From contig MFLP01000030.1 of the NCBI GenBank assembly GCA_001781555.1, positions 16,164-54,424 of the forward strand: a DNA stretch of 38,261 nt. The letters run 5' to 3'. The notes beneath the pieces were generated by a model. The model was not told the DNA's origin and searched no databases. It saw only the letters and a program-made list of their open reading frames with translations. Source of the DNA: Candidatus Kaiserbacteria bacterium RIFCSPHIGHO2_12_FULL_53_13. Lineage in GTDB: Bacteria > Patescibacteriota > Minisyncoccia > Phycocordibacterales > UBA2100. How positions within the stretch are numbered: the first letter of the stretch is position 1; the number at the start of each line of letters is the position of its first letter. A program made the translations under genes and the position numbers. Shown one piece after another: positions 1 through 38,261 of the stretch.

Positions 1-1206
1 CCCAAAATAGCAGACCGCTATGGCAGACGAGTTGTCAAATATAAGCTCCGTGATTGGATAGTCTCTCGCCAGCGCTACTGGGGCGTGCCGATACCGATAA
101 TCCATTGCAAGAAATGCGGGAATGTGCCCGTACCTGACGCTGACTTGCCCGTAGAATTGCCGGATGTAGCCGACTATTTGCCGGAAGGAAGCGGTAAATC
201 GCCGCTTGCGAAGGCAAGGCAGTGGGTAAAAACCGCATGCCCCTCATGCGGCGGCCGCGCAGAGCGCGAGACCGATACACTCGATACTTTCGTGGATTCT
301 TCATGGTACTTTCTGCGCTACACGGACCCGAAAAATGAAAAGGAATTCGCCTCACTAGACAAGATGGGGAAGTGGATGCCGATAAATTTATACTCCGGCG
401 GCGCCGAGCACACGACGATGCATCTCCTGTATTCACGTTTCTGGCACAAAGCGCTTTTCGACATAGGACTTGTCGCTGATACGGAACCCTATACGCGGCG
501 GATGAACCGTTCACTTATCCTAGGGCCCGACGGACAGAAGATGAGCAAGTCGCGCGGGAACGTCATCGATCCGGATGAAGTCGTCGAGCGGCTCGGCGCG
601 GACACCGTGCGCATGTACCTCGCGTTCATCGGGCCCTATAACGAGGTTTCGAGCTACCCGTGGAATCCCGACGGAGTTGTGGGAGTCAGACGCTTCTTAG
701 AGCGAGTATGCCGCATGAGCGACTCTGTGCAGGATGGAGATGTCCCAGAACTCGATATACTCCTACATAAGACCATCAAGAAGGTGGGGGAGGACATTGC
801 GGCATTGAAGTTCAATACGGCCGTAAGCGCGCTCATGATCCTTCTCAATTCCGTAGAAAAGACCAGGACTATCGGCAAGCCCCAATGGGCCGCGTTTCTG
901 AAATTACTCGCTCCCTTTGCACCCCACCTCGCCGAAGAGCTTTGGCGCGAGATAGGGAACAAGGGTTCTGTTCACTTGGAGAAATGGCCTGAATATGATG
1001 CGTCAAAACTCAAAGACGAGACAATAACCATTGCCATACAGATAAATGGCAAAACGCGGGGAGAAACAAACGTAACGTCTGATGCGGACAATGCAACGAT
1101 AGAAAAAACAGCACGTGAGGCAGTTGCATCACGACTTGAGGGAAAGAAAGTGGTGCGGACAGTAGTCGTGCCGAACAGGCTCGTAAATTTCGTACTGGGA
1201 GATTAA
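1..1206 (+). CDS. leuS: Leucyl-tRNA synthetase, C-terminal ~400 aa (5' end lies outside the window)
   Basis: Frame 1 is open from nt 1 (PKIADRYGRRVVKYKLRDWIVSRQRYWGVPIP...). It has the class-I KMSKS loop (GQKMSKSRGN) and a C-terminal tRNA-binding region. Stop is TAA at 1204-1206. Confidence 0.95.
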   Translation, partial: PKIADRYGRRVVKYKLRDWIVSRQRYWGVPIPIIHCKKCGNVPVPDADLPVELPDVADYLPEGSGKSPLAKARQWVKTACPSCGGRAERETDTLDTFVDSSWYFLRYTDPKNEKEFASLDKMGKWMPINLYSGGAEHTTMHLLYSRFWHKALFDIGLVADTEPYTRRMNRSLILGPDGQKMSKSRGNVIDPDEVVERLGADTVRMYLAFIGPYNEVSSYPWNPDGVVGVRRFLERVCRMSDSVQDGDVPELDILLHKTIKKVGEDIAALKFNTAVSALMILLNSVEKTRTIGKPQWAAFLKLLAPFAPHLAEELWREIGNKGSVHLEKWPEYDASKLKDETITIAIQINGKTRGETNVTSDADNATIEKTAREAVASRLEGKKVVRTVVVPNRLVNFVLGD

Positions 1207-2672
1207 CGCTCCCGTATCTCAGGACCTCCCGTGGTGTCCGAGACATCGTAACCGGCATCGGCAATTTTCTCGCGGAGCTCATCGGAGCGGGTCCATTCTT
1301 TATCGGCCCGCGCCCTCTCACGATCGTTGACGAGGAGTGCAACTTCCAGCGGCAAGTCTTCAATCTTGATATCTTCTTTCACAAGTATCTCTAGCACCGA
1401 GGGTTGCGAGAGTCCAATGCCGAGCACGCGGTCGGCATCACGCAGGGTCGCGGAAATATCGGCGTGGGAAAGCGAGCCGTCGCCCGTCATCTCCCACAAA
1501 AGCGCGAGTGCGCCTGGCGTGTCCAGATCGTCGTTGAGGCGCTCATGGAAGCGTCTGCGGTGCATTTCGGAGACGGTACCACCCTCCTCACGCGCGAAGC
1601 TCAAGAGGCGGCCAAGCGCAGTCTGCGCGGCCCCTAGCGCCTCCCAGGTGAAATTGCTCGACGTTCGATAGTGTGCGCCGAGGAAGAGATAGCGCAAGGC
1701 AAGAGGATGAAAATCACGTTCGCAGATTTCGGATAAGTACACGACGTTTCCTTTTGACTTGGCGAGCTTCGCCCCCTCGAGCTGGACGTGCGCGCGGTGC
1801 ATCCAGAAGCGCACAAAGGGTTTCTTGCCAGTTGCCGCCTCTGACTGTGCGATTTCGTTGTTGTGATGCACCCCGATGTGCTCTATGCCTCCCGTGTGTA
1901 TATCAATTTGCTCACCCAATATTGCGCGTATCATCGCGGAGCACTCTATATGCCACCCCGGGAAGCCCTTTCCCCATGGGCTGTCCCATCCGAGCTTGCT
2001 GTCCAGTTTCCACAATGCGAAGTCAGCCGCATTGCGTTTCTCGGACTTTATCGCGACCCGTGCGCCCTCTTTCTGGCCTTCAATGTTAACTCCTCCGAGC
2101 GCACCGTAGGCAGGGAAGCGCGAGGTATCAAAGTAGACGCCGTCTCCGGTCGTGTACGCGTATCCTTTCTCTTGAAGCGTCGTTATCATTGCGATCTGTG
2201 CCGGGATGTAGTCGCTCGCGCGCGGGAACGTGATGCGCGAAGTGTCGATATTGAGCTTGCGCAGGTCGTCCAAGAATATCTGCGTGTATCGCTCGCCAAG
2301 CTCGCGCATATTTTCTAATGTGAGTTTTTTTCCTTCGCGTTTAAGGCCTTTTGTCATCCTATCTTCGCCTTCATCGGCGTCGGATGTCAGATGTCCTACA
2401 TCGGTTATATTAATTACCTGCTTTACAGTGAGCCCGTTATATTCGAGTGTTCTACGAAGTATGTCGGCAAAGACGAACATTGAAAGATTGCCGATATGCT
2501 GAACGTCATACACCGTAGGCCCGCAGTTATACATGCGTACGGTCTTCGCCGGGGCTGACAGAATAAATTCCTGCTTCTCCTTTCCAAGCGTATTGTAAAG
2601 AAAAAGGGGAGTGTCCGGCGTATTTTTATTCAAGAAACGTTCAAGGAAACGGAATCGCATATTTAAAACCAT
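1203..2672 (-). CDS. cysS: Cysteinyl-tRNA synthetase
   Basis: 489-aa ORF with a CysRS-type N-terminus (MYNCGPTVYDVQHIGN, HIGH motif) and a KMSKS-like KLAKSKGN. An alternative ATG lies at 2660. Its stop shares the tetranucleotide TTAA with the convergent leuS stop. Confidence 0.93.
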   Translation of the reverse strand: MVLNMRFRFLERFLNKNTPDTPLFLYNTLGKEKQEFILSAPAKTVRMYNCGPTVYDVQHIGNLSMFVFADILRRTLEYNGLTVKQVINITDVGHLTSDADEGEDRMTKGLKREGKKLTLENMRELGERYTQIFLDDLRKLNIDTSRITFPRASDYIPAQIAMITTLQEKGYAYTTGDGVYFDTSRFPAYGALGGVNIEGQKEGARVAIKSEKRNAADFALWKLDSKLGWDSPWGKGFPGWHIECSAMIRAILGEQIDIHTGGIEHIGVHHNNEIAQSEAATGKKPFVRFWMHRAHVQLEGAKLAKSKGNVVYLSEICERDFHPLALRYLFLGAHYRTSSNFTWEALGAAQTALGRLLSFAREEGGTVSEMHRRRFHERLNDDLDTPGALALLWEMTGDGSLSHADISATLRDADRVLGIGLSQPSVLEILVKEDIKIEDLPLEVALLVNDRERARADKEWTRSDELREKIADAGYDVSDTTGGPEIRER

Positions 2673-3592
2673 TTCTTGTGCTTAAAGTACGCGACCATGC
2701 ATGTTCCGATCACGACTACGGTCCCGAGGATTATCCAGAAATCATACGGCAGTCCTCGTATGGGGTTATGAATGGTATCGATCTGGAGAATTGAAACGAC
2801 AAGCGACAGCGGGAATGTGAGAAGCGCCATGATGGTAAGGACACGCATGGTTTCGTTTTCTTTTGTCGAGAGCAGGGAGTTGTTCGTCTCGCGAAGTTCG
2901 TGAAGCGATTCGGTATTACGCATGATGTGGTTGTGCACGCGGTAGTATTCATTGGACAACGCACGCACATATGGCATAAAGTCTTCTCCGAATAACTTCG
3001 CGCTTTCGGACTCAAGAGCGTGCAGTACATCGCGGTGCGGTTCTATGGTTTGCCGCAGATTCAAAAGATCGCGCGCGCTTTCGGATATCGCGTGGACCAT
3101 CCTGACCTCATGTCCTGAAAAGATGTATTCCTCGACTGCACCGAGGTGATGCCGAATATGTTCCGCCTCGTACTCGACGGATTTGTACAGCTTCTTCATC
3201 ATGTAGAAGAAAAGAAATCCTGCATGGTCCCCGACCTTGCTCTTGTCTAAAATCGAGTTCACCTCGAAGACTTTCGAGAATTTGTGCAGCGGGTCGACAG
3301 TGTCATAGTGAGCGGTGATTATAAATTTGCGTCCGACAACAAAATCGACTTCCTGTTCCATTGACGTGTGGGAATGACGCAGTGCAGGGAAGTGGAGGAT
3401 TATGTACGCATAAGAGTCATAAAATTCCGCGCGCGGTTTTGCAGAAGGAAGCATTAGCTCTTCAGCGATCATAGCGCTCACGCCGAACTGTTCAATGATT
3501 CTTTGCACTTCATTGCGCGTAGGCGATTCCAGATCAACCCATAAAATCCCATTGTGCTCGCGGTCCGTGCGCATAGCCAAATTATACAACAT
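2663..3592 (-). CDS. CorA-like divalent-cation channel with a non-canonical pore signature (QID instead of GMN)
   Basis: CorA layout: a soluble N-domain plus two C-terminal TM helices ending ...AYFKHKKWF. The position of YGMNF reads SILQIDT. The likely true start is ATG 3574 (M7), with TATAAT 6 nt upstream. Confidence 0.75.
   Translation of the reverse strand: MLYNLAMRTDREHNGILWVDLESPTRNEVQRIIEQFGVSAMIAEELMLPSAKPRAEFYDSYAYIILHFPALRHSHTSMEQEVDFVVGRKFIITAHYDTVDPLHKFSKVFEVNSILDKSKVGDHAGFLFFYMMKKLYKSVEYEAEHIRHHLGAVEEYIFSGHEVRMVHAISESARDLLNLRQTIEPHRDVLHALESESAKLFGEDFMPYVRALSNEYYRVHNHIMRNTESLHELRETNNSLLSTKENETMRVLTIMALLTFPLSLVVSILQIDTIHNPIRGLPYDFWIILGTVVVIGTCMVAYFKHKKWF
3575..3586 (-). promoter_or_regulatory. 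-10 box abutting the probable corA-like start
   Basis: TATAAT (3586->3581) - 6 nt (TTGGCT) - ATG at 3574, in frame with the ORF. Confidence 0.4.
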
Positions 3593-3631
3593 CTTTTGTC
3601 CTCGTCGGCGACCCCGCTCTCATTGTCTGGT

Positions 3632-3665
3632 TTGGCAAAAATATGGGCGGGTGCGATAATTGCAA
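3632..3665 (+). promoter_or_regulatory. Sigma70-type promoter of ctp, start codon at the predicted TSS (leaderless)
   Basis: TTGGCA (3632-3637) - 17 nt - GATAAT (3655-3660) - 5 nt - ATG (3666). No SD. Confidence 0.55.
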
Positions 3666-4964
3666 ATGCAGAATTCATGCGGGATACATATGTTTGATGA
3701 AAATGGCAAAAGATTTCTAAGCGCGAAAAACGCTGGCATCATTGCCGTCTCGCTTGCAATAGTCGGTTTCGGAACAGGATTTCTTATAGGTGGGCGTGGA
3801 TTCCTAGCGGACAGCTCCTCTCGGTCCATTGCTTCCGAGAGCCTTGGAGCAGATAAACCACCATCCGGCGTGGATTTTTCTCCGGTTTGGAAAGCATGGC
3901 AGGCCATTGATGAGAAATTCGTCCCTGCCGCCGTTTCTACAAGCACCCCCGCAGCCACAAGTACCGAGGCCACTGATCAGGAGCGGGTCTGGGGAATGAT
4001 ACAGGGCCTTGCAGGCTCTCTGAACGACCCATACACGTTCTTCATGCCTCCTGCCGAAAACAAGGTCTTTTCCGATGACATGAGCGGCAGTTTTGAAGGA
4101 GTCGGCATGGAAATCGCTGTGCGCGAGCAGGTTTTGACAGTTGTCTCTCCTCTAAAAGGAACTCCTTCGGAAAGAGCCGGGATAAAGAGCGGGGACAGAG
4201 TATTGAAAATAGATGAAATAGATACGCGCGGCATGGATATAACGGAAGCCGTCAAACGTATCAGGGGCCTGCGGGGAAGCGTCGTGTCTCTGACGATATC
4301 ACGGGACGGATGGGATGCCCCGAGGGAGATAAAAGTAACTCGCGATGTCATAGATGTGCCTATCTTAACCACAGAAGCCCGCCCTGATGGCGTATTCGTG
4401 ATACAAGTCATGAGCTTCACTGGGAATTCATCCGGACTTTTCCGGAATGCATTGCGTGAGTTTATCGATTCCGGAGATACGAAACTCATACTTGATCTGC
4501 GGGGCAATCCCGGCGGTTATCTCGAATCTGCCGTTGACATGGCCAGCTGGTTTTTACCTTCCGGCAAAGTCGTTGTTACGGAAGATTACGATGGCCACGG
4601 GGAGAATATCGTGCATCGCTCGCGCGGCTATGACGTGTTCAATGAGAACTTGCGAATGGCGATATTGGTAGATCACGGCTCCGCGTCAGCTTCAGAAATT
4701 CTCGCAGACGCTTTGCGATACTATGGCGTAGCCAAGCTTGTTGGCGCGACGACCTTCGGAAAAGGGTCAGTACAAGAACTTGTGGAGATCACCCCGGAGA
4801 CCTCTCTCAAATTGACGATTGCGAGATGGTTAGGGCCCAACGGAGATCAGATACCGAACACGGGCATCATTCCGGACGTGGAAGTGAAAATCAGCGACGA
4901 TGACGCAAAAGCCGGCGAGGACCCTCAAATGGATAAAGCAGTCGAATTGCTCAATGCGCAATGA
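3666..4964 (+). CDS. ctp: Carboxy-terminal processing protease (S41 family, PDZ domain, N-terminal membrane anchor)
   Basis: Carries S41 motifs RGNPGGYL, SASASEILA and TFGKGSVQ, plus a PDZ-like segment (GIKSGDRVLKID). The ORF track begins at TTG 3660. The first ATG at 3666 sits 5 nt after a GATAAT box. Confidence 0.9.
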   Translation: MQNSCGIHMFDENGKRFLSAKNAGIIAVSLAIVGFGTGFLIGGRGFLADSSSRSIASESLGADKPPSGVDFSPVWKAWQAIDEKFVPAAVSTSTPAATSTEATDQERVWGMIQGLAGSLNDPYTFFMPPAENKVFSDDMSGSFEGVGMEIAVREQVLTVVSPLKGTPSERAGIKSGDRVLKIDEIDTRGMDITEAVKRIRGLRGSVVSLTISRDGWDAPREIKVTRDVIDVPILTTEARPDGVFVIQVMSFTGNSSGLFRNALREFIDSGDTKLILDLRGNPGGYLESAVDMASWFLPSGKVVVTEDYDGHGENIVHRSRGYDVFNENLRMAILVDHGSASASEILADALRYYGVAKLVGATTFGKGSVQELVEITPETSLKLTIARWLGPNGDQIPNTGIIPDVEVKISDDDAKAGEDPQMDKAVELLNAQ

Positions 4965-4977
4965 GTACCCGATGCGT

Positions 4978-5421
4978 ATGAAAGTTATCCTTATCAAGGA
5001 TGTCGGCGGGGTAGGGCAGAGGGGCGTCGTGAAAGAAGTGGCCGACGGGTACGCTATAAATTCTCTGATACCACGCGGACTTGCCGTGCAAGCAACTCCT
5101 GCGAAAATTGCAGAGCATGAAAAGCAGCGCAAACAAGAGGAAGCAAGGGCGACTTTACGCGATGAAGAATGGACGCGTCTTATAAAGACATTATCCGGAG
5201 CTAAAATAACAATTATGGCTCGTGCGAATGAAAAGGGGCATCTCTATCAAAGTCTCTCATCCGAAATGATAGCCGAAGAAATAGACAAGACATACAACGT
5301 CGTCCTTCCCAAAGAAGCCGTATCTCTGGAACAGCCTATAAAAACCGTCGGTATCACGCAGGTAGAGATACAATTAGGTACCAAAAAAGCCCTGATTACC
5401 GTGGAATTGAAAACAAGCTGA
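4978..5421 (+). CDS. rplI: 50S ribosomal protein L9
   Basis: MKVILIKDVGGVGQRGVVKEVADGYAINSLIPRGLA is a typical L9 N-terminus. The ORF-track extension from 4900 overlaps the ctp 3' end and was discarded. An alternative ATG lies at 4972. Confidence 0.9.
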   Translation: MKVILIKDVGGVGQRGVVKEVADGYAINSLIPRGLAVQATPAKIAEHEKQRKQEEARATLRDEEWTRLIKTLSGAKITIMARANEKGHLYQSLSSEMIAEEIDKTYNVVLPKEAVSLEQPIKTVGITQVEIQLGTKKALITVELKTS

Positions 5422-5426
5422 ACGAA

Positions 5427-5699
5427 CTAGACAACGTCAACGATATTCCTGGACTTGGAGCGGCCGTCGAAATTCATCTTTCGCTTTGTGCGGAAATGTA
5501 CGATGCCGGAAGTTCGCGCGAAAAGCGTATGGTCATGTCCAACCCCTATGTTCTTGCCAGGGAGTATTTTTGTTCCACGCTGGCGCACTATGACCTCGCC
5601 GATGCCCACTTTTTGCCCATCGGAGCGCTTTACCCCTAGATATTTAGGGTTTGAATCGCGTAGATTTTTCGCTGTTCCTCCTGCTTTTGTATGTGCCAT
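5427..5699 (-). CDS. rpmA: 50S ribosomal protein L27
   Basis: [31 protein letters not shown]... is the canonical L27 sequence. No rplU gene lies upstream. Confidence 0.95.
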
Positions 5700-5754
5700 A
5701 ATGGTTCAGATCCTAGGGTATAGGTGTTAGGGATTAAACAATATCTTTTAGAAC

Positions 5755-6117
5755 ATGCAGAGTATAGAAGAATTGAAGCTGAAAATCAAGGGCATCCTTG
5801 ACGAATTCATCGGGGAGTGGGGGATTGTGGCCATTGTCTTCCTGGTCGGCCTGGGGTCATTCGGTCTCGGCCGACTTTCCGTTCTTGAAAGTGTCCGGCC
5901 TCCCGTTTCCATCATAGAGGCGCCTGCCGGGACAAAACCAAGAGCCATGAATATCGGGGGATTGATAGTGGCTTCTAAAACGGGCAGCGCGTATTATTTT
6001 CCGTGGTGCGCAAGTGCTTTGAAGATAGCACAGCGGAATCAGATATGGTTCGTGAGCGAGGACGAGGCCCGGCGTGCGGGCTACACGCCGGCGAAGAACT
6101 GCAAGGGATTGCAGTAA
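5755..6117 (+). CDS. Membrane-anchored small protein with a C-terminal Ada-N-like ('sunset'-type) domain
   Basis: One N-terminal TM helix (WGIVAIVFLVGLGSFGLG). The C-terminus reads YYFPWCASALKIAQRNQIWFVSEDEARRAGYTPAKNC, which matches the YHxxxC...F.S..EA..AGYrPCk.C pattern recalled from memory. Confidence 0.6.
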   Translation: MQSIEELKLKIKGILDEFIGEWGIVAIVFLVGLGSFGLGRLSVLESVRPPVSIIEAPAGTKPRAMNIGGLIVASKTGSAYYFPWCASALKIAQRNQIWFVSEDEARRAGYTPAKNCKGLQ

Positions 6118-6151
6118 GAAAAAGTCTCTATACGCCGCACGTCATACGCTA

Positions 6152-6163
6152 TACAATACTCCT
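6152..6163 (+). promoter_or_regulatory. -10 box abutting the exonuclease start
   Basis: TACAAT (6152-6157) - 6 nt - ATG (6164). Confidence 0.45.
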
Positions 6164-6754
6164 ATGTTAATTATTGATGTAGAAGCATCGGGGACGGAAG
6201 CGCACAGGCACTCCATCGTGAGCGTGGGCGCGCTCGATTTTGCGAACCCGAGCAATAGATTTTATGAAGAATGCAGAGTTTGGGATGGTGCGCACATTAT
6301 GGACGAAGCACTTGCGGTGAACGGATTCAGCAGGGAACAGATAACCGATGCTAGAAAGCAGAGCGAGGCGGATCTGACACACGCCTTCCTTCACTGGAGT
6401 GATGGATTGGAAGAACGGACTCTTGCAGGACAGAACGTTTCTTTTGATCGCGATTTCTTGAAATATGCGGCACAGCGCGCCGGGCATACCGACTGGCCAT
6501 TCGCATATCGCACGATCGACACGCATACGCTCTGCTACATGCACATGGTAGAGCGGGGAATCCAGCCGCCGGTGAAGCATCGCCGCTCCGCACTCGACCT
6601 AGATGCAGTATTGCACTATTGCGGTATTCCAGAGGAGCCCAGCCCGCACAACGCGCTTACAGGTGCCTTGTCGCATGCGGAGGTAGTCGCACGCCTTCTC
6701 TATGGCCGAAAGCTTTTGCCAGAATTCATGCAATTTGAGATACCCTGGAAATAA
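6164..6754 (+). CDS. DEDD-type 3'-5' exonuclease (DnaQ/RNase T-like)
   Basis: Exo I motif MLIIDVEASG, Exo II GQNVSFDRDFL and Exo III-like HNALTGALSHAEV. The internal ATG at 6164 is preferred over the ORF-track start 6074, which overlaps the previous gene. TACAAT lies 6 nt upstream. Confidence 0.75.
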   Translation: MLIIDVEASGTEAHRHSIVSVGALDFANPSNRFYEECRVWDGAHIMDEALAVNGFSREQITDARKQSEADLTHAFLHWSDGLEERTLAGQNVSFDRDFLKYAAQRAGHTDWPFAYRTIDTHTLCYMHMVERGIQPPVKHRRSALDLDAVLHYCGIPEEPSPHNALTGALSHAEVVARLLYGRKLLPEFMQFEIPWK

Positions 6755-7009
6755 GGGGCAGGGGAGAGTGCAAGAAGAACAGCATTTGTAGATTTATTGA
6801 TGCCTTCCCCTTTGGTTTGGCAGGGAACTGGAAATAAATTTTATTCTGGAATATTGAGTCGTTATAATACTTCCAACTTCGTTTTAATTGTTCCGACACT
6901 TTATTTAAATCAGCAGTCATCAGAGGAAGAGAGAAGTGTCAAATCGGCTAAACGAGATTGTGGCGTAATAATATTAATACAACGTCGCACAATATATCTT
7001 TTACGCGGG

Positions 7010-7026
7010 TAGCTTATGCGACATAT
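7010..7026. repeat. Left copy of a perfect 17-bp inverted repeat (tagcttatgcgacatat)
   Basis: Exact reverse complement of 7726-7742. Lies 38 nt beyond the stop of the 214-aa gene. Confidence 0.95.
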
Positions 7027-7034
7027 CATATTAT

Positions 7035-7052
7035 TTACTTATATTTAAGTAA
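7035..7052 (-). terminator. AT-rich hairpin downstream of the 214-aa gene (TTACTTA-n4-TAAGTAA)
   Basis: 7-bp stem with a 4-nt loop, 12 nt after the stop codon. There is no clear U-tract, so this is a weak terminator call. Confidence 0.3.
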
Positions 7053-7064
7053 TCAGATAATGGC

Positions 7065-7709
7065 TTAAGAACGTAAGACACGTAAGGGCTTGCGGCTTTT
7101 ATAGAACTCCTCAAACGTCTTCCAGCTCATAAGGGTTTGCTTTTGCCCGAGCCCCCTCTTCTTTTTCTGGACTAGCTCATTTAGCTCGCTCTGATTAATA
7201 TCTTCGTTCATCTGAAGAAATATGATTGGATATGGCAGTAGGTCTGACTGCGAGTATTTAGCCAGTTTAAGGTTCAGGCATCCCCCAATATTTTTGAGCG
7301 AACTGGCATAAAACACGTCTACACAAAATCCATCCTTGCCATCATATACAAAGAAATCAGCACGAGTCCTGTGGTCATCTGTGTAGAAGTATTCTCTGTG
7401 CACAAATTCTTTCCCGAATTGTTTGCACAACAGTTCGTATACATTTTTCTCTAGTATGTGGGCGCGTTCATTTATCGTATGCGCACGTTTTGAGCTATGG
7501 GCGCCTGTTCGCAAATCATGTTCACTTCCTATGTTGAGTTGTTTACGAAGCGCGACAAGTCCGCCAAAACGACGCTCGGCAGTTTTAGCTCTGGGTAAAT
7601 AAGGACACTCATCAAATTCTGTTGCTGTCGGGTACCTATGGTTCTCCTTATAAAAACGATCTAATCCATCTCTTATCCGCTCCATGGGCCACGTGAGACC
7701 TTTTGCCAT
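7065..7709 (-). CDS. Hypothetical protein: N-terminal homing-endonuclease-associated repeat (HEAR/HNH_repeat-like) plus restriction-endonuclease-fold-like core
   Basis: Residues ~8-58 (ERIRDGLDRFYKENHRYPTATEFDECPYLPRAKTAERRFGGLVALRKQL) fit the HEAR consensus (...GrxPtxxEfd...Psxxtixr.FGsW..Al). The core EKNVYELL...RADFFVYDGKDGFCVDVFYASSLK resembles a PD-(D/E)xK / Vsr-like layout. Both matches are from memory of the consensus. Confidence 0.5.
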   Translation of the reverse strand: MAKGLTWPMERIRDGLDRFYKENHRYPTATEFDECPYLPRAKTAERRFGGLVALRKQLNIGSEHDLRTGAHSSKRAHTINERAHILEKNVYELLCKQFGKEFVHREYFYTDDHRTRADFFVYDGKDGFCVDVFYASSLKNIGGCLNLKLAKYSQSDLLPYPIIFLQMNEDINQSELNELVQKKKRGLGQKQTLMSWKTFEEFYKSRKPLRVLRS

Positions 7710-7721
7710 CGCTCAAGTATA
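7710..7721 (-). promoter_or_regulatory. -10 box abutting the 214-aa gene start, 4 nt from the right inverted repeat
   Basis: TATACT (7721->7716) - 6 nt (TGAGCG) - ATG (7709). Confidence 0.45.
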
Positions 7722-7725
7722 CCCT

Positions 7726-7742
7726 ATATGTCGCATAAGCTA
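7726..7742. repeat. Right copy of a perfect 17-bp inverted repeat (atatgtcgcataagcta)
   Basis: Exact reverse complement of 7010-7026. Lies 4 nt upstream of the TATACT box of the 214-aa gene. Confidence 0.95.
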
Positions 7743-7837
7743 TTTATGATTCTGTGGATATTCTCTGCTACTACCGTAAGATACATTTTCCTGGCACAAG
7801 CTTGGCTATAAACCCGTGGATGTCTGGCTTCTCTTTT

Positions 7838-8173
7838 TTAATAAAGAGAATTAAACGGGTCAACTTGAAACTTGATGCGACTGACGTTTTGTTCGCTGCC
7901 AGAGACTGTTTTTCCGGCTCCCAAGGATAGACCAACGACACTTACCTTACCTCCCCCTTCGACGTTCTTTCCTGAAATAACTGTAACCGCCACATCGAAA
8001 CTAATGCTGCCATTTTTATTTTTGTCGTCTCCTCGATTACTGTCCATGTGGTATTGCATCTGTCCATTTGTTCTCTCCGGAGTCTTCTCCTGCTTTGCGA
8101 TTGCGATATTGGCATTTTTTACACCTCTTTGTATTCCTACAAGTGTTTCCTCGATAAATTTATCTAGTTGCAT
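7838..8173 (-). CDS. Trypco2-like small protein (conflict-system-associated alpha+beta domain)
   Basis: N-terminal helix LDKFIEETLVGIQRGV. It is followed by ISFDVAVTV...GGGKVSVVGLSLGAGKTVSGSEQNVSRIKFQVDP. This mirrors the trypco2 pattern (...vElel.vavt....g.kvkfwvl.lga......s.thrikl.l.P), recalled from memory. Confidence 0.5.
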   Translation of the reverse strand: MQLDKFIEETLVGIQRGVKNANIAIAKQEKTPERTNGQMQYHMDSNRGDDKNKNGSISFDVAVTVISGKNVEGGGKVSVVGLSLGAGKTVSGSEQNVSRIKFQVDPFNSLY

Positions 8174-8183
8174 ATAGACACTT

Positions 8184-8564
8184 TTAATTAATATTTTCAG
8201 TAAATTTTGCAGCTATTTTTTTACGAAGCGTCTGTATTTTCGGATCATTACTGATTGACGCTGCTGTATCAAGTCTCTTTAAAAATAGCTCAAGTTCTTC
8301 AGGGGAACCCACTCCATATTTTTCAACCCACTTATCAACTTCATTCACAATTTGGTTGGCAACCTCTTTTGGTTTTAAAGATTCACCATCGTGCCATTGA
8401 GGGGATTTGCGGGTTAGAGCAATATCCCTTTCGAACACGTTTTCTCGCCTTGTTGCAGAATCGCCCGCGCTAGATATAGGTTGTAATTGGGCAGCTTTAA
8501 TGAGGCGGCCAATTTGTCTTTTCACACGTTCTTCCGGTCGAAGTCTTTCTAACCCCTTACCCAT
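8184..8564 (-). CDS. Hypothetical 126-aa predicted all-helical protein, first gene of a two-gene operon with the trypco2-like gene
   Basis: Clean ORF in the AT-rich island, 10 nt upstream of the next ORF. TGCTAACAT (extended -10) lies 6 nt upstream of the ATG. I recognise no family. Confidence 0.55.
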   Translation of the reverse strand: MGKGLERLRPEERVKRQIGRLIKAAQLQPISSAGDSATRRENVFERDIALTRKSPQWHDGESLKPKEVANQIVNEVDKWVEKYGVGSPEELELFLKRLDTAASISNDPKIQTLRKKIAAKFTENIN

Positions 8565-8579
8565 GGAAGCATGTTAGCA
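8565..8579 (-). promoter_or_regulatory. Extended -10 box abutting the 126-aa gene start
   Basis: TGCTAACAT (8579->8571) - 6 nt (GCTTCC) - ATG (8564). Confidence 0.45.
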
Positions 8580-8584
8580 CGGTG

Positions 8585-8597
8585 TATGATTAGCGCT
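8585..8597 (+). promoter_or_regulatory. -10 box abutting the transglutaminase-like gene start
   Basis: TATGAT (8585-8590) - 7 nt - ATG (8598). It lies back-to-back with the divergent -10 box at 8571-8576. Confidence 0.4.
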
Positions 8598-9257
8598 ATG
8601 GCCTACCGCAACAGATTAAAAGCCGTGCTCTCCCCCGCCGAGCGTAAAGTTTTTACTGAACTGAACACCGCGCAAAAGATACAAGATTATTTGGATTCCA
8701 TTCCAATTAATTTTGAGGTCAAGGGAGAGACTTATATGTCGTCGAGACGCGTCATTCGAAATCAGACGGCGCATTGCTTTGAAGGTGCTTTGTTTGCGGC
8801 GGCGGCGCTCGCGTATCACGGAGCGCGCCCTCTGCTCCTTGATCTGAGAACGATAGACGAGGATCAGGACCATGTCGTGGCATTATTCCGGCAGAATGGC
8901 CTTTGGGGCGCTATCAGCAAGACCAATCATCCCATATTGCGCTACCGCGACCCCGTGTACCGAAGCGTGCGCGAACTCGCGATGTCGTATTTCCACGAAT
9001 ACCTCTTAGATGACGGTAGAAAATCTTTGCGGGCATACTCACGGCCATTCTCCCTAACACGCTACCCGGTGAAAACATGGGTGACGGCGGAGAAGGACCT
9101 GCATTTCCTAGTTGAGGCGCTCGACAGCTCCCACCACTTCCCCATCGTTCCGGGAAAAACGATGCGATTGTTGCGCAAAGCATCGCGCGTTGAAACGAAA
9201 GCGATGAACATCGTCGAGTGGCCGGAGCTGAAGAAATCTAAGAGCCGCCCGAACTAG
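8598..9257 (+). CDS. Transglutaminase-like / papain-fold putative cysteine peptidase
   Basis: Cys in QTAHCFEGALFAAAALAYHGARP and His in QDHVVALFRQNGLWGAISKTN follow the C...H...(D/N) spacing of transglutaminase-like cores. Start ATG 8598 is preferred because TATGAT lies 7 nt upstream. The ORF-track start at 8571 would sit 6 nt from the divergent gene. Confidence 0.5.
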   Translation: MAYRNRLKAVLSPAERKVFTELNTAQKIQDYLDSIPINFEVKGETYMSSRRVIRNQTAHCFEGALFAAAALAYHGARPLLLDLRTIDEDQDHVVALFRQNGLWGAISKTNHPILRYRDPVYRSVRELAMSYFHEYLLDDGRKSLRAYSRPFSLTRYPVKTWVTAEKDLHFLVEALDSSHHFPIVPGKTMRLLRKASRVETKAMNIVEWPELKKSKSRPN

Positions 9258-10534
9258 AAATAGTTAGTCGGATTAAGGTACCCTGAGAGTGGCGCTATCG
9301 GCATGATGGCATTCGCGCACGGAGTCTTTTGCTTCGTCGCGTCTCCTAGCCGCATTATCTGCGTTGCAGATGAGACATACACGCCGAAATGGAGATGCGG
9401 ACCCGTCGCATATCCTGTCTGCCCGCTGTAGCCGATAAGCTGGCCGGTCCCCACCGATTGCCCCTTGGAGGCGGAAATCTGCGATAGGTGCGCATAGAGC
9501 GTATCTAGGCCATTGCCATGCTGGATGAGTATCCAGCGACCGTATGAATAGCAGCCGCGCACGGAGCCGGTGTCGCCTGTGCCTATCACGGTACCCGTCA
9601 GAGCCGCTCTGACAGGCGTTCCTATCTGCGCACGTAGGTCAATGCCGTTGTGCCCTTTGCCGTTGTACCCGCCGCTTCGCGCGAACGAGGTATCGCCGAA
9701 TTGTTGCGTGACCGCCACTTTGTCGAGCGGCCAATGTAGAATTCCACGTCCTGCCGGCGTGATCTTTGACGGGTCAACCGTGTACTGGAACTTTGTCTGC
9801 AGATCTTGCAGAGCGCTCTCAAAGCTCGCCTTGGCGGCCTGTTTTTGGGCCAAAATTGCCTGGAAGTTCGATTCCTGTGCTTTTGTCTGTTCCAGAAGCT
9901 CGTTCTGCGCTTTGCGTGTCGCATCCAAGGACCCCTGTTGCGTTACCAATGTTTGCTGCTGTTTCAATAGTTGCGCGCGCTTGGTTTCCGCGGCAGTTTT
10001 AGTATCAGTAAGAGACTGCTTCTCGACTGATAGACGGTCTATATCCTCCCGTATTGATTCCTGGAGACTTGCCATTGAATCCGCATCCTGCCAAGCGTCC
10101 GAGATCTGGTCTGAAGACAAAATTGCGATCGAAAGCGGCTGCTGCTCTCCGCGTTCCAGAAGCCGGAGCGATTCGGCAAGGCCTTCCTTATTGTTTTGGA
10201 TCGAGCTTTGCTTGTTCGCGATGCTGGTTGAAAGCTGCCGTATCTGCAATTGCGTCGTATTTATCTGGCTTTTCGTGACGTTGATGGAAGCGGTCAGCTT
10301 CTTACGCTGAAGATCAAGCTGGGCAACCGTGTTCTGCAATGTGTTTTTTTGTTTGATGGTCGCATCAAGCTGCACTTGATACTGCGCTATTTCCTTTTCA
10401 AGCGCCGCTATCTGGGCAGTATTCGAATCTATTTGCTTTTGAAGCTCGTCGGCCGATTGAGCGACTGCAACTAACGGACTAATTAGTACCGCGAAGGTCA
10501 AAAACGCGGCGTATGTTCTCACATAGGTTTTCAT
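9254..10534 (-). CDS. M23 family metallopeptidase with signal/anchor and long coiled-coil N-domain (EnvC-like)
   Basis: M23 motifs GHNGIDL and GPHLHFGVY. The N-terminal half is Q/L/K-rich coiled coil. The start overlaps the gltX stop (ATGA). Confidence 0.88.
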   Translation of the reverse strand: MKTYVRTYAAFLTFAVLISPLVAVAQSADELQKQIDSNTAQIAALEKEIAQYQVQLDATIKQKNTLQNTVAQLDLQRKKLTASINVTKSQINTTQLQIRQLSTSIANKQSSIQNNKEGLAESLRLLERGEQQPLSIAILSSDQISDAWQDADSMASLQESIREDIDRLSVEKQSLTDTKTAAETKRAQLLKQQQTLVTQQGSLDATRKAQNELLEQTKAQESNFQAILAQKQAAKASFESALQDLQTKFQYTVDPSKITPAGRGILHWPLDKVAVTQQFGDTSFARSGGYNGKGHNGIDLRAQIGTPVRAALTGTVIGTGDTGSVRGCYSYGRWILIQHGNGLDTLYAHLSQISASKGQSVGTGQLIGYSGQTGYATGPHLHFGVYVSSATQIMRLGDATKQKTPCANAIMPIAPLSGYLNPTNYF

Positions 10535-11889
10535 GCATTGCCTAAAATACTTATCGCCGAATTGATACGCCTTAATGTTGGCTCTTTACCTATTATGGCA
10601 GCGACTTCAAAAGGGTCTGGCGAGCGGGCTCGTCCCGTTAGAGCGTAGCGGAAAGGCCACAAGACGGCACCTCTCCCCTCTTTTGTGGCATAGCTCCATA
10701 CCGCCTCTTTTATTTTGTTTTGGTCCGCAAACAATTCATTCGGCGAATCAGCCAGGATTTTATTAATCGTATCGAGATGTCGCGCTGCATTTGCGGGATC
10801 CTTACCCTTCTCTGGTATTTCTGCACGATCCAGTTTTGGATCTGTGAAAAAGTAGTCGAATTCCCCTTCCGAAACAAGTGCGCGCAGGTCCTCCCATACG
10901 CTTATGCGTTCGCGCACAAGAGTTACTAATGAGCGCCCGACGTTTTCGCTCCAGGCAACGCCGCGAACGTCGAGCGTCTCCGCCATGATCCGCATGGTCT
11001 CGTTTGCAAATATTTTCTCCGGCATCTTGGTGAGATATTGCCTGTTGAACCACCGCAATTTTTCGATGTCGAACACGGCCCCGCTTCTATGCAGGTCCTC
11101 TATATTGAATTCTTTTATCATATCGTTAAGGTCCATGACCTCCCTTCCGGAAGGCGGAGTCCATCCAAGAAGAGCAATGTAATTCAATAGGGCCTGCGGC
11201 AAATACCCCTTTTCTCGATAGTCCCGAACGGAAACGTCTCCTTTGCGCTTTGAAAGTTTTGATTTGTCAGCAGCCAAATGCAGTGGATAGTGCGCATATT
11301 GAGGACGCGCCAGCCCTAAGGCTTCTTGTATGAGTATTTGCCGCGGAGTGTTCGAGATATGCTCCTCGCCGCGTATAACATGCGTTATGCTCATCTCCGC
11401 GTCGTCGGCGACGACTGCGAAATGATACAAAGGGTCCACGACAGAGCGCGCGATAGCGAAATCCTTCAATTCGGCGGTGTCAAAGGTTATATCTCCGCGG
11501 ATGAGATCGTGGAATGTTATCAGAGTTCCGGGGTTCCTAAGTCGAACGACGCTTGCCATCTTTCCCGGTTCTTTTTTGCTCTCCTCCACGGAAATATAAG
11601 CCTTGTCGGCATTGATAAGCTGTTCCAGATATTTCTTATATATAAGAGTGCGCTCGGACTGTCTATAAAACTCTTCCCACTCAAGGCCGAGCCACTTCAG
11701 AGATTCAATGATGTCCTCTTCGTATGCCGCGTTGCTCCGTTCCTTGTCGGTATCTTCACTGCGAAAGATTATCTGGCCGCCATGTCTGCGTGCGAACAGG
11801 AAATTCAATATAGCCATGCGCGCAGTGCCGACATGACAGAAGCCCGTCGGACTCGGAGGAATACGAACACGAACAAGCCCGCTCTTCAT
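10531..11889 (-). CDS. gltX: Glutamyl-tRNA synthetase
   Basis: RIPPSPTGFCHVGTARMAILNFLFAR (HIGH-type HVGT) and a KLSKRKG loop. The start overlaps the murG stop (ATGA). Confidence 0.93.
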   Translation of the reverse strand: MKSGLVRVRIPPSPTGFCHVGTARMAILNFLFARRHGGQIIFRSEDTDKERSNAAYEEDIIESLKWLGLEWEEFYRQSERTLIYKKYLEQLINADKAYISVEESKKEPGKMASVVRLRNPGTLITFHDLIRGDITFDTAELKDFAIARSVVDPLYHFAVVADDAEMSITHVIRGEEHISNTPRQILIQEALGLARPQYAHYPLHLAADKSKLSKRKGDVSVRDYREKGYLPQALLNYIALLGWTPPSGREVMDLNDMIKEFNIEDLHRSGAVFDIEKLRWFNRQYLTKMPEKIFANETMRIMAETLDVRGVAWSENVGRSLVTLVRERISVWEDLRALVSEGEFDYFFTDPKLDRAEIPEKGKDPANAARHLDTINKILADSPNELFADQNKIKEAVWSYATKEGRGAVLWPFRYALTGRARSPDPFEVAAIIGKEPTLRRINSAISILGNA

Positions 11890-13028
11890 ACCGCTTCGTG
11901 CTCCAACGCGGTTTCAACGATGATCTCCGCGATCTTACGAGCGCTTTGCGGACGAGCGAATTCGCGCGCCGCATCAGACATCTTCTTCTGCAGTTCTTTA
12001 TTTCCTGTAATGCGTTCGATTTCTGCGACAAGTAGATGCGGAGTGAGATTGCGCTGTTCTACGATGACCGCGGCGCCTCCGCGCGCGTACGAATATGCAT
12101 TTTCCGTCTGATCGTGGGAAATGTCATCCGGCAGAGGAATGAGTATTGAAGGTATTCCCCAACAGGCAATTTCGAAAATTGTGCCGCTGCCTGCGCGCGC
12201 GATTATAAGCGAGGCGATACCCGCTGTCATGCGCATGGAAAGCGTGTTCAATAATCCGAAAGCACGATAGCGTTTATCAAAGGAAGAACTTTCGAGGACA
12301 AGCCGGGAGATTTTCCTCGTCTCGTCCTGATTAGCGGTACCTGTTTGATGGACGACGTTATAGTGTTTGACTAATTCCGGCAGAGCGTCCAAAACCGCGT
12401 CATTTATAGCTTTGGCCCCTTGAGAGCCGCCCATGATGAATATGGTCGGAACCGAATCCTCAAGTTTCAGAAACTCATGACCCCCTTCATGCGCTACGGC
12501 TTCAATTTCCTTGCGAATAGGATGTCCTACCCTGGCTATGCGGCTCCGGACCTTATCCGGAAATTTTGTTGCGGCATCCGGATGAGCAACTGCGATCCAT
12601 CTGGCGAATTTTGACGACCAGACCGATACGCGTCCAGGAGTTGCGTCGGCATCGTAGATAACGACGGGTATGCGCAATATCCATGCGGCGAATAGCGTCG
12701 GATATGCGGCAAATCCCCCTGTCGAGAACACAACGTCCGGATAAATCCTGAAAAGATTGACCGTACCGCTTATAATGCCCCATGCCGTTTTGAAAATATC
12801 AAAGAAATTTAAAATACTCGCATATCGCCTCATCCGCCCTGCCTGGTTCTTCACATACACGATGTCGTGCTCGTGCAGGGCTGCAGTATCAAAGACATCT
12901 GGGCCTATATAGAAAAGCTCTGGCTCGATCAACGTGCGCTCCTTTGCCAGATCCTCGATAGCTTCAGAGACTGCGATAAGCGGATAGAAATGTCCTCCAG
13001 TCCCCCCGCCGGTTAGTGCGATTTTCAT
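11886..13028 (-). CDS. murG: Lipid II synthase MurG (UDP-GlcNAc:MurNAc-pentapeptide-undecaprenol GlcNAc transferase)
   Basis: MKIALTGGGTGGHFYPLIAV glycine-rich N-terminus and a GT28 C-domain (GGSQGA). Located in dcw context. Confidence 0.92.
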   Translation of the reverse strand: MKIALTGGGTGGHFYPLIAVSEAIEDLAKERTLIEPELFYIGPDVFDTAALHEHDIVYVKNQAGRMRRYASILNFFDIFKTAWGIISGTVNLFRIYPDVVFSTGGFAAYPTLFAAWILRIPVVIYDADATPGRVSVWSSKFARWIAVAHPDAATKFPDKVRSRIARVGHPIRKEIEAVAHEGGHEFLKLEDSVPTIFIMGGSQGAKAINDAVLDALPELVKHYNVVHQTGTANQDETRKISRLVLESSSFDKRYRAFGLLNTLSMRMTAGIASLIIARAGSGTIFEIACWGIPSILIPLPDDISHDQTENAYSYARGGAAVIVEQRNLTPHLLVAEIERITGNKELQKKMSDAAREFARPQSARKIAEIIVETALEHEAV

Positions 13029-13062
13029 CAGCTTATTGTATCTCCATGATGCTCATTTTCAA
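13029..13062 (-). promoter_or_regulatory. Internal promoter for murG, leaderless geometry
   Basis: TTGAAA (13062->13057) - 16 nt - TACAAT (13040->13035) - 6 nt (AAGCTG) - ATG (13028). Confidence 0.55.
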
Positions 13063-13076
13063 ATCTACGCTGCACA

Positions 13077-14183
13077 TCATCTCTTTGTGCTATGCCTGGA
13101 TACGCTCAGCAATATTCCAGCGCTTGCAAGCGATACGAGCATGGCACTGCCGCCTTGACTGACGAATGTAAGAGGTATGCCGGTCAATGGCGCCATACCG
13201 AGCATGGCGGCGATATTGATCAGCGCCTCGCTTCCGAGATATGTTGAGATCCCGACGGCTAGAAGACCGCCAAACATGTCGGGAGTATGCGCGGCTACCG
13301 CGAACCCGCGAAGCGTGAACGCCAGAAATAGGAATATTATTGAAATTCCGCCTAAAAATCCGAGCTCCTCAGCAGCTACGGCAAATATGGAATCACCCAT
13401 AGGTTCAGGCAAGTAGGTAAATTTCTGTACTCCTTGACCGAATCCGCGGCCGGTGAGACCGCCGGAGCCGATGGCTATAAGAGATTGCTTTATCTGATAT
13501 CCCTCGGCTTGTTGATTTTGAGATGGATAGAAGAATGTCATTACCCGGTCGCGCATGTACGGTCTGTAGAGCATGAGAATGCCAAGCGCGAGAGGCACGA
13601 TGCACAGGACGATGAAAATGTGCCGCCATGGAGCGCCTGAGGAGATAAAGATAGCGAACACGCTTGCTGTGATTATGCCAAGAGTCCCGATGTCCGGCTG
13701 TAATACGAGAAGAACCGCAGGAATCGCGATAATTCCTAAGAATCCGCCAAGGCCGTACTTGAGAGATTGAATGTTGGAACGTATCGCTACAAAATATGCA
13801 GCGGCCATGATTATCGCGCCTAATTTCAATGCTTCCGATGGCTGGAAAGACATTCCAAAAAGGTCAATCCAGCGTCTGCCGCCGCCATGCTCAATACCTA
13901 GTTGTGGTACGAAGACCAGAGCGGTTGCTGCAAGTGCGAGAACGAAAATGTACGGCGCGAACCGGCGCCATCGCCGGTAATCTATATTGCTGGTGACGAC
14001 AAGGGCTATGACGCCTATCCCGATGCCTAATATGAGATGGTTAAACACGACCGAAGTGATGTTTCCGAATCCGCGAGCCAGCAGTCCGAATGCTGCAGAA
14101 GAGAAAACAAGAGCCCCGCAAACGACAAGCACAAAAACTAGAAGTGCAAGAGGCCTGTCTACATGCGATGCTCGTTTTTTCAT
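13077..14183 (-). CDS. ftsW: SEDS-family peptidoglycan polymerase FtsW/RodA
   Basis: About 10 TM helices and SEDS motifs (QPSEALKL, LQPDIGT, PLTGIPLTFVSQGGS). Lies between mraY and murG. Confidence 0.88.
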   Translation of the reverse strand: MKKRASHVDRPLALLVFVLVVCGALVFSSAAFGLLARGFGNITSVVFNHLILGIGIGVIALVVTSNIDYRRWRRFAPYIFVLALAATALVFVPQLGIEHGGGRRWIDLFGMSFQPSEALKLGAIIMAAAYFVAIRSNIQSLKYGLGGFLGIIAIPAVLLVLQPDIGTLGIITASVFAIFISSGAPWRHIFIVLCIVPLALGILMLYRPYMRDRVMTFFYPSQNQQAEGYQIKQSLIAIGSGGLTGRGFGQGVQKFTYLPEPMGDSIFAVAAEELGFLGGISIIFLFLAFTLRGFAVAAHTPDMFGGLLAVGISTYLGSEALINIAAMLGMAPLTGIPLTFVSQGGSAMLVSLASAGILLSVSRHSTKR

Positions 14184-14211
14184 GGTTCAGATCGGATCTC
14201 GCGCGTATTCG

Positions 14212-15273
14212 TTATACGGAAATTATCGCAATGATCACTCCTGCGAAAGCAAAGACGACCGAAAGCACCCAATAACGCATGACGACTTTATATCCCGGCC
14301 AGCCGATCGCCTCGAAATGATGATGCAGGGGCGCGATGCGCAGGAGTTTTTTTCCGAAGAATCTTTTTGAAAGAACTTGTGCGATATCTGATGCAACTGT
14401 TGCGACAAGAAGCCCGCCGATTATGGGCAAGACCGCGATACCCACTCCTCCACCCAAACTGTCTGTCATGAACGCAATGACGGCTATCGTAAGCGTCAGC
14501 GCCATTGTTCCGGTGTCTGACATATAAAAACGCGCAGGCGGAATGTTGAACCACAAGAATGCGAGCAGACCGCCGACTACGGACGCCGAGAAAGCGGCAA
14601 GGTCTATCTGATTCTGCGCGAAAGCGATGATGGCGTACGATGCGAAAACGGAAGCAAATACGCCGCCCGATAGACCGTCAATCCCGTCTATAACTCCGGA
14701 AGCATACACGGCAAGCGAGACGAGGACGAAGAGAGGTATTATGAGCCATCCTATTCCGATCGGGTTTCCAAATGGGATATTGACAGTGCTTACGTCGAGT
14801 TTTGCCCAAAACCACCAGCCGATATAAATGGAAAGAAGGACCACGACGAGAAGCCGCAGACGCAGCGGTAGACCGACGCCATTCTGCCGTATAACGAGAA
14901 TGTCATCTACAAGACCGGCGAGGGCTCCTATGATGAGCGCGGCCAGCGGGATCCAAGTTTGATTGCGGCTTAAGAAATCGAGCTTGAGGATTTCCGCACT
15001 GGGAACGAATTTTGCAACAACGGCTATTCCGATGATAGTGATCAATACGCTTCCCCATACGACGATCCCGCCCATGCGCGGAGCCCTTACCTCGTTTTTC
15101 TCGTGGAGACGGTTGAATTCGACTGCACTCGAACCGTCAAGCGCGGTCTTACCCGGGCTCTTTTTCCAGGCCTTATATCTATAGAGATAATGGGTCAGCA
15201 ATGGAGTGGCTATAATGCCTATAGCAAAAGAAGCGGTGGCAGGAACGAGCACTCTCACTATATCGGATAGCAT
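14212..15273 (-). CDS. mraY: Phospho-N-acetylmuramoyl-pentapeptide transferase
   Basis: Polytopic membrane protein with MraY motifs (GLVDD, DGIDGL, MSDTGTMAL, APLHHHFE). Confidence 0.92.
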   Translation of the reverse strand: MLSDIVRVLVPATASFAIGIIATPLLTHYLYRYKAWKKSPGKTALDGSSAVEFNRLHEKNEVRAPRMGGIVVWGSVLITIIGIAVVAKFVPSAEILKLDFLSRNQTWIPLAALIIGALAGLVDDILVIRQNGVGLPLRLRLLVVVLLSIYIGWWFWAKLDVSTVNIPFGNPIGIGWLIIPLFVLVSLAVYASGVIDGIDGLSGGVFASVFASYAIIAFAQNQIDLAAFSASVVGGLLAFLWFNIPPARFYMSDTGTMALTLTIAVIAFMTDSLGGGVGIAVLPIIGGLLVATVASDIAQVLSKRFFGKKLLRIAPLHHHFEAIGWPGYKVVMRYWVLSVVFAFAGVIIAIISV

Positions 15274-15285
15274 TTGGACATTGTA
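15274..15285 (-). promoter_or_regulatory. -10 box abutting the mraY start
   Basis: TACAAT (15285->15280) - 6 nt (GTCCAA) - ATG (15273). Confidence 0.45.
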
Positions 15286-15310
15286 CGGCTTTCAGGGGCG
15301 GCAGTAAACG

Positions 15311-16318
15311 CTATCTTTCCATGGAAATTATCTGACGCGCTCTCTCTACGAGTTGCTTCATATCTTTAAAGCGCCCTTCACGGGTCGAACCGAGTACGAC
15401 AGCGACAACTGGGTGAGCTGGCGCCACGTCAAAGACAACGGCGAGGTTCCCACCCGCGAGGTCAGTTATGCCAGTTTTGCCCATTATTAGGCCCGGTATG
15501 TCGCGTACCGCCTCATTCGTGTTATACGCCACCGTCCTCCCCTTCCCGTTCGAAGATTTCAGGATTATTCCGCTCTCTGCAGTTTCATTGAAAATCGAAG
15601 ACTGCGAAGAAGATACGGCATATGCGTAAAGAGTTGCAATATCGCGTGCTGAGCCATATGCGCCGGATAATGTCGTGCTTTCGTCTAATCCGCTCACGTT
15701 CAGGAAATAAGTGTGCGTTAGCCCGAGCTCGCGCGCGACATCGTTCATTCGCCATACCGCCGCGGAGCCCGCTGGAGCATCGGGATATCGGGCTCTTATG
15801 GCGCTGTCTGCCGCTTCCGCAAGGATCTCGGCGCCAGCGTTCGAAGAAGCTACAAGTGTAAAATCAATTATATCTTGGATGCGCCATTTCTCGCCTTTTG
15901 CAAGCCGCTCGATGCTTCCCTGAGGCGCAGTATCGCGCGGTATCGTCACGATCGTGTCCGGCGATAATACTTCCGACACCACAAGCGCCAATGGGATCTT
16001 TACAAGAGAGGCGAGTGGTAATTGCACGTCCGGATTGTAGGCATAAAGCGTAGCGTTGTCTTTTAGATCTATTACGATAGCACTTTTTGCCGAGTGAGAG
16101 AGGTCCGCGAAGATCTTTTCAGCTGCAACCGCTGGCGATGCGACCGCCGTTCTTGGTTCTACAGGAAGTTCGGTAGATTTATATTCAAATGCGACAGTTA
16201 CAAGTGTCAATGTTAGCAATGCAAAGCTCAGCGTCCTTATAGCGGCTGTTTTTTCAGTTTTCTGCGGCAGTTCCCTCTCGCTGAGCGGGGCTGTTTCTTG
16301 TGTCGTCCAGATCTCCAT
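15311..16318 (-). CDS. D-alanyl-D-alanine carboxypeptidase (S11, PBP5-type) with N-terminal membrane anchor
   Basis: SxxK (ASLVK), SxN (SSN) and KTG (GKTGIT) in the correct order. The 5' end overlaps scpB by 65 nt if the ATG at 16318 is used. Confidence 0.85.
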   Translation of the reverse strand: MEIWTTQETAPLSERELPQKTEKTAAIRTLSFALLTLTLVTVAFEYKSTELPVEPRTAVASPAVAAEKIFADLSHSAKSAIVIDLKDNATLYAYNPDVQLPLASLVKIPLALVVSEVLSPDTIVTIPRDTAPQGSIERLAKGEKWRIQDIIDFTLVASSNAGAEILAEAADSAIRARYPDAPAGSAAVWRMNDVARELGLTHTYFLNVSGLDESTTLSGAYGSARDIATLYAYAVSSSQSSIFNETAESGIILKSSNGKGRTVAYNTNEAVRDIPGLIMGKTGITDLAGGNLAVVFDVAPAHPVVAVVLGSTREGRFKDMKQLVERARQIISMER

Positions 16319-16883
16319 GCTCTGTTTTTAATGATTTCTGTGCGGTCTCAAATGAAGCTAATTCACTCGTTATTTTAGCATATTCCGGCAATTTTGACAC
16401 ATCGGTCACCCCCAGATGAGCCAAAAGCTCTACAGTGCAGCGATAGAGATATTCTCGCGCATCTTTCGGGTTATTTTCACGCACGGCAAGTCCGCGCGCC
16501 AAAAGCGTTCGAAGAGTCGAGCTTGTATTCACTCCGCGTATGTAATCAATTTCCGCGCGCGTGGATGGCCCGCGATATAAAAGTATCGCCAGCACTTCAA
16601 GGCCAGCATCTCCTATTTCACGTCCCAGTTCGCGTTCGTACGCAGCTTCTACAGAGTCGGCAGCTTCCGGAGAAACAGATAATCCTGCCTCGGTGTCAGT
16701 GCGTATAAGCGACACGCCGCTTTGCGAGAGCCGATCTCTAAGTTGCTGCAAACCGGCGACCAACTCCGCCTGACTGCATCCTATTAGTTGAGCGAGTTTG
16801 CGAAGCGAGAGCACACCGCCCTCTGCGAAGAGAAATGCTCCTGCCTTTGTCGCGACATCCGATATTTGTTGTTGTGAATTCAT
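16254..16883 (-). CDS. scpB: Segregation and condensation protein B
   Basis: Two winged-helix modules (AFLFAEGGVLSLRKLAQLIG..., LEVLAILLYRGPSTRAEIDYIRGV). Lies directly downstream of scpA. Confidence 0.88.
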   Translation of the reverse strand: MNSQQQISDVATKAGAFLFAEGGVLSLRKLAQLIGCSQAELVAGLQQLRDRLSQSGVSLIRTDTEAGLSVSPEAADSVEAAYERELGREIGDAGLEVLAILLYRGPSTRAEIDYIRGVNTSSTLRTLLARGLAVRENNPKDAREYLYRCTVELLAHLGVTDVSKLPEYAKITSELASFETAQKSLKTEHGDLDDTRNSPAQREGTAAEN

Positions 16884-16912
16884 CTATTACTTTTTATATC
16901 TTCTAATTATCA

Positions 16913-17662
16913 TCACGCTCCATATCTCGGCGCTGCGAGCGTCTCGGTCTCTAGGGTTATTTCACTGAAAAGGCGCTCCTGCGTGGCGCTCACTGAGCCG
17001 GAACGGACAAGTTCCAGGACCGCAAGGAAATATACTATGACCTCATGCCTGTCCCCGAGGCTGGCAAGCTCGCTGAAACGCGCCCGAGCCGCTTTCGTAA
17101 GACGGTTCTTGAGGCGGATTATAACTTCCTCAAGAGCAAGCACTGGCGCGACGGCGGCTTCTGCAAGTTCCTGAGGCTTGGGCAGTGTGCCCATGAGACG
17201 CATCGCCGCATTTACTATTCCTCCGACCCCTGTTTCTCCAGGAACGAAAACCGGAGTGCGTGCAGGAACACGCTTCGGGAAAAGCAAAGGCGCTCTCCCC
17301 CACTCCCGCCTCAAGATCTTGGTGGTGGAGCGGATTATTCTATATCGCGCCAACCTACGTTCAAGCTCCTCAACGCTTTCTCGTTCATTTTCGGAAAGTT
17401 GTAGGGTCGGCAGTAACGAGCGCGACTTGATGAGAAGCAGTGTGGAGGCGATAAGAATAAATTGAGCGGTCTCCCCTAGCGGAAGGTTCGGCAATTTCTC
17501 GACATATGCGAGATATGTGTCCGTGACCTCGGCGAGTGAAATATCGGAAATGGAGAGCCTGCGTTCCTCGATAAGATTCAGGAGTGTTTCCAGGGGTCCG
17601 GCGAACGCCTCCGTGGCAACGCTATATTTATCTATCATGTTAGAGCGAGAGCCGTACATCAA
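16913..17662 (-). CDS. scpA: Segregation and condensation protein A (kleisin)
   Basis: FAGPLETLLNLIEERRLSISDISLAEVTDTYLAYV is the typical ScpA N-terminus. The gene overlaps the aspS 3' end by 23 nt. Confidence 0.9.
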   Translation of the reverse strand: MMYGSRSNMIDKYSVATEAFAGPLETLLNLIEERRLSISDISLAEVTDTYLAYVEKLPNLPLGETAQFILIASTLLLIKSRSLLPTLQLSENERESVEELERRLARYRIIRSTTKILRREWGRAPLLFPKRVPARTPVFVPGETGVGGIVNAAMRLMGTLPKPQELAEAAVAPVLALEEVIIRLKNRLTKAARARFSELASLGDRHEVIVYFLAVLELVRSGSVSATQERLFSEITLETETLAAPRYGA

Positions 17663-18995
17663 TGCGGTTCAGGTCACGCGGGAAAGCGGACGCCTCTTTC
17701 ACATTCGGCAGTTCGAGCATGCGGGCGGTAATGCGCTCCACTCCCGTGGACGAGCCGCCATGCGGAGGAAGTCCGTACTTGAATGCTTGGAGGTAGAAAG
17801 AATATTTCTCAGGATCCAGCCCGCGCGAACGCATGCGTTCAACGAGCATTGCGTGGTCATGTATGCGCTGTGATCCGCTGTTTATTTCAAGACCACGGAA
17901 AAGAAGGTCGAAACTGCGGGAATACGGGGCATCTGCAGGGTCCTCATATGTATAGAATGCACGACTCGCGGTTGGAAAATCAGTAATGAATACAAAATCC
18001 GATTTGTGCTCTTTCTTTGCCCATTCACAAATTTGGCGCTCATGCTCCGGCTCCATATCAGGCATTTCCGGGACTCCGAGTATTTTATGCGCTTCGCGCA
18101 GTTTCAATATCGGTATTGAACTCGGGATAAGAGGCACATCGACTTTAAAGCGCGCGAATATGTCCGGATGATTTTCCTTTACAGTCTGCACGACATCATG
18201 TATCGCGCGCTCCAGAACTCCCATGGGATCGCGGTGATCTTTTATGAAGCCCATCTCAAAATCCACGCACGTGAGCTCGCTCAAGTGGCGCGTGGTCGCG
18301 TGTTTTTCGCCGCGAAAGACTTTTGCAACAGTAAACGCACGCTCGAACGGCCCAACCATTATCTGTTTGTAGAATTGCGGCGAGGTCGCGAGGAATGCCG
18401 TCGTATCGTAATAGTAGTCCACCTTGAACGCTGCCGCTCCGCCCTCCGCGTCTCCTCCTACCAAGGACGGCGCCTGGAATTCTGTGAATTCCATTGCGCG
18501 GAGAGATGCGCGATATGCCTCAACGATAGTCGCCTGCAGTGTGAATATGTCTCGGCTTTTCTCCGTTCGCAGCGTCAAAGGCAAGTAATCGAAGTGAGTG
18601 TCGATGTTGACCTCGGCATCCAATTCGAATGGCAGCTCATGCGCCGCTGAAAGAACCTCTATATTCAGGGCCGATACCTCAAGCATTCCGCAAAGCGTAT
18701 CGGTCCTCATGTTCTCCGGGCGCTCTTTTACGGTCCCTTCAATGCACACGACCCACTGCGCACGCAACTGCTTTGCCGTTTCTAATGCGGCGGACTCTTT
18801 CGGTGTCACGACAACTTGCACTTCCCCGCTGCGATCGCGTATGTCCAGAAAAATCAACTTCCCGTGGTCGCGTCTGACGGAAACCCATCCTCGGATTTCC
18901 ACTTGCTTCCCGATACTTTTCGGTAGGTCTCTTATAATAGTTCTTTCCACCCCATTAGAGGCACTCTCGGTTTTATGCATACGGTTATCTATCAT
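17640..18995 (-). CDS. aspS: Aspartyl-tRNA synthetase, short archaeal/type-2 form
   Basis: 451 aa with an OB-fold N-domain (VEIRGWVSVRRDHGKLIFLDIRD). Class-II motif 2 is FRGEKHATTRHLSE and motif 3 is GGSSTGVERI...FPRD. AGGAG lies ~11 nt upstream and is the only clear SD I saw. Confidence 0.85.
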   Translation of the reverse strand: MIDNRMHKTESASNGVERTIIRDLPKSIGKQVEIRGWVSVRRDHGKLIFLDIRDRSGEVQVVVTPKESAALETAKQLRAQWVVCIEGTVKERPENMRTDTLCGMLEVSALNIEVLSAAHELPFELDAEVNIDTHFDYLPLTLRTEKSRDIFTLQATIVEAYRASLRAMEFTEFQAPSLVGGDAEGGAAAFKVDYYYDTTAFLATSPQFYKQIMVGPFERAFTVAKVFRGEKHATTRHLSELTCVDFEMGFIKDHRDPMGVLERAIHDVVQTVKENHPDIFARFKVDVPLIPSSIPILKLREAHKILGVPEMPDMEPEHERQICEWAKKEHKSDFVFITDFPTASRAFYTYEDPADAPYSRSFDLLFRGLEINSGSQRIHDHAMLVERMRSRGLDPEKYSFYLQAFKYGLPPHGGSSTGVERITARMLELPNVKEASAFPRDLNRIDVRLSL

Positions 18996-19037
18996 ACATC
19001 AATTACTCCTTTGAAGCCTCTAACGGGGTAAATATTT

Positions 19038-19979
19038 TTACAGAGTTACGCCGATTTTCTGCCGAACGTCGCGCATTTTTGTCTCGGCGATATCACGAGC
19101 TCTCTCGCCCCCGTCTTTCAATATGTTTTTCACGTCCGCGTCGGTGATTGAGGCGCGCTTCTCTCTCATCGGCGCAACGACGGCTTCAATATCATTTATG
19201 AGTATCTCCTTAAGCGTCTTGTACTTACCTTTATTGTCAAGATAGATTTTCCTGAGTTCATCTCGGCTTTTGAAGAACGAATGAATAGCGTATACGAATT
19301 CCGGGCTTTCTCCTTTTGAGTCTGTGACTATGCCCATGACCGCTTTTGCTATTTCGTCATGCGTTCCGAAAAGTGGTATCGTGTTGCCGTAGCTCTTACT
19401 CATTTTTTTCCCGTCGGTCCCGGGCACAGCTCCGACCTCCTTGAGGATTTGCTCCTTGGGTGGCATGAAGGTTTCTCCGTAGGCAGTATTGAATTTTCCC
19501 GCGATTTCCCGTGCGTACTCGATATGTTGTTTCTGATCGGTTCCCACGGGGACGACGTCGGTATCATAGAGGAGGATATCGGCTGCCATAAGAACAGGAT
19601 AATCAAAAAGGCCGACGTTCGCGTCAAGTCCGCGCGCTTCCTTGTCCTTGTACGCATGTCCAAGCTCGAGGAATGACCTTGAGACCAGACAGTTGAATAT
19701 CCACGTTAATTCCGTGTGCGCCTGCACATGAGACTGCTGGAATATTGTCGCACGTTCCGGATTGACGCCTACTGCGATATAGTCCTTGACGATATCAAGA
19801 ATGTTGCGCTGCAGCTGCAACGGGTCTTTCAAGGTCGTCAGCGCATGATAGTCGGCGACCATGAGGGTGCTTTCATATTCCCCATATGTATCAACGAAAG
19901 GTTTAAGAGCCCCGAAGTAGTTCCCGATGTGAAGCGCTCCCGATGGCTGGAGTCCAGTCAACAGCCGTTTCCGTGCCAT
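19038..19979 (-). CDS. trpS: Tryptophanyl-tRNA synthetase
   Basis: LTGLQPSGALHIGNYFGA (HIGH) and KMSKS. Start ATG 19979 (MARKR...) is preferred over 20009 because TGGTATATT lies 8 nt upstream. Confidence 0.93.
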   Translation of the reverse strand: MARKRLLTGLQPSGALHIGNYFGALKPFVDTYGEYESTLMVADYHALTTLKDPLQLQRNILDIVKDYIAVGVNPERATIFQQSHVQAHTELTWIFNCLVSRSFLELGHAYKDKEARGLDANVGLFDYPVLMAADILLYDTDVVPVGTDQKQHIEYAREIAGKFNTAYGETFMPPKEQILKEVGAVPGTDGKKMSKSYGNTIPLFGTHDEIAKAVMGIVTDSKGESPEFVYAIHSFFKSRDELRKIYLDNKGKYKTLKEILINDIEAVVAPMREKRASITDADVKNILKDGGERARDIAETKMRDVRQKIGVTL

Positions 19980-19996
19980 ATGGTTCAAATATACCA
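19980..19996 (-). promoter_or_regulatory. Extended -10 box abutting the trpS start
   Basis: TGGTATATT (19996->19988) - 8 nt (TGAACCAT) - ATG (19979). Confidence 0.5.
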
Positions 19997-20029
19997 GAAA
20001 AAACGGCATCTCGCAGACATATTACGCCA

Positions 20030-21688
20030 TCAAGCCGCAGGCAACTCAACAGTAAACAATGAGCCTTTTCCGACCCCCTCGGATTCAGCCCATATCTTCC
20101 CTCCGTGCGCTTCCACGACGGATTTAGCAATGAACAGACCGTATCCGGTGGAATGCACGTTCATCTTTATCGAATCTTTCCCGTGTCCGCCTTCAGTAAA
20201 CAAATTCCGCATATCCTCAGGCGTGATGCCTATCCCGTTATCTTTTACCGAGAAGTGCATCTTATCGCCATCATTGAGCTGGACGCGAACTATTCCGGAT
20301 TGCGCATATTTTATCGCATTGTCGATAAGATTTCGTATTACATCTTCCCGTATCCTCTCCTCGTCGCCGGAGATAATATATTTGCCATCTGCGATAGACG
20401 TTTCTATTGTCAGATGTTTTTCCTGCGCGGTCGGTTTCAGAGCGTTGACGACGTCCAATACCGCGGACTTGAGATCGAAAGGCTTTTTTGCATAATTCAC
20501 GGTTCCCTTTTTCAAATTGGATGCATTAAGTATCTGCATGACCGTGGCGACTCCCTTCCGCACATCCTCGAGCGCGGTGGTAGCCATTTCTTTCAGCTGG
20601 GTCGTTATGGTACCGTAGTCGCCTTCCACGATACCGGCAAATCCGCCCTCGCTCTTGGTCAAGTACCCCTTGATCTCGTGGCTGATGAAGTGGAGAAGAT
20701 TCTCCTGCTGTTTGTTAACTACCTCAAGCTCTTCTTCCTGCTTCTGTATCAGCTCGCGCTGCCTTATCTCCTGCCGGACCCCTCGGATGAGGAGGGTTCC
20801 GAGAACGACAACAAGCGCGAATGTGCCGATGAGCACGTACCGCGCATGCTCGATAGTCCTAACGAACAACGCGGCGAACAGCAATGCAAGTACGGCCGCG
20901 ACAAGCGCCTGGGCGGCGAACACGCGCAGATTGAATGCATGGTACCGTACGATGAGGTAGCTCAAGGTGGCTATGAGCGCGATCATTCCTACGGGGCCGA
21001 TAAGATTAATGTTGTAGGTAAGGGTGGCGTCACCGATAAAATTGGAGGCGATGAAGATAATCCAGAATATAAGGATGCCGGAGCCTAGAACTAACACTCC
21101 GGATCGATCCGACCGCCCAACCCGCTCCTTGAAAGCACGAAAACAGAAATCGAAAAGGATCACGGCTATAGCCGCTTCGAGAATGTATATGTACGACCAA
21201 AGGGGTCCGGAAATACCCTCGCATGTTTGGAAATTAAAGCCGACCAGATTATAGATCGTCGGCGTCAGAATTAAAATCGGCGCCAAAAAAGCCACGAGTG
21301 CCCACTGCCAGGCGTTCGGAAGCAGCTTTTCTCTTACGAACAGATATACAAAATTGGCAAGCAAAAATATGAGAAGCGCATGCCATATGGCGATTATTTG
21401 CCAGATGAAATGAATGAGATATACAGGCACCGCGATCCAAAGCAGGATCTCTCCTCCAATGAGAAGCGAGAAGACCACGGCTATCCAGAAGAACAAGCGG
21501 CTTACAGGTGTGGCGTGGCTTGCAAGAAAGACGGCTATGCCAAAAAGAAGGACGACGAATATGATAGGGATGTACGAGTAGTACAGAAGCGACGGCGCTA
21601 TCGAGGGGTCCAGGAGTCCGAACACGCTCGAAATCGCGTCGGTGCACACGATATCAAGACCCTGAGGCTGCCACGCGGATATATTCAT
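20030..21688 (-). CDS. Sensor histidine kinase with ~8-TM N-terminal sensor domain (no response regulator in the window)
   Basis: H-box HFISHEIKG, N-box RNLIDNAIKY, G1 DNGIGI and G2 GYGLFIAKS. The N-terminal 280 aa are hydrophobic. Confidence 0.9.
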   Translation of the reverse strand: MNISAWQPQGLDIVCTDAISSVFGLLDPSIAPSLLYYSYIPIIFVVLLFGIAVFLASHATPVSRLFFWIAVVFSLLIGGEILLWIAVPVYLIHFIWQIIAIWHALLIFLLANFVYLFVREKLLPNAWQWALVAFLAPILILTPTIYNLVGFNFQTCEGISGPLWSYIYILEAAIAVILFDFCFRAFKERVGRSDRSGVLVLGSGILIFWIIFIASNFIGDATLTYNINLIGPVGMIALIATLSYLIVRYHAFNLRVFAAQALVAAVLALLFAALFVRTIEHARYVLIGTFALVVVLGTLLIRGVRQEIRQRELIQKQEEELEVVNKQQENLLHFISHEIKGYLTKSEGGFAGIVEGDYGTITTQLKEMATTALEDVRKGVATVMQILNASNLKKGTVNYAKKPFDLKSAVLDVVNALKPTAQEKHLTIETSIADGKYIISGDEERIREDVIRNLIDNAIKYAQSGIVRVQLNDGDKMHFSVKDNGIGITPEDMRNLFTEGGHGKDSIKMNVHSTGYGLFIAKSVVEAHGGKIWAESEGVGKGSLFTVELPAA

Positions 21689-21694
21689 ACGGCC

Positions 21695-21823
21695 TCATCC
21701 TTCCGTGAACAGAAGTCCGACGGCATTGAGATGTAGCGTTTCGTAGTAGGAGCCTAGCAATGCGCCGATCGTTAGTACTGCGAGTATCAAAGATGGAAGG
21801 TGCCGGGCAAGTGCGGATTTCAT
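21695..21823 (-). CDS. Possible 42-aa single-TM micropeptide immediately upstream of the kinase gene
   Basis: Not in the ORF track. Sequence is MKSALARHLPSLILAVLTIGALLGSYYETLHLNAVGLLFTEG. The stop TGA (21695-21697) lies 6 nt before the kinase ATG. TTGCAG-16-TATACT lies upstream. Confidence 0.35.
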   Translation of the reverse strand: MKSALARHLPSLILAVLTIGALLGSYYETLHLNAVGLLFTEG

Positions 21824-21862
21824 GGTTCAGTGTCAGTATATCGGGCGCAACATATGCTGCAA
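21824..21862 (-). promoter_or_regulatory. Promoter of the micropeptide-histidine kinase unit
   Basis: TTGCAG (21862->21857) - 16 nt - TATACT (21840->21835) - 11 nt - ATG (21823). Confidence 0.4.
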
Positions 21863-21928
21863 CCCACGTCTAGGGACAATATGACGCTGTTCCGTTTCAG
21901 AGGGTGAGTAAGATATTCCCGATTACGA

Positions 21929-22852
21929 TTACGAAACGAACAGCAAGTATGTCCCGATTCCGGTTATTAAGATGGCAATGACCTTTTGCCAGAGGTGCTT
22001 TGCCTGTATTTTTTCGACCGATATTTTAGGGAAGAAGATCGTTAGGAATATTCCGATCGCAAGGACGAAGATCGGCTGATAGGACTCTGCGAGGAGCACG
22101 AGCGCTATGGGAGCGAGAAGGTACGCGAACGAGAATGCTATGTTCCCTAGTATGTACAGGGACTCGTTCGTGGCGTTGAGCAACAGGATCGCCTTGGAAT
22201 TATTCTGTATCGCCGATAGGAAGTGCCTGCGGTAGGAGCGTATGAAAGTGAATATGCCGATGCCGACCAGAACGAGCATGAGATGCTCCCAAAAGAGCGA
22301 CCTCCAGAGGTTCTCTTCGAGTGCGACCGCCTTGAAAATGACCGATTCAAGCGCCCAGAAGAAAGCGGCGGCGAGCATGAGTGCGATAGTGTTCCTGCGA
22401 AGCTTGAACTTATTCTCTGCATCTATCTCGAAGGATATGATAGTAGCGCCGAAAATGATGATCGCCATAGCCATAAGTTGCATCCTCGTCAGTACTTCAC
22501 CGAGTATGAAATACCCAAGCATGTACCCAAATACCGGTACGAGCTGGTAGAACACGACCGTGACTGATGCCTCCTCGTCCTTAAGAGCGAGCAGGTAGCA
22601 CCACAACACCAGCACGTTAAGGATTCCTACCACCGCGAGAGCGAGTATACTCATCCCGCCCATGCTTAATGCCGTTGTATCTGCCATGAATAAAAATGGC
22701 AGCGCGAGCGCGGATAGGAGTGAAGAAAAAAGAATGAGTGTGCCGACCCCGCCCTTCTTGAAGTACTTCTCCAAGAGAATCTTGTCTATGTGGTTTGTCA
22801 GCGCATAGAGCAACGGACCGATAAGCGCTATGAAAAACGATGCGACATCCAT
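21929..22852 (-). CDS. EamA/DMT-family transporter
   Basis: 307 aa with about 10 TM helices in two EamA-like halves. Lies 6 nt downstream of the preceding ORF. Confidence 0.8.
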   Translation of the reverse strand: MDVASFFIALIGPLLYALTNHIDKILLEKYFKKGGVGTLILFSSLLSALALPFLFMADTTALSMGGMSILALAVVGILNVLVLWCYLLALKDEEASVTVVFYQLVPVFGYMLGYFILGEVLTRMQLMAMAIIIFGATIISFEIDAENKFKLRRNTIALMLAAAFFWALESVIFKAVALEENLWRSLFWEHLMLVLVGIGIFTFIRSYRRHFLSAIQNNSKAILLLNATNESLYILGNIAFSFAYLLAPIALVLLAESYQPIFVLAIGIFLTIFFPKISVEKIQAKHLWQKVIAILITGIGTYLLFVS

Positions 22853-22858
22853 AGAGTT

Positions 22859-23716
22859 CTATTTCTTCAGCCGTAGCATCTTTTCGCGCAGGACATCCAA
22901 CGTGCCCGAAGGATAACTGATCCAAAACAGGTCGCTTTCGACGGACGGAGGAACAAGTTCTGCAATAAGCGGACGGCAACCGAAACGCTCTTCTACAAAT
23001 CGGAACGCGGGTTGCAGTACTTGCTTCGCGAAATCTATCTCATTTTTGTCGTCCATCGAGTAGTCCTCGAAGAGAACCCCATGGACGATGAAGAGTGAGA
23101 GGAATTTCTTGTATAGTTCAGGAAGGTCGCCGCGATGATTGCGGTCTATCCACGCCGTATCGTCATGTATCTCGACTTTCTTGCGGGCGAATCTCGATAG
23201 TAGATTAGTGTGGAAATCGGTCAATGGTTCTCCCCATAGCGTCGTAATTTCACGGAAGGGCTTGCGCGCGGCGGTCTTGAAATCAACAATGGAGACTTTT
23301 TGAAAGTGCTCGTACGCCTTCCCCTCTTTTACCGTTATGCGACGGCAGATCGGTATTTTACACAGCGCCCTTTTGACCTGATTTTGCGGCAGAAAAAGGT
23401 CCTTCGTGTCCTCAGTGATAACGGTTCTCATATGGAGAGGCTCGGTGATGTGCAGGAATCGCAAGGTCTCAAAATTTGGGGTCGCGAGGTATTTCGCGGA
23501 ATAGATGATAGGGCCGTTTTGGAAGTATTCCGGAATATCGCCGGATAGATACTCTTCTACACGTGCTCGCAAGGAATGATCGGATGCTCTCTTATTCAAT
23601 TCGCCTATCGCTTGAAGCGGCGGCCTGACCATATTGCCGATGACGGATCTGGTCTTCTTTGGCGACAATGCGGACACCGTGTTAACGATCGAGCCGAAAA
23701 TCTCAGGTATTCTCAT
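22859..23716 (-). CDS. Hypothetical cytoplasmic protein (~286 aa), operonic with the EamA transporter
   Basis: Long clean ORF with no recognised motifs. Start ATG 23716 (MRIPEIFG...) was chosen because the 23839 extension overlaps the divergent gene's upstream region. Confidence 0.55.
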   Translation of the reverse strand: MRIPEIFGSIVNTVSALSPKKTRSVIGNMVRPPLQAIGELNKRASDHSLRARVEEYLSGDIPEYFQNGPIIYSAKYLATPNFETLRFLHITEPLHMRTVITEDTKDLFLPQNQVKRALCKIPICRRITVKEGKAYEHFQKVSIVDFKTAARKPFREITTLWGEPLTDFHTNLLSRFARKKVEIHDDTAWIDRNHRGDLPELYKKFLSLFIVHGVLFEDYSMDDKNEIDFAKQVLQPAFRFVEERFGCRPLIAELVPPSVESDLFWISYPSGTLDVLREKMLRLKK

Positions 23717-23850
23717 TAAATGACTGTAATATGTATATCTGAATAGAACAAGGCGCCTACGTGGAAATATTTCAAATCGCGACAGTGTTTTCAGTATTAC
23801 ACCAGCATAGGGATATGCACCAGCTCGGGTATTGCGCATGTTTGAGGGTG

Positions 23851-23865
23851 TACAATAAACGGATT
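23851..23865 (+). promoter_or_regulatory. -10 box abutting the PG-binding protein start
   Basis: TACAAT (23851-23856) - 9 nt - ATG (23866). Confidence 0.4.
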
Positions 23866-25326
23866 ATGGAGCGCCTTGCACAAGAGAGGTTGACCGAATT
23901 TGTTCTTTCGTTTGTCGGTGTCTGTGCGATTATTCTTTTATTTATCCCGATTGTTGCGCGCGCCGAAATCTCCCAAAGTGCCTGCCCTTTCAGCTGGACT
24001 CGGAACTTGAAAATCGGCAGTGCGGGGGCTGACGTGATGAAATTGCAGCAATTCCTGAATTCGGACCCCGACACGGCCATTGCTCTCTCAGGTGTTGGCT
24101 CTGCCGGCAATGAAAGTGACTCATATGGTCAGCTCACGAAACGCGCAGTTACAAAATTTCAAGAGAGATATGCATCGGAGATTTTGACGCCGAACGGTCT
24201 TGCTAAAGGCACCGGGGTCGTTGGCGTATCAACGCGCGCGAAATTGAATGCTCTTTGTGCAACTCCAACTGCTACGCAACAGGCGAGCACTCTAGTACAG
24301 ACCTTGTCTTCGCCGCTTACAATAACAGAGCCAGCGGCTCTCGTGGTCTCTCCCATAGAACAACCTGCCTCCACCATTGCACCTCAACAAGCGCTCTACG
24401 TTCCCTTTACTAACTTCGAGCTTAGTGCAAGGGGCGCAGACTTAACGGTCAACAGCATTATAGTTCAGCGGACAGGACCATCAAGCAACAGTATTTTTGA
24501 TTATCTGTCTCTTCTCGATGGAGAAGGGAATGAGTTGAGCTATGCATATCTTCACAATGACCACAAGGCAGTGTTTAAGTTTAAGAAGCCGCTCGACATA
24601 CGCGTCGCAGAACCTCTGGCGCTCTCTATCGCCGGAAATATGGCGTGGGATCTTTCGGAGCACTCTGGAGAGGCGGCCATCCTGCAGGTAATAGCTATTG
24701 ATGCATCGGCACCTGTCGAGGGACAATTGCCCGTGCGCGGCACGTCTCAAAACGCCAATTCTTCGCTCCAGATCGGCACCGCTTCGGCAGCTCTCTCGCA
24801 GTATGATCCGAACAATGCGACAACGCGTTATGTCAACGACACGGCCATAAAGTTTTCTGGTATTCGTATTACTGCAGGTTCTGCAGAAAATCTGGAATTA
24901 TATTCCATAACCTGGAGGCAGAGCGGTACCGCGATTGACGCCGACATTTCTAATGTCAAAGTAGTCGTTGACGAACACTCATATCCGACTGAGGTGGATG
25001 ATAGGAACTACACGGCGACATTTACAGAAGGCATTCTTATTTCGAAAGGCAATTCGCTGGACGTGTATATAGAGGGTGACATCGGCACTACTGGCGCTAA
25101 TCGCACGGTTAAATTCGACATAGACAGCGCAGCAGATATATATCTAGTCGGGCAAAGCTATGGATACGGCATCTATACATTGCCGGGCGGCAATACAGAC
25201 GTTGCAGGCAACTCCGTGTTTCTTACCGAGGACGGCTCGACTGACACAGATAGCATAACACCGTTCTTTTCAGGCTCTGTCACTACAATAAGCGGTGGCG
25301 CGGTAAATTACATCGGGAGGAACTGA
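23866..25326 (+). CDS. Secreted/anchored protein: PG_binding_1-like domain plus two beta-rich repeats
   Basis: Signal/anchor FVLSFVGVCAIILLFIPIVARA. PG-binding helices follow (GADVMKLQQFLN...YGQLTKRAVTKFQERY). Next come two similar ~150-aa modules rich in T/S/G/N. Confidence 0.7.
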   Translation: MERLAQERLTEFVLSFVGVCAIILLFIPIVARAEISQSACPFSWTRNLKIGSAGADVMKLQQFLNSDPDTAIALSGVGSAGNESDSYGQLTKRAVTKFQERYASEILTPNGLAKGTGVVGVSTRAKLNALCATPTATQQASTLVQTLSSPLTITEPAALVVSPIEQPASTIAPQQALYVPFTNFELSARGADLTVNSIIVQRTGPSSNSIFDYLSLLDGEGNELSYAYLHNDHKAVFKFKKPLDIRVAEPLALSIAGNMAWDLSEHSGEAAILQVIAIDASAPVEGQLPVRGTSQNANSSLQIGTASAALSQYDPNNATTRYVNDTAIKFSGIRITAGSAENLELYSITWRQSGTAIDADISNVKVVVDEHSYPTEVDDRNYTATFTEGILISKGNSLDVYIEGDIGTTGANRTVKFDIDSAADIYLVGQSYGYGIYTLPGGNTDVAGNSVFLTEDGSTDTDSITPFFSGSVTTISGGAVNYIGRN

Positions 25327-25330
25327 CGAC

Positions 25331-25350
25331 CGCGCCATGTTTTTGGCGCG
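25331..25350. terminator. Hairpin between convergent genes (CGCGCCA-n6-TGGCGCG)
   Basis: 7-bp GC-rich stem with a 6-nt loop, in the 26-nt gap between the stops at 25326 and 25353. A TTTTT run sits in the loop and 3' arm on the + strand. Confidence 0.45.
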
Positions 25351-25352
25351 TT

Positions 25353-25844
25353 CTAGCTTCGAGCGAAAGCGAGAGCGGCGTATGCGCCGAGTATCCACCA
25401 CAAGCCGTACAGTTCATTGAATATGTTTTGCACAGTAGGACCGAAATGCCACACGGATTGAAGTTCCGGGACCTGAAGCCATACGGTAATGAGAACGACA
25501 ACGGTCGCAATCCCCGCTACAGTAGCGTTCATAAAGCCTGCACCGTTCTCATCATACGAGCCGAACATGCGACGTATCAGCAGGTATATGGCGATAAGAA
25601 GAGCGCCGAAAATAATGGCGCGTAACATCGGTGAAGAAAGTTGTATGGAAAGGCTTCCGAGGGAAACCTCGCGGAGAGACGCGGAGAAGAGCATGAGTAC
25701 CGCAGGCAGAGCCAGCGTGAGCGCGCATGCGCGGTTCGTACCCGACCGGAGCGCATCAAGGGCGACCGCAAGGATAACAGCGCCAATGATGAACCAATCA
25801 ACCGGTGCTTGCGTAAATAAACTTCCGAGCGCCGCGGAATCCAT
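25353..25844 (-). CDS. Small integral membrane protein, CvpA-like
   Basis: 163 aa with 4-5 TM helices. The N-terminus VDWFIIGAVILAVALDALRSG resembles the CvpA start (..DiiilvillisalrGfrrG). Lies 3 nt downstream of dnaJ. Confidence 0.4.
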   Translation of the reverse strand: MDSAALGSLFTQAPVDWFIIGAVILAVALDALRSGTNRACALTLALPAVLMLFSASLREVSLGSLSIQLSSPMLRAIIFGALLIAIYLLIRRMFGSYDENGAGFMNATVAGIATVVVLITVWLQVPELQSVWHFGPTVQNIFNELYGLWWILGAYAALAFARS

Positions 25845-25847
25845 ATT

Positions 25848-26927
25848 TTAAAGACCCTCTCTCTTAAGCTTTTCTATCAGATCGCGCGCGGAATGTGAAA
25901 GTTTCTTCGGGAATTCTATATTGATGCGCACAAGAAGGTCGCCTCTCGCTCCGCGACCATGCGGAACTCCGTGTTCGCGAACGCGGATGATCTCACCGTG
26001 AGCAACTCCCGCAGGCACGGTAATCGATATATCTCCGTCAAGAGAGTGTATGCCGTGTTCACCGCCCAAAAGTGCGTCAGTGAGTTTAATCGAAAGCGAG
26101 GTCAGTATGTTATTACCTTCGCGCGTGAAGACTTTGTCGGGTTTTACATGAAGCTTTACATACAAATCCCCTGCTCCGCCGCCAGTCGCGGCTTCTCCTC
26201 GTCCAGGCATCCGTATCATTTCGCCGTCTGAAACACCTGAAGGAACCGCGACGCGTATCTCTTCTTCTTTCTTTGCGACCCCTTGACCATTACAAATCCC
26301 GCATGGATTCTCCGGAATTTGCCCCGTACCATGACAACGCGGGCACGGCCTTGTGGAGGTAAAATTGCCGAAAAAAGTATTGCGTGATTCACGTATCTCA
26401 CCCTTGCCGTTGCACGAGCTGCAAGATGCAAGCTTTGACCCTTTCTTAGCCCCGCTCCCGCCGCAGGATTCGCATACGCTTATTTTCGCAATAAGAACTC
26501 GGCGTTCAGTGCCGAATATCGCCTCGCGGAAAGGCAATTCTATATCGATGGATATATCGCGCCCACGAGGTTTTCCGCCGCTCGCAGGCCTGCCGCCGGC
26601 AAAAAAGTCGCTGAATATATCGCCGAGGTCGAATTCCTGGAAATTGCCCTGAAATCCACCCTGTGAAAAGTTGGAGAAATCAAATCCGCCAAAGCCCCCC
26701 TGCGGTCCGCCTCCTGAACCTGAGAAGGTCTTCCCGTATGCATCGTATTCCGCCCGCTTCTTTTTATCGGAAAGTACCGCGTACGCCTCGCTCGCTTCCT
26801 TGAATTTCTTCTCGTCCCCTCCTTTCTTGTCTGGGTGGTACTTATGCGCAAGTTTCCGGAACGCTTTTTTTATCTCTTCCTCGTTAGCTGTCTTTGGCAC
26901 TCCGAGTATATCGTAGTAATTCTTCAT
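25848..26927 (-). CDS. dnaJ: Chaperone DnaJ
   Basis: J-domain (YYDILGV...HPD), a G/F region and four CxxCxGxG zinc-finger repeats. Start is ATG 26927 ([10 protein letters not shown]). Confidence 0.95.
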
Positions 26928-26942
26928 AGTCGTTCCATTATA
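26928..26942 (-). promoter_or_regulatory. -10 box close to the dnaJ start
   Basis: TATAAT (26942->26937) - 9 nt (GGAACGACT) - ATG (26927). Confidence 0.4.
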
Positions 26943-27007
26943 GTGCAACAATCCAAATTGAAAAGAGAAAGGCCTTGCGGCACTAAGGATCACTCTCCTC
27001 CACGCAA

Positions 27008-28870
27008 TTATGCACCGGGACTTCCCTCACCTGTGTCCGATTTCTTATCGCTTTCCTGGGGCGGCGGCTGTTGTTTGGACATTGCTTCGCCGATCGTGCT
27101 CATAGCTGTCGATAATGCTTCGGACGCGGACTTGATCGCCGCGCTGTCAGTTCCCCCTCGAGCAGTCTTAAGCGCGTCGATTTTTTCCTGCACATTTTTC
27201 TTTATTTCCTCACCTACTTTTTCTCCGTGCTCTTTGAGTGCTTTTTCCGCAGCATAGATCACCTGGTCTGCGGAGTTCTGTGCTTCAACAAGCTCCTTCT
27301 TCTGTTTGTCCGTCTCGGCGTGCACTTCCGCGTCTTGGCGCATTTTCTCAACATCCGCGTCAGTAAGCCCTGAGCGTGCCTCAATTCGTATTGATTGTTC
27401 CTTGCCGGATGTTTTATCCTTCGCTTTCACGCTTAAAATGCCGTTTGCATCGATATCGAACGTGACTTCTATCTGTGGCATGCCTTTGGTAGCAGGCGGT
27501 ATTCCGTCCAGGTTGAAGCGCCCGAGAGATTTATTGTCGGCCGCCATAGGACGTTCTCCCTGCACGACATGTATTTCCACCGACGGCTGATTATCAGATG
27601 CCGTTGAAAATACTTGAGAGCGCGACGTCGGGATAGTCGTATTACGGTCTATGAGTTTCGTCGCAACACCGCCCAAAGTCTCTATTCCCAGAGAAAGCGG
27701 AATGACGTCGAGAAGAAGAACGTCTTTCACATCGCCTTGGAGTATGCCTCCCTGGATCGCAGCTCCCACAGCAACGACCTCGTCAGGGTTCACTCCCATG
27801 TGGGGCTTCTTGCCGAAATAATCTTCCACCGCTTTTTGCATCGCGGGCATGCGTGTCTGCCCGCCGACGAGGATGACTTCGTTTATGTCCGGATTCTTGA
27901 ACGGCGACGCCTCCATCGCGCGCTTGGCGATAGCCATCGCCCTATCCACGAACTCTCTCGCCAAATCCTCCAGCTTCGCGCGTGTCATTTTGACAAGCAA
28001 ATGGCGGGGACCGGATGAGTCAGAGGTGATGAACGGGATGTTCACTTCCGTTTCAAGCGCCGTTGAGAGCTCGATTTTCGCTTTCTCTGCCGCCTCATCA
28101 AGTCGTTGGCGAGCGAGCGGGTCGTTCCTTACATCAATGCCCGATTCCTTCTTGAATTCGTCGGCTATCCAACCCATGACGCACTGATCTATGTCTTTGC
28201 CGCCGAGGTGTGCGTCGCCATCGGTCGAACGCACCTCAATGACATCATCGCCCACCTCAAGGACTGATATGTCGAAAGTCCCCCCGCCGAAATCGAATAC
28301 CACTATCTTCTCATTTTTCTTTTTATTGAAACCGTATGCAAGAGCCGCGGCCGTCGGTTCGTTAATGATGCGCTTCACGTCGAGCCCAGCTATCTTGCCA
28401 GCGTCGCGCGTCGCTTGTCTCTGCGCGTCGTTAAAGTATGCCGGCACCGTTATTACCGCCTCGGTTATCGTCTCGCCCAGTTTCGCTTCCGCATCCTGCT
28501 TTAATTTTTGAAGTATCATCGCGGAAATTTCTTCTGGTCGGTACCATTTATCGGACATTTGCAGTTCTATTCCGCCGTTCGCGGATTTGCGCATCTCAAA
28601 GGGCACCGCTTCGCGGTCTTTCACTACTGCCGGTTCATCAAAAGAGTGTCCGATGAAGCGCTTTATCTGGTATACGGTATTTTTCGGATTTGTAACGGCC
28701 TGGCGCCGGGCAAGCAGGCCGACGAGACGTTCTCCCGTTTTTGAAATGGCGACCACCGAGGGTGTTGTGCGTGCGCCTTCCGCGTTCTCAATTATCTCAG
28801 GCTCGCCGCCGCGTACTATCGCCATCGCGGAATTCGTCGTGCCGAGGTCAATGCCTAGAATTTTTCCCAT
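27008..28870 (-). CDS. dnaK: Chaperone DnaK (Hsp70)
   Basis: [28 protein letters not shown] and a full-length substrate-binding domain. Confidence 0.97.
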
Positions 28871-28876
28871 ATCATC

Positions 28877-28892
28877 AATCTTTGTGAAGATT
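28877..28892. promoter_or_regulatory. 16-nt palindrome in the dnaK leader (possible operator or RNA hairpin)
   Basis: aatctt-tgtg-aagatt has perfect 6+6 dyad symmetry. It lies between the -10 box and the dnaK ATG. Confidence 0.35.
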
Positions 28893-28907
28893 TATAACGA
28901 TTACCGA

Positions 28908-28937
28908 TTTATACAGCAATAATATACGTACTGTCAA
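28908..28937 (-). promoter_or_regulatory. Sigma70-type promoter of dnaK, with a ~37-nt distance from the -10 box to the ATG
   Basis: TTGACA (28937->28932) - 18 nt - TATAAA (28913->28908). The downstream stretch holds the palindrome AATCTT-CACA-AAGATT (28877-28892). Confidence 0.5.
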
Positions 28938-28943
28938 TACTCA

Positions 28944-29537
28944 TCACTCATTCTGTTCGCGATTTATGTTGATCGCAACATGCGCAGGACGCACGATTCT
29001 CTCGTCTATGCGATATCCCCGGCGCAAAACACGCGCGATCTTCCCGGGTTCGCCAGCCTCCTCGATTTCCTGCACCGCTTCATGCGCAGCCGGGTCGAAT
29101 GCATCGCCAGATTCTCCAAACGCACGAACGCCATGTTTTTCAAGGGCGGCCGTGAGTTGAGAACGTACATTCTCCATACCTTTTCTCCAGTTTGGGTCCA
29201 TCTTAGACCATGTGTCGCTTGCCGTAGCCATATCAAAACTATCCAGTGCCGGTATAATATCCTCTATGAGCGCGTCGCGCGTGCGATTTCCGGCCCGCTC
29301 CGCCATGCTAAGAGCTTCTTTTCGGGAATTGATCGAGTCTGCTTTGCATCTTTGCCAGCCATCAAGATATTCCACGCGCTCTTTTTTACACACATCGAGA
29401 TCGTCCTTGATCTTTTTCAGTTTGGCTTGGAGAGAGCCGATATTTCCGAGTTCTTCTTCCGGTTCAAAATTTATATCTTGAACAGTATCTTCTCGGGGCT
29501 CAGTATCTTTTTCATCAGCGTGCTCGTTGGAAATCAT
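28944..29537 (-). CDS. grpE: Nucleotide exchange factor GrpE
   Basis: Acidic N-terminus, a long helix, and the C-terminal beta-domain GYRIDERIVRPAHV. Lies upstream of dnaK. Confidence 0.92.
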   Translation of the reverse strand: MISNEHADEKDTEPREDTVQDINFEPEEELGNIGSLQAKLKKIKDDLDVCKKERVEYLDGWQRCKADSINSRKEALSMAERAGNRTRDALIEDIIPALDSFDMATASDTWSKMDPNWRKGMENVRSQLTAALEKHGVRAFGESGDAFDPAAHEAVQEIEEAGEPGKIARVLRRGYRIDERIVRPAHVAININREQNE

Positions 29538-29574
29538 GGGTGGAGATTATACCACGCTCCTTCAAGCGAATCAA
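29538..29574 (-). promoter_or_regulatory. Sigma70-type promoter of grpE with extended -10, leaderless geometry
   Basis: TTGATT (29574->29569) - 17 nt - TGGTATAAT (29554->29546) - 8 nt (CTCCACCC) - ATG (29537). Confidence 0.6.
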
Positions 29575-29626
29575 AAAACCTTGGGGGAGTTCCGTCTTCT
29601 CTAGCGCTTCGACCACTCGCGGTACT

Positions 29627-29646
29627 GGGAAACCCACGGTTTTCCC
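29627..29646 (-). other. Hairpin GGGAAACC-cac-GGTTTTCCC (one bulge) in the rpsI-grpE spacer
   Basis: 8 bp plus a bulge. Its sequence is related to the neighbouring hairpin at 29661-29680. Confidence 0.5.
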
Positions 29647-29660
29647 ATTCCTTCCTACAC

Positions 29661-29680
29661 GGGGAACCAGCAGGTTCCCC
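29661..29680 (-). terminator. Perfect hairpin GGGGAACC-agca-GGTTCCCC downstream of rpsI
   Basis: 8-bp GC-rich stem with a 4-nt loop, 29 nt after the rpsI stop. No adjacent U-tract, so its terminator function is uncertain. Confidence 0.45.
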
Positions 29681-29693
29681 GATCCCCTCCTCG

Positions 29694-29729
29694 CCGCAGT
29701 GTCGCAAACTAGCGTTTGCTCCACTGCGG
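29694..29729. other. 36-nt interrupted palindrome straddling the rpsI stop codon
   Basis: CCGCAGTG-TC-GCAAAC-TAGC-GTTTGC-TC-CACTGCGG gives 8+6 bp arms with a symmetric 2x2 internal loop. The stop codon sits at the 5' edge of the apical loop and closing base pair (CTA at 29709-29711 on the + strand). Confidence 0.6.
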
Positions 29730-30104
29730 GGCTCTACGTGCACCTTTCAATCCGAATTTCTTTCTTTCTTTTGCACGAGGATCGCGCTTGAGGAACCCGC
29801 GCTGTTTCAGGTCCTTGCGGAATTCCGGAGTTATCTCAGTCAAGACGCGGGAAATGGCATGCCGAACCGCTGTCGCCTGTGATTTGTGTCCTCCGCCGGA
29901 AACTCGAACTGAGACCGAATACGCGGATCCAGTGGCTTGCAAGGGAGAAAAAGCTGTTTTTACCATTCCAGGTAGAGGAAAGTATTCTTCGGCGGTTTTT
30001 CCGTTGACGACCATTGAAGAGGTTTTCGCCGGGACGAGGCGAACGCGGGCTGTCGCAGTTTTCCTGCGCCCGACCGCCTCTGTATATGTAAGTTTCGTTG
30101 CCAT
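29709..30104 (-). CDS. rpsI: 30S ribosomal protein S9
   Basis: GRRKTATARVRL... and the C-terminal ARRAPQWSKR. Confidence 0.95.
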   Translation of the reverse strand: MATKLTYTEAVGRRKTATARVRLVPAKTSSMVVNGKTAEEYFPLPGMVKTAFSPLQATGSAYSVSVRVSGGGHKSQATAVRHAISRVLTEITPEFRKDLKQRGFLKRDPRAKERKKFGLKGARRAPQWSKR

Positions 30105-30106
30105 AA

Positions 30107-30463
30107 TTAGACCGTTATAGTGAGATTTTTCATCCGTCCTACTCGTAATGTGTTGCGGGGAAGCATACGCTCGATGGCACGTCTAAGCGGTTCACCGTGC
30201 CCTTTGCGCGCGTTTAAAGCTCCAAGACGCTCAGTCTTCAAACCGCCCGGATATCCGGAATACGTTGTGTATTTCTTCCCGAGGCGCTTTTTCTCCGGCA
30301 TCGATAGTTTCCCCGCGTTCACTATCAGAACCTTGACGTCAGATCGGATGTTAGGAACATAATCTGGAGACGTTTTCCCCATGAGTGTCTTTGCCGCTTG
30401 AGAGGCGACACGCCCGAGACTCTTACCTTCCGCATCTATCGTAAATTCAGTTTTTGCTGCCAT
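30107..30463 (-). CDS. rplM: 50S ribosomal protein L13 (short form)
   Basis: GKSLGRVASQAAKTLMGK...YTTYSGYPGGLK. Lies upstream of rpsI. Confidence 0.92.
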   Translation of the reverse strand: MAAKTEFTIDAEGKSLGRVASQAAKTLMGKTSPDYVPNIRSDVKVLIVNAGKLSMPEKKRLGKKYTTYSGYPGGLKTERLGALNARKGHGEPLRRAIERMLPRNTLRVGRMKNLTITV

Positions 30464-30475
30464 ATTTTTATTATA
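30464..30475 (-). promoter_or_regulatory. -10 box abutting the rplM start and overlapping the rplQ stop codon
   Basis: TATAAT (30475->30470) - 6 nt (AAAAAT) - ATG (30463). Confidence 0.4.
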
Positions 30476-30824
30476 CGAATTCTATGCGTGCCGCTTCCAA
30501 AACCCGCTTCCCAACGCGGCCAAGGCGAATAACCCGGGTATAACCGCCAGCGCGCTTTGCAAATCGAGGGGCTATCGTATCATGAAGTTTCTTGACAGCA
30601 TCCGGTGCTCCACCAAGCTGCGATGAGACGGAGCGGCGGGAGGAAGCCGTATTTTTCTTGCTCGCCGAGACTAACTGCTCCACGAACGGGCGCAGCTCTT
30701 TTGCTTTGGATATCGTAGTGACGATACCTTCCCGAAGGACCAATGAGCGTGCGAGGCTGCGCATGAGCGCTACTCGCCCGCCATGCTTCCTTCCCAAGGT
30801 TCGACCTTTTTTGTGATGCTTCAT
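30471..30824 (-). CDS. rplQ: 50S ribosomal protein L17
   Basis: MKHHKKGRTLGRKHGGRVALMRSLARSL... Lies downstream of rpoA. Confidence 0.94.
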   Translation of the reverse strand: MKHHKKGRTLGRKHGGRVALMRSLARSLVLREGIVTTISKAKELRPFVEQLVSASKKNTASSRRSVSSQLGGAPDAVKKLHDTIAPRFAKRAGGYTRVIRLGRVGKRVLEAARIEFV

Positions 30825-30836
30825 AGCTTTTGTGTC

Positions 30837-31817
30837 CTACTGCGAACGGAGCGTAAGCCCGAGGTTGGAAAGCGCTCTCTTTATGTCCTGCAAACCTTTT
30901 TGCCCTAATCCTTCTATTGAAAGAAGGTCGTCTTCGCGTTTTCGCACGAGACCGCCGACAGTCCGTATGGAGGCATTGTCGAGAGCGTCCTCTACGCGCT
31001 GCGGGAGCTTGAGCTCAGTTATCCGCGTCTTCAGCACCTCGGCATCAAGCGCAGTTGCTTTTTCCTCCCGACCGCCCTCGCGCGCTCCGGCAGAACCGTG
31101 CGCGAGTCCAAGCTCCGCTACTTCATCTTCCTTAAATCCGACGATGGCCTTCAGCTGATGTATCATCGTTTCTATGGAGCGCTCCAAAGCTTCGCGAGGC
31201 GCGATCGTGCCGTCGGTCTCTATCAATATCCGCAAACGATTAAAGTCGGTCCTGTCGCCCACGCGCATATTTTCGACTTCATAATTCACGCGACGTATCG
31301 GAGAGAATATCGCATCCAGCGCAATGGTGCCGATATCAACACGTTCTTTCTGATGTGCTTCTTTCGGAATATAGCCCAGGCCTCTTTCGGCGCGCAACTC
31401 TATTTCCAAATTAACTTTTCCCGTGACTTCCGCGATGTGGCTCTCGGGATTCAAGACTTCCACTTGCCCCGGCAGTTTCAGATCGGCCGCCGTCACTTCT
31501 TTCGGCCCTTTCACGTTCAAGCGAATAGTTTGCGGCTCGTCAGTGAGCAATTTAAGTCGTATCTTCCTGATATTCAACAGCAAAGTAACAACGTCCTCCT
31601 TGACACCCTCTATAGTGGAAAATTCATGCGGAACACCCGGTATCTTCACGTGTGTTACGGCCGCGCCTTGAAGCGAGGACAGGATTATTCGTCTTAGAGA
31701 ATTGCCGAGCGTGTAGCCATAGCCCGGGTATAGGCCGTCGATCTCATATGTGCCGCTTCGTTCAGATTCCGAAATGACGCGGGGCTTTGACGGGAGCGCA
31801 ATGTGATAATCAGACAT
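30837..31817 (-). CDS. rpoA: DNA-directed RNA polymerase alpha subunit
   Basis: N-terminal dimerisation domain (GYGYTLGNSLRRILLSSL) and a C-terminal domain with a helix-hairpin-helix (LKLPQRVEDALDNASIRTVGGL). Confidence 0.95.
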   Translation of the reverse strand: MSDYHIALPSKPRVISESERSGTYEIDGLYPGYGYTLGNSLRRIILSSLQGAAVTHVKIPGVPHEFSTIEGVKEDVVTLLLNIRKIRLKLLTDEPQTIRLNVKGPKEVTAADLKLPGQVEVLNPESHIAEVTGKVNLEIELRAERGLGYIPKEAHQKERVDIGTIALDAIFSPIRRVNYEVENMRVGDRTDFNRLRILIETDGTIAPREALERSIETMIHQLKAIVGFKEDEVAELGLAHGSAGAREGGREEKATALDAEVLKTRITELKLPQRVEDALDNASIRTVGGLVRKREDDLLSIEGLGQKGLQDIKRALSNLGLTLRSQ

Positions 31818-31877
31818 AAATAAAATAGTATCTTGTAATAAATTAAACGCCCCTAAAAATGATAAAAAGTGGCTGGG

Positions 31878-31886
31878 ATTATAGCA
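31878..31886 (-). promoter_or_regulatory. Possible extended -10 box immediately after the rpsD stop (rpoA leader)
   Basis: TGCTATAAT (31886->31878) is followed by a ~60-nt AT-rich leader. A second box, GATACT, lies 9 nt before the rpoA ATG. Confidence 0.3.
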
Positions 31887-32501
31887 CTATCTGCTGTAAA
31901 ACTCAAACACCGTCGGATAATCAATACCTGTCTCTGTCAATGAATAGGTCGGTTCCCCGACAACCTCCGCGCGCATCAATTCTGCATCCAGCACAACCCA
32001 CGCCGACTTCGCGCGACCTGGTTCGTCCGGATCGTTCAATTTCCCGAACAGCGCCTTGCTCCTGCTTCCTTCACGAACCGACAAGACATCTCCTACGCGG
32101 GCATTATACGAAGGAACGGTGATGCGCTTGTCATTTACCTTGATGTGTCCGTGCGAAACCATCTGCCGGGCGGCGCGGCGGGTAGGTGCGAAGCCCGCGC
32201 GGTATACGACGTTGTCCGCGCGCATTTCAAGCGCTTTGTGAAGCGAAGATGACGGGTCGGCTGTGGCAAAAGCCGTCTTGGCGTAATTTGAAAGCTGCCG
32301 TTCGGAAAGGCCGTATGTAAAACGCACGCGCTGTTTTTCTATAAGCTGCCGGCCATAGTCCGAGCCGCCACGCCTCCCGCGCCGCTCCTTTCTATTTTTT
32401 GAGCGTGCTTCCGAAAGCGCGAACTTCTGGTTCTGGCACTGTTCAAAAACAGCGGCGCCGAGGCGCTTACCTATCTTGTATTTTGATTTTACGGGAAGCA
32501 T
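31887..32501 (-). CDS. rpsD: 30S ribosomal protein S4
   Basis: Contains an S4 RNA-binding domain (RADNVVYRAGFAPTRRAARQMVSHGHIKVN). Lies between rpsK and rpoA. Confidence 0.93.
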   Translation of the reverse strand: MLPVKSKYKIGKRLGAAVFEQCQNQKFALSEARSKNRKERRGRRGGSDYGRQLIEKQRVRFTYGLSERQLSNYAKTAFATADPSSSLHKALEMRADNVVYRAGFAPTRRAARQMVSHGHIKVNDKRITVPSYNARVGDVLSVREGSRSKALFGKLNDPDEPGRAKSAWVVLDAELMRAEVVGEPTYSLTETGIDYPTVFEFYSR

Positions 32502-32515
32502 AGATTGTTTTTCGA

Positions 32516-32950
32516 TTATACTCGACGCGGTTTCGCAGGGCGCGGGCCATTATGAGGCACCGGCGTGTCATCGGCAATGCGCATAACATCGATTCCTTTC
32601 CCCGCAAAAGCTCGCAATGCTGATTCTCTCCCCGCCCCTACCCCGCGAATTATCACGTCGACTTCTTTGAGACCGATGATATTTGCTTTCTCGCCGACAA
32701 GTTCTCCGACCTTCGCGGCCGCGAACGGAGTACCTTTCTTTGCGCCGGAGAAACCGAGCGCTCCGGAAGAAGACCACGCGACGGTGTTGCCCTCTTTGTC
32801 TGCAAGCAGGACTTTCGTGTTGTTGTAGGTCGCATGAATATGCAGGGTTCCAGCCACGATGTTCTTTTTTGCAACTCGTGCGAGAGAGCGGGATTTGAGT
32901 CCCGCATCCATGCTGCTTCCTGATTTCCTGATGATGCGCTTTTTTCCCAT
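32516..32950 (-). CDS. rpsK: 30S ribosomal protein S11
   Basis: GTLHIHATYNNTKVLLADKEGNTVAWSSSG...GVGAGRESALRA. Confidence 0.95.
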   Translation of the reverse strand: MGKKRIIRKSGSSMDAGLKSRSLARVAKKNIVAGTLHIHATYNNTKVLLADKEGNTVAWSSSGALGFSGAKKGTPFAAAKVGELVGEKANIIGLKEVDVIIRGVGAGRESALRAFAGKGIDVMRIADDTPVPHNGPRPAKPRRV

Positions 32951-32953
32951 ATA

Positions 32954-33337
32954 TTATGTCTTCTCCAGCTTGCGCCGACCTGATGTCATAGTTTTGCGGA
33001 CGTTGCCCCTGGAAGTCCTGGAATTGGTTTTGGTGCGTTGGCCGCGGACAGGCAGATGCTTTGCGTGCCTCGAACCGCGATAAGATTTTATATCCTTGAG
33101 CCGCCTGATATTGCCGCTTATCTGCCTTTTAAGCTCGCCTTCGAGCGTGAATTTCTCTACGGCTTCGCGGAGCGCGGTTTCTTCTTTTGCCGAAAGGTCT
33201 TTCGGTCGCTTCCCGGCATCTATTCCCAGTGCCGAAAGTGTTGATAGGGCGCGTGGCCGGCCAACGCCGTAGATTGACGTAAGGCCTATGGCGAGACGCT
33301 TGCTCTCGGGGACTGTTACTCCGGAAATTCTTAACAT
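32954..33337 (-). CDS. rpsM: 30S ribosomal protein S13
   Basis: LTSIYGVGRPRA...YRGSRHAKHLPVRGQRTKTNSRT. Confidence 0.95.
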   Translation of the reverse strand: MLRISGVTVPESKRLAIGLTSIYGVGRPRALSTLSALGIDAGKRPKDLSAKEETALREAVEKFTLEGELKRQISGNIRRLKDIKSYRGSRHAKHLPVRGQRTKTNSRTSRGNVRKTMTSGRRKLEKT

Positions 33338-33352
33338 AATATTATATTCAAA

Positions 33353-33466
33353 TTAGCCCTGTCTTTGTTTATGGCGAGGATTGGTGCAAATAACTCGCAA
33401 GCGCCCGTGGCGCTTTACGTGTCGACAATGCATGCAGATTTTTTTTACTGAGGCCTTTACTTTCAT
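33353..33466 (-). CDS. rpmJ: 50S ribosomal protein L36
   Basis: Not in the ORF track. Hand translation gives [37 protein letters not shown] (37 aa, zinc-ribbon type). Lies between infA and rpsM. Confidence 0.93.
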
Positions 33467-33487
33467 GCGTTAGAAACGTTGCTGTTA

Positions 33488-33694
33488 TTATATGCGCCTG
33501 GTGATCCGCGCACGACCGCCGTAGGGGTCAAGTTGGACTGACACCTTATCTCCGACAAGCACTTTAATTCTGTGCAGACGCATCTTGCCGGCGAGATACG
33601 CTAGAACGATATCGCCAGTTGCGAGCTTTACGCGAAAAAGGGTATTAGGAAGCGCCTCGTCAACGACTCCTTCCACAACCTCTGTATCCGCCAT
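33488..33694 (-). CDS. infA: Translation initiation factor IF-1
   Basis: An S1-like OB fold: [59 protein letters not shown]. Confidence 0.95.
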
Positions 33695-33736
33695 ATCTGC
33701 GCGTACGACAATAGCAGCTTAACGCTTGCGCGTCAA
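33695..33736 (-). promoter_or_regulatory. Candidate promoter of the infA-ribosomal protein block
   Basis: TTGACG (33736->33731) - 17 nt - TATTGT (33713->33708) - 13 nt - ATG (33694). Confidence 0.4.
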
Positions 33737-33739
33737 GCA

Positions 33740-35125
33740 TTATTTGACAGGCTCGGCCGCTGCCGTCTCGATATTTATGTCGGAAGGATTCTGCGGGAAA
33801 GTTCCCTTCCAGAACGGTTCGATGCGCGCACGGGCTTCTTGTATGTTCGGGAATCCTTTTATTATCTCTTGGAACGCAGACTGGTCGCGGCCCGCAAGCG
33901 CCGAAGCAACAGCGTCAACATCGACGTTCCACACTATCTGGGCCGTGCCTCTTACTGCAAAGTCAAAGGAATCCTCTCCAAGCGTAGCGCTCGACGTCGT
34001 CCCGGACGGAGTCGCCGTCAACACTTCGCCATCGGCAGTTACGATAGTGGCATTTTCAGTATCTGCGCCGGCCATCCTTGCCACGGCTCCTGCGAAAGAA
34101 GAGGCGGACAATACCGGTATCTCGACATGCGCCTTTTCATGAATGCGAACGCCGCCGCCGGCTTCCGCGGTGGGCGTAAGAGAAACATATGTGATGCGCA
34201 TTAAGTCGGGAAATACCGTCGCCGTGGTGCTCGCAAGCGCGCGTGCGCTATCGCGCGCTTTGCTCTCAAGCTGCCCGCGTATTTCTGCACGCGCGGCATC
34301 AAGCGCGCCCGGCGCGGTAGAAGGCCGACTCCCTACGAATCCTCCGCTCATCGCGTTTTGCGAGCGCGCGTACACGCGCGCGAACATATCTGCATTCGAT
34401 TTCAGTCCCGGAAGCGTGAATTTAGCAACGGGGCCGACGTTGTATTTGTCGCCTGCCTCATCCGCAAAAACGGTGACGGCAACAGAACCGGGCGTGCTTC
34501 CGCGCTTGCCTGGGATGACAACCGCCGCCGGAGTGCGGAAGATAAGGCCGTCAGGAGTCGCAAAACGGGTATTCTTCAGAAGTTGAACGCTCGCGCTTGA
34601 ATAATCGTTGTATACCGTAATAGTCCCGCTCGCGCGTTCAGAAACCTGTTCAGAACCGCTGGAAGGCACTACCTTAGAATCCTCGATATCAATAGAGGAA
34701 ACGGTGTAGGAAAGCGCGCCCACGCCAAGATTTCCCTCAGGATATGCGGTGAAGCGCGATGTCTCGTTAAAAATAACCGCGCGCGAGACCGGTATCACGG
34801 TGACCGTCGTGTCGCGAAAAGCGAGGAGGGCAACAGCTCCGAGAATTAGCAGTGCTAAAAGCGCCGCCGCCCAGATCCATATTCGCTTCTGCGGGCCTCT
34901 CCCCTTTCTCTCCTCTCCTGAAGCTGACCCTGGGGACTGCCGCGTGCGATTCGCATCCGAATGCAGTCCCCGATGAGGAGGCACGGTAATATTGCGTATT
35001 GTCCTCTCCGAAGAAGACGCCTGGGAAGGCCTGTGTCCGGACGTTCGAGAGTTCGATCTGGAACCGCCTTCGGACTGGGACAATAAGTCTGCCAAATAAT
35101 CTTTAGCCATGGTAGTGCCGTTCAT
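33740..35125 (-). CDS. Single-pass membrane protein: disordered S/R-rich cytoplasmic N-tail, large extracytoplasmic beta-rich domain (possibly Baseplate_J-like)
   Basis: TM helix IWIWAAALLALLILGAVALLAF at ~residues 80-105. The segment ASGTITVYNDYS...LKNTRFATPDGLIFRT...GSVAVTVFADEAGDKYNV recalls the baseplate J/gp47 pattern. This is a tentative match from memory. Confidence 0.5.
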   Translation of the reverse strand: MNGTTMAKDYLADLLSQSEGGSRSNSRTSGHRPSQASSSERTIRNITVPPHRGLHSDANRTRQSPGSASGEERKGRGPQKRIWIWAAALLALLILGAVALLAFRDTTVTVIPVSRAVIFNETSRFTAYPEGNLGVGALSYTVSSIDIEDSKVVPSSGSEQVSERASGTITVYNDYSSASVQLLKNTRFATPDGLIFRTPAAVVIPGKRGSTPGSVAVTVFADEAGDKYNVGPVAKFTLPGLKSNADMFARVYARSQNAMSGGFVGSRPSTAPGALDAARAEIRGQLESKARDSARALASTTATVFPDLMRITYVSLTPTAEAGGGVRIHEKAHVEIPVLSASSFAGAVARMAGADTENATIVTADGEVLTATPSGTTSSATLGEDSFDFAVRGTAQIVWNVDVDAVASALAGRDQSAFQEIIKGFPNIQEARARIEPFWKGTFPQNPSDINIETAAAEPVK

Positions 35126-35148
35126 TCTAGCACGTTAAATACGAGCGA

Positions 35149-36321
35149 CTATTCCTGCAACTCCTCTATGTTGACAAAACTTGCGGCAAGAGCGAGAGAT
35201 GTGTCGACTACAGCGTTTTCCTGCGTCTCTGCAATGCGGCCTAAATCACCGGGAGCAAGCGCAAGTGGAGAGAATGGCCGTGTTGTTATCGTGAATTGTC
35301 CGAAATCTACGCGCGAAAAGAATAGGCAAAGCCAGGGCGCGAATTCTGCTCTCACGATGATAGTAAGAGGATTCGGGAGATGTCTGGAGGATGCAAGACG
35401 GCCCATCGCCTCGCCGAAGATGCGTGCCAGCTCGGGCTCAATGCTTGCGAGCGCGGCGCTGAGCTTCTGGCAAGCATCGCTTTCGCATGCGTCGCGGGCT
35501 ATCATGCGCATAAGCGATAACGTTTCTTCGGCAGGCGCACTGGCGGATATCCGCTTCAGGATCGTGTTCGTCCCTTCAGCCACAAGAATATTTTCCATCG
35601 CGGCGTCTTCGTGAATGACGATGCAGTTCGTAGAATCACTTCCCATTTCGATTATTACCCTATCGAGCGATTGCGGAGCGCTTTCATTCAGCACCGAAAA
35701 AAGCGCGTGCATTTCCGAACGCAAGATAGGAGAGGATACGGAAAAATTGCGCTGCAATGTTTCTGTAATCCCTGTTCGGACAGCGGGCTCGCATCCGGAC
35801 ACGAGAGCTGAGATCTGGACTTCATGCGCGCGCTTGCCCGAAATATTCCGTGTTTTGTATCCATTCAATTCAATTGATATAACGCTGGCCTCGATGAGTT
35901 TGGAACGGTCCAATTGGCCTTCTTTCCCAAGCGCACTGCGTGCAAGCTTTTCTATGACGCTGTCCGTTATGCGCTCCTCCGTCGGGAATACCTCATTTGC
36001 CTGCAATGTTTTCGAACTGGTCCAATGGGAGTGAATTATCGCGTATGCGGAAACAACGGGCCTTGCGCGCCTTCCCGCATATGCCCCTGCGTATTTTTCC
36101 AATACTTTCTTGCATGCCTCGTCGAGGAGAGACAGAGCGCCGGAGGTAGCCTGTTCGGGAGTACGTTCTCCGAAAGGCAAGGATAATCTCTCCGAGGCAA
36201 GTATTGCTGCGGGCTCTCCCGGCAGAACGTGGATGATGGCGACTCCTGCGCTATCGCCTCCAACATCAGCGACAGCGATTACTTTTCCTCCTATCTTTCC
36301 CCCGGAGTGTATGCCGAACAT
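35149..36321 (-). CDS. Divergent actin-fold (ASKHA) ATPase, PilM/FtsA-like
   Basis: Phosphate-1-like VIAVADVGGDSAGVAII, phosphate-2-like VIIEMGSDSTNCIVI and adenosine-like VAEGTNTILKRI, in the order expected for FtsA/PilM. The match is degenerate and the call tentative. Confidence 0.45.
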   Translation of the reverse strand: MFGIHSGGKIGGKVIAVADVGGDSAGVAIIHVLPGEPAAILASERLSLPFGERTPEQATSGALSLLDEACKKVLEKYAGAYAGRRARPVVSAYAIIHSHWTSSKTLQANEVFPTEERITDSVIEKLARSALGKEGQLDRSKLIEASVISIELNGYKTRNISGKRAHEVQISALVSGCEPAVRTGITETLQRNFSVSSPILRSEMHALFSVLNESAPQSLDRVIIEMGSDSTNCIVIHEDAAMENILVAEGTNTILKRISASAPAEETLSLMRMIARDACESDACQKLSAALASIEPELARIFGEAMGRLASSRHLPNPLTIIVRAEFAPWLCLFFSRVDFGQFTITTRPFSPLALAPGDLGRIAETQENAVVDTSLALAASFVNIEELQE

Positions 36322-36335
36322 CGCTTAACAGTATA
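36322..36335 (-). promoter_or_regulatory. -10 box abutting the actin-fold ATPase gene start
   Basis: TATACT (36335->36330) - 8 nt (GTTAAGCG) - ATG (36321). It is preceded by a small hairpin, CCTAA-cttc-TTAGG. Confidence 0.45.
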
Positions 36336-36375
36336 ACAACCTAAGAAGTTAGGGGTTAGCGCCGGCGGAGGATAA

Positions 36376-36831
36376 TTACATTGTCCCAGTAATAGGAACG
36401 GTTTCCAGGGAGATTTTAGGCAGAGAAGGAAGACTTCCAAATTGCACATTGACCCTGTCAATCACATCTCCGTCCCTTTCAACTGAGGTAATAAGAATGT
36501 TTAGAACCTGTCCACGCGGAAGTTCGAGGCTAATCTGATTCGTCCTAGAAACTTCTTCAATGTACTTATTCACTCGGCCATCATCATGAAGAATTTCCAC
36601 ATCCGCTTTCAACACTCCTTTTCTCGTCTCACTGGTTCTATCTTCTTCACACCTAAACGTTAACTTGCTTGGCTTTTCGTGTCCATCCACGCGTATCTCA
36701 ATGGGTTGATTTATATCAATCCAATGCGACTTTAATCGTTCACCACTTCCTAAACTCGTAAATCTTTGCGTGGTCAACATTTCAATAACTTTGCCACGCT
36801 GTGCTGGCTTATCTTGCTTGTCAATACCCAT
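36376..36831 (-). CDS. Hypothetical 151-aa soluble, predicted beta-rich orphan protein in a locally AT-rich segment
   Basis: Clean ORF starting 6 nt after the alaS stop. It has no TM helix, no signal peptide and no recognised motifs. Composition is visibly AT-richer than its neighbours. Confidence 0.5.
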   Translation of the reverse strand: MGIDKQDKPAQRGKVIEMLTTQRFTSLGSGERLKSHWIDINQPIEIRVDGHEKPSKLTFRCEEDRTSETRKGVLKADVEILHDDGRVNKYIEEVSRTNQISLELPRGQVLNILITSVERDGDVIDRVNVQFGSLPSLPKISLETVPITGTM

Positions 36832-36837
36832 ATTTAT

Positions 36838-38261
36838 CTATAGTAGCACCGCCTTGATTCGTCTGATACCCGCCGCGACGGCTTCTTCTTTTTGTATCTT
36901 AAATGTCCCTTTCAAGTCGCGCGTGTTCTTCACATGCGGGCCGCCGCAGAACTCTATCGAGAACGCTTCTGCGAACCTGGGGTTTTCCGGCGTCGCGGTT
37001 TTCGGCCCGACTGAATAGACGGAGACCATGTCGGGATACTTCACGCCGAACTCGTGCTCCGCGCCGAGTTTCTCCGCTTCTTCTTTCGGGAGCGTCGAAC
37101 AGATGACGGGAAGTTTTTCGCGTATCTTCTCATTCACTATCTGTTCGACTTCGGCGATTTGTTCCGGGGTCATCTTCGCAGGGTGCGAGAAGTCTATCCG
37201 CAGGCGCTCGGCGGTGATGTTGCTCCCTCTCTGCTTCACGTGCGTACCGAGCACAAGCTGGAGTGCTTTCAAAAGCAGGTGATGCGCGGTGTGCAGGCGC
37301 GTCGTCGCTTCGGAATGGTCAGCAAGACCACCCTTGAACTTCTGTTCAGCCCCGGCGCGGGAGAGCTTAGTGTGTTTCTGCATCTCTTTTTGAAATGCTT
37401 CGCGGTCAATCGTCAGACCCTTCGCTAAGGCAATCTCTTCTACAAGCTCAATCGGTAAACCGTAGGTCGTAACGAGTTTAAAAACCGTTTCTGGAGCAAG
37501 CGTGCCGATGGAAAGTACTAGCCGACCTTTGATGCCGGCTTCATTTTCATACGGGTCCGACGCTACATCTTTCATAACGATTTTCTCAAATTCGCGCATT
37601 CCTTTCTCAAGCGTCCGCGCAAATTGTTTTTCCTCTTGCCAGATGACGTTCGCGATATTTTCGTATGCCTGCTCGCCGTCCAGTTCCGGATACGCCATTT
37701 TGTATTTCTCGATAATGAAACTTGCGGCACGGACGAGTTCATTCTCTCGCGCCTGCCCCTGAGCCGCGCCGAGCGCCGTCGCATGCTGTGTCGCGCGGCG
37801 GATGAGACGGCGCAGAATGTATCCGCGCTCCGTATTCGACGGACGGACGCCGTCGGCAATCATGAACGTCGCCGCGCGGATGTGGTCGGCAATGATGCGA
37901 TAGCTTTTCGTGTACGTGCTGTTGGTGTACGGTTTCTCTTCGTCCGAATAGTGTTCAAGGAGTTGAATGATGTCCTCGAATACATCCGTCGCGAATATGT
38001 CCGGATTATCATTCGCCGCCGCAGCGATGCGCTCGACTCCACCGCCGAAATCGACATTCTGCTTGGGAAGAAGCGCGAACGAACCATCCTCCTTCTTGAT
38101 GTACTGCATGAAGACGGAGTTCCCTATCTCCAGGAATCGCCCGCAATCGCAGTTCGGGTGGCATTCTTTGCCATACTTCGCATCGTGCGGCGTTTTGAAA
38201 TCGTAGAAAATCTCCGAGTCGGGCCCGCCGGGCTCGCCTGCGGGCATGTTTTCGGGTACAC
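36838..38261 (-). CDS. alaS: Alanyl-tRNA synthetase, C-terminal ~474 aa (5' end outside the window); ends right after the editing domain
   Basis: GPDSEIFYDF, the editing-domain motifs HTAHHLL and CGGPHV, and the terminal AAGIRRIKAVLL*. The frame is open to the window edge. Confidence 0.93.
   Translation of the reverse strand, partial: VPENMPAGEPGGPDSEIFYDFKTPHDAKYGKECHPNCDCGRFLEIGNSVFMQYIKKEDGSFALLPKQNVDFGGGVERIAAAANDNPDIFATDVFEDIIQLLEHYSDEEKPYTNSTYTKSYRIIADHIRAATFMIADGVRPSNTERGYILRRLIRRATQHATALGAAQGQARENELVRAASFIIEKYKMAYPELDGEQAYENIANVIWQEEKQFARTLEKGMREFEKIVMKDVASDPYENEAGIKGRLVLSIGTLAPETVFKLVTTYGLPIELVEEIALAKGLTIDREAFQKEMQKHTKLSRAGAEQKFKGGLADHSEATTRLHTAHHLLLKALQLVLGTHVKQRGSNITAERLRIDFSHPAKMTPEQIAEVEQIVNEKIREKLPVICSTLPKEEAEKLGAEHEFGVKYPDMVSVYSVGPKTATPENPRFAEAFSIEFCGGPHVKNTRDLKGTFKIQKEEAVAAGIRRIKAVLL

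Follow-up and report, generated by a model that had tools for sequence, protein, structure and literature searches.

An AT-rich segment of a Paceibacteria chromosome probably gathers foreign DNA against a likely dif site, including a one-gene cassette whose ends resemble dif arms

Chromosomal dif sites attract selfish DNA of several kinds, among them the cholera-toxin phage, the gonococcal islands and the resistance modules of Acinetobacter; to our knowledge, the documented hitch-hikers at dif all use either Xer or a DDE transposase. Insertion sequences targeting dif and pdif sites are on record (PMC10132070), with the IS1202-family 'dif-site hunters' of the ISAjo2 type being 1.5 kb long, encoding a DDE (TnsB-like) transposase of ~450 aa, generating 5-bp target duplications and lying 5 bp from the XerC arm (PMC10132070). 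Here we report on an AT-rich segment, at positions 6755-8597 of a 38,261-nt stretch of a Candidatus Kaiserbacteria genome (the window, as analysed throughout), that was originally predicted, from sequence alone, to be a horizontally acquired defence or conflict module of three orphan genes. On balance we favor a different reading, in which the segment is accessory foreign DNA gathered against the dif-like site of the chromosome and comprises two unrelated units.

The compositional part of the original prediction was borne out. The GC content of the segment is 41.5% compared with 51.6% in the remainder of the window, it is the lowest-GC 1843-nt stretch of the window (z = -5.9 with respect to non-overlapping windows), and its tetranucleotide distance is the window maximum (0.42 versus 0.218 +/- 0.020); i.e. 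it is compositionally foreign. By part, the GC content is 36.5% in the intergenic DNA (6755-7064), 43.9% in the 214-aa gene, 42.0% in the 111-aa gene and 40.7% in the 126-aa gene, with 52.9% in the flanking exonuclease gene and 52.5% in the flanking 228-aa gene. The three minus-strand ORFs of 126, 111 and 214 aa (p126, p111 and p214; Table 1) are present at the predicted sizes and none has a housekeeping identity, but the term 'orphan' is wrong for p214, relatives of which form 577 clusters at 50% identity with E <= 0.001. No NUDIX remnant was found in the spacer at 6755-6981.

Table 1. Positions of genes, repeats and other features in the AT-rich segment, numbered from the first letter of the window
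Feature	Position	Strand	Basis and remarks
214-aa gene (p214)	7065..7709	-	ORF list; HNH-associated repeat and predicted PD-(D/E)xK fold
111-aa gene (p111)	7838..8173	-	ORF list; weakly Trypco2/Pepco-like small protein
126-aa gene (p126)	8184..8564	-	ORF list; no assigned role
dif-like 28-bp site	6982..7009	-	Conservation across loci; sole match in window
Right inverted repeat A'	7010..7026	-	Sense strand ATATGTCGCATAAGCTA
Left inverted repeat A	7726..7742	-	Sense strand TAGCTTATGCGACATAT
-10-like hexamer TATACT	7716..7721	-	Putative; read off sequence
Putative mobile cassette (A, p214, A', dif)	6984..7743	-	Extent of DNA similarity to distant host L018
AT-rich spacer, dif site to exonuclease gene	6755..6981	.	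NUDIX gene in this place in relatives

The 310 nt of non-coding DNA recorded in the original prediction is there, but it contains a 28-bp dif-like site that had been missed, and the inverted repeat around p214 consists of copies of the arm of this site. The canonical form, ATGTCGYAAAA-GATATA-TTGTGCGACRT, has an 11-6-11 organization with inverted arms that are complementary at 10 of 11 positions. The form in the window, read on the minus strand from 7009 to 6982, is CCCGCGTAAAA-GATATA-TTGTGCGACGT, with four mismatches to the canonical sequence, all in the outer left arm. Analysis of 106 distinct loci without p214 reveals that sequence conservation is restricted to exactly 28 positions, with background levels beyond. 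The site occurs once per locus in >160 Paceibacteria loci, including all 120 metagenome loci; it is conserved across the class, and in >140 loci it occupies a constant slot at which genes, probably those of the two replichores, converge, i.e. between FtsW-MurG-GltX-M23 and RNaseT/p120-L27-L9-Ctp. GC skew is higher to the left than to the right of the site in 27 of 30 loci with p214 and in 8 of 10 loci without it (Wilcoxon p = 0.01); the local skew changes sign at the site, and the cumulative GC skew of the window tops out at ~6.5-7 kb. Local skew and gene orientation, which are mutually confounded, suggest that the site lies at the replication terminus.

Two other readings of this region were rejected. 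DnaA-box-like sequences are enriched ~780 nt upstream of the dif-like site, but an oriC reading of the one at 7752-7760 (TATCCACAG) is inconsistent with the skew polarity and convergent genes, which are terminus-type, and also with its position outside the transferred unit described below. A function as RNA, whether as a 3'-UTR hairpin, as a small RNA or through long-range 5'/3' pairing, is disfavored by the lack of an Rfam match, by the end of conservation at 28 nt, and by the position of repeat A upstream of a probable -10 box and hence outside the mRNA. More generally, a tiny non-coding landmark can organize a composite that reads as an AT-rich 'island of orphans'.

With respect to architecture, the Paceibacteria site has the same 28 bp, two 11-bp inverted arms and 6-bp AT-rich center as dif/Xer sites; like them, it is present in one copy (per locus), at a (local) skew switch and gene convergence, and appears to be an attachment site of filamentous phages. 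In a hand alignment, 14 of its inner 20 nt are identical to E. coli dif (GGTGCGCATAA-TGTATA-TTATGTTAAAT; PMC3025954), whereas its arms are far more symmetric than those of E. coli or B. subtilis dif and its outer arms are unlike those of known dif sites. When positions 7-12 are paired with 17-22, as in the register that Kono et al. use with a threshold of >4 complementary pairs, the site has 4. The near symmetry of the arms points to one recombinase acting by itself, in the manner of XerH, XerS or XerA. Tyrosine-recombinase genes are present 0.3-1 kb from the site in 7 of 120 loci, and there is no Xer gene within the 38-kb window. The 28-bp element is most likely a candidate substrate of a Xer-type tyrosine recombinase and, as judged by its anatomy, conservation and position, is likely a previously undescribed dif site and terminus marker for Paceibacteria; a literature search gave no earlier description of dif from Patescibacteria/CPR.

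Consistent with such a role, three host fragments (L215, L222 and L225) each contain an inovirus prophage of 5.4-5.9 kb lying between a canonical and a hybrid copy of the site, i.e. between two full dif-like sites in direct repeat as in IMEX, a pattern that, at the sequence level, is typical of Xer-exploiting elements. The L215 prophage, the one analyzed, has genes for a Zot-like ATPase and for a Rep of the G2P-like type. Attachment sites resembling attP, with one arm degenerate, are also present on free viral contigs of 4-6 kb.

The perfect inverted repeat originally reported to bracket the 214-aa gene was confirmed; it is 17 nt long and 100% complementary (TAGCTTATGCGACATAT). Its 12-mer core, with zero mismatches allowed, occurs in the 38-kb window only at the two repeat arms, so a genome-wide promoter motif was rejected. 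Repeat A' copies the left arm of dif together with 4 nt from its center (13/15 identical to ATGTCGCAAAAGATA), and repeat A resembles the dif right arm (TTATGCGACAT versus TTGTGCGACAT). The inverted repeat recurs in the p214 family, with 20 of 41 loci matching at >= 13/17 positions (null 0.9%). Together these features define a cassette of ~760 bp with a single gene, in the order inverted repeat, p214, inverted repeat, dif.

The boundaries of the cassette are revealed by comparison with a distant host (L018), with which it shares 74.7% DNA identity over 763 nt; similarity begins at repeat A, stops at the dif right arm and is nil outside. The p214 of this host is the closest to that of the window (83% identical), whereas the host proteins themselves are only distantly related (GltX 44%, M23 35%, MurG 41%, FtsW 42%, L27 51%); the hosts nearest to the window, by contrast, carry p214 copies that are just 58-67% identical. 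Across loci, the rank correlation of p214 identity with host-protein identity is ~0.2 and mostly not significant. The distribution of p214 is likewise patchy, as it was found at 3 of 98 testable site-bearing loci (~3%). Its absence from the other 95 led us to reject both a class-wide core gene, as the perfect synteny in 41 species might imply, and a Tus-Ter/RTP-like fork trap formed by the site and p214.

Where p214 is present, its placement is strict. Among the 41 loci with p214, the site is present in at least 38 (33 as exact 19-mers and 5 with 1-3 mismatches); of the others, two have a diverged copy and one contig is too short. In all p214 loci showing the site, it lies 9-240 nt downstream of p214 on the same strand, with the cassette always against the AAAA-side arm and in a single orientation. 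In occupied loci, the outer half of the arm next to the dif center is degenerate, and a near-canonical left arm is present 15 nt further out. The cassette is present in all 24 contigs of the population of the window, among which no empty-site allele was found.

No target-site duplication flanks the repeats in either the window or L018, and the 17 nt to the left of A are not the left arm plus central region expected for Xer (IMEX-type) integration, with 3/11 arm matches. When fitted by hand, the junctions matched neither a Xer integration nor a target-duplication model. The cassette product has no DDE, HUH, serine or tyrosine transposase domain, so, despite its terminal inverted repeats, the cassette lacks both the transposase and the target duplication of a classical insertion sequence; with A and A' being inverted half-sites, it also lacks the two full sites in direct repeat of an IMEX. 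Given the absence of a duplication, a left junction without a left arm, and half-site ends, no known mobility mechanism fits cleanly. Nonetheless, the sharply bounded transfer argues that the cassette is acquired, horizontally moving selfish DNA, as was originally proposed for the nuclease-like gene, and it looks like a new kind of dif-targeting element.

The p214 protein apparently begins with a homing-endonuclease-associated repeat (aa 11-50), followed by a C-terminal domain with a predicted restriction-endonuclease-like alpha/beta core of the PD-(D/E)xK superfamily. The fold proposed in the original prediction is supported by an AlphaFold model (pLDDT 83), for which the top Foldseek matches are the Can2 nuclease domain, Bax1, BstEII and BspD6I (probability 0.98-0.99, albeit with a weak E = 4e-3), with further matches to the R2 endonuclease domain, XPF and McrC. 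The proposed repeat (PF18780, HNH_repeat) is matched by 28 of 34 family members (best E = 1.3e-4), but the window protein itself falls below the Pfam cut-off (residues 10-49, E = 0.022, 15.5 bits versus 26). The family has 49 invariant residues, including D117, D130, K147, K150, H103 and R104, and 44-85% identity across the class. Although D117 and D130 are invariant, the (D/E)xK motif reads D130-V-F; replacement of the canonical lysine makes catalysis by p214 uncertain, but its place may be taken by one of two invariant lysines of the next helix, K147 or K150. None of the distant relatives carries an annotation, the p214 profile had no match among solved structures, and no relatives were found in IMG/VR. 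Homology of p214 to a DUF2726 nuclease-like gene that ends an inovirus prophage was rejected (hhalign probability 0.3%).

A TATACT hexamer is located 6 nt upstream of the p214 ATG, and there is no Shine-Dalgarno sequence. Although a generic promoter scan gave no call at this hexamer, the 6-8 nt spacing is kept in relatives, suggesting a leaderless mRNA and a promoter that travels with the cassette. The GC3 of p214 broadly follows host GC across loci, which suggests long residence in most lineages and hence rare movement.

These observations led us to a tentative proposal, which we consider possible though short of probable, that p214 cassettes are new minimal CPR mobile elements, with ends that mimic a dif arm and a nuclease that reads both and homes to dif. 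In the favored reading, the dif-like site acts as a landing pad for integrative elements, as do dif sites elsewhere, and we infer that p214 recognizes the arm sequence T(G/A)TGCGAC, which dif and the two ends of the cassette have in common. Such recognition would enable p214 to target the cassette to dif, or to retain it there, either by cutting dif where it is unoccupied or by serving the element as a nuclease that binds its ends and its target. The degenerate outer arm at occupied loci may protect these sites.

It is possible, but unlikely, that the cassette is instead a Xer-mobilized module of the IMEX or Acinetobacter dif module type, with p214 being its cargo, whether as a toxin, a restriction-like defense nuclease or a regulator. 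The repeats are copies of dif arms, the outer left arm in occupied loci is degenerate, as it is in attR of the inovirus prophages found at this site, and shuffling between replicons of Acinetobacter genes bounded by inverted Xer sites is documented; however, A and A' are half-sites with no second arm at 6-bp spacing, the left junction has no regenerated left-arm-central-right-arm site, and the inverted arrangement would yield inversion rather than excision. Less likely still is that p214 is a domesticated host factor acting at dif or the terminus (in Xer modulation, a block to phage integration, or fork arrest), with the upstream repeat as an autoregulatory operator. In tus-TerB and rtp, a site is placed just upstream of a -10-like box, as one is for p214, which moreover is strongly conserved, single-copy and always at dif, with a GC3 that follows the host; against this are the discordance of p214 relatedness with that of the hosts, the sharp bounds of the transferred DNA, and the presence of p214 at so few dif sites, which implies that it is dispensable.

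The other two genes of the segment have a different history. The p126 gene lies 10 nt upstream of p111, and the two are probably co-transcribed. The pair and the 120 nt upstream of it are common to L008 (74.8% DNA identity), and the pair is common to only one sister lineage; it is an older operon inherited from the common ancestor with that lineage. There are just three clusters of p126 homologues, the remotest (48% identical) being beside S24-peptidase and Y-family-polymerase genes and without the 111-aa gene. The p111 family, which has an almost invariant C terminus (SRIKFxVxPFNSxY), is partnered elsewhere by a 65-aa zinc-ribbon gene rather than by the p126 family, and its members occur near tyrosine/serine recombinases, Y1 transposases and an MNT/HepT toxin-antitoxin pair.

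With respect to the proposed trypco2 identity of p111, six of seven homologues weakly match PF19631 (Trypco2; best E = 0.0025, all below the gathering score), but the window protein itself has no match at E <= 10, and its structure model is unusable (pLDDT 41). Pepco is reported to be a protease-activated pore (bioRxiv 10.1101/2025.11.14.688446). Like Pepco proteins (Trypco1/Trypco2), p111 is small (111 versus 117 aa), ends in a short conserved tail preceded by an invariant isoleucine, and is found in mobile or conflict contexts; in contrast to them, it has no adjacent trypsin-like or caspase protease and no STAND/vWA-MoxR partner. No peptidase or NTPase is adjacent to p111 in the window or in L008-L015, the sole peptidase near the family being an S66 LD-carboxypeptidase ~1.1 kb away in L011. 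These comparisons point weakly to p111 being a distant Trypco2/Pepco relative.

The original proposal that the three genes form one defense or conflict system (which would comprise a nuclease effector, a Trypco2-like co-effector and a 126-aa regulator) has in its favor that they are all AT-rich, adjacent and on the same strand, that p111 is weakly Trypco2-like and p214 nuclease-like, and that Avs4 systems have Pepco or PD-DExK effectors as modules that can stand in for each other (bioRxiv 10.1101/2025.11.14.688446). We consider it very improbable, however, as the trio is together only in this species, whereas p214 is present without the other two in 41 species; L008 has an integrase in place of p214 with p111 and p126; the latter two are apart in more distant contexts; and the DNA shared with L018 ends at repeat A, leaving both out. 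There is also no sensor NTPase or protease, and PADLOC-DB v2 has no match for p214 or p126 and a negligible one for p111 (E = 0.023, 30 aa). We give equally little credence to the 28-bp element not serving recombination, but being a bidirectional terminator, a small-RNA element or an operator of another protein, for although it lies between convergent genes with no Xer gene nearby in the window and its inner palindrome is terminator-like by a generic scan, its conservation is that of a specific sequence, extends to the central 6 nt that do not pair and stops abruptly at 28 nt, Rfam has no match, terminators are not invariant across hosts of 27-59% GC, and direct copies with one arm replaced, a signature of within-site recombination, flank the inovirus prophages.

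Returning to the favored reading of accessory DNA gathered at a dif-like site, the 28-mer would, if correctly assigned, give Paceibacteria their first described dif site, and its near-perfect symmetry would imply a single-recombinase Xer system. As a likely dif marker, it should be useful for orienting and closing genome bins of this large, uncultivated, reduced-genome class, for finding filamentous prophages, and for studying CPR chromosome segregation. The cassette, if it is a p214-directed element, could also supply a compact nuclease with specificity for a long site.

Comparison with homing endonuclease genes, including those of the PD-(D/E)xK class, e.g. I-Ssp6803I, and PF18780 carriers, reveals that p214 is likewise a small, predicted nuclease gene with a DNA-binding repeat, located beside a long, highly conserved sequence, sporadic and host-incongruent in its distribution, with empty sites common in relatives. 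The terminal inverted repeats of the cassette are, however, unusual for homing genes, and donor and recipient share too little flank homology here for homing by the classical repair route. Like IMEX (CTXphi-type phages, the gonococcal genetic island) and pdif modules, the cassette is foreign DNA at dif with dif-like bounds and one degenerate arm, but IMEX have two full sites in direct repeat and Acinetobacter pdif modules two full sites in inverted orientation, whereas the bounds of the cassette are inverted half-sites and its left junction is without a left arm. With the IS1202-family elements, the cassette shares terminal inverted repeats, a single orientation, a position directly outside one dif/pdif arm, and occurrence in many hosts. 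It differs in being 0.76 kb long, in encoding a predicted PD-(D/E)xK protein of ~214 aa, in showing no duplication, in directly abutting the arm, and in having ends that are themselves arm copies; if our proposal is correct, a 0.76-kb element that joins dif-arm mimicry to a restriction-enzyme-like protein would solve the problem of dif targeting in a new way.

The three-gene segment has a GC content of 41.5%, compared with 51.6% elsewhere in the window, which bears out the predicted composition shift; no other stretch of equal length within the 38 kb is as low in GC (z = -5.9), and the segment's tetranucleotide usage is also the most deviant (0.42 vs 0.218 +/- 0.020). All three predicted minus-strand ORFs (of 214, 111 and 126 aa; p214, p111 and p126) are present, as is the perfect inverted repeat, which is of 17 nt and has a 12-mer core without any other mismatch-free occurrence in the window. 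None of the three proteins passes the curated thresholds of Pfam, NCBIfam, PHROGs or PADLOC. The original prediction, i.e. that three orphan genes form a candidate conflict/defence module, stands with respect to acquired, partly selfish DNA, but not with respect to a single three-gene defence system. The 214-aa protein is no orphan, having ~195 close homologues (54-85% identity, full length) and 577 clusters at 50% identity in a profile search; its slot is constant in 41 species genomes (FtsW-MurG-GltX-M23-[p214]-variable-p120-L27-L9-Ctp), and p111 and p126 are absent from all 41 loci. The segment is apparently a dif-adjacent cargo zone, combining a seemingly new variant of dif-targeting element with an old Pepco-like gene pair. 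The arrangement is identical in 24 of 24 contigs of the window's population, and there is thus no visible movement at present.

Coordinates of the features discussed (L-numbers are loci of other genomes)
Feature	Locus	Coordinates	Strand
Segment under study	window	6755-8597	
dif-like site	window	7009-6982	-
Cassette (extent of the DNA similarity to L018)	window	6984-7743	-
Repeat A'	window	7010-7026	
p214	window	7065-7709	-
Repeat A	window	7726-7742	
DnaA-box-like 9-mer	window	7752-7760	-
p111	window	7838-8173	-
p126	window	8184-8564	-
228-aa flanking gene	window	8571-9257	+
Island in the same slot	L016	6671-10822	
Palindrome	L008	about 7495-7535	
Integrated inovirus	L215	2202-7640	
DUF2726/REase-like gene	L215	6994-7521	
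Zinc-ribbon and p111-family genes	L011	2253-3234	
Zinc-ribbon and p111-family genes	L013	5795-6330	

Just 3' of p214, on the same strand, a near-invariant element is present in every p214 locus with sufficient downstream sequence. Scanning metagenome contigs with its 19-mer core identified at least 120 contigs with one copy apiece, several of them 0.6-0.9 Mb in length (L099, L116, L131 and L133); among the matches listed, p214 is present in only 3 of the 98 loci with sufficient upstream sequence, and in the remaining, p214-less loci the slot of the element is unchanged. Conservation, as judged from 106 distinct p214-less loci, is limited to 28 positions (ATGTCGYAAAA-GATATA-TTGTGCGACRT), i.e. 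a 6-bp centre between 11-bp arms that show complementarity at 10 of their 11 positions. This architecture is shared with dif and, in a hand alignment, 14 of the inner 20 nt of the element are identical to E. coli dif (GGTGCGCATAATGTATATTATGTTAAAT; PMC3025954). The site is a point of gene convergence, and the GC skew on its left exceeds that on its right in most loci (27 of 30 with p214 and 8 of 10 without; Wilcoxon p = 0.01). Tyrosine-recombinase genes lie 0.3-1 kb from it in 7 of 120 loci among the matches listed. Taken with the copies that flank prophages, these features argue that the element is very probably the dif site of Paceibacteria. An Rfam search at the site gave no match, and we found no literature linking dif or Xer to CPR/Patescibacteria. 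The copy in the window departs from the 28-bp consensus at four positions, which are confined to the outer left arm.

Cumulative GC skew over the window (1-38261) climbs to about 6.5-7 kb and declines over the remaining 31 kb, and the genes on either side, including a ribosomal-protein operon at 26-33 kb, are directed towards the same region, from which we infer that the window probably spans the replication terminus. A DnaA-box-like 9-mer (TATCCACAG) is located just beyond repeat A, outside the horizontally shared unit, and in the p214 loci as a group DnaA boxes (with at most 1 mismatch) are over-represented at ~780 nt on the upstream side of the dif-like site, one 500-nt bin having 17 against about 4.5 expected. 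Reading the 9-mer as a mark of an origin is opposed by the polarity of the skew.

The distance from M23 through the site to the next conserved gene ranges from about 0.1 to 6.6 kb depending on the genome, the gap being filled by differing small genes in different genomes; this variable gap has the look of an integration hot spot. The 17-mer core of the site is present in 44 IMG/VR contigs, and in the version found on free IMG/VR contigs, which are 4-6 kb in length, one arm is degenerate. In three host fragments (L215, L222 and L225) an insert of 5.4-5.9 kb is flanked by a canonical site on one side and, in direct repeat, by a hybrid site on the other, and that of L215 is assigned as a filamentous phage because it codes for a Zot-like assembly ATPase and a G2P-like rolling-circle Rep. 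A filamentous phage so placed is the signature of Xer-exploiting elements. The inovirus genomes of CPR bacteria, of ~4.6-5.9 kb, are found either integrated, as in these fragments, or free (L188, L193 and L209), the latter with an attP-like site, one arm of which is degenerate. The last prophage gene of L215, by the hybrid site, encodes a DUF2726/REase-like PD-(D/E)xK protein and is placed and oriented with respect to the site just as p214 is; no homology between this protein and p214 was detectable.

Other relatives hold other content in the slot. That of L016 and L017 (Parcubacteria GW2011_GWA2_51_10-like) is occupied by an island with an 84-aa gene, a p126 homologue, an S24 peptidase, a Y-family polymerase (umuDC-like) and a tyrosine recombinase; TTCGTACAATATAT, which when inverted is similar to the right arm and centre of dif, adjoins the integrase, and p214 and the canonical site are both absent from the island. 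L008, which has an integrase in p214's place, has an almost perfect palindrome of ~40 nt (GATATCAACGATTCTATACG GT CGTATAGAATCGTTGATAT) containing the GTCGTATA arm core; the 8.6 kb of L008 sequence contains no canonical dif-like 28-mer. The 228-aa flanking gene product, previously described as transglutaminase-like, has no Pfam or NCBIfam match and contains conserved Cys (AHCFEGA) and His (DEDHV) motifs. Its gene recurs beside the dif slot in several Kaiserbacteria-like genomes; in a population variant (L185), an ORF of only 52 aa stands where the gene would be. Because the first ~30 codons fall in DNA common to L008, where the gene is absent, translation probably begins at M10 (8598).

Homologues of p111 form 8 clusters and those of p126 form 3, p126 having no informative similarity to anything. 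In a sister lineage (L008-L010) p111 follows a 127-aa p126 homologue in the same chromosomal slot, with a tyrosine recombinase in p214's position. The pair plus 120 nt upstream has 74.8% DNA identity with L008, flanking housekeeping DNA having 66-75%, and the similarity stops exactly at the p111 stop codon; because of this flank-like identity and precise end, we regard the pair as an old acquisition of the common ancestor, albeit one still AT-rich in both lineages. The most distant p126 homologue (48% identical) lies in the same slot beside S24-peptidase, Y-family-polymerase and integrase genes, without p111. More distant p111 homologues follow a 65-aa zinc-ribbon gene, with neighbours including a serine recombinase, Y1 transposases and an MNT/HepT toxin-antitoxin pair. 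Beyond the Kaiserbacteria slot the p111 family always follows a 65-66-aa CxxC...CxxC zinc-ribbon protein, and a 143-aa predicted membrane protein comes next in L011; the family's true functional link may lie in this zinc-ribbon association. Pepco/Trypco2 proteins are pre-assembled beta-barrels that form pores on cleavage after a conserved isoleucine (bioRxiv 10.1101/2025.11.14.688446); p111 is of comparable size and has an invariant Ile100 with an 11-residue conserved tail after it, its similarity to them being sub-threshold. It has no protease neighbour.

With respect to p214, repeat A' (ATATGTCGCATAAGCTA, sense strand) is identical to ATGTCGCAAAAGATA at 13 of 15 positions and reads as a copy of the dif left arm and part of the centre; repeat A, its exact inverse, resembles the dif right arm. 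The inverse of A' is matched upstream of p214 at 13 or more of 17 positions in 20 of 41 loci (null 0.9%), and at 15 or more in 12 loci, and some repeat variants are common to both arms within one genome. Occupied loci, i.e. those with p214, have a near-canonical left arm (A') 15 nt further out from dif, the arm adjoining the dif centre being degenerate in its outer half (...CGCGYAAAA); the dif variant reads CCCGCGTAAAA.... The repeat-gene-repeat-dif unit is sporadic and always on the same arm of the conserved site.

This cassette has moved between distant hosts. The closest p214 (83% identical) is that of L018, whose host proteins are distant from those of the window (GltX 44%, M23 35%, MurG 41%, FtsW 42% and L27 51% identical), and the nearest-related hosts (MurG 66-68%, L27 76-81%) have p214 copies that are just 58-67% identical; the rank correlation between p214 and host-protein identity is ~0.2 and mostly not significant. 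The DNA that can be aligned with L018 amounts to 763 nt (74.7% identity), reaching repeat A at one end and the dif right arm at the other, with no similarity beyond. The GC content is 40.7% for the L018 locus, 36.6% for its p214 and 43.9% for p214 of the window; an L018-like donor would explain why the latter is AT-rich for its host.

Hosts of p214 homologues include Kaiser-, Taylor-, Lloyd-, Giovannoni-, Vogel-, Campbell- and Nomurabacteria, and no relatives were found in viral contigs. The structure model is confident (pLDDT 83), with a helical N-terminal domain in which 28 of 34 members match the homing-endonuclease-associated repeat, below threshold. The modelled C-terminal alpha/beta domain has as its best structural matches PD-(D/E)xK nucleases (Can2, Bax1, BstEII, BspD6I and the R2 endonuclease domain); the p214 profile matched no solved structure. 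Invariant residues include D117, D130, K147 and K150, and the canonical lysine position of the predicted nuclease motif is a phenylalanine. A TATACT box 6 nt 5' of the ATG, at a spacing conserved in relatives, suggests a leaderless transcript, with the promoter carried along with the cassette.

The lack of a target-site duplication, the left junction and the half-sites that form the cassette ends fit with no known scheme and, for this reason, we rank three readings. Foremost is a nuclease-driven dif-targeting element, in which p214 would bind the T(G/A)TGCGAC arm sequence, found in both the cassette ends and dif, such binding conferring site specificity via cleavage of unoccupied sites or via end-and-target recognition. 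Next is an Xer-mobilised module in which p214 would be cargo, the left junction being without the left-arm-plus-centre expected of Xer integration. A domesticated dif-associated factor is ranked third. As to precedents, insertion sequences that insert beside dif and pdif sites have been documented (PMC10132070); DDE transposases are theirs.

Follow-up and report, generated by a model that had tools for sequence, protein, structure and literature searches.

We present a perfect 17-bp inverted repeat whose two arms are extra copies of one arm of the probable chromosome-dimer resolution site (dif) of a candidate-phyla-radiation bacterium, and which brackets a single gene lying directly beside that site. 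The gene encodes a 214-aa protein with a homing-endonuclease-associated DNA-binding repeat and a predicted PD-(D/E)xK nuclease fold. The results suggest a horizontally mobile, dif-targeted nuclease cassette located at the replication terminus, whose arms are protein-binding half-sites; the cleavage target and the means of movement are inferred rather than shown.

The window, i.e., the whole stretch of DNA analyzed, comprises 38,261 nucleotides of contig MFLP01000030.1 from Candidatus Kaiserbacteria bacterium RIFCSPHIGHO2_12_FULL_53_13. A preliminary description, made from the sequence alone, reported the inverted repeat and the enclosed nuclease-like gene, and proposed a minimal insertion sequence (IS) or homing element or, alternatively, paired operators for autoregulation or the ends of an invertible segment. 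As an observation, this description is confirmed.

Results

The inverted repeat and the adjacent 28-bp site

The sequence TAGCTTATGCGACATAT is present at 7010-7026 (+) and its exact reverse complement at 7726-7742, matching at 17 of 17 positions. These are the only two matches in the window even when up to 3 mismatches are allowed, compared to 0.09 expected from dinucleotide-preserving shuffles. The described layout is exact on the coding strand: the arm is followed by 4 nt, the TATACT hexamer, 6 nt, the open reading frame (ATG at 7709, TAA at 7065-7067), 12 nt, an AT-rich hairpin, 8 nt and the second arm (Table 1). The preliminary description did not note that the arm at 7010-7026 continues without a gap into a conserved 28-bp site, that the arms are copies of an arm of this site, that the core motif TTRTGCGAC occurs there a third time at 6984-6992, that the conserved unit runs on to 6982, or that the whole locus sits at the convergence point of the two replichores.

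Table 1. Coordinates of the sequence features at the locus (positions in the window)
Feature	Position	Strand	Description
Arm U	7726..7742	-	Copy of a dif arm (TTATGCGACAT) plus TAGC, inside the core promoter of the gene
Probable -10 hexamer	7716..7721	-	TATACT, 6 nt before the ATG; leaderless or near-leaderless mRNA inferred
214-aa gene	7065..7709	-	N-terminal HNH_repeat DNA-binding module (about residues 9-58) and C-terminal predicted PD-(D/E)xK-fold nuclease domain (about residues 70-205)
AT-rich hairpin	7035..7052	-	TTACTTA-AATA-TAAGTAA in the 3' untranslated stretch; probably incidental
Arm D1	7010..7026	-	Copy of the dif left arm (ATGTCGCATAA) plus GCTA, fused at fixed spacing to the dif site
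Putative dif site	6982..7009	-	Altered left arm CCCGCGTAAAA (6999-7009), centre GATATA (6993-6998), right arm TTGTGCGACGT (6982-6992)
Block shared with L006	6984..7743	-	Transferable unit: U, gene, D1, dif

The 28-bp site as a putative dif

The 28-bp site is hyper-conserved across Patescibacteria, its usual form being ATGTCGYAAAA-GATATA-TTGTGCGACRT. The consensus has an 11-6-11 layout in which the arms match as a dyad at 8 of 11 positions, its G+C content is 36% compared to 51% for the window, and 15-16 of its 28 positions match the E. coli dif, an identity reached by only 0.7% of shuffles. The 19-mer AAAAGATATATTGTGCGAC occurs once in the window (one copy of the site at up to 3 mismatches) and once in each of 120 metagenome stretches, including contigs of 0.6-0.9 Mb; in total, more than 120 stretches carry the core, each once.

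The site is intergenic, lies between convergent genes, and coincides with a switch in gene orientation. Around gene-bearing loci, upstream genes run 126 with and 17 against the family gene while downstream genes run 58 with and 133 against (Fisher p = 1e-27), and around sites without the gene the counts are 63/16 on the left and 24/83 on the right. In the window, 27 of 29 genes from 7065 to 38247 point toward the site, and GC skew changes from + to -, with the skew maximum at about 7000. GC skew and gene orientation are not independent of each other, and no complete genome was examined for the copy number of ATGTCGYAAAAGATATATTGTGCGAC or its position relative to the whole-genome skew. The features listed above are the published criteria for dif (PMC2731167), and on this basis we read the site as dif. 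The assignment is by criteria and not by partner: no tyrosine recombinase gene was found in the window or next to the site in other loci, where the most frequent neighbors are M23 peptidase, GluRS, a TraG-like ATPase and L9; the rest of the genome was not examined, and binding and recombination by Xer were not assayed. DnaA boxes are enriched around the site, which is not explained by a terminus or dif reading. We therefore considered a replication origin, but rejected it because genes converge on the site, including 27 of 29 genes over 31 kb in the window. A literature search found no paper describing a dif site of Patescibacteria.

The encoded protein and its family

The gene belongs to an uncharacterized Patescibacteria family (377 clusters at 50% identity). 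The HNH_repeat profile PF18780 is found in 26 of 32 family members (best E 4e-5). Pfam, NCBIfam and PHROGs give only HNH_repeat and a weak HNH endonuclease hit, with no DDE, HUH, serine or tyrosine recombinase domain; PADLOC and NCBIfam yield no known defense system or named family; and there is no sequence match to any PDB chain. One condition set in advance against the nuclease assignment was that the protein should model as some other fold. The AlphaFold model (pLDDT 81.8) instead has helix 70-98, strands 107-133, helix 138-151 and strand 162-166, in agreement with the alpha-beta-beta-beta-alpha-beta core of the PD-(D/E)xK superfamily, and the top Foldseek matches are nucleases, namely Can2, Bax1, R.BspD6I, BstEII and phage endonucleases (E = 2e-3 to 3e-4, probability up to 1.0). 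D118 and K148 are invariant and D/E131 is conserved down to 27% identity, but the canonical lysine of (D/E)xK is replaced by F133; the invariant K148 on the next helix may substitute, so the residues neither establish nor exclude the catalytic motif. Purifying selection is strong (dN/dS 0.05 against the copy in L006, a distantly related genome).

In all 40 loci of the window's subfamily where the site could be located, and in 4 of 6 distant members, the gene lies beside dif, and it reads toward the same dif arm in every one of these loci except one distant member (L182). Two other distant members (L175 and L177) sit beside an unaltered, symmetric dif with neither U nor D1 and appear to be co-transcribed with host genes. 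No relative was found in IMG/VR, INPHARED or PLSDB, i.e., there is no indication of phage or plasmid carriage.

Conservation of the arms

Whether homologous genes elsewhere also carry the flanking repeats had been named as a criterion for the element. The flanking motifs are conserved in 41 genomes, although the arms are imperfect in most of them, matching at 9-17 of 17 positions in 33 relatives, and distant members lack them. A motif equivalent to U, TAnCTTGTGCGACATA, lies upstream of 33 homologues, and nothing is conserved further upstream, so U is a lone half-site. The spacing from the GTCG of D1 to the CGAC of the right dif arm is exactly 31 nt in all 40 loci measured, whereas the distance from the stop codon to D1 varies from 8 to 204 nt among homologues and the sequence there, including the hairpin, is not conserved. 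The D1 17-mer is identical in L006 although synonymous sites are saturated (dS 2.1).

The two arms track each other. U matches its own D1 at a mean of 13.1 of 17 positions, against 12.0 for other loci (permutation p = 5e-5), and parallel TGCGAC-to-TACGAC changes occur in both arms in three separate branches while the dif right arm stays TGCGAC. In addition, none of about 40 gene-bearing loci keeps GTCG in the left dif arm, against 84 of 111 sampled sites (p = 2e-19).

Arm U overlaps the promoter. A TAnnnT hexamer lies 6-7 nt before the ATG in 19 of 33 homologous loci and 6-12 nt before it in 30 of 33, and the CGAC of the arm lies 8 or 14 nt before the -10 hexamer in 18 of the 30 loci with a -10-like hexamer. 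A generic promoter scan was not above chance, and an antisense promoter reading from D1 has no consistent -10.

Distribution, transfer and decay

The preliminary description had proposed a search for extra copies, empty sites and inversion or excision junctions, and held that a single-copy locus with identical flanks in all relatives and no empty site would speak against a mobile cassette. Empty sites do exist. Only 3 of 108 non-redundant dif loci carry the gene (2 of the first 80 examined), and the closest relatives (L083, L118 and L121) have no gene; the closest relatives without it have a plain dif, and L121 keeps D1 plus dif as a gene-less footprint. One further copy (L120) is a pseudogene. 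There is never more than one copy per locus or window, no copy was found away from dif in the close subfamily, no excised or inverted form appears among about 30 contigs of this population, and no inversion variant was seen in 41 other genomes.

The comparison with L006 indicates horizontal transfer. The protein is 83% identical to that of L006, whereas the flanking L27, M23 and MurG are 51, 35 and 41% identical; by contrast, relatives with L27 at 77-81% have only 61-67% identity in the family protein. A blastn alignment gives 74.7% identity over 763 nt and nothing beyond either end; this block of about 760 bp ends one base beyond the outer end of arm U (7743) and at the outer end of the conserved core of dif (6984). 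The cassette is 42-44% GC in a 51% GC window.

Discussion

The interpretation given in the preliminary description is partly supported. The unit is a discrete single-gene cassette with a homing-endonuclease-associated repeat and a predicted PD-(D/E)xK-type fold, empty sites and horizontal transfer are evident, and the overlap of the upstream arm with the promoter fits the operator alternative; a minimal IS and an invertible segment are not supported.

The sequence comparisons themselves show that the arms are duplicated half-sites (an 11-bp arm plus 4 nt) of the neighboring site, that this site has the layout, palindromy, composition and position expected of dif, that the family combines the DNA-binding repeat with the nuclease fold and lies beside dif with the counts given above, and that the unit U-gene-D1-dif is patchily distributed, has moved between distant lineages, and decays. 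The mechanism is our inference from these data, and we hold it with no more than moderate confidence. In this view, the DNA-binding module recognizes the dif-arm sequence; arm U, sitting between the -35 and -10 positions, acts as an operator through which the protein represses its own leaderless transcript; and arm D1, locked 4 bp from the dif left arm, holds the protein beside the Xer-bound site. In cassette-bearing chromosomes the true left arm has lost the GTCG core (CCCGCG instead), and the resident dif would therefore no longer be a symmetric target for the nuclease but could still serve Xer. The nuclease would act on plain, symmetric dif sites, and the cassette would behave like a free-standing homing endonuclease gene that has chosen the most conserved non-coding sequence of the chromosome as its home. 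Neither binding nor cleavage was assayed, nor was copying into cassette-free alleles, and what binds the arms could be the host Xer recombinase instead of this protein. Homing needs flanking homology or co-residence of two genomes, and transfer between genomes with 35-51% identical flanks cannot use homologous flanks, so the means of insertion is not accounted for. The distant members L175 and L177 also fit a host function better than a self-protecting homing gene.

The strongest alternative, which we nevertheless consider unlikely, is a host terminus factor, i.e., a domesticated or lineage-specific protein such as a Tus- or RTP-like fork trap whose oppositely oriented sites U and D1 flank its own gene, or a nuclease that helps Xer by resolving the Holliday-junction intermediate at dif, with U serving only for autoregulation. 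This is consistent with the location of the gene at the replichore convergence point next to dif, the binding-site-like arm in its own promoter (as with tus/TerB and rtp/TerI), the strong purifying selection, the distant members embedded in host operons beside a plain dif, and the appearance of phage endonuclease I, a junction resolvase, among the fold matches. However, the gene is present in only a few per cent of genomes that share the site and is absent from the closest relatives, one copy is a pseudogene, the cassette shows horizontal transfer and low-GC island character, and the fold matches are nucleases only, with conserved catalytic-type residues, unlike Tus or RTP; fork arrest was not measured.

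A less likely alternative is an Xer-mobilized module, similar to an IMEX or an Acinetobacter dif module, in which the host Xer recombinase binds the arms and inserts and excises the cassette while the nuclease is cargo. Joining the two ends (...GTCGCATAAGCTA|TAGCTTATGCGAC..., junction ATAAGCTATAGCTTAT) gives ATGTCGCATAA-GCTATAGC-TTATGCGACAT, a perfect palindromic 11-8-11 Xer-like site that could be the attachment site of a circular form. The arms are dif-arm copies, the cassette sits at dif without a recombinase of its own, the transfer boundaries lie at the arm and at dif, and the altered left arm could be the element-derived arm of a hybrid site; dif modules flanked by inversely oriented pdif sites and IMEX elements are known precedents. 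On the other hand, U and D1 are lone half-sites, with nothing conserved where their partner arms and 6-bp centres should be; the hybrid site (host left arm, centre, U) that an IMEX would leave was sought upstream of U and is absent; and an integrated IMEX has two full sites in direct orientation rather than inverted half-sites. The drift of U and D1 to TACGAC or AGCGAC while the true dif arm stays TGCGAC suggests a different reader from Xer.

A minimal IS, in which the arms are terminal inverted repeats, the PD-(D/E)xK protein is the transposase and the element targets the flank of dif as IS1202-family "dif site hunters" do, is improbable: although perfect repeats bracket one gene, the orientation and spacing next to one dif arm are fixed as in ISAjo2-type IS, which lie 5 bp from the XerC arm (PMC10132070), and a transfer boundary coincides with an arm, there is no DDE, HUH, serine or tyrosine recombinase domain, no target-site duplication (the flanks ATAAA and CCCGC differ) and no second copy. 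Pairing of the arms as an RNA or single-stranded DNA stem, or their being the ends of an invertible segment, is very improbable in spite of the perfect complementarity in this window and the modest within-locus co-variation, because 77 of 130 non-Watson-Crick positions across 33 loci are transversion mismatches and only 35 are G-U-compatible (mostly reflecting a fixed U-versus-D1 difference at one position), U lies upstream of the -10 and is not in the gene's own transcript, Rfam gives nothing relevant in 6500-8300, and the gene has the same orientation toward dif in every locus and contig of the close subfamily.

Elements that exploit dif are so far known as Xer-dependent phages and islands, dif modules, and DDE-type "dif site hunters", and a nuclease-based cassette built from dif half-sites would add a new strategy. 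The IS1202-family dif site hunters of the ISAjo2 type (PMC10132070) are likewise single-gene elements with terminal inverted repeats, found in one fixed orientation a few bp from one arm of dif or pdif, for which a direct interaction with Xer bound at the site has been proposed; they are, however, 1.5-kb IS encoding a 441-457-aa DDE (TnsB-like) transposase, with 24-26-bp repeats ending TGT/ACA and 5-bp duplications, whereas here the repeats are copies of the dif arm itself. Acinetobacter dif modules and IMEX elements (CTX phage, gonococcal island) are small cassettes without their own recombinase, bounded by Xer-type sequences (inversely oriented in dif modules), located at dif or dif-like sites and spread horizontally, but they are bounded by complete 28-bp XerC-centre-XerD sites, while here each boundary is a lone 11-bp arm plus about 4 nt and only one complete site is present. 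Free-standing homing endonuclease genes, including PD-(D/E)xK homing enzymes such as I-Ssp6803I, share the nuclease with a sequence-reading module, its own promoter, the patchy distribution with empty alleles, a phylogeny at odds with the host, degenerate copies, and an altered target sequence next to the resident copy; here the presumed target is dif rather than a gene or intron site, and the flanking half-site repeats and fixed fusion to dif have no described counterpart. In the xerS-difSL and xerH-difH pairs (PMC2731167), and in tus-TerB and rtp-TerI, a gene for a terminus-acting DNA protein is also encoded right next to its site, and for tus and rtp a site in the promoter gives autoregulation. 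The present protein is neither a tyrosine recombinase nor Tus- or RTP-like in fold, and it is dispensable in most relatives that have the same site.

The most far-reaching possibility, which we regard as doubtful, is a previously undescribed kind of selfish element, a sequence-specific PD-(D/E)xK endonuclease that homes to dif, carries a replacement dif arm that keeps Xer working while protecting the resident site, and uses two decoy half-sites to regulate and position itself; alternatively, the family could be an unrecognized terminus-processing enzyme of candidate-phyla-radiation bacteria, either a junction-resolving partner of Xer or a compact fork trap. If the protein cuts a defined 28-bp palindrome, it would be a natural rare-cutting enzyme. 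The site itself provides a concrete candidate for the dif of Patescibacteria, and thereby a marker for the replication terminus in fragmented metagenome-assembled genomes, and links an uncharacterized, strongly conserved protein family to that site.

The upstream ORFs of 111 and 126 aa (7838-8564) have no homologues next to other family members and lie outside the block shared with L006, so they are not partner genes. A 14-nt match to the dif left half at 8668-8681 lies inside a conserved coding sequence (TAQKIQDYLD) and has no right arm, and is a coincidence.

Confirmation of the inverted repeat and the layout of the cassette

The observation made in the preliminary description, that a perfect 17-bp inverted repeat brackets a single gene, holds. 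The sequence TAGCTTATGCGACATAT and its exact reverse complement are the only two matches in the 38-kb window, even when 3 mismatches are allowed, whereas shuffled sequence gives 0.09 matches. The order and spacing of the parts that had been described are also correct: on the coding (-) strand the first arm is followed by 4 nt, the hexamer TATACT, 6 nt, the ATG, 214 codons and a TAA stop, and then by 12 nt, an AT-rich hairpin, 8 nt and the second arm.

Positions of features in the window and in other loci
Sequence	Feature	Position	Strand	Remark
Window	Arm U	7726-7742		Exact reverse complement of D1
Window	Start codon ATG	7709	-	214-codon gene
Window	Stop codon TAA	7065-7067	-
Window	AT-rich hairpin	7035-7052	-
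Window	Arm D1	7010-7026		TAGCTTATGCGACATAT
Window	45-nt conserved element	7026 down to 6982		D1 and putative dif
Window	Nucleotide similarity to L006	7743 to 6984		74.7% over 763 nt
Window	Low-GC island	about 6760-8560
Window	8/9 DnaA box	7753-7761	-	ATATCCACA
Window	111-aa ORF	7838-8173	-	No family match
Window	126-aa ORF	8184-8564	-	No family match
Window	120-aa ORF next to L27	5755-6117	+	Ends in 'sunset' domain (NF051437)
L095	ATPase of about 900 aa	5855-8557
L180	ATPase of about 900 aa	6011-8581
L182	ATPase of about 900 aa	1286-3994
L179	Distant family member, 269 aa	5001-5810		Labelled 'transposase' by JGI

The encoded protein

A Pfam search of the window's protein gives only a weak match to HNH_repeat (PF18780, 'homing endonuclease associated repeat') at residues 11-50, but the same family is hit by 26 of 32 aligned homologues, with a best E-value of 4e-5. 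Whether the protein would model as a nuclease had been named in advance as a point on which the preliminary reading could fail. An AlphaFold model built on 32 homologues, with a mean pLDDT of 81.8, shows a helical N-terminal module followed by an alpha-beta-beta-beta-alpha-beta core, and the best Foldseek matches are almost exclusively nucleases, namely the Can2 nuclease domain, Bax1, R.BspD6I, BstEII, PspGI and Cas4 in the PDB, and phage 'endonuclease-like' proteins, endonuclease I and Vsr-like proteins in BFVD. The E-values are modest (3e-4 to 1e-2) but the class is consistent. Residues D118 and K148 are invariant and position 131 is D or E, even in members that are only 27-35% identical; however, the textbook lysine two residues after D131 is F133, so K148 on the next helix would have to serve.

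The family is large, with 195 hits in a word-indexed search and 377 clusters at 50% identity. It is confined to Patescibacteria wherever a source names the organism, and it is everywhere labelled hypothetical. Searches of phage, plasmid and viral-contig collections, PADLOC and NCBIfam, and of the PDB by sequence, found nothing related.

Conserved elements flanking the gene

We located the homologue in 41 species-level genomes and compared its flanks. Upstream, a motif TAnCTTGTGCGACATA (U) lies just before a -10-like hexamer, and nothing further upstream is conserved. Downstream, there is a 45-nt element, more conserved than the protein, ATATGTCGCAyAAnnnAcnCGCGyAAAAGATATATTGTGCGACrt, the first part of which (D1) is the inverted copy of U, and the last part of which contains the same core, TTGTGCGAC, in direct orientation. 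The distance between the GTCG of D1 and the CGAC of that last part is exactly 31 nt in all 40 loci measured. Consequently, the left arm of the preliminary description is the outer third of a larger conserved block.

A putative dif site

The 28-bp core of this element is most likely dif, the chromosome-dimer resolution site. A scan of metagenome contigs for AAAAGATATATTGTGCGAC returned at least 120 stretches, each with one copy, including contigs of 0.35-0.91 Mb. The consensus of 111 non-redundant copies is ATGTCG(T/C)AAAA-GATATA-TTGTGCGAC(A/G)T, that is, two 11-bp arms that match as a dyad at 8 of 11 positions and a 6-bp AT centre, with 36% GC. It is identical to E. coli dif at 15-16 of 28 positions, which only 0.7% of shuffles reach.

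Genes converge on the site. Around 20 empty sites (sites without the gene), 63 genes point toward the site and 16 away on one side, and 83 and 24 on the other; around the gene-bearing loci, the counts with and against the direction of the family gene are 126/17 upstream and 58/133 downstream (Fisher p = 1e-27). In the window, 27 of 29 genes between 7065 and 38247 point at the site, including the alpha ribosomal operon, dnaK-dnaJ-grpE, scpAB and ftsW-murG, and cumulative GC skew peaks at about 7000. Three caveats apply: skew and gene orientation are correlated with each other, no complete genome was examined, and no Xer gene is found in the window or among the commonest neighbours of the site. 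Non-coding position, terminus position, palindromy and low GC are the criteria used for dif by Carnoy and Roten (PMC2731167). We found no paper describing dif in this group.

The polarity of the asymmetric dif core relative to the conserved flanks differs between genomes: the MurG-GluRS-M23 block is on one side and L27-L9-Ctp on the other, and the core faces either way (loci L058, L033, L091, L096, L110 and L129 versus L064, L083 and the window). The site, or the segments around it, has therefore been inverted repeatedly. A protein of about 900 aa with DUF8128/TrwB/TraG-type ATPase domains (FtsK/HerA-like) is encoded next to the putative dif in 15 loci, among them L095, L180 and L182, and might be the DNA translocase that acts at the site.

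Relationship of the arms to the putative dif

Against this background, D1 (ATGTCGCATAA+GCTA) is a copy of the dif left arm plus 4 nt (compare the plain left half, ATGTCGCAAAA+GATA), U is the same 15-17-mer inverted, and D1 is fused 4 bp from the functional site. The true left arm of that site is changed to CnCGCGyAAAA (CCCGCGTAAAA in the window); none of about 40 gene-bearing loci keeps the GTCG core there, against 84 of 111 sampled sites (p = 2e-19). Among 108 non-redundant site-bearing loci, the D1-plus-dif tandem occurs only in the three that carry the gene and in L121, one of the window's closest relatives, which has the tandem but no gene and is thus a likely footprint of loss.

Arm duplication at the terminus is recurrent even without the gene. 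Seven of 108 gene-free dif loci (L072, L075, L092, L111, L121, L140 and L145) carry, 4-70 nt upstream of the site, an inverted copy of their own left arm plus 4 nt; one example is TATCTTTTCAGACCC, facing the unusual arm GGGTCTGAAAAGATA in L075. The copy follows the local arm sequence, and L072 and L121 carry a whole inverted dif with an enlarged centre.

Distribution, transfer and decay of the gene

The existence of empty sites among relatives had been proposed beforehand as a test of mobility, and such sites were found. Only 2 of the first 80 site-bearing metagenome loci encode a homologue. Among the genomes closest to the window by flanking proteins, L083, L118 and L121 have a dif and no gene (identities to the window are 70% in MurG for L083, 80-81% in L27 for L118 and L121, and 73% in CysRS for L118), whereas L016-L018 do have the gene.

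The gene also moves. The window's protein is 83% identical to that of L006/L014, whose L27, M23, MurG and CysRS are 51, 35, 41 and 39% identical, while the closer genomes L016-L018 (L27 77-81%) have proteins that are only 61-67% identical. Nucleotide similarity between the window and L006 runs from the outer end of U to the outer end of dif and stops at both. The cassette has 42-44% GC in a 51% GC window and lies within a low-GC island. For the same pair, dN/dS is 0.05 with synonymous sites saturated, yet D1 is identical in both; protein and D1 are both under selection. In L120 the gene has decayed, with an internal deletion that removes the K148 region and a frameshift.

The promoter and covariation of the arms

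A TAnnnT hexamer lies 6-7 nt before the ATG in 19 of 33 loci, which implies a leaderless message. The CGAC of U lies 8 or 14 nt before this hexamer in 18 of the 30 loci that have one, so U sits in the core promoter, and anything bound there would block RNA polymerase. U resembles its own D1 slightly more than the D1 of other genomes (13.1 against 12.0 of 17 positions; permutation p = 5e-5). Both arms changed in parallel to TACGAC in three separate branches of the protein tree while the dif right arm stayed TGCGAC, which argues that the arms are read by something other than the factor that reads dif; the simplest candidate is the cassette's own protein. The 17/17 match in the window is the top of a distribution that runs from 9 to 17, and the mismatches are mostly transversions, so base-pairing of the arms is not what is conserved.

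Distant family members

Of six members at 27-45% identity, four lie within 250 nt of the site. L180 has the full architecture of U, D1 and altered arm. L175 and L177 lie 9 and 50 nt before a plain dif, without arms and with almost no gap to the upstream host gene, and L182 lies 235 nt from a dif in the opposite polarity. L179 and L183 show no site nearby; L179, labelled 'transposase' by JGI, sits beside a reverse transcriptase and a type I restriction HsdR gene, with no clear dif nearby. A seventh member (P0290) showed the same convergent gene arrangement, although its DNA was not examined for the site. Linkage to dif is therefore older and more general than the inverted repeat, and the repeat goes with the autonomous, self-promoted form of the gene.

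Interpretation

The analysis supports well the descriptive conclusion that the arms are half-sites of the putative dif, that the cassette sits at the terminus, and that it has been transferred horizontally, whereas how it works is our inference. The preliminary reading of the unit as a minimal IS or homing element is supported only in part. We favour a homing-endonuclease-like, dif-targeted cassette, in which the protein would read the dif-arm sequence, repress itself through U, be held beside dif by D1, and spare its own chromosome because the resident left arm has lost the core. The main alternatives are a host terminus factor, which fits the operon-embedded distant members, Xer-driven mobilisation, since the two ends joined would make a perfect 11-8-11 Xer-like palindrome, and a true IS.

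The closest described systems are the IS1202-family 'dif site hunters' (PMC10132070), Acinetobacter dif modules and IMEX elements, and free-standing homing endonuclease genes. The cassette lacks a defining feature of the 'dif site hunters', and likewise one of the dif modules and IMEX elements. Every feature of free-standing homing endonuclease genes that we examined is present, but the defining one, cleavage of the cassette-free allele, was not assayed, and we therefore regard the cassette as a departure from these systems rather than as a member of one of them.

Other features of the terminus region

DnaA-box motifs TT[AT]TCCACA are strongly enriched next to the putative dif. Of 73 boxes in 1.06 Mb, 32 of 158 loci have one within 400 nt, in mirror-image orientation on the two sides, where the expectation is 0.27 per 50-nt bin. 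Boxes lie at +34 to +45 nt from the site in L020, L054, L057, L083 and L173, and at -205 to -254 nt in L066, L078, L082, L090, L127, L128 and L144. DnaA boxes at a convergent, terminus-like junction are unexplained. The box in the window lies 10 nt upstream of arm U.

The terminus region looks like a hot spot for acquired DNA. Two ORFs of 111 and 126 aa, with 41-42% GC, sit between the cassette and the conserved 228-aa gene; they occur only in contigs of this population and are replaced by other ORFs in the relative L083. The 120-aa ORF next to L27, which ends in a 'sunset' domain (E = 2e-5, just below cut-off), is conserved near the terminus in many of the loci.

What the first reader, a model, noticed from the sequence alone, without database searches (positions are those of the whole stretch)
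7838..8564. Two-gene operon: unknown 126-aa helical protein plus trypco2-like protein, with no protease or NTPase partner
The two ORFs are 10 nt apart and no SD lies between them, suggesting coupled translation. They share one promoter, TGCTAACAT, 6 nt before the first ATG. The second product matches the trypco2 pattern with an N-terminal helix followed by ISFDVAVTV...GGGKVSVVGLSLGAGK...SRIKFQVDP. Trypco2 has been described as an accessory or adaptor domain next to trypsin-like peptidases and other effectors in conflict systems. Here the only partners are a novel helical 126-aa protein and the nearby nuclease-like cassette. This could be a minimal, undescribed toxin-antitoxin or abortive-infection-like pair.
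Basis: partly seen in the sequence, partly recalled or inferred. Interest (0 to 1): 0.6.

Follow-up and report, generated by a model that had tools for sequence, protein, structure and literature searches.

The report
Protease-less Pepco-like gene with novel partner
A small gene in a tiny-genome (CPR) bacterium is a distant, stand-alone relative of a bacterial anti-phage pore-forming protein, and it travels with an unknown partner gene but without the dedicated protease that normally switches such proteins on.

Summary
Both ORFs are real, on the minus strand: 126 aa at 8184-8564 and 111 aa at 7838-8173, 10 nt apart.

**111-aa protein.** It gives no direct Pfam Trypco2 hit. A profile of its family finds 1,704 clusters. 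Of 144 aligned members, 71 match Trypco2, also called Pepco. [quoted passage not shown] The model shows the expected amphipathic helix plus three amphipathic strands. This subfamily differs from canonical Pepco in two ways. It ends about 5 residues after the core, against 22 in a canonical control. It had no trypsin, caspase or STAND neighbour in 0 of 33 loci scanned systematically. Instead it sits among restriction-modification and toxin-antitoxin genes, and three times beside dnaK.

**126-aa protein.** It is an orphan with three homologue clusters.

**The pair.** It is a low-GC insertion of about 830 nt relative to a same-genus genome. It is younger than its flanks in the one other genome that carries it. 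The 126-aa family also occurs without the 111-aa gene, and no other locus has it.

**"No protease partner" is wrong.** The divergent neighbour is CPR-C4, a proven cysteine protease, though no linkage is shown.

**Verdict.** A new, protease-less variant of a known effector family. Its being a toxin-antitoxin pair is unproven.

The parts
7838..8173 (-). 111-aa gene: stand-alone, short-tailed member of the Trypco2/Pepco superfamily
   Evidence: ORF. The profile search finds 1,704 clusters at E<=1e-3. 71 of 144 aligned members match PF19631 at E<=0.01, but the window protein itself does not. AF2 model: pLDDT 78.4, helix 3-29, strands 57-66, 76-79 and 95-104. The helix and strands are amphipathic. 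GC is 0.42 against 0.51 for the window.
8184..8564 (-). 126-aa gene: lineage-restricted orphan protein, upstream cistron of the pair
   Evidence: ORF. Only 3 homologue clusters, at 97, 64 and 48% identity. No Pfam, NCBIfam, PADLOC or PHROGs family. No PDB or ESM Atlas lead. No longer homologues. GC 0.41. It evolves fast: 65% amino-acid identity to L003, against 91-94% for the 111-aa protein.
8174..8183 (-). 10-nt spacer between the two cistrons, without an SD
   Evidence: Read directly. There is no -10-like hexamer 3-13 nt before the 111-aa start, which is consistent with co-transcription.
8565..8597 (.). 33-nt divergent control region. It holds TGCTAACAT (8571-8579, minus strand, 6 nt before the 126-aa ATG) and TATGAT (8585-8590, plus strand, 7 nt before the likely CPR-C4 start at 8598).
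   Evidence: Read directly. A -10-like hexamer close to the start codon is enriched in this window: 8 of 32 starts against 1.0 +/- 0.97 at random positions. The orthologous G016 genes show TATAAT and TATACT 6 nt before their starts. Function is inferred, not shown.
7744..8597 (.). Low-GC segment of about 830 nt, present here and absent from same-genus genome G016. It holds exactly the two genes.
   Evidence: BLASTN: window 6972-7743 and 8703-10015 match G016, with only about 60 nt between the two divergent starts there. GC is 0.41-0.42 against 0.50-0.53 in the flanks.
8598..9257 (+). CPR-C4 family cysteine protease gene (longest ORF from 8571). It is the divergent neighbour and is not shown to be part of the system.
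   Evidence: phmmer to PDB 7pjo and 7ob6 'CPR-C4', E 6e-78, query residues 9-222. C69 and H101 are spaced 32 residues apart, like C61 and H93 of CPR-C4 (read and PMC9108980). Found in 22 of 24 same-genus genomes.
7065..7709 (-).
   Evidence: Only a sub-threshold HNH_repeat hit, E 0.022. No PDB or PHROGs hit. Found in 3 of 24 same-genus genomes. GC 0.44. It has its own TATACT 6 nt before the ATG.

Best explanation
**111-aa gene.** It encodes a stand-alone member of the Trypco2/Pepco superfamily. The characterised member, SsPepco, is a small protein with an N-terminal amphipathic helix and a beta region. It pre-assembles into 9-10-mer barrels and permeabilises the membrane once a partner protease removes its C-terminal tail. 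The window protein belongs to a large, unnamed subfamily that has the same helix and beta core. This subfamily differs in three ways:
- it has an extra loop of about 25 residues;
- it ends about 5 residues after the conserved core;
- it has no dedicated trypsin-like, caspase-like or STAND neighbour.

**Proposed function (inferred).** It is a membrane-active beta-barrel effector of a defence or stress type. Its trigger is not an adjacent dedicated protease.

**The pair.** The 111-aa gene and the upstream 126-aa orphan gene form one low-GC, horizontally exchanged two-gene cassette, probably one transcript. I take the 126-aa product to be a cassette-specific accessory, either a regulator or a neutraliser. 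Odds are about 40% for any functional link and about 25% for a true antitoxin.

**Shown:** homology, architecture, the indel, composition, and lack of a conserved partner.
**Inferred:** pore formation, operon status, and the role of the 126-aa protein.
For: **Homology**
- The profile of 7 close homologues hits 1,704 clusters at E<=1e-3 and 104 at E<=1e-10. All listed hits are 67-169 aa.
- 33 of the first 60 hits match PF19631 at E<=0.01, and 2 are above the 24.2-bit cut-off.
- 71 of 144 aligned members match PF19631 at E<=0.01.
- hhalign of the 144-row alignment against one canonical Trypco2 gives E 7.9e-4. It aligns strand to strand, and window P106 falls on P76 of the canonical protein. That canonical protein scores 70 bits and lies beside Trypsin_2, a MoxR-type AAA_5 ATPase and an FGE-domain protein.
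- In the ESM Atlas, 4 of 30 nearest clusters carry Trypco2 in 15% of their members.

**Architecture**
- AF2 model: pLDDT 78.4, helix 3-29 and three strands.
- Helix 3-20 has the highest helical hydrophobic moment in the protein (0.60). Strands 57-66 and 95-104 alternate hydrophobic and polar residues.
- This matches the description of SsPepco (section 8 of bioRxiv 10.1101/2025.11.14.688446).

**Cassette**
- About 830 nt are present here and absent in G016.
- GC is 0.41-0.42 against 0.50-0.53. GC3 is 0.29-0.39 against 0.54-0.63.
- Against L003, third-position identity is 0.58 and 0.56 for the pair, against 0.38 and 0.36 for gltX and the M23 peptidase gene.

**Sporadic distribution**
- 0 of 60 relatives have the 111-aa family.
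- 4 of 400 other genomes of the phylum have it.

**Context in relatives**
- Of 33 loci in named genomes (+/-2 ORFs), 5 have restriction-modification neighbours. In 2 of these the gene lies between hsdS and hsdR.
- 5 of the 33 have toxin-antitoxin genes as neighbours.
- CPR loci show Shedu SduA_C, DpnII/MboI and Mrr_cat domains.
Against: - The window protein itself fails Pfam's Trypco2 model at E<=1.
- The hhalign probability is only 24.8% against a single-sequence template.
- No solved structure resembles the model: Foldseek has no hit at E<=1e-3 and VIA gives a best Z of 3.5.
- Pore formation, oligomerisation and toxicity were not tested here. They are known for one distant member only, from a preprint.
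- Most of the family has no partner like the 126-aa protein (0 of 40 loci). The partner therefore cannot be generally required.
- The 126-aa family occurs without the 111-aa gene in L001, upstream of LexA-like and DinB genes.
- Three CPR loci place the gene in the grpE-dnaK region. This hints at a stress role rather than a defence role.
- Neighbour ORFs were called with a crude longest-ORF rule.
Confidence: 0.5

Rival explanations
1. **Minimal toxin-antitoxin or abortive-infection pair.** The 111-aa protein is a constitutively competent pore former because it lacks the long inhibitory tail. The 126-aa protein binds and neutralises it until a trigger removes it.
For: - The order is small upstream gene then downstream effector, with a 10-nt spacer and no separate -10-like element for the second gene.
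- The two genes were gained or lost as one unit. They share composition and synonymous divergence.
- The upstream protein evolves fast while the effector is highly constrained: 65% against 91-94% amino-acid identity.
- The tail after the core is about 5 residues, against 22 in a canonical Trypco2.
- In one archaeal locus (L055) a MazE-like gene abuts the family gene.
Against: - Pairing is seen in only 2 lineages. Close homologues in L004 and L006 (65-66% identity) have other neighbours.
- 0 of 40 loci have a 126-aa homologue.
- L001 has the 126-aa family without the 111-aa gene.
- The 126-aa protein has no DNA-binding or antitoxin family match.
- Hundreds of family members evidently manage without such a partner.
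Confidence: 0.25
2. **Protease-activated Pepco after all, with the neighbouring CPR-C4 cysteine protease as activator.** CPR-C4 is a remote structural relative of the vasohibins. It would trim the short conserved C-terminus (...PFNS[LI][YF]) and so arm the barrel.
For: - CPR-C4 is the immediate divergent neighbour. It is a proven protease with no known substrate (PMC9108980: abstract and sections 4, 10, 16, 18).
- Pepco is reported with serine or cysteine proteases. Kaur et al. mention rare transglutaminase-like thiol peptidases in such systems.
- The C-terminus is conserved. Of 144 family members, 80 end exactly 7 residues after the last strand. In 58 of those 80 the penultimate residue is aliphatic.
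- SsPepco is active only when it ends exactly at a conserved Ile.
- That vasohibins are carboxypeptidases removing a C-terminal tyrosine is recalled from memory, not taken from a call.
Against: - CPR-C4 is in 22 of 24 same-genus genomes, while the 111-aa family is in 0 of the 36 same-genus genomes searched.
- L003 keeps the pair but only a 29-codon remnant of CPR-C4 at the locus.
- No CPR-C4 lies within the fetched flanks of 7 further loci with the family.
- The position of the aliphatic residue does not align with the Ile in the canonical tail.
- The adjacency is explained by a variable hot spot next to a core gene.
Confidence: 0.08
3. **Not a defence effector.** The family would be a small membrane or envelope stress protein tied to the Hsp70 system. 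In that case the 126-aa protein is an unrelated resident gene that happens to lie upstream.
For: - Three independent CPR loci put the family gene next to the chaperone genes. In L005 it is 23 nt upstream of dnaK-dnaJ. In L014 it is 24 nt downstream of dnaK. In L043 it is upstream of an HTH gene, grpE and dnaK.
- The protein is very strongly conserved: 91-94% identity where GltX is 64%.
- The 126-aa family keeps the same chromosomal position without the 111-aa gene in L001.
- Evans et al. note DnaK-like fusions to another protease-effector module and raise stress sensing.
Against: - In this window dnaK is 19 kb away.
- The distribution is sporadic and the gene is low-GC.
- Neighbours in many loci are restriction-modification, toxin-antitoxin or Shedu genes.
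- The pair is younger than its flanks.
Confidence: 0.12

Closest known systems
Pepco, also named Trypco2 (Pfam PF19631): peptidase/trypsin-co-occurring small effector (Kaur et al. 2020, PMC7159879; Evans et al. 2025, bioRxiv 10.1101/2025.11.14.688446)
   Same: - Size of about 100-117 aa.
- An N-terminal amphipathic helix followed by amphipathic beta strands.
- The same core motifs, [FL]xVAVT ... GG ... h-K/R-I-x-h-x-h-x-P, align with a canonical member.
- Remote but consistent sequence homology.
- Found in defence-type neighbourhoods.
   Different: - Below the Pfam threshold.
- An extra polar loop of about 25 residues between the helix and the first strand.
- About 5 residues after the core proline, against 22 in the canonical control and a 20-residue cleaved tail in SsPepco.
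- No trypsin-like, caspase-like or STAND/MoxR-vWA gene within +/-2 ORFs in 0 of 33 loci, nor in the window. None was seen among the neighbours examined, unevenly, in 7 further loci; the eighth, L006, holds only the first 37 residues at its contig end, so its downstream side is unseen.
- Here it is coupled to a novel 126-aa protein.
Type II toxin-antitoxin modules
   Same: Two small co-directional genes with a very short spacer. The pair is carried on horizontally moving, low-GC DNA. The upstream partner evolves faster.
   Different: The upstream protein matches no antitoxin or DNA-binding family. Pairing of the two families is not conserved. Neither toxicity nor neutralisation has been tested.
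CPR-C4 / vasohibin-like cysteine proteases (PDB 7ob6, 7pjo; PMC9108980). This is the neighbour, not the finding itself.
   Same: The 228-aa neighbour matches at E 6e-78 over residues 9-222, with the Cys and His spaced as in CPR-C4.
   Different: It is a nearly universal gene of the genus (22 of 24 genomes). Its presence does not track the pair. It is therefore probably only the landmark next to a variable hot spot.

Membership tests
Trypco2 / Pepco (PF19631) | Match to the Pfam model at or above its gathering score of 24.2 bits | tested here: not met
   No hit at E<=1 for the window protein. The six-frame family search of the whole genome found 0 hits at E<=10.
Trypco2 / Pepco (PF19631) | Homology demonstrable through intermediate sequences or profiles | tested here: met
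   The family profile retrieves proteins of which 33 of 60 and 71 of 144 match PF19631 at E<=0.01. Two of the 60 are above the cut-off. hhalign against a canonical 70-bit member gives E 7.9e-4 but a probability of only 24.8%.
Trypco2 / Pepco (PF19631) | N-terminal amphipathic helix plus an amphipathic beta region | tested here: met
   AF2 model with pLDDT 78.4, helix 3-29, strands 57-66, 76-79 and 95-104. Hydrophobic moments.
Trypco2 / Pepco (PF19631) | Neighbouring trypsin-like (or caspase-like) peptidase gene, usually fused to a sensor (STAND, MoxR-vWA, FGE) | tested here: not met
   None in the window. None within +/-2 ORFs in the 33 systematically scanned loci. None among the neighbours examined, unevenly, in 7 further loci; the eighth, L006, is cut at the contig end. 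The positive control locus L067 shows Trypco2, Trypsin_2, AAA_5 and FGE-sulfatase. A different protease, CPR-C4, is adjacent here, but its presence does not track the gene.
Trypco2 / Pepco (PF19631) | Long charged or proline-rich C-terminal tail removed by cleavage after a conserved Ile | tested here: not met
   The window protein ends 5 residues after the core proline and 7 after the last strand. The median tail is 7 residues in 144 members, and 27 of 144 have tails of 15 or more. The canonical control has 22 residues after the proline. Whether the conserved penultimate aliphatic residue (58 of 80) corresponds to the cleavage-site Ile could not be settled.
Trypco2 / Pepco (PF19631) | SDS-resistant 9-10-mer beta-barrel and membrane permeabilisation | not testable with these tools
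   This needs biochemistry or a multimer model of 9-10 chains.
Type II toxin-antitoxin pair | Conserved co-occurrence of the two gene families | tested here: not met
   The pair occurs in the window and L003 only. L001 has the 126-aa family alone. 0 of 40 other loci have a 126-aa homologue. No recurrent upstream or downstream partner was found by all-against-all BLASTP.
Type II toxin-antitoxin pair | Upstream protein belongs to an antitoxin or DNA-binding family | tested here: not met
   No family at threshold in Pfam, NCBIfam, PADLOC or PHROGs. The PDB profile search found nothing better than E 0.45.
Type II toxin-antitoxin pair | Toxicity of one product and neutralisation by the other | not testable with these tools
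   This needs expression tests.
CPR-C4 cysteine protease (neighbour gene) | Sequence similarity to the solved CPR-C4 and the conserved Cys and His | tested here: met
   E 6e-78 to 7pjo and 7ob6 over residues 9-222. C69 and H101 are spaced 32 residues apart, like C61 and H93. The residue-by-residue alignment was not printed.

The most novel reading that the evidence does not exclude
The 111-aa protein represents a large, unrecognised clade of at least 1,700 sequence clusters, found across bacteria and in at least one DPANN archaeon. These would be "pre-trimmed" Pepco-like beta-barrel pore proteins that have dispensed with a dedicated protease. They end one residue after a conserved aliphatic position, so they would be armed or restrained by something else. 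In CPR bacteria that could be the DnaK system. In this cassette it could be a new, fast-evolving 126-aa partner. If so, this is a new two-gene abortive-infection or toxin-antitoxin type in organisms whose defence repertoire is poorly known.
Probability: 0.2. Interest if true: 0.65.

Novelty: new variant of a known kind. Interest (0 to 1): 0.45.

Why it matters
Pepco/Trypco2 has only just been given a mechanism: a pre-assembled beta-barrel armed by a partner protease. All published contexts I saw describe it as protease-linked.

This subfamily is large, stand-alone and short-tailed. It sits in restriction-modification and toxin-antitoxin islands and repeatedly beside dnaK in CPR bacteria. Two questions follow that can be tested directly:
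- How is a pore-former controlled without its protease?
- Is chaperone or stress sensing involved?

The finding also places a possible cell-suicide effector in ultra-small CPR genomes. It gives CPR-C4, a proven protease with no known substrate, one concrete though unlikely candidate substrate to try.

If the protein turns out to be inert, the finding reduces to an ordinary accessory gene pair in a variable hot spot.

Tried and rejected
- **Direct family scans** of both proteins against Pfam, NCBIfam, PADLOC and PHROGs gave nothing at threshold. The best hits were chance-level: HEC-04 at E 0.023, DUF7342 at E 0.006 and HNH_repeat at E 0.022.
- **First AF2 model** from 7 sequences was useless, with pLDDT 39. 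It was replaced by the 144-row model.
- **Structure searches** of that model found no credible match. Foldseek against the PDB had no hit at E<=1e-3. VIA-align against 48,161 chains gave a best Z of 3.5.
- **Complex prediction** on the 111-aa and 126-aa proteins at 1:1 gave "no answer", score 0.00. The controls were not run and the partner's own fold was uncertain. This counts neither for nor against binding.
- **126-aa protein.** No longer or fused homologues. No ESM Atlas lead. No PDB profile hit better than E 0.45.
- **Phage origin.** tblastn of the 111-aa protein against 50,697 phage records found no match.
- **tRNA or integration-site idea.** There is no tRNA in the window. Rfam found nothing in 6500-9000 beyond a chance snoRNA hit at E 0.81.
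- **Consensus promoter and terminator scan** of 6700-9400 gave counts equal to shuffled sequence.
- **The search for related loci** found no relative with the close family in genome contigs. It failed on the 144-row alignment. It succeeded with a 20-row subset.
- **Cluster look-up** of 10 relatives returned no names.
- **The search of earlier findings** returned nothing.
- **Equating the conserved penultimate aliphatic residue with the SsPepco cleavage-site Ile** was considered and left open. I had no SsPepco sequence, and bioRxiv supplements are closed. The one canonical control aligns differently.
Full report
**1. Observation**

The window is contig C30:16164-54424 of a 682-kb genome in 38 contigs, 88.5% complete. 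Its close relatives are Parcubacteria-type CPR bacteria.

On the minus strand lie a 126-aa ORF (8184-8564) and a 111-aa ORF (7838-8173). They are separated by 10 nt, AAGTGTCTAT on the coding strand, with no SD. TGCTAACAT ends 6 nt before the first ATG.

Both are real coding genes. Against the homologous pair in metagenome locus L003, identity at codon positions 1/2/3 is:
- 0.94/0.98/0.58 for the 111-aa gene;
- 0.80/0.86/0.56 for the 126-aa gene.

The missing SD carries no weight, because about two thirds of 32 gene starts in the window lack even a 4-mer SD-like motif.

The promoter guess is plausible in local context only.
- A -10-like hexamer (at least 5 of 6 matches) lies 3-13 nt before 8 of 32 start codons. 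Random positions gave 1.0 +/- 0.97 (maximum 4) in 200 draws. Four of the eight lie exactly 6 nt away.
- The orthologous flanking genes in G016 show the same layout.
- The proposed TAACAT matches at only 4 of 6 positions, and the generic scan finds nothing there.
- The 111-aa gene has no such element of its own. This fits co-transcription.

**2. The 111-aa protein**

Direct scans fail.
- There is no Pfam family at E<=1, Trypco2 included.
- Nothing was found in NCBIfam, PADLOC or PHROGs.
- A six-frame search of the genome with PF19631 found nothing.

Word-based search finds 7 close homologues at 60-91% identity. A profile of them against 1.84 billion representatives finds 1,704 proteins at E<=1e-3 and 104 at E<=1e-10. 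The 150 listed are all 67-169 aa.

Homology to Trypco2 holds through intermediates.
- Of the first 60 hits, 33 match Trypco2 at E<=0.01 and 2 exceed the 24.2-bit cut-off.
- Of 144 aligned sequences, 71 match. The window protein does not.
- A canonical control was fetched from a Planctomycetota genome, the only hit in 251 genomes at E<=1e-5. It scores 70 bits and is followed by Trypsin_2, a MoxR-type AAA_5 ATPase and an FGE-domain protein.
- hhalign of my alignment against this control gives E 7.9e-4 and probability 24.8%. It aligns strand to strand and puts window P106 on P76.

With the deep alignment, AlphaFold2 gives pLDDT 78.4 with helix 3-29 and strands 57-66, 76-79 and 95-104. The helix and two strands are clearly amphipathic. 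No solved structure resembles the model.

**3. What is known of the family**

Kaur et al. 2020 (PMC7159879; passages read) named Trypco1 and Trypco2 as neighbours of trypsin-like peptidases in vWA-MoxR systems.

Evans et al. 2025 (bioRxiv 10.1101/2025.11.14.688446; abstract, section 8 and passages read) rename them Pepco. They report the following:
- SsPepco (117 aa) forms SDS-resistant 9-10-mer beta-barrels.
- The trypsin-like domain of an Avs4 homologue cuts after Ile97 and removes a 2-kDa tail rich in charged residues and proline.
- Only a protein ending exactly at Ile97 is toxic.
- The N-terminal amphipathic helix is required.

Trypco2 is thus the effector, not an adaptor.

**4. How this subfamily differs**

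- The tail after the last strand has a median of 7 residues in 144 members. Exactly 7 occurs in 80, and 15 or more in 27. The window protein has 5 residues after the core proline, against 22 in the control.
- Among the 80 seven-residue tails, the penultimate residue is aliphatic in 58 (Ile in 43). The last residue is G, S or A in 46. In the close family the end is PFN[ST][LI][YF]. I could not decide whether this aliphatic position corresponds to the cleavage-site Ile.
- No dedicated protease or NTPase is nearby. In 33 loci from named genomes, 124 ORFs within +/-2 of the gene showed no Trypsin, caspase or STAND family at E<=1e-4. The loci span CPR lineages, Bacteroidota, Planctomycetota, Pseudomonadota, Chlamydiota, Gemmatimonadota and one Woesearchaeota archaeon. 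The only peptidases were S51 in 1 locus and YgjP-like in 2 loci.
- Other neighbours in those 33 loci were as follows.
  - Five loci have restriction-modification genes. In two of these the gene lies between hsdS and hsdR.
  - Five loci have toxin-antitoxin genes.
  - Several have mobile-element genes.
- Eight further loci were examined:

| Locus | Neighbours of the 111-aa-family gene |
|---|---|
| L003 | 126-aa homologue upstream (the only other pair); tyrosine recombinase downstream on the other strand |
| L004 | 58-aa zinc-ribbon ORF 30 nt upstream; nothing else scanned |
| L005 | dnaK directly downstream |
| L006 | Shedu SduA_C domain upstream |
| L012 | HNH and DpnII/MboI domains |
| L013 | Peptidase_C39_2-like gene two genes upstream in a tight same-strand row |
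| L014 | dnaK directly upstream; an HTH-Panacea antitoxin-like gene downstream |
| L015 | Mrr_cat domain; a 495-aa protein with a HEVTH (HExxH-type) motif, read by eye |

- L043 adds rplM, rpsI, the family gene, an HTH gene, grpE and dnaK. Three of 41 loci therefore touch the Hsp70 operon.
- No two of the 41 loci are duplicates at 80% identity or more, except the window and L003.
- All-against-all BLASTP of the adjacent same-strand ORFs shows no recurrent partner. The exceptions are the type I restriction-modification genes, DnaK, and the window/L003 pair.

**5. The 126-aa protein**

- It has three homologue clusters only, at 97, 64 and 48% identity.
- No longer forms were found. No family, PDB or Atlas lead was found.
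- It was not found in 36 same-genus genomes. Among the 24 further relatives of the order there is one chance-level hit.
- The C-terminal two thirds are well conserved and the N-terminus is basic.
- In L001 (GW2011_GWA2_51_10) it sits at the same chromosomal place, next to the CPR-C4 gene. There it is followed by a LexA-like S24 peptidase gene and dinB, not by a 111-aa homologue.

**6. The pair as a unit**

- Same-genus genome G016 has the orthologues of the two flanking genes (the 214-aa gene and CPR-C4) head to head, about 60 nt apart. The window has 888 nt between them, holding exactly the two genes. Other same-genus genomes carry different or no cargo between the RNase T-like gene and CPR-C4. 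This is therefore a variable hot spot.
- The pair is low in GC: 0.41-0.42 against 0.50-0.53 in the flanks. GC3 is 0.29-0.39 against 0.54-0.63.
- Comparison of the window with L003:

| Gene | Amino-acid identity | Third-position identity |
|---|---|---|
| gltX | 64% | 0.38 |
| M23 peptidase gene | 62% | 0.36 |
| 126-aa gene | 65% | 0.56 |
| 111-aa gene | 91-94% | 0.58 |

- The expected third-position identity from composition alone is 0.25-0.29.
- The pair is therefore younger than the host split and was exchanged as a unit. One member is strongly constrained and the other is fast-evolving.
- Against this, close homologues of the 111-aa protein in L004 and L006 have other neighbours. L005 is cut 75 nt upstream and so is uninformative.
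- The 111-aa family was found in 0 of 60 relatives and in 4 of 400 other genomes of the phylum.

**7. The protease next door**

- The divergent 228-aa ORF matches the solved CPR-C4 (7pjo, 7ob6) at E 6e-78.
- CPR-C4 is a cysteine protease shown active on labelled casein. Its substrate is unknown and it has remote vasohibin-like structure (PMC9108980: abstract and sections 4, 10, 16, 18).
- "No protease partner" is therefore not literally true.
- However, the gene is in 22 of 24 same-genus genomes, while the 111-aa family is in 0 of the 36 same-genus genomes searched. L003 keeps the pair beside only a 29-codon remnant of it. The other loci tested lack it.
- Its likely start is 8598, not 8571. 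The evidence is the PDB match from residue 9 and the alignment with G016.

**8. Conclusion**

The 111-aa gene is a stand-alone, short-tailed, protease-less variant of the Pepco/Trypco2 effector family. It is carried with an orphan 126-aa gene on a small, horizontally exchanged, low-GC cassette in a variable hot spot.

Pore formation and any role of the 126-aa protein are inferred. The single complex-prediction job gave no answer. I rate the toxin-antitoxin reading at about 0.25, CPR-C4 activation at about 0.08, and a chaperone-linked stress role at about 0.12.

Noticed in passing
window-wide gene starts, e.g. 7710-7721, 13029-13040, 15274-15285, 30464-30475: Strong -10-like hexamers (TATAAT, TACAAT, TATACT) lie 3-13 nt before 8 of 32 start codons, and exactly 6 nt before 4 of them. 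Random positions gave 1.0 +/- 0.97. SD motifs are mostly absent. This suggests widespread leaderless or very short-leader mRNAs in this CPR genome.
   Followed up: partly
window 6981-7025: A short intergenic element is far better conserved than its surroundings. It is 97.7% identical over 44 nt in same-genus genome G004. It is 96% identical over 25 nt in G001 and 89% over 36 nt in G011, where the flanks are about 65-70% identical. It is single-copy in the own genome. It overlaps a terminator-like hairpin on the minus strand. It has no Rfam match. Its function is unknown. It may mark one edge of the variable hot spot.
   Followed up: partly
window 8598-9257, and own genome C3:912-1553: The divergent neighbour is a CPR-C4 family cysteine protease (PDB 7pjo and 7ob6, E 6e-78). 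This genome has a second copy at 67% identity on contig C3. Each of the 22 same-genus genomes with the gene shows one match.
   Followed up: partly
L005:76-2351; L014:4828-7149; L043:5001-8489: In three CPR loci a homologue of the 111-aa protein lies directly beside dnaK or in front of grpE-dnaK. In the window itself, dnaK-dnaJ are 19 kb away at 25848-28870.
   Followed up: partly
L049:3806-8472 and L061:3736-8470: In two Bacteroidota genomes the family gene is inserted between hsdS and hsdR of a type I restriction-modification operon.
   Followed up: no
L013:5721-7131: A tight same-strand row: a Peptidase_C39_2-like gene (251 aa), a 122-aa ORF of no known family, and an 83-aa family member that lacks the last strand. 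This may be a decayed protease-linked version.
   Followed up: no
L003:5466-5552: The only other genome with the pair keeps just a 29-codon N-terminal remnant of the CPR-C4 gene next to it. A tyrosine recombinase gene lies just downstream on the other strand.
   Followed up: no
L001:6001-8349: In GW2011_GWA2_51_10 the 126-aa homologue heads a same-strand row with a LexA-like S24 peptidase gene and a dinB-type polymerase gene. This hints at a link between the 126-aa family and DNA damage.
   Followed up: no
window 3660-4964: An S41 C-terminal processing peptidase with PDZ domains lies 2.9 kb from the pair. It is mentioned only because Pepco-type proteins are armed by C-terminal trimming. No link is shown.
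   Followed up: no
window 7065-7709: The 214-aa "nuclease-like" neighbour has only a sub-threshold HNH-associated-repeat hit, E 0.022. It is itself accessory: 3 of 24 same-genus genomes have it. It is low in GC at 0.44.
   Followed up: partly
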